Part shown: one piece after another, positions 1 to 20,618 of the stretch
How the letters are laid out: every line of letters starts with the position of its first letter
Numbering within the stretch: the first letter of the stretch is position 1
Assembly (NCBI GenBank): GCA_046045965.1
Contig: JBJOKS010000049.1
Span: 1-20,618 of the forward strand
Direction of reading: 5' to 3'
DNA: 20,618 bases
Source: Cyanobacteriota bacterium
GTDB lineage: Bacteria; Cyanobacteriota; Cyanobacteriia; Cyanobacteriales; Nostocaceae
The notes under the pieces: generated by a model
What the model was told of the DNA's origin: nothing
What the model saw: only the letters and a program-made list of their open reading frames with translations
Database searches by the model: none
Made by a program: the position numbers and the translations under genes

Positions 1-1
1 T

Positions 2-367
2 TTGGGACAACAAAGATTTTTATTGCTTTACTTAGCTGCTGGGGTTTTTGCTGGGATGATGCAAATTTTCATGTACCCGAAGTTAAGTATACCTGTAATT
101 GGGGCTAATGGGGCGATCGCATCTATTGTAGGTGCTTATATTATGAAGTTTCCGAAGGTAAAAATAGATTCGATTTTACCTTTAATTATTATCTTTATTC
201 CTGTGGAAATTCCTGCTTTTTGGTATTTATTTTGGTGGTTTATTCAACAGTCATTTTATGGAATTGGTAGTTTAAATATTTCTGGTGGTGTAACTAATAT
301 TGGTTACTGGGGACAATTTGCTGGTTTGGTGACAGGTGCAGCTTTTATAAGAATGGTGAAAAGGTAA
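2..367 (+). CDS. Rhomboid-family intramembrane protease homolog, 5'-truncated by window edge, probably catalytically inactive
   Basis: Hydrophobic TM segments with rhomboid-like motifs FLLLYLAAGV, IGANGAIASIVGAY and IPAFWYLFWWF. GxSG reads GANG and the YWAH-type motif reads YWGQ. Confidence 0.85.
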   Translation: MGQQRFLLLYLAAGVFAGMMQIFMYPKLSIPVIGANGAIASIVGAYIMKFPKVKIDSILPLIIIFIPVEIPAFWYLFWWFIQQSFYGIGSLNISGGVTNIGYWGQFAGLVTGAAFIRMVKR

Positions 368-400
368 TTCTAAATTCTAAATTCTAAATTCTCAATTTTG
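366..400. repeat. STRR-type heptamer tandem repeat (AATTCTA)x3 plus 2 degenerate copies
   Basis: AATTCTA AATTCTA AATTCTA AATTCTC AATTTTG right after the stop codon. Confidence 0.85.
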
Positions 401-443
401 GTATAATATAAAAGTATTAATAATTAATTGCCACACTAAAGTC

Positions 444-1250
444 ATGTCAGAAATTATTGTTGCTGAACCTAGTGTGAAACTGCCACCAACTCAGGCAGAA
501 CTTCCTTATGATGATGGTATTCCCATGGAAACTCAACGGCATAAATTTCAAATGGATATGCTGATTGATACGCTATGGCCTTGGTTAGAAGCCAGGTCTG
601 ATGGCTATGTCAGTGGTAATATGTTTGTTTATTTTAGTTTGGCACAATTGAAAAACCAAGACTTTAGGGGTCCTGATTTTTTTGCTGTTTTAGGAGTTCC
701 TAAAAAAGAACGTTTGTCTTGGGTGGTTTGGGAAGAAGGTAAACCCCCAGATGTGGTAATTGAATTACTTTCTGAAAGTACCGCATCTCAAGATAAAAAT
801 GAGAAAAAACTGATTTATCAAAATTTGTTGCGTGTTCCTGAATATTTTTGGTTTGATCCTTTTAACCCAAACGATTTAGCAGGATTTTATCTCAATCGTG
901 GTGTTTATGAACCCATTCAACCTAATTCTGAAAATCAATTGATTAGTCAATCTTTGGGTTTAGCTTTGGTAGGTTGGCAAGGTAGTTATAGAGGTGTAGA
1001 AACAACTTGGTTGCGTTGGGCAACTTTAGATGGGGAACTATTACCTACAGGTCAAGAAATAGCCAATGCAGAACGCCAAAAAGCTGACGCAGAACGTCAA
1101 AAAGCTGAACAAGAAAAACAACGTGCTGAACAAGCAGAATCTCAATTAAGGCAAGTTGCGATGAATTTATTATCTAGTGGAATGTCTTTAGAACAGGTGG
1201 TGAATTTAACTGGTTTACCAATATCTGAGGTAGAAAAACTGATTGGTTAA
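444..1250 (+). CDS. Uma2 (DUF820) PD-(D/E)xK putative restriction-endonuclease family protein with C-terminal coiled coil
   Basis: LPYDDGIPMET..H, GPDFFAV, WEEGKPPDVVIELLSEST, VPEYFWFDP, WLRWA motifs; AERQKA heptad repeats. Confidence 0.92.
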   Translation: MSEIIVAEPSVKLPPTQAELPYDDGIPMETQRHKFQMDMLIDTLWPWLEARSDGYVSGNMFVYFSLAQLKNQDFRGPDFFAVLGVPKKERLSWVVWEEGKPPDVVIELLSESTASQDKNEKKLIYQNLLRVPEYFWFDPFNPNDLAGFYLNRGVYEPIQPNSENQLISQSLGLALVGWQGSYRGVETTWLRWATLDGELLPTGQEIANAERQKADAERQKAEQEKQRAEQAESQLRQVAMNLLSSGMSLEQVVNLTGLPISEVEKLIG

Positions 1251-1347
1251 AATTTGTTTTTCTGCCAATAAATCTAACTAACTTGATATCCTCGATTTTT
1301 TTACTTCTGTTCCGGTGTAGTTGCGAAAATTTTTGGGATAAATTAAC

Positions 1348-1374
1348 CGCAAAGTACGCAAAGTACACAAAGAC
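1348..1374. repeat. 9-bp tandem repeat CGCAAAGTA (2 exact, 1 degenerate)
   Basis: CGCAAAGTA CGCAAAGTA CACAAAGAC, intergenic. Confidence 0.7.
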
Positions 1375-1584
1375 AGGAAGGGGGTAAAAGTTGGGGATAT
1401 ATTTTTTTGACGCATGATTAAAAATTACTATGTATTGTAGGTTGCTTATATAAAATTAAATTCAAAAGTATGAATTTTTACTGAGAATTGTGTGAACCAG
1501 ATATAATTAGTCAATTTTTGCGAATAATCTGGGAATAATAAATAAGAAAGCTTATTGATTAGATTTAGGGAGTATTGCATCCAG

Positions 1585-2169
1585 ATGAAACTACAATCAA
1601 TGCCTGTGATGGGTGTAGCGATCGCATTAGGTACTACTGTTTCTTTGCATCAACCCAGCTACGCTCAAGCACAAGGATTTTATTGCGATCGCTCTACTGG
1701 TGTACCTGTGACAGTATACCAAAATTCTCAAGGTATTACTGAGCCTTGGATTAGGTGGACTTCTAATCATTTTCGCTACTCTGGTTACGATCCGATCACA
1801 CGTTGTCAAGAGGTAAGTGGTAGATTAGAAACCTATCGCCGTAATAAACAACTAAAATTGATTACCGTCGGGAGGATGAATGGACAAAATGTGGTTTGCA
1901 CCGCTAGTCAAGTTAATGGGCGTTGTGAAGGTTTGATATTTACCCTCAAACGCGGTCAAGATGCAGTAAAAACACTGACTAATCTCCTGGCATGGCGTGA
2001 GGGACAAGCGGGTACACCATCCCTCAGTGAGAGTGGTGCAGCACCTTATATAGATGTGAGTGGAAGGTTAGGAGAAGACGCAGACAGCACTACACAACCT
2101 ACCACACCTACCAATGTTCAGCCGACACCATCCCAACCCAGTTCAGGACGTAGTGGAGAATTCAATTAA
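1585..2169 (+). CDS. COP23 (circadian oscillating protein) domain secreted protein
   Basis: Signal peptide ending AQA, then FYC..GVPVT, IRWTSNHF..GYDPITRCQEVSGRL, GRMNGQNVVC, CEGLIFTLK. ATG at 1585 follows AGGGAG; the ORF track starts at TTG 1555. Confidence 0.88.
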   Translation: MKLQSMPVMGVAIALGTTVSLHQPSYAQAQGFYCDRSTGVPVTVYQNSQGITEPWIRWTSNHFRYSGYDPITRCQEVSGRLETYRRNKQLKLITVGRMNGQNVVCTASQVNGRCEGLIFTLKRGQDAVKTLTNLLAWREGQAGTPSLSESGAAPYIDVSGRLGEDADSTTQPTTPTNVQPTPSQPSSGRSGEFN

Positions 2170-2200
2170 TTGTTAATTAACCCCCTGCGGGTGGCACAAA

Positions 2201-3166
2201 GTGACTAATTGGCTAAAACTGGGACTGATAAGTAGTTTAGCGATCGCCTGTGGCGCTGCGCTCCGCGCAATCGCTCCATTATCTTTTTTTGATGGTAGCA
2301 ATGCGATAGCTCAAACAGTCCCTACCTATCCCCAAACAACCAAAACAGAACAGGGGAATATGCAAAGATTGGCACAACAAACTACGGTGCGAATCATTAC
2401 CCCTAATGCTTCTGGTTCTGGTGTAATTCTCCAGCGTCAAGGACAAATTTATACAGTTCTCACTAGCTGGCACGTGGTCGCTTTCAGTGATCAGCATACG
2501 ATTATGACACCAGATGGTCGGCGTTATACACCCATATCGCGCCAACTCAAACAACTGGGTAATACTGATTTAGCTATTACTCAGTTTCTCAGTAATTCTG
2601 ACTATCAAGTGGCAAGTATCAGTAATCAACCTGTATTAATAGGAGAACCTGTATTTGCTGCTGGTTTCCCCATGTACCAGGGACAGAGTTTAGCCACGAC
2701 TTTTGACCAAGGTATCAGGGTATTTAGATTAACCCGTGGTGAGGTGTCAGTGCTACCACCAAAATCTCTCGCTCAAGGTTATCGCTTAGGTTACACCAAT
2801 GATATTGCTGTAGGCATGAGTGGCGGTCCGATTTTTAATACCGATGGTTTGTTAATAGGAATTAATGGCAGGGTGAAAAATCGTGATCCAGATTTTGGGG
2901 TTTATGCTTTTGAAGATGGTACAGAACCAGCACCAGAATTATTAGCACAAATAGTTAATTCTAGTTGGGGAATTCCTATTAGTAGCTATTTGCAATTTCA
3001 TGATTTACCCCAATCTCAACAACCCGTTTTATTACCAATAAAAACGGAAAATAATGTGCGGTTAAATCCCCCCATTCCTCTGTTACAGAAACCAGAAAAT
3101 ACAGTTTCACCAGTTATATTACCGGAAAAAGCAGTAGGGGAAGTTAGGTCTACTTTATCGGAATAG
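2201..3166 (+). CDS. Trypsin-like (Trypsin_2/S1C-type) serine protease, secreted, no PDZ domain visible
   Basis: GSGVIL, LTSWHVV (His), DLAI (Asp), GMSGGP (Ser); signal peptide; Pro-rich tail. Confidence 0.92.
   Translation: MTNWLKLGLISSLAIACGAALRAIAPLSFFDGSNAIAQTVPTYPQTTKTEQGNMQRLAQQTTVRIITPNASGSGVILQRQGQIYTVLTSWHVVAFSDQHTIMTPDGRRYTPISRQLKQLGNTDLAITQFLSNSDYQVASISNQPVLIGEPVFAAGFPMYQGQSLATTFDQGIRVFRLTRGEVSVLPPKSLAQGYRLGYTNDIAVGMSGGPIFNTDGLLIGINGRVKNRDPDFGVYAFEDGTEPAPELLAQIVNSSWGIPISSYLQFHDLPQSQQPVLLPIKTENNVRLNPPIPLLQKPENTVSPVILPEKAVGEVRSTLSE
2240..2274. mobile_element. Small dispersed repeat (SDR-like) inserted in frame at a HIP1 site
   Basis: GCGATCGC-CTGTGGCGCTGCGCTCCGC-GCAATCGC: HIP1 and a degenerate HIP1 27 nt apart, enclosing the GC-rich hairpin TGCGC-TCC-GCGCA. 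Confidence 0.6.
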
Positions 3167-3210
3167 GGCGGTTTGTAAAAAATGTAATTTTCAACTTCAA
3201 GGAGTTGTTT

Positions 3211-4116
3211 ATGAGTTTTAGTTTTTCTCGGTTTAATTCTCTCCCTGGTTTGTTAACAGGAACAGCAGTAGTAGCAGCAATAGTAATTAGTCAACCAGCA
3301 TCTGCGAAAACCGCTAGAGAAGTGGCTAAAATTGCTGTACCAACAACGGTGAGAATTGACAGTTCCGCAGGTGCAAACGCTGGTGGTTCTGGGGTAATAA
3401 TTGCCAAAAATGGAAATACTTACACTGTGTTAACCGCTAATCATGTGGTTGCATCTCAAGCCCAAGAATACACGATTTATACTAGCAAAAAGAAAACTTA
3501 TGCTGTTACCTCAGTGCAAAGTTTACAGAAAACTGAAACCAGTCCAGATTTAGCAATTGTTAAGTTTGAAAGTGCAGAAGAATATTCTGTTGCACCAATT
3601 AGTAATTCTGATGATGCGGGAATTGGTACAGGGGTTTATATTTCTGGTTATCCGATGTCAATTGAAGACAAGAATGAACGGGAATATGAGTTTACAAATG
3701 GACAAATTACCAGTCGTCCTGATAGCAGACCTCAAGGTTATACCATGCGTTATGGTGCTTTGACTAGAAGAGGTATGAGTGGTGGTCCAGTGTTTGATGT
3801 GAGTGGTCGTGTGATAGGAATTCACGGACAAGGAGACCGTGATGGGGTAGTGAAAAATGAGTCTGCTGCTGGTGGACAAACAGAAATTAAAACTGGTTTT
3901 AATGCAGCAGTTCCTATTAATACTTTCAAAGAACTAATTTCTCAAGCTGGTGTGAAAGTTAGTTTTAAAGAAGATAATTCTGAAGTTGCAAATGTGGAAG
4001 CAACTCAACCCACAAAGGCTGAAGTGAAAAGTTGGGAACAGGAATTTGCGGCTGGGATCATTAAAAATTTGATTGAACAGACTGTTCCTCGAATTCTTCC
4101 TCGTTTTCCCTTTTAA
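3211..4116 (+). CDS. Trypsin-like (Trypsin_2/S1C-type) serine protease, secreted
   Basis: GGSGVII, LTANHVV, DLAIV, GMSGGPV, IGIHG; signal peptide ending ASA; AAGGAG upstream (start TTG 3205 or ATG 3211). Confidence 0.93.
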   Translation: MSFSFSRFNSLPGLLTGTAVVAAIVISQPASAKTAREVAKIAVPTTVRIDSSAGANAGGSGVIIAKNGNTYTVLTANHVVASQAQEYTIYTSKKKTYAVTSVQSLQKTETSPDLAIVKFESAEEYSVAPISNSDDAGIGTGVYISGYPMSIEDKNEREYEFTNGQITSRPDSRPQGYTMRYGALTRRGMSGGPVFDVSGRVIGIHGQGDRDGVVKNESAAGGQTEIKTGFNAAVPINTFKELISQAGVKVSFKEDNSEVANVEATQPTKAEVKSWEQEFAAGIIKNLIEQTVPRILPRFPF

Positions 4117-4123
4117 TTGGTAG

Positions 4124-4162
4124 GGCAATTACATTTTTTATTTGCGTGTAATTGCCTTTCTT
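4124..4162 (+). terminator. Stem-loop / possible intrinsic terminator or mRNA-stabilising hairpin
   Basis: GGCAATTACA (4124-4133) pairs with TGTAATTGCC (4147-4156), followed by TTTCTT. Confidence 0.6.
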
Positions 4163-4209
4163 AATTTCTTTATTTGTCTGAATAACTTTTAAAGATTGAG
4201 AGGTATATC

Positions 4210-6219
4210 ATGCGTCTTATTCGTCTTTTAGCTCTGGGAATTGCTGGTTTTATTGTTTCCTTTATTGCTGCTTTTTTCACTTCAGGTACATGGTTGAATA
4301 GAGCGATCGCCTCTGCTATGTGTACGGTTTTTAGCTTTAATTCGGCTATGTGTACAGTAGATTTAGGGCGATCGTCTGAGCGAGTAGTTGCAGCAATTCC
4401 TCCGGCTGTGGAAAAGACGATGTTTGATGGTTTGGGGAATTTGTTGGTGCAGCGTTCAAGGGAATTTGATGATGATCAACCAATAAATTCACCACCTGTA
4501 AGTAATCCACAAGCACCATCTTTTCCGCAAGATCCTGGAACTAACTTTACACCCCGAAGTTCAGAGTTTGATGATACTAATGTTGACAATGCAATACAAG
4601 ATGCTGCTAACCAGGCAGGACAAGATGTGCAAAAAATAGATAACGCTATAGATGAATATGCTAAACAAGCAGCAACAAATTCTGCTTGTGAATTTATGGG
4701 AAATTCCTCTAAAAATAGACTTCCTCTGTCAAATAATTCTAATTATAAAAAACTTAATCAGTCACCAGTTGAAAGTAAGCTCTGTAAGTACGATGGACGG
4801 TATGCTGTATTTGCTCAACATCCTCTTTTTCCAGGTGCAGATATTATTGAAACGGGACATCCATTAGTAGGTTTAGCGACCCAATCTTCTTTAAACAATG
4901 AGCTTGCTCATGAACATATATTCTTTTGTAATAACGGTAAAATAACTCGCAATGTAGGCTTTGGTCCCGATGGTCAATTCAGTTACTCTAATCAAGCAAT
5001 TACAACTGGTAGGGAAGAAAATGGAGGAAGAGTAGATAACTTTGAGCCTATTAACGATCAACTTTATGATACTGATATTATAAATAGCGTACTTGAGCAA
5101 AGTTATTCATGTAATCTTCAGGATAATCGTGGTTCATACGTCGGGTTAGGCAACAATTGTCAAAACTTTACGGAGAGGATAAGAAATAGATTTAATGAAA
5201 AGCTAAGAAAAGTTTGTAATAATAACTCACCAACATCTAGGTCATTAAAAACAGCAACAAGTTGGGGAGATCCTCACTTAGTCACCTTCGATGGCTTAAC
5301 ATACGACCACCATGCAATAGGAGAATTTATCCTTGCAAAATCAAATGATGGGACTTTTGAAGTACAAACCCGTGAAGCGGCTGTTCCTCGTACATCAAGC
5401 GTGGCATTAAACACGGCAGCAGCGATGAAAGTTGGTAATACTCGCGTTGCTTTTTATGCAGAAAATTTCCCTGATTCAGATACTAAAAATCCATTACGAG
5501 TTAATGGCAAACCTACTGTTATCCAAGGTGGTTCACTATCTTTACCTGGTGGGGGCAGTATTACTCAACTTAATCAAAGTTCTTACTTAGTGCAATGGCC
5601 AACTGGTGAACAGGTATCTATAGAAACGAGCAAGTTTGGCGGTTCTGGTTATGTGAATGTAAATCCTGGTTTACCAGAATCACGACAAGGACAGATAGTG
5701 GGATTACTTGGTAATTTTAACGGTAATCAAAATGATGACTTTAAGAGTCGTAATGGGCAAGTTTTACAACCACAATCATCAATAAAGCAGGTTAGCCAAA
5801 TTGCTCAAGGTTTTGCTAATTGGATACCAATTCCATTAAATCAAGTTGAGTCAGCATACCTTGATCAATTACATAAACAATTTGGTGATAGTTGGCGGAT
5901 TAGTCAATCAGAATCTTTGTTTGATTATGCACCAGGTAAAAACACAGAAAGTTTCACAAATCGAGCTTTTCCCAATGGGTATCAAATCCTGAGAATGCTA
6001 TTACCTCAACAGGTACAAATGGCTGAAAAAGTTTGTCGAGATGCTGGAGTACCAGCAGAACGTTTAGAGGGTTGTCTTTTTGATGTTGGTGCAACTGGAA
6101 ATGCTGATTTTGCTAAAGTTGCAGCTAATATGGCTACTAATTTCATTAAGAAACAACTTAATCAACAGATTCAGCAAAATCTTCCTATTCCGTTGAAAAT
6201 ACCTGGATTATCTTTTTAA
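4210..6219 (+). CDS. Secreted von Willebrand factor type D (VWD) domain protein with a central putative permuted papain-like (NlpC/P60-superfamily) domain
   Basis: N-terminal hydrophobic leader; VWD motifs SWGDPHLVTFDG, GEFILAK, GLLGNFNG, FGDSWRI, CLFDV; central HEHIFF..NVGFG..YVGLGNNCQNF. Confidence 0.85.
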   Translation: MRLIRLLALGIAGFIVSFIAAFFTSGTWLNRAIASAMCTVFSFNSAMCTVDLGRSSERVVAAIPPAVEKTMFDGLGNLLVQRSREFDDDQPINSPPVSNPQAPSFPQDPGTNFTPRSSEFDDTNVDNAIQDAANQAGQDVQKIDNAIDEYAKQAATNSACEFMGNSSKNRLPLSNNSNYKKLNQSPVESKLCKYDGRYAVFAQHPLFPGADIIETGHPLVGLATQSSLNNELAHEHIFFCNNGKITRNVGFGPDGQFSYSNQAITTGREENGGRVDNFEPINDQLYDTDIINSVLEQSYSCNLQDNRGSYVGLGNNCQNFTERIRNRFNEKLRKVCNNNSPTSRSLKTATSWGDPHLVTFDGLTYDHHAIGEFILAKSNDGTFEVQTREAAVPRTSSVALNTAAAMKVGNTRVAFYAENFPDSDTKNPLRVNGKPTVIQGGSLSLPGGGSITQLNQSSYLVQWPTGEQVSIETSKFGGSGYVNVNPGLPESRQGQIVGLLGNFNGNQNDDFKSRNGQVLQPQSSIKQVSQIAQGFANWIPIPLNQVESAYLDQLHKQFGDSWRISQSESLFDYAPGKNTESFTNRAFPNGYQILRMLLPQQVQMAEKVCRDAGVPAERLEGCLFDVGATGNADFAKVAANMATNFIKKQLNQQIQQNLPIPLKIPGLSF

Positions 6220-6330
6220 AAGGTAGTTAATTTTCGGTAATCCCTAATTTGACAGTGTGATCGCCATTTACCCGATTTTCAATCAGGCGATCGCCTATAA
6301 TTCTTAGTGAAGATGCCTTCCTCTCAAACC

Positions 6331-6555
6331 ATGAACAGTAAACTGATAAATCTCACCTACGAAATTGAACTCAAAACAGGCGAAAAGTTGATACTACCTG
6401 AGTCTCTATTGCAAAATATAGGAGAGGGACGTTGGTTAGTGACCATTCAACCATTAACAGAAGCAAAAGCAGTATTCACTTGCAGTCATGATGCCTTTCT
6501 TAAAGGTTATGTACCAGAAGATGAGGGGTTATACGATGACTATCCAAGCAGGTGA
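6331..6555 (+). CDS. Small protein, probable antitoxin of the downstream PemK/MazF toxin
   Basis: 74 aa from ATG 6331, acidic C-terminus AFLKGYVPEDEGLYDDY; overlaps the toxin start by 20 nt. Confidence 0.72.
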   Translation: MNSKLINLTYEIELKTGEKLILPESLLQNIGEGRWLVTIQPLTEAKAVFTCSHDAFLKGYVPEDEGLYDDYPSR

Positions 6556-6862
6556 ATTCTGGGTTGCAGAGATTCCTTTTACCAGTGGTACAAGTTCTAA
6601 AAAACGTCCAGTGCTTGTACTTTGGTTAGATGGTGATGATGTCATAGTAGCAGTAGTTACTTCTGCGCCCCCTCGTACACAAACGGACGTGCTTCTTGCT
6701 CACTGGTCAGATAGTGGTTTACTCGTTCCTTCCACTATCCGTTTATCCAGACTAGACTGTTTAGAAAAATTTTTACTGCTGAAAAAAATCGGTCAAATAT
6801 CTGAATCAGATGCAGAAAATTTAAAACAAGTATGGGAGGATTATGTTAAACCTCAGTTTTAA
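6536..6862 (+). CDS. PemK/MazF-family type II toxin (endoribonuclease)
   Basis: GEFWVAEIPFTSGTSSKKRPVLVL..VVTS..SGLLVPSTIRLSRL..KKIGQI; ATG 6536 preceded by GAGGGG. Confidence 0.88.
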   Translation: MTIQAGEFWVAEIPFTSGTSSKKRPVLVLWLDGDDVIVAVVTSAPPRTQTDVLLAHWSDSGLLVPSTIRLSRLDCLEKFLLLKKIGQISESDAENLKQVWEDYVKPQF

Positions 6863-6903
6863 TTCACTACTTAGCGATCGCCTTCATTGTGAAATTTTTA
6901 ATC

Positions 6904-6925
6904 AAAAAAAACTCCCAGTTGGGAG
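6904..6925 (-). terminator. Probable intrinsic terminator for the 1015-aa gene
   Basis: Minus strand CTCCC-AACT-GGGAG followed by T8; short stem. Confidence 0.5.
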
Positions 6926-6958
6926 GTCAAAATGTAGCTGAGAAACTTATAAATCTAA

Positions 6959-7109
6959 GAGGTTGTTTCAAAACTTTTTCATGTGGGATTTGACACCCGC
7001 AGATCCCCCTAAATCCCCCTTACAAAGGGGGACTTTGAGGAATTTAGCCCCCCTTATTAAGGGGGGTTGGGGGGATCTCGATTAATTCTGATACTTTTCA
7101 AACATCCTC
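6959..7109. mobile_element. MITE, 151 bp, imperfect 17-bp TIRs, TAA target-site duplication
   Basis: Left GAGGTTGTTTCAAAACT vs reverse complement of right GAGGATGTTTGAAAAGT (14/17); TAA at 6956-6958 and 7110-7112; internal CCCCCTT-NNN-AAGGGGG hairpins; no transposase. Confidence 0.8.
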
Positions 7110-10100
7110 TAAACCAGCACGACAGCGATCGCACCTCCTAAAGCTGCAAAAATACCGGAAACAAGCGCCGTTGCAAACAACCACCAGGCAGCATTAGCCG
7201 CAGCTTTTCGCGTTTCTTCTGCTTGACGCTGTGCTTGATGTTTGACTTGTTCTAGCCGATGTTGTGCTTCATGTTGTAGCTGTTCTGCTCGTTGTAAAAC
7301 CATATTCCGAGCGTGTTCAATTTGGTCAATAATGCGGTTAACTTCTGCCTCAGAAATATCTTCACGGGAACTAAAAATAGCTACTAAGGTTTCACGATTG
7401 AAAGATGAAAGGCGATCGCGCAAAGCTTCAAACCCGGCTTGGGGATCTGCAAACAATTGGCTTATATCATGTTTAATCCCATCATAATTAAGTTCCGGGC
7501 GTTCTAGAGAATTAAGATAATTACGAATACTAGCGAAAATGCCCTCAATCATATCCTGAATGCGTCGTTGAATACCCCGTACCTGTTCAACAAATTGGTC
7601 ACGCACTAAGATCATATTATCAGCAATTCCTGCTGCTTCTTCATCAGTGATATCTTCGCGAATTTTCAACAAAGAGATAATTGTTTCTCTGTCGAAATGT
7701 GAAAGGCGATCGCTAAAACTTTCCATTCCCACACTCGGATCATGCAATAATAAATGCAAATCTCGCTTGATGCCTTCCGGGTGCAATTCTTCCTTACCAG
7801 TAAGTCGTAAATACTCCTGCAAATAAGTTTGAAAAGTTTGCATTCTTTGTTGTGTTCTTGTTGCTAACCGACGCGGCGCACGGACTATATTTCTAATTGA
7901 TGTTTGCATAGCATCAATTATTTGATTAACTTGTTCCTCCCTCAAATCTTGACGTTGACTCAACAACTTCACCAAAGTATCTCTATCAATACGGGATAAC
8001 CGACGACGCAACCCCACAACACCCTCTCTAGGGTTTTCAAACAACCTGGTTAAATCTCGCTGAATACCTTCAGGATTCAATTCTTCTTTACCAGTATTTC
8101 GCAGGTAATTTGCAATAATAGAGGTTACAGAATCATATTGTTCCCGTGCTTTTTCCCCTACAAATTGCGGTATGTGGCGGATGCTATGCCATGATTCTTC
8201 AACTACATCAATAATTTGATTAATTTGTGTTTCATTTAAATCTTGACGTTGATTTAATAATTGTACCAAAGTATCTCGATCAAAGCGAGATAACCGCGCC
8301 CGAATGCCAATAATTCCAGCTTGTGGGTCTTCTAAAAGTCGTTTTAAATCAGCGCGAATAGCATCAGGATTTAATTGTTCTTTGCCTGTATTTCGCAAAT
8401 ATGATTCGACATTTAACCAGAGAGTTTCGGCTTGATGTTGTGCCTGTTGCGCCATTCCTAAAGATTCTACCAAAACGCGATCGCGCTGCATTTCTAATTC
8501 ATCTAAAATCGGATCTAAATCCCGTTCTTGAATATCATTGCGTGCTAACAGAATCTCAGCCATTTCTTCCCGTTCAACTTGTGCTAATCGTCGGGATAAA
8601 GTTTCATAATCTGCTTCTGAATCTGTCAACAACGGTTTAAAATTTTCCTCAATTCCTGCTGGTGTCAAATCTACTCTAGGAGTTACAAGTAAATAACTTT
8701 CAACTCGTCTTTGTAAATCTTGGACAATTTCTCTTTCTTCCTGTGCTACTATTGTCACAAAAACCTCATCGCGCACAGTTACCAATTGATCAGCAATCTG
8801 CTGAATTTGTGCTTGAGTTAATAATCCCTTAGCTTGCAAAATATTGACAAAATACTGCCGATTAATTTTCTCTAATTCCCTGCGTATTGCCCCAGGATCA
8901 GCAGCAGGATCATAAATCACATCTCGAAATTCTTGGGCAATTCTTTCTTGACTTAGCTGCCAAGGATGGGCGTTAAGTAGGTAGTTTTCAATATCCGCAC
9001 GAATCGGACTGTAAGGTTGTTCTGCAACTTGTTCTATGACTTTTTCTCTAGCAGTGCTGAGGGAACGCCAAATTTTTTCTACATCCAAATCTGTTAAATC
9101 TGCCCTACCTAAAACTACCCCAGTCAATGCCGATATTACTTGTTGCATCATCCCCGGCTTTTGTGCTGTTTCTTTAGAGGTATGAATTTCTGTAATTAAT
9201 TGATCAAGTTTAGCATTGAGTTCCTCTGTTTTAGTTTGTCCAGGGGGTAGAGATTTGAGATAATTAACTAACTCTCCCAAGCCTTCTGTCGTTGGTTTTT
9301 GCTGACTTACAACCTGTTGCCAAACGCCATATAAAGAATCAGCTATGCGGTTAACTTCTCGTTTGGATAAATCCGTCCGACTGCTGACTAAATCAATAAA
9401 CTGTTGACGGTTAATATTGCGGAGGTCTGGACTGGTAGAAATGGCTTTAAATTGTGGTTCACTCAATAATCTTTCAAACTCATCCCGAATTCTCGATATA
9501 TCAATTTCTGGAGGACGTAGTTTTTCTATGTACTCTTCTACGTTTTGGCGAATACTTGTTGGGGCAATGGCACTGCCTAATTCTCGACGCACAGCAGATG
9601 CAGCAGCTTCAGCCGTTGCTACCGCTTGCTGATTTACAGCCCTAGCCCCTAGTGCTGCTGTAGCTGTACCCATTATGGCTTGAAAACTGGAAGTGGCTGT
9701 ATTCACAACTGAGCCAATTAAAGAACCTACAGTAGTTGAACTTACCCACATTAGCAATAAAAAGTATGCACCCCAAATTACTAAACCTAAAATCGCGCCT
9801 AATCTGGGATCTAAAATTAATAGACTCAATTTTACAGCCAAAAAACAAGCAATGAATAAAGCAATTGTTACGGTGACTAATGTCCAAATCCCCAATCTCG
9901 TTCCAATTTTCCGAATCGTACCCCCCAAAGTTTCAACTTCCTGGGATTCGGATGGGTGTCCCAAATAAGAAATACCAGCTGCAATCGATAGATTTGTTAA
10001 CACTAATTGGAAGGCAAAAGCGAGAATTACCCCAGATATTAAAGCCACAAAAAAACGTGGACCGGAAGTGAGAACCGATGCCTGTGCTGGTGTGACGTTG

Positions 10101-10156
10101 GGGGCATTTACAGGTATTTGTGCCATCCACCATAAATGTTTGTACAGTTCCTGCAT
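7109..10156 (-). CDS. Large membrane-anchored helical repeat protein of unknown function (about 3 N-terminal TMs, ~98-aa repeats, 1 C-terminal TM)
   Basis: Repeat consensus YLRNTGKEELNPEGIxRDLxxLFxDPxxGxxxLRxRLSxFDRxTLVxLLSQRQDL at ~294-nt period; hydrophobic ends. Confidence 0.85.
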   Translation of the reverse strand: MQELYKHLWWMAQIPVNAPNVTPAQASVLTSGPRFFVALISGVILAFAFQLVLTNLSIAAGISYLGHPSESQEVETLGGTIRKIGTRLGIWTLVTVTIALFIACFLAVKLSLLILDPRLGAILGLVIWGAYFLLLMWVSSTTVGSLIGSVVNTATSSFQAIMGTATAALGARAVNQQAVATAEAAASAVRRELGSAIAPTSIRQNVEEYIEKLRPPEIDISRIRDEFERLLSEPQFKAISTSPDLRNINRQQFIDLVSSRTDLSKREVNRIADSLYGVWQQVVSQQKPTTEGLGELVNYLKSLPPGQTKTEELNAKLDQLITEIHTSKETAQKPGMMQQVISALTGVVLGRADLTDLDVEKIWRSLSTAREKVIEQVAEQPYSPIRADIENYLLNAHPWQLSQERIAQEFRDVIYDPAADPGAIRRELEKINRQYFVNILQAKGLLTQAQIQQIADQLVTVRDEVFVTIVAQEEREIVQDLQRRVESYLLVTPRVDLTPAGIEENFKPLLTDSEADYETLSRRLAQVEREEMAEILLARNDIQERDLDPILDELEMQRDRVLVESLGMAQQAQHQAETLWLNVESYLRNTGKEQLNPDAIRADLKRLLEDPQAGIIGIRARLSRFDRDTLVQLLNQRQDLNETQINQIIDVVEESWHSIRHIPQFVGEKAREQYDSVTSIIANYLRNTGKEELNPEGIQRDLTRLFENPREGVVGLRRRLSRIDRDTLVKLLSQRQDLREEQVNQIIDAMQTSIRNIVRAPRRLATRTQQRMQTFQTYLQEYLRLTGKEELHPEGIKRDLHLLLHDPSVGMESFSDRLSHFDRETIISLLKIREDITDEEAAGIADNMILVRDQFVEQVRGIQRRIQDMIEGIFASIRNYLNSLERPELNYDGIKHDISQLFADPQAGFEALRDRLSSFNRETLVAIFSSREDISEAEVNRIIDQIEHARNMVLQRAEQLQHEAQHRLEQVKHQAQRQAEETRKAAANAAWWLFATALVSGIFAALGGAIAVVLV

Positions 10157-10663
10157 GATTTGTATTTCCTGCCTCTAAGTTTCTCTTTAAATTTAAATTT
10201 GCTTTCATTAAGGATTTAGTTGTATCTATGGCAATATCCAAGTCCCGCAGCTTTCAGAATCCAGTAACTGAGCCATTATTAGCATCTCTCCCAGGTTGGA
10301 TACCCTTATGTAACGCTAGATAGAACTTGAATATATTGTTATTGTTAATTAGTGTTAAAATCTGGAATTTTTTTAAATAAATATTGTTATTTAGTAAATC
10401 ATACATTTTGAAGTTCTTCTTGCTTAAATCATGAATTAATTATCTTGATTTACACCTACTTTATAATTAAATTAATTGTCACCTTCTCCAGGTGGATTTT
10501 TTCGTGCAAATAAATTCCTGATTATCTTCCACAAGAGTGCCTCTAGTTTGTTCCTATAGGCATAAAGCAGCTTTGTGTGTAAAAGGTAAATTTAAGTTAA
10601 GCATTAAATTCTTGAGGAAAAAAGTTTCAAAATCTCAAACTTGCTTAATTTTGGAGGTAAAAA

Positions 10664-10867
10664 ATGGAAACTCGCTCATCTACCGATATACCACCAGTTG
10701 CTAAAGCCTATAATGGTGTAGACCGTAACGCCTTTATTTTTGGTTGGAATCCCCAAGCTGAATTATGGAATGGACGCTTGGCAATGATTGGATTTTTAGC
10801 CTACTTGCTTTGGGATTTAGCAGGCTATAGCGTTCTCCGTGATGTGCTGCACATTATGAGATATTAG
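10664..10867 (+). CDS. High-light-inducible protein (Hlip/SCP, chlorophyll a/b-binding family)
   Basis: FGWNPQAELWNGRLAMIGF (ExxNGRxAM motif), one TM, GGAGG RBS. Confidence 0.93.
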   Translation: METRSSTDIPPVAKAYNGVDRNAFIFGWNPQAELWNGRLAMIGFLAYLLWDLAGYSVLRDVLHIMRY

Positions 10868-10871
10868 ATAA

Positions 10872-10920
10872 AAAATAGGAGTCAGAAGGCAATTAAAACA
10901 TAATTTCTGACTCCTATTTT
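10872..10920. terminator. Bidirectional terminator-like hairpin between convergent genes
   Basis: Perfect 16-bp inverted repeat AAAATAGGAGTCAGAA / TTCTGACTCCTATTTT with a 17-nt loop. Confidence 0.75.
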
Positions 10921-10993
10921 CTCATAGATTTATAGGAAATTCGTACCAAACTCAAGTAGGCTTTCTATATTTTTTTATGGGTATTTTCCCCAC

Positions 10994-12331
10994 TTAAAGG
11001 AAAAACCGAATCAAAACATATAAACCCGCAGTCACAAGTTGTAATAAAGTAATGGGAATTCCATAATGTAGAAAAGTTTTAAAAGAAATGCGTTTTCCAT
11101 GTTGTTCAGCGATTCCAGCAGCGACAATATTAGAAGATGCTCCCACCAAAGTACCATTTCCTCCTAACGTTGCGCCAAACATCATGGCATAAAACAATGG
11201 TAAAACTTCTGGGGGAAACTGTCCTTCAAAATCCGCTGCTAAAATTTCTGCTGGTGCTAATCCTACATTTACAAGATATTGTTTAAGTAAAGGAACCATT
11301 GCCACTACTAAAGGAATATTAGGTACAACACTCGATAATATCCCCACCACAAATAACAAAACTAGAGAACCCAGCAAAATATTTTTACCCAAAATAATCC
11401 CCAAAACACCTGACAAACCTTGAATAACTCCTGTTTTATCTAATCCACCAATTAATACAAAAATGCTCATGAAAAATATTAAGGTACTCCAATCTACATC
11501 TCGCAATATATTATGAACTGAATCAATTCTGCTTTTTTGAGCTAGTAATAAAGCTAAAGCTGCACCTAACAAAGCTACGGCAGCAGGGGAAATAGGGATT
11601 GGTAAAGATTCGCCAATGACGAAAAATATCAACACAAAAACTACAATAAATGCACCTGCTATTAAAACTCGTGGATGATTGATTTGTGGATGGGGTAATT
11701 CTGCTAAATCATCTAAGTTTTTATTCCAAATTTTTCTAAATAAAATAGGGAGTGTCACTACCACAGTCAAAACAGAAATTACTCCTCCTAAACTCAGCCG
11801 CGATAAATAATCTATAAAGCTAATATTTACAGCATCACCAACAATAAATGTGGCTGGATCTCCTACTAAAGTCAATAATCCTGCACTGTTAGCAACAAAC
11901 ACCATCAAAATTAATAAAGGCACAAAATTAACGCCTATTTCTTCTGCCATTGGGGGAATTAATGGCGCTAATAACATGACTGTAGTAGCGTTGGGTAAAA
12001 CAGCACAAATTGGCGTAACTAATGCCACTATACCTAATAGTAGTTTTTTGCCACTTCCTTGAGCAAGAATAACTATTTGTGTTGCTATATAACTAAAGAT
12101 ATTAGTCGGTTCAAATGCTCTAACTAACACCATTACTCCAAAAAATAAACCCAAAGTTCCATAACTTTTACCAATATAACTAACGGCTTCTGGTAAAGTC
12201 ATGATATTAGTAAACACTAATATTAATGCCCCCAAGAGAGCAGCGACTGTCAAATCAATCCATTCTGTCATGATGACAACAATGACAGTAATAAATGTGA
12301 TGATACTCAGAATAGCTGGCCAATTTTCCAT
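10994..12331 (-). CDS. ArsB/NhaD (ion transporter superfamily, SLC13/P-protein-like) permease
   Basis: Multi-TM 445 aa; PNATTVMLLAP, ANSAGLLTLVGDPATFI, VDWSTLIFF, GATLGGNGTLVGASSNIV. Confidence 0.9.
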   Translation of the reverse strand: MENWPAILSIITFITVIVVIMTEWIDLTVAALLGALILVFTNIMTLPEAVSYIGKSYGTLGLFFGVMVLVRAFEPTNIFSYIATQIVILAQGSGKKLLLGIVALVTPICAVLPNATTVMLLAPLIPPMAEEIGVNFVPLLILMVFVANSAGLLTLVGDPATFIVGDAVNISFIDYLSRLSLGGVISVLTVVVTLPILFRKIWNKNLDDLAELPHPQINHPRVLIAGAFIVVFVLIFFVIGESLPIPISPAAVALLGAALALLLAQKSRIDSVHNILRDVDWSTLIFFMSIFVLIGGLDKTGVIQGLSGVLGIILGKNILLGSLVLLFVVGILSSVVPNIPLVVAMVPLLKQYLVNVGLAPAEILAADFEGQFPPEVLPLFYAMMFGATLGGNGTLVGASSNIVAAGIAEQHGKRISFKTFLHYGIPITLLQLVTAGLYVLIRFFL

Positions 12332-12463
12332 AGAATCCTCCCTGATAATGTTATTGATTGAAAAGTAGCGAAAAAGTCACCTAGACTATAGGCGACTTAA
12401 TAATTTATGATTTGATTATTTGTGTATGGGTGTTAAAAATCTATGTCTGCAATTCTCTTGTGA

Positions 12464-13099
12464 TTAATCAAGACAACTGGGAATACCCAACACAGCACAA
12501 GGAAAATTAGGATCTAATCTATTAATCACAGGATGATTGATAGATTGACAACCTAAAACCAAAACATCAGCAGCTTCTAACTCGACAACTTTTTTCAACT
12601 CAGTGGCTAAGTTGCCAAACCGCAGATGAGATTTAAAATAACTCTGCCATTCATGACCTAAACTTTTAGCTTGCCAAAGAATTTTATCTGCTTTATCTGG
12701 CCATGAATTGCTCATTAAATCTGGTTTTGGTTTAGTTAATACCAGTGTATTTGATTGCTGTTGTTCACAATCTGGATATTCTAAAGCAAGTTGCTTTTGG
12801 GGCAAATTTAAGTTATAATGAGAATAACTAATTGACTGTTCTTCTATGACATAAACAGCCTGTACATTGACTTGAATGTTAGTAGCTAAATGGGTTTGAT
12901 GAGCAATACAAAAAGCAATATCTAAGGCTGTATGACTATTAGGTGAAGCATCATAGCCAACCATTAAAGTGAGAGATTTTGTTTGTGAATCTTTTTCACT
13001 AGCGCATTTTTGAGTATCTGGTAGTAATACCATTTGCTCAATGAGGTCATAGCGACCAATGGCACTTTGCAATCTTGCTAACAATGGCTTAACTTTCAC
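12464..13099 (-). CDS. Universal stress protein (USP) family protein
   Basis: LMVGYDASPNSHTALDIA and GNLATELKKVVELEAADVLVLGC..CAVLGI; likely start GTG 13099 after AAGGGAGAG (ORF track starts at 13153). Confidence 0.85.
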   Translation of the reverse strand: MKVKPLLARLQSAIGRYDLIEQMVLLPDTQKCASEKDSQTKSLTLMVGYDASPNSHTALDIAFCIAHQTHLATNIQVNVQAVYVIEEQSISYSHYNLNLPQKQLALEYPDCEQQQSNTLVLTKPKPDLMSNSWPDKADKILWQAKSLGHEWQSYFKSHLRFGNLATELKKVVELEAADVLVLGCQSINHPVINRLDPNFPCAVLGIPSCLD

Positions 13100-13152
13100 A
13101 GCTTTAACTTCTCTCCCTTGAAACGAATTATGAATGAGAAGCAGGGATGCCA

Positions 13153-13222
13153 ATTTTGGATTTTAGATTTGATATTTTAGATTTATCTGCAATCTAAAAC
13201 CATTAATCCAAAATCTCCAATT
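13153..13222. repeat. Inverted STRR heptamer array forming a hairpin in the usp leader
   Basis: ATTTTGG/ATTTTAG units facing AATCTAAAA/ATCCAAAAT units. Confidence 0.65.
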
Positions 13223-13270
13223 GATTAAGGAAACCCCAATAACAACTGGTATTACAGCCAAGGTTTTGGG

Positions 13271-13400
13271 GGTTCCTTCCATTGCCGACGGAGTTAGCTG
13301 ACGGGCTAAGACTGGAAGGTGTCTCTCAATTAAGATTAGCCCCAATTATTTGGTTCCTCCGTTCCAAATTCAGCTTTCATGAATTTGAATTAGGCTACCC
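13271..13400 (-). ncRNA. c-di-AMP (ydaO/yuaA) riboswitch upstream of usp and the permease
   Basis: Minus strand GCCTAAT..GGAACGGAGGAACCA..TTGGGGCTAATC..ACCTTCCAGTCTTAGCCCGTCAGCTAACTCCGTCGGCAATGGAAGGAA matches the family consensus; boundaries approximate. Confidence 0.9.
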
Positions 13401-13517
13401 ACAGGGTTTTGCGAAATTTAAAAGTGAAAAGTTAAGATGTTCAAAATCTCAACTTTTCACTTTTTAAAGTGTAGCTTATATTTCCAAAATTGTATACCCA
13501 TCAAATCATCATTTCAG

Positions 13518-13723
13518 GACTTACCGAAGAAAGGCAGGAGGCAGAAGGCAGAAAATACAATTTTTGTCCTCTGCCAAAAGGGTTTAAAGCCCCTAAATTT
13601 ATCGAAACAATGGGGTCTAAAACCACGCCTTTTAAGGCGAAAAGTTTTTGGAGCTTGGCATAAATCCCCTTTACAAAAAAGGCCTCCTGCCCCCTGCCTT
13701 CTGCCTCCTGCCTTCGTTAAGTC
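13518..13723. mobile_element. Non-autonomous inverted-repeat element (~205 bp) with STRR-like arms
   Basis: Perfect 21-bp IR AAGGCAGGAGGCAGAAGGCAG (13531-13551 / 13694-13714); outer GACTTACCGAAG / CTTCGTTAAGTC; internal small hairpins. Confidence 0.65.
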
Positions 13724-14558
13724 ACTCTTCTGAAGTAAAGTAGCGGTCTAGGAAATTTAGAGCGTGATTACGGAGTTCAAAGTATTCTTTAGAATTGCGA
13801 ATTGCACTTCTGTCGCGTGGACGCTTAAACGGAACTTTGAGGATTTCTCCGATATTAGCGGCTGGTCCATTGGTCATTAAAACAATGCGGTCTGACATAT
13901 AAATTGCTTCATCTACATCATGGGTAATCATCATTACTGCTTGACGATGATTTTCCCAGATATCCAATACCTGACGCTGCAATTTTCCACGAGTTAAAGC
14001 ATCCAAAGCTCCAAAAGGTTCATCCATTAATAACATTTTAGGACGAATTGCCAAAGCTCTAGCAATACCTACTCTTTGTTTCATACCGCCAGAAATTTCA
14101 TCGGGATACTTATCGGCAGCCGCCATTAAGTTTACCATTGCTAAATGCTCATTGACAATGCTAATTTTTTCGGCACGATTAGCATTTTTTATCACTTCAT
14201 CCACAGCTAAACGGATATTTTCGCGCACCGTTAACCACGGTAACAATGAATAATTTTGAAACACCATCATTCTATCTGCGCCTGGTTTGCGGATTTCTTT
14301 ACCATCTAAGCGGACTGAGCCAGATGTCGCTTTTTGAAACCCACCAATTATTTTTAGTAATGTTGATTTTCCACAACCAGAATGACCGATTACAGAAATA
14401 TACTCATCTTCACCAATTGTCAGATTAACACCATCTAAAACTACAGCATCTTCTTTGTCTGGTTTTGGGTAAGATTTAACCAAATTTTCAATTTCTAGAA
14501 ATCCATGCTGGGGCTTAACTTCTTGATAAGACTCGTTTGAAAAGGAGGTATATTGCAT
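13722..14558 (-). CDS. Nitrate/bicarbonate/cyanate-type ABC transporter ATP-binding protein (NrtD/CmpD-like)
   Basis: Walker A GHSGCGKST, VFQNYSLLPW, ISGGMKQRVGIARAL, Walker B LLMDEPFGALD, ITHDVDEA. Confidence 0.93.
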   Translation of the reverse strand: MQYTSFSNESYQEVKPQHGFLEIENLVKSYPKPDKEDAVVLDGVNLTIGEDEYISVIGHSGCGKSTLLKIIGGFQKATSGSVRLDGKEIRKPGADRMMVFQNYSLLPWLTVRENIRLAVDEVIKNANRAEKISIVNEHLAMVNLMAAADKYPDEISGGMKQRVGIARALAIRPKMLLMDEPFGALDALTRGKLQRQVLDIWENHRQAVMMITHDVDEAIYMSDRIVLMTNGPAANIGEILKVPFKRPRDRSAIRNSKEYFELRNHALNFLDRYFTSEE

Positions 14559-14600
14559 GATTTTAAAAATCCTGAATTAGTTAATATTAGATATTGAAAA

Positions 14601-16043
14601 TTAAGACATGAAAAAACGATTGGGAGCGTTTGCTTTGATTGCAAAACTATTTAGATAACCTACAGGATCGCTAGGGTCAAAACCTTTGTTATCTATGAAT
14701 AATTCTGGTGGTTCAACTTTATAATCATCCTGGGGGCATTGAATTCCCATTTCTGCGGCAATCTCCCGATATAAATCGGTTCTCCAGCCTTTTTCGGCTA
14801 GTTGAACTGCATTTTTGGGAACTTCTTTAATTTGTCCCCAGCGTGCTGCTTGAGTCATTAACCAGATGCTTTGGGAACGCCATAAAAATGTTGAATGTTC
14901 TCCTGTTTGTTGGGGAATATTTTTAGGAACATCAAAGAAAATTGTAGAGTCAGATGCTTTAATAGTCCGGTCTTTACCATCAAAGCCACCATAGTTGTAA
15001 TTGCCAACAATTCCCGGAGAAGTTAACTTAGTTAAAGGCTCATTTTTCTGTTTGGGTTTTGCACCTGTAAAGGATATTTCTGTTAGTAATTGAGCTACTT
15101 CTTGGCGATTTTCAGGTTTACCGCAATACTGACAAGCTTCAATCATTGCCTTCACTAAAGAACGATAGGTTTTAGGATAATTGTTGATGAAAGATTCCAT
15201 TACTCCTAACAGTCTATCTGGGTGTCCTTGCCAAACTTCTTTACCTTGAGCGAATGTAAAACCAATACCTTCGTTACCTTGAATTGCTCTGGTATTCCAA
15301 GGTTCAGCTACCATGTAAGCTTGCATAGAACCAATTCTCATGTTTGTCACCATTTGCGGTGGAGAAACAATGATGACCCGAAATTCTTTGAAAGGGTCTA
15401 CACCAGCAGCAGCAGATATATAACGAACAAAGTATTCGTAAATAGCAGAACTCAAAACTACCGCCCAAATTTTCTTTTCTGGGGATTGTTGGTTAAAATA
15501 ACCCCGGAAGTCTTTACCAAAAGCTTCTAAAGCACCATCACCATATTTTTGCTGATATTCGTACCAAGGACGTATCCCAAAGTCCCACATCTCTTTGTTC
15601 ATGGTCATGGCGTTACCATGTCGGTGTATGGTCATAGCCGCACATAGGGGGGCATGACGCGCACCTTCTGCACCTATTCTGGCGTTAGTGACAGCACCGG
15701 AAACGACGGGTGCAGCATCAAGACGACCAAAAATTAAGCCGTCGCGGGAGTTTCCCCAACTAGCTTCGCGGTTGAGTTTGACATTTAAACCATATTTGCG
15801 GAAGAAACCTTTTTTCCAAGCGATCGCAAATGGCGCACAATCATTAACAGGAACATAACCAACAGTAATATCCGGTTTTTCTAAATCTTGGGGTCTAACT
15901 AAGGGTTCTACAGCTAAAGCAGCTTCTGTCAGTCCGTTAACAGACTTATCCCCAAATTTCCCACAGGATGACAAAGCTATTCCCGCAGTTGTTAAACCTA
16001 TTCCCTTGATAAAATCTCTGCGAGTCCAATTATTTTCATTCAT
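14601..16043 (-). CDS. CmpA/NrtA-family ABC substrate-binding lipoprotein, Tat-exported
   Basis: TRRDFIK Tat motif, LSSC lipobox, LEKPDITVGYVPVNDCAPFAIA..KGFFRKYGL, PPQMV, EPWN, WQGHP. Confidence 0.92.
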   Translation of the reverse strand: MNENNWTRRDFIKGIGLTTAGIALSSCGKFGDKSVNGLTEAALAVEPLVRPQDLEKPDITVGYVPVNDCAPFAIAWKKGFFRKYGLNVKLNREASWGNSRDGLIFGRLDAAPVVSGAVTNARIGAEGARHAPLCAAMTIHRHGNAMTMNKEMWDFGIRPWYEYQQKYGDGALEAFGKDFRGYFNQQSPEKKIWAVVLSSAIYEYFVRYISAAAGVDPFKEFRVIIVSPPQMVTNMRIGSMQAYMVAEPWNTRAIQGNEGIGFTFAQGKEVWQGHPDRLLGVMESFINNYPKTYRSLVKAMIEACQYCGKPENRQEVAQLLTEISFTGAKPKQKNEPLTKLTSPGIVGNYNYGGFDGKDRTIKASDSTIFFDVPKNIPQQTGEHSTFLWRSQSIWLMTQAARWGQIKEVPKNAVQLAEKGWRTDLYREIAAEMGIQCPQDDYKVEPPELFIDNKGFDPSDPVGYLNSFAIKANAPNRFFMS

Positions 16044-16054
16044 AATTGTCTACA

Positions 16055-16082
16055 ATTTTGGATTTTGGATTTTGGATTTTGG
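16055..16082. repeat. STRR heptamer (ATTTTGG)x4
   Basis: Four exact tandem copies just upstream of the substrate-binding gene. Confidence 0.9.
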
Positions 16083-16216
16083 ATGATGCAAAATTTAATG
16101 GATAAGCTTTGTAAGCTTCCATATTTTGAAATCATTTTGCAAATTAGTATCAGTTTTCTCTCTCAATGTGAAGCATCTTGCCTGTCATCGCTTTGACTAA
16201 ATTTTTGCCGTTTTCA

Positions 16217-16237
16217 CTGTTCCCTATTCCCTGTTCC
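16217..16237. repeat. STRR heptamer (CTRTTCC)x3
   Basis: CTGTTCC CTATTCC CTGTTCC just downstream of the permease stop. Confidence 0.8.
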
Positions 16238-16240
16238 CTT

Positions 16241-17092
16241 TTACTTCACACTTCCTGGACGGTGAGTAACTAATTCTTGAAGCTTACCCACAGCGTAATC
16301 TAAAACCAAGCCAGTTAAGCCAATTACAAACACAGCTAAAAATACAGAACTGAGATTTAAACGACTCCATTCATCCCAAACAAAAAACCCAATTCCCACA
16401 CCACCTGTCAACATTTCTACAGCCACAATTACCAACCAAGCAATACCTAAACTAATTCGCAAACCTGTAAAAATATAGGGCAAACTAGCAGGCCAAATAA
16501 TTTTGATCATCTGCCGCCAACGTGGCATTTCTAACACTTGTGCCACATCTAAATAATCTTTGGAAACACTAGCCACTCCCAAGGCTGTATTAATAATAGT
16601 TGGCCAAAGGGAAGTAATGAAAATCACAAAAATAGCTGAAGGATCAGCCAAATTGAAGATAGCTAAGGAGATAGGCAACCAAGCTAGGGGTGAAACAGGT
16701 TTAAATATCTGAATAATAGGATTAAAAGCCAGCATTGCTGGTCTAGACATCCCAATTAAAAAGCCCAAGGGAATTGCTACTAATGCACCCAAACCAAATC
16801 CTAATATGACCCGGCGTAAACTTGCTAATAATAACCAACCAATTCCTAAATTACCTGGTCCTCGTTCATAAAAGGGATTTAAAATGTAGTCAAGATTAGC
16901 AATTAAAGCTTCTGGTGGTGTCGGCATTAATTCACGATTAGCAATTGCTACTATCCACCACAGGATAATTATCCCCGAAAACCCCACAACAGGCAATAAA
17001 AACTCATCCCGAAAAATGACAGGTTTTGCTTTTTTCCACGCAAATTGTCCAGCAACTGCAAAAATTGCAGCTAAATTCAGTTGCAAAATCAT
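16241..17092 (-). CDS. Nitrate/bicarbonate-type ABC transporter permease (NrtB/CmpB-like)
   Basis: SLRRVILGFGL, IPLGFLIG, PVSPLAWLPI, WPTIINTALGV, SLPYIFTGLRISLGIAWLVIVAVEML, GIGFFVWDEW. Confidence 0.93.
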   Translation of the reverse strand: MILQLNLAAIFAVAGQFAWKKAKPVIFRDEFLLPVVGFSGIIILWWIVAIANRELMPTPPEALIANLDYILNPFYERGPGNLGIGWLLLASLRRVILGFGLGALVAIPLGFLIGMSRPAMLAFNPIIQIFKPVSPLAWLPISLAIFNLADPSAIFVIFITSLWPTIINTALGVASVSKDYLDVAQVLEMPRWRQMIKIIWPASLPYIFTGLRISLGIAWLVIVAVEMLTGGVGIGFFVWDEWSRLNLSSVFLAVFVIGLTGLVLDYAVGKLQELVTHRPGSVK

Positions 17093-17194
17093 CTTGTAAC
17101 CTCAACAGAGTTCAGTACAGATACACTGAATCTGAGCAGTACCAGCCTTGGACACTGATGAGATCAAAACATTATCAAAATGCTGTCTCTTCAG

Positions 17195-17380
17195 TCTCCT
17201 CTCAATGCCTACGAAGTTAGCTGACGGACTAGGGTTGAGAGATACCCCTTTTTGCTCGATTTTGGCTTATTTTCTAACATTAAGTTGGAAATTTATTCAC
17301 CCATCAAAACAAAAATACGCCCCATAATTTGGTTCCTCCGTTCTAACGCTGTTGACTCTAACGCGTTAAATTAGGCTGAC
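17195..17380 (-). ncRNA. c-di-AMP (ydaO/yuaA) riboswitch upstream of the ABC operon, with an enlarged variable stem
   Basis: Minus strand GCCTAAT..GAACGGAGGAACCA..TGGGGCGTATT..CTCTCAACCCTAGTCCGTCAGCTAACTTCGTAGGCATTGAGAGGAG; boundaries approximate. Confidence 0.88.
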
Positions 17381-17656
17381 TTACTCACAATTAATAGTAA
17401 CAGCGAAAATCTAACATTGATGAATAGTAATAACATCAGTATTTAAAATAAAAATTAGTTACTTTACTACTTACATCAAGCGGTTCAATTGATTTTATGC
17501 TGTACTATCAACATATTTCATCAGGTTAGTAATTATTCAAAATACCGTATTCAAAATCGAGTAAGAATCATATTTTTCGCGTTATTATTGCTAATTTTTT
17601 GAAAAATTAACTTTTCTATATTCCTGTTAACCAGAAATATTCTAACTCCTGAATTC

Positions 17657-18340
17657 TTACAATAAACCTCGTTTTTTCAATTTAGCTAACGCATCCTCAG
17701 CCGCAGCCTTTTCTGCTTCTTTTTTATTTTTTCCTTTGGCTTCCCCATATTCTTTACCCTCTACTAATACTTTAGCGATAAATTCTGGTGCATGAGAGGG
17801 TCCGCCTATTTGTTCTGTTACATATTTCGGAGGATTTGCACCAATTTCTCGTTGTACCCATTCCTGAAAGCGATTTTTTGAATCTACATTAGAACGGGGT
17901 GCTATAATTAGTTCTGATACGGAATCAAATAATTGTTCAAGAATAGGGCGGAGTGGTTCAACATTACAATTATTATCTAAATAATAAGCGCCTACTATTG
18001 CTTCAAAGGTGCTACTGAGTAGGTTAGGGTTTTGATATCCTCCGTCTCTAATTGTTCCTTTTCCTAATCTCATTCTGAAGTCTAAACCGACTTCTACAGC
18101 GAATTTTGCTAGTTGTTTTTCTTCTACTAATGCAGAACGAAGACGAGTTAATTCATCTTCTCCTTTTTCGGGATGACGACGGTACAAATATTGACCGCTG
18201 ATGAAGTTGAGAATAGCATCACCGAGAAATTCTAAGCGTTCGTTGTGTTCTCCTTCTCCTGGGTTTTCGTTGACATAGGAACGGTGGGTTAATGCTTGTC
18301 GCAGGAGTTTTTCGTTATGGAATGTAAGAAGGTTGTGCAT
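17657..18340 (-). CDS. rnc: Ribonuclease III
   Basis: ALTHRSY, NERLEFLGDAIL signature, FEAIVGAYYLD, C-terminal dsRBD (DSKNRFQEWVQ..GPSHAPEF..GKNKKEAEKAAA). Confidence 0.95.
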   Translation of the reverse strand: MHNLLTFHNEKLLRQALTHRSYVNENPGEGEHNERLEFLGDAILNFISGQYLYRRHPEKGEDELTRLRSALVEEKQLAKFAVEVGLDFRMRLGKGTIRDGGYQNPNLLSSTFEAIVGAYYLDNNCNVEPLRPILEQLFDSVSELIIAPRSNVDSKNRFQEWVQREIGANPPKYVTEQIGGPSHAPEFIAKVLVEGKEYGEAKGKNKKEAEKAAAEDALAKLKKRGLL

Positions 18341-18375
18341 TTTTATTTTTTATCTTATTTGTGAATTTAATGGAA

Positions 18376-18400
18376 GGGCGGGCAAGATGCCCACCCCACA
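18376..18400. repeat. REP-like / SDR-like GC-rich palindrome
   Basis: GGGCGGGCA-AGA-TGCCCACCC(CACA) between the HNH gene and rnc. Confidence 0.65.
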
Positions 18401-18426
18401 AAATTACAACCTGAAAACTTCAGGTA

Positions 18427-18663
18427 TTACTGAGAAACAGGTAGTTTTACACCTGGTGGAAATAGACTATTTCCACGAGAACGGTTACAAGTTAAACAAG
18501 CTAGTCGTAAGTTCTCTAAAGAATTAGAACCACCACGACTTTTTGGGAGAAGATGTTCAATAGTTAGTTTATCTATTGACATTGACTTACGACACCACCA
18601 ACAACAAGAACCATATACATCAGACAGTTTTTGCTTCTTGCTGTGTTTTTGTTTGGAATTCAT
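18427..18663 (-). CDS. Minimal HNH endonuclease (78 aa, zinc-finger type)
   Basis: CWWC..LTIEHLLPKSRGGSNSLENLRLACLTCNRSRGN (CxxC..H..N..CxxCN). Confidence 0.88.
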   Translation of the reverse strand: MNSKQKHSKKQKLSDVYGSCCWWCRKSMSIDKLTIEHLLPKSRGGSNSLENLRLACLTCNRSRGNSLFPPGVKLPVSQ

Positions 18664-18797
18664 GTGAATTGGTTTCCGTTGATTTTTTTATCAACAGCAT
18701 CGGAAAACCACATATCTATTAGCATTAAAGCTAGGTGAGAGAGTAGATTAAAAAATCAGTTCTCTCTTATTTAGCTTCTCTAAATTAATCAGTTCAA

Positions 18798-19266
18798 GTC
18801 TCAGCAGTATGATTCCCAAATTACCGCCAACAGTTAGCTTCGTTCCTGCGGCTGAAATTTGACCTAAAAAAATTAACTTTTAACCAGCATTCCTGATGAA
18901 TTTGTGAGTTTGTTCAGTTTTGATAATTCTGTTTCTTCTGAAGTAGTATGTCGTAAATAAAATATTTTATCTATCGAGTTAGAACCCGGCGCTGAAGGTA
19001 AAAATATAGTTTTTCTACCGTCTGTAACAACCCAATTGTTTTGAGATTCTTTAATATATCCAAGATTCTCTCAGAATGGCATAATCAGTTTGCTGTTGCT
19101 AGTTCTGCTAACTTCAAAAGATTCTCACAAATACAATACCGCAAGGAATTTGAGTGCCATCACTAATTACTTTTCACTTGCTGCTTCTGCTGAAATTAAG
19201 TTTAACTTTCAGCCGAAGGAACAAAGCGAACTACTCGCGATAACTTAGGAATCCTGCTGCTGAGAC
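18798..19266 (-). other. 60-bp long-range imperfect inverted repeat (18798-18857 / 19207-19266), candidate structured RNA
   Basis: 49/60 identity between arms; 6 of 11 mismatches become G-U pairs on the minus strand. Confidence 0.75.
18873..19082 (-). pseudogene. Possible stop-interrupted small ORF (70 codons, TGA at codon 4) in the loop of the long inverted repeat
   Basis: MPF*ENLGYIKESQNNWVVTDGRKTIFLPSAPGSNSIDKIFYLRHTTSEETELSKLNKLTNSSGMLVKS*; no recognisable family. Confidence 0.3.
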
Positions 19267-19332
19267 AACCACCGACGTTTGCACGTTAGAGTTCTGCTTG
19301 AGATGGCAGTTATTTGGCTGTCTTAACTCCGT

Positions 19333-19361
19333 ATCTTAAAACACCTAAATTGGAATGTCAA
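19333..19361 (-). promoter_or_regulatory. Near-consensus sigma70-type promoter directed toward the HNH gene and rnc
   Basis: TTGACA (19361-19356), 17 bp spacer, TAAGAT (19338-19333); predicted TSS near 19326. Confidence 0.72.
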
Positions 19362-19471
19362 GTAGAATGTCAAGCCATATTTTTGTAAAAGATTGTAAAA
19401 ACCAATTTATTCTCTGTTCCCTAAAACTGGGAACTGCTATAGATTGATATCTCAACGCTTCTGCGTGAGAT

Positions 19472-19514
19472 AAAAAAATTGGGGTAACTCCAGAAAACCC
19501 AGAATTACCCCAAT
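19472..19514 (-). terminator. Intrinsic terminator of ftsH
   Basis: Minus strand AUUGGGGUAAUUCUGG..CUGGAGUUACCCCAAU then a U-run, about 20 nt after the stop. Confidence 0.85.
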
Positions 19515-19533
19515 CTTAAAAACCGACTAAAAA

Positions 19534-20616
19534 CTATGCAAAAGCAGCAGTTCTCACATCGTTATTGCCGAGAATTTCTTGCAATTCATCAGCGTCAACG
19601 GTTTCTTTATCAATCAACATTTGGGCAATTTGATCCAAAATGTGACGGTTGTTAACTAACACTTCTTTAGCACGAATGTAAGCTACATCTACTAATTTAC
19701 GAACTTCTTCATCAATTGCAGCGGCAGTTTCTTCCGAGAAATCACGCTCAGACATGATATCTCGACCTAAGAACATATTACCTTGTTGACGACCCAAAGC
19801 AACTGGACCCAAGCGATCGCTCATGCCAAAACGAGTTATCATTTGTCTAGCTACCCGTGCAACTTGTTGCAAGTCGTTGGAAGCACCGGTGGTAACTTCT
19901 TCTTCACCAAAGATGATTTCTTCAGCTAAACGACCACCTAAAGCCACGGCCATCTGATTTTCCAGATAAGCACGGCTATATAAACCAGTGTCCATGCGGT
20001 CTTCGCTAGGAGTAAACCAAGTCAAACCACCAGCACGACCACGGGGAATAATGCTAATTTTCTGTACAGGGTCATAGTCAGGCATTAAAGCACCAACTAA
20101 AGCGTGACCAGCTTCGTGATAAGCAACCAAGGTTTTGCGCTTTTCGCTCATTACGCGGTCTTTCTTTTCTGGACCCGCTAGTACACGATCAATAGCATCA
20201 TTAATTTCATCCATCGCAATTTCGGTTAAGTTGCGACGTGCTGCTAAAATTGCTGCTTCGTTCAACAGGTTAGATAAGTCTGCACCGGTAAACCCAGGGG
20301 TACGACGAGCAATTTTATCCAAGTCCACATCTTTAGATAAGGTTTTACCCCGTGCGTGAACTTTGAGAATTTCACTGCGTCCACCGTAGTCGGGACGGTC
20401 TACCACTACTTGACGGTCAAAACGACCAGGACGCAATAAAGCAGCATCGAGAACGTCAGGACGGTTGGTTGCAGCAATGATGATGATGCCGGTGTTACCT
20501 TCAAAACCATCCATTTCGGTGAGTAACTGGTTGAGGGTTTGTTCCCGTTCGTCGTTACCACCACCTAAACCTGCACCCCGTTGACGACCTACTGCGTCAA
20601 TTTCATCAATGAAGAC
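19534..20616 (-). CDS. ftsH: ATP-dependent zinc metalloprotease FtsH (FtsH3-like), 5'-truncated by window edge
   Basis: Frame stays open to the window edge: [55 protein letters not shown] zinc motif, [19 protein letters not shown]. Confidence 0.97.
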
Positions 20617-20618
20617 GA

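Follow-up and report, generated by a model that had tools for sequence, protein, structure and literature searches.

The window, that is, the whole stretch of 20,618 nucleotides that we analyzed, carries on its minus strand a cassette in which a promoter, a long structured leader, a gene for a small HNH nuclease and a gene for an accessory RNase III (rnc) follow the end of ftsH. Its parts, in the 5′ to 3′ order of the minus strand, are as follows.

19534, minus strand: end of ftsH, a boundary gene outside the cassette
19475-19517, minus strand: 20-pair terminator-like stem of ftsH from the hairpin scan, a boundary only and outside the cassette
19333-19361, minus strand: sigma-70-type promoter TTGACA-17-TAAGAT, with a predicted start at about 19326
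18664-19326, minus strand: predicted 5′ leader RNA of 663 nt, folding z-score -9.4, no Rfam family
19196-19266, minus strand: 5′ arm of the long hairpin, its first bases being the near-invariant basal GTCTCAG (repeat and alignment)
18869-19195, minus strand: lineage-specific loop insert of 327 nt, also in L031, folding z-score -2.3
18798-18868, minus strand: 3′ arm of the long hairpin, its last bases being CTGAGAC (repeat and alignment)
18676-18697, minus strand: small hairpin in the predicted fold, pairing the likely Shine-Dalgarno (SD) GGA of the HNH gene
18427-18663, minus strand: mini-HNH nuclease of 78 aa with a CxxC..CxxC Zn-finger and H37/N51/N60 (Pfam)
18409-18425, minus strand: terminator-like hairpin of 7 pairs, 2 bases past the HNH stop (hairpin scan)
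18376-18396, minus strand: REP-like palindrome, multicopy in the genome with 11 exact copies outside its own contig
17657-18340, minus strand: accessory RNase III (rnc) of 227 aa with a dsRBD (Pfam; TIGR02191)

Much of this layout had been read from the letters in an earlier note, and its main elements hold: the promoter lies at 19361-19333 behind the ftsH stem at 19517-19475, the distance of about 660 nt from promoter to HNH measures 663 nt as a leader, the stand-alone open reading frame at 18663-18427 matches HNH_5, and the RNase III gene at 18340-17657 begins after a gap of 86 nt. The 60-bp long-range stem that it described consists of two 71-nt arms that are 79% complementary and form 64 predicted pairs, within a leader that folds far better than its shuffles (z-score above). 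The several local hairpins fall in the 327-nt loop insert, which is common to the window and L031, missing from most homologues and absent from the 38 that we aligned. Homologue leaders are mostly ∼310-510 nt long with usual hairpins of 150-215 nt, and the 660 nt seen here, untypical of the homologues, result from this insert in the loop. The comparison with Rfam that the note had proposed, run over 18300-19550 in both gathering and E-value modes, returned no family near its gathering score. The leader is present as a single copy in its own genome, which rules out a multicopy element or MITE.

The neighborhood of ftsH is incidental, and this gene is no member of the cassette. Among 30 leader-matched loci inspected with 1.5-kb flanks it adjoins the cassette at the window's own locus only, it lies within 5 kb in 12 of 80 RNase III loci (the best 80 of 315), and at L040 and L096, the two loci where its position was read, it is downstream and on the opposite strand.

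The promoter matches the consensus at 10 of 12 positions and ranks first among the 12 promoter-like sites of 16500-20618, a region in which 10.1 such sites are expected by chance, so the scan by itself is no evidence; a TTGACA-type hexamer recurs at the corresponding distance in 52 of 62 leaders inspected. On the opposite strand of the leader the promoter scan, which stands here in place of strand-specific reads, detected no site of high score. The earlier statement that no clear terminator separates HNH from rnc needs correction, as the terminator-like hairpin at 18425-18409 and then the REP-like palindrome lie between them. The terminator scan found 7 hairpins where 3.4 were expected, which makes this one weak taken singly; NYN-type homologues (see below) have a G+C stem and a T-run at the matching position, between NYN and rnc. 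In metatranscriptome run X1 a single mismatch-free contig of mean depth 604 covers 19316-18430, starting 10 nt inside the predicted start and reaching the HNH stop, while an rnc contig without mismatch (18397-17789) has depth 6 and an ftsH contig depth 65; the contigs break between 18430 and 18397, that is, at the terminator-like hairpin. Run X2 yields one contig that spans HNH and rnc, its lack of a contig over 18760-19503 being uninformative. Contigs from such runs reveal neither ends, strand nor level, may include DNA and have depths that cannot rank genes, and at most these fit a leader-nuclease RNA that is abundant, with little read-through into rnc.

BLAST with the leader found matches in 29 of 201 genomes of the family, nearly always upstream of an accessory RNase III. 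We read the gene upstream of rnc at the best 80 of 315 relatives of this RNase III in named genomes: it encodes a NYN protein in 45 and a mini-HNH in 17 (some of them broken), a Swt1-HEPN fused to RNase III takes its place in 3, a candidate HEPN-like gene with an RxxxxH motif in 1 (L077), 13 have no such gene and 1 lies at a contig edge. Taking the HNH as the query instead, we inspected the best 30 of its 48 matches across the 251 genomes searched from the order (window included): RNase III sequence lies downstream in 22 and is missing in 7, 1 is cut by a contig end, and an inverted repeat lies upstream of the HNH in 18 of the 22 with RNase III downstream and in 1 of the 7 without; the two locus sets overlap and their related members are not independent. 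The earlier note had allowed that the adjacency of HNH and rnc might be unique to this genome and that the leader might not be conserved next to HNH homologues, and neither is the case; on its third point, a transcription start near 19326, the unbroken X1 contig over 19316-18430 gives no more than a hint. Carriers of the cassette are numerous among filamentous cyanobacteria and, outside Nostocales, include Leptolyngbyaceae, Oscillatoriaceae and further groups, and the nearest named relatives of the window's enzyme in the RNase III tree are from Anabaena and Dolichospermum.

The HNH is just one among several exchangeable slot nucleases. Mapped on a quickly built tree of 79 RNase III rows, the HNH label requires 16 changes for 18 rows, compared to a mean of 16.4 when labels are shuffled, and at least 10 of these changes are forced by well-supported branches. 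Between the window and L034 the HNH genes differ by a dS of only 0.02 beside a dS of 0.52 for rnc, which indicates a recent slot exchange, as expected of conflict genes, and slot genes are repeatedly found broken (L042, L045, L063, L089 and L213). Around the cassette, Uma2 and XisH/XisI genes occur at 18 of 30 loci, among housekeeping genes. A Pfam search of 85 neighbor genes gave no named multi-gene defense system, viral contigs held no relative of the RNase III, and plasmids held none above 60% identity; this lack of viral or plasmid copies and of named defense neighbors speaks against a defense role. Searching viral contigs with two hairpin-start patterns yielded 11 and 91 matches, and the loci screened from these had neither the hairpin family nor the genes. 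The same kind of scan in metagenomes gave 117 matches, mostly unrelated gut sequence, with 6 true hairpins, and the only one of these with flanks (L247) has the order hairpin-HNH-rnc.

The mini-HNH is above the Pfam cut-off for HNH_5 (E = 4.6e-12) and has the H-N-N/H residues and CxxC pairs of Zn-finger-type HNH endonucleases, with C21, C24, H37, N51, C56, C59 and N60 invariant in 24 of 24 aligned sequences and a dN/dS of 0.18 over 66 pairs. Foldseek ranked the Cas9 HNH domain first for its model, with no match reaching an E-value of 0.001 or better. The NYN slot proteins retain their acidic residues in the alignment and have a predicted MARF1-like fold (Z 17.9, rmsd 2.6, 144 aligned), and their winged-helix tail is a tie between the Tejas LOTUS domain (Z 8.5) and other winged helices (Z 9.4). 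HNH, NYN and HEPN are each found fused to an accessory-type RNase III; the fusions confirmed by Pfam are HNH-RNase III (P0003), HNH-dsRBD (P0002, L215), NYN-RNase III (L209) and HEPN-RNase III (L097, L110), and the two HNH types suggest that the HNH acts on RNA.

The accessory RNase III scores 225 bits with TIGR02191 (cut-off 166), contains a dsrm domain and the class I signature, and has E37, D41 and E113, with Ser110 at the position of E. coli D114 and thus without the full set of four acidic residues of class I. At this position, the third of the metal-binding residues, 75 of 79 homologues have serine instead of Asp; the Asp is kept in the housekeeping rnc and many distant members, among them a second rnc, 30% identical, on contig C13 of the same genome, and Drosha domain a has an Asn at the equivalent position. 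As the E. coli D114A variant is weak in vitro and shows low dsRNA binding (Table 1 of PMC8708148), the accessory enzyme may, by analogy, cut poorly. Every genome of the family that we sampled (37/37) has its gene, a near-universal occurrence that, unlike the patchy one of defense genes, argues against a role in defense. Cyanobacterial model strains have two RNase III genes each, and the passages on them in PMC10989914 mention neither an upstream hairpin nor a nuclease; this review also points out that the All4107 protein assayed earlier was 40 residues short.

On sequence grounds, selection acts on the hairpin as a structure of the RNA. RNAalifold of 38 aligned homologues gives 52 consensus pairs, 37 of them with compensatory changes, and 95.6% of the cells in the consensus pair, a value that none of 500 shuffles reached and that compares to 34-47% in slid controls. 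In a strand-neutral alignment of the arms the transcribed strand shows 339 G-U against 154 A-C appositions, and G-U outnumbers A-C on this strand in 42 of 46 hairpins. Template switching can homogenize long palindromes, so part of the pairing may be mutational, and this strand bias is not fully decisive for RNA because G-T wobble also stabilizes single-stranded DNA hairpins. The base of the stem (GTCTCA/TGAGAC or a near variant) is kept even where the remaining stem shows no sequence likeness, which suggests that some protein reads this basal motif. With 60-90 pairs and bulges the anatomy of the hairpins is pri-miRNA-like. The close relatives L096 and L094 have very different stems, each still fully paired, and near-identical hairpins stand before HNH at L040 and L090 and before NYN at L041 and L094.

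The hairpin goes with the nuclease rather than with rnc. Among the best 80 of 315 RNase III loci, 59 of the 63 that have a slot gene carry one of at least 55 pairs upstream, compared to 0 of the 13 that have none (a count that omits 4 of the 80, namely 3 HEPN fusions and 1 contig edge), and the 4 slot loci that lack it comprise three gene fragments and one intact HNH. HEPN-RNase III fusion genes never have it (0/14), and at L082 two hairpin-NYN units precede a single rnc. The exceptions are L200, with hairpin and rnc and no nuclease found, L210, with hairpin and HNH and no rnc within 1.7 kb, and L224 and L230, which have HNH and rnc and no long repeat.

In 44 leaders (those with uncertain starts or no promoter pattern being excluded) pairing is predicted for the slot gene's ribosome-binding site, with a mean unpaired probability of 0.09. 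Removing the 5′ part in silico closes the SD further in 8 of the 44 and opens it in 1, so that the predicted switch is weak, which counts against gating of the nuclease by the leader. Pairing of the 5′ end that would open the ribosome-binding site is predicted with at least 3 pairs in 12 of the 44 leaders, from which we draw no support.

The mechanism that we favor, as the earlier note had also inferred, is such a gate, in which RNase III would bind or cut the leader and thereby keep a toxic nuclease down, its loss or titration releasing the nuclease; we put the chances of this being right at about even, and favor it because the hairpin accompanies the slot gene and is missing where that gene is missing, because the slot turns over like a conflict gene, and because the stem covaries, fusions couple the nucleases to RNase III or its dsRBD and RNase III is established to cut 5′ UTR structures elsewhere. 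Transcription from the strong promoter would give an RNA of leader and nuclease and would for the most part stop at the terminator-like element past the nuclease, and the accessory RNase III would be made through read-through of this element. The nuclease would be held down first by its paired ribosome-binding site and second by the co-encoded RNase III, which would bind or cut the long hairpin and so limit the message. If RNase III were inhibited, or soaked up by excess dsRNA (e.g. overlapping phage or plasmid transcripts), the nuclease would be released and would harm the invader or the cell. Cutting of the hairpin could instead activate the nuclease. Against the gate stand Ser110, with which the enzyme may cut poorly, the near-universal occurrence of the RNase III gene and, in the portion of PMC5829567 on PCC 7002, the report that no autoregulation of RNase III was seen in this strain. 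A more far-reaching version, which we offer tentatively and with some doubt, is a dsRNA-sensing immune module in which the altered RNase III and the pri-miRNA-like hairpin would together unleash or load an exchangeable HNH, NYN or HEPN nuclease; the sensor would report excess foreign dsRNA or an inhibitor of RNase III, and a Dicer-like step would leave the nuclease either unleashed or loaded with short duplexes.

It is also conceivable, though we think it unlikely, that the cassette is an RNA-turnover operon with rncO-type feedback, in which RNase III would adjust its own amount by cutting the leader and the nuclease beside it would finish the dsRNA products, entailing neither toxicity nor defense. 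Cutting of a 5′ UTR by RNase III is a known logic (described in the parts of PMC5829567 on rnc leaders), each of the three nucleases occurs fused to RNase III or a dsRBD, one X2 contig spans HNH and rnc, and the MARF1-like NYN with its winged-helix or LOTUS-like tail has an architecture proposed as an RNA-degradation unit in the section of PMC5499597 on such proteins. Such an operon would not explain why the hairpin is gone when the nuclease is gone though rnc stays (0/13, with exceptions such as L200) or why a terminator-like element parts the nuclease from rnc, and housekeeping genes do not usually exchange unrelated folds in so nearly random a fashion.

Lower still is our estimate for a Dicer-like pathway, in which RNase III would dice the hairpin and the resulting short duplexes would guide the nuclease, or arm it allosterically, in a ribonucleoprotein. 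The pri-miRNA-like anatomy with its near-invariant base, the stems of L096 and L094 that differ while remaining fully paired, and fusions that physically couple nuclease to RNase III all fit this idea, but the longest exact genome matches of the two arms (16 and 14 nt) lie within the range of shuffles (13-18 nt), phage collections give no match better than E 0.5, the hairpin is a single copy without a spacer array, and the 78-aa HNH has no evident guide-binding domain. Searches for guide targets in its own genome, annotated phages and five related genomes returned chance-level matches only. A candidate target in a PKS gene (19/20 match, in 5/5 Nostoc-type genomes) was rejected, as the window's arm is unmatched at the orthologous site and the co-variation check failed.

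The earlier proposal that cleavage releases a guide or antitoxin RNA is weakened in both its forms by the absence of a target in genome or phage and by one hairpin serving both HNH and NYN, whose folds are unrelated. In type III systems the antitoxins are tandem pseudoknot repeats, each specific to its cognate toxin. By the logic of such toxin-antitoxin systems, abundant hairpin would block the nuclease as an antitoxin or decoy until host transcription stops or RNase III removes it; the hairpin does travel and duplicate with the nuclease, the HNH-dsRBD fusion suggests a dsRNA ligand, and the X1 depths of leader-HNH and rnc (604 and 6) are a weak hint, as depth cannot rank genes. With near-identical hairpins beside HNH and NYN and no tandem pseudoknot repeats seen in the leader, we consider this antitoxin very unlikely.

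Most improbable of all is a DNA-level palindrome, attC-like or transposon-end-like, whose single-stranded hairpin would drive slot exchange and whose pairing would stem from DNA selection or template switching: it draws on the fixed terminal motif with variable interior, the fast slot exchange and a strand bias that G-T wobble leaves not fully decisive, and is countered by ends of the GTCTCAG/CTGAGAC type without the AAC/GTT triad in 38 of 38, by the single copy 5′ of the gene just behind a promoter, and by the RNA-run contig that covers the region. The attC consensus has RYYYAAC..GTTRRRY ends and lies 3′ of the cassette gene. An integron attC site was thus rejected, as the ends differ in 38/38, the hairpin sits 5′ of its gene, and the genome has no integrase over the cut-off.

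RNase III cuts the 5′ UTR structure of rnc in E. coli, S. aureus and S. coelicolor, and like rncO, S. aureus rnc and S. coelicolor absB as PMC5829567 presents them in its account of rnc leaders, the cassette has a long stem in the leader of a co-oriented unit containing rnc. Unlike these, it has no Rfam match, a nuclease and a terminator-like element between stem and rnc, a stem that tracks the nuclease instead of rnc (absent from nuclease-less loci and HEPN fusions alike), and an RNase III that is an accessory copy in which Ser takes the place of one catalytic Asp. The cyanobacterial “two-headed RNases”, Swt1-like HEPN-RNase III-dsRBD proteins, have already been published (PMC3710099); they belong to the same RNase III clade and are the fusions that take the cassette position in 3 of the best 80 of 315 loci, but are single fused proteins lacking the hairpin, and the passages on them in that paper are silent on a leader RNA and on alternatives of the NYN or HNH type. 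The commonest slot gene resembles the MARF1/LabA-like NYN-OST-HTH/LOTUS nucleases in joining NYN to a winged-helix tail, and where PMC5499597 and PMC2848206 treat these nucleases they connect them neither with cyanobacteria nor with RNase III or a leader hairpin. Synechococcus PCC 7002 has in A2542 a dispensable second RNase III without a role in rRNA maturation that limits the copy number of plasmid pAQ3 (in the part of PMC5829567 on this gene), which resembles the window's rnc as a second full-length cyanobacterial RNase III, a likeness by description alone.

The Cas9, OMEGA IscB and HEARO systems likewise have an HNH domain of the same fold beside a structured RNA, whereas the window's protein has 78 aa and no RuvC, and its leader neither matches HEARO or omega RNA nor contains a variable guide with a target. 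OMEGA IscB/HEARO was accordingly rejected on size, on the lack of an Rfam match and on a score with NCBIfam IscB (E 5.8e-10) of 38.8 bits against a cut-off of 175. In type V GhoST and type I hok/Sok systems, an RNase acts on the toxin message or the ribosome-binding site is sequestered. The proposed logic, an RNase on a toxin message with a sequestered ribosome-binding site, would be like theirs; unlike them, no antisense RNA gene was found or is needed, the duplex being intramolecular, and the effector is a nuclease of several folds and a putative toxin. Septu (PtuAB) was rejected, since ∼60 of at least 200 PtuB profile positions are matched and the flanks are ftsH and rnc, not PtuA, and PADLOC gave no match for the RNase III. 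No named family takes in the locus, in agreement with the earlier note, which had recognized no named system, and our search of paper listings and main-text passages found no published description of the cassette, though the leader may be listed unannotated in published start-site or small-RNA tables for Nostoc.

This cassette of RNA, nuclease and RNase III is thus real and apparently undescribed; most likely it is a variant of leader control by RNase III, which as a type of regulation is known, and possibly a new dsRNA-sensing defense. Its hairpin adds a strongly covarying RNA family that is missing from Rfam, and the cassette is a possible reason for most cyanobacteria keeping a second, dispensable RNase III. 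If the gating mechanism is true, RNase III and its own hairpin substrate would form a bacterial tripwire for dsRNA or for inhibitors of RNase III, coupled to a nuclease slot with the turnover of a conflict gene.

Several loci carry altered versions of the cassette, in which a promoter and a long leader hairpin precede a nuclease gene (mini-HNH or NYN) and an accessory RNase III gene (rnc). At L153 and L154 the hairpin and an HNH gene stand in a single row with two RNase III genes, one of them fused to HEPN, and at L044, L047 and L042 the position of the cassette hairpin is taken by long hairpins of other sequence that lack the usual basal motif (GTCTCA/TGAGAC), with a short NYN gene or a broken HNH gene behind them. 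Locus L450 holds a 578-nt exact duplicate (2150-2727 and 5277-5854) that spans the end of the leader and the start of NYN, its copy sitting 3.1 kb downstream of the cassette.

Two further loci, L080 and L071, are remnants of cassettes that have lost the nuclease: the former keeps a miniature hairpin with the basal motif ∼230-180 nt upstream of rnc, and the latter only the promoter and the 5′ arm. A sister mini-HNH subfamily (L219, L222, L225, L226 and L228) has neither hairpin nor rnc, and is followed every time by one and the same two-gene pair.

The window contains the following additional features:

18376-18396: REP-like palindrome between HNH and rnc, with dozens of near copies genome-wide
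17191-17387, minus strand: c-di-AMP (ydaO/yuaA) riboswitch downstream of rnc, preceding a nitrate/bicarbonate-type ABC transporter operon
13268-13385, minus strand: c-di-AMP (ydaO/yuaA) riboswitch behind the ATPase gene of that operon
4210-6219, plus strand: 669-aa ORF, its features read by eye from the translation

Other species, too, have the REP-like palindrome in the interval from HNH to rnc. Downstream of the second riboswitch lie genes for a universal-stress-like protein and a membrane transporter. The 669-aa product seems to have an N-terminus of the secreted type, along with a region resembling von Willebrand D.

Finally, mini-HNH occurs in in-frame fusions, its partner being a dsRNA-binding domain (L215:1210-1710, minus strand, and protein P0002) or an entire RNase III (protein P0003). 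These fusions suggest that the HNH acts on RNA.
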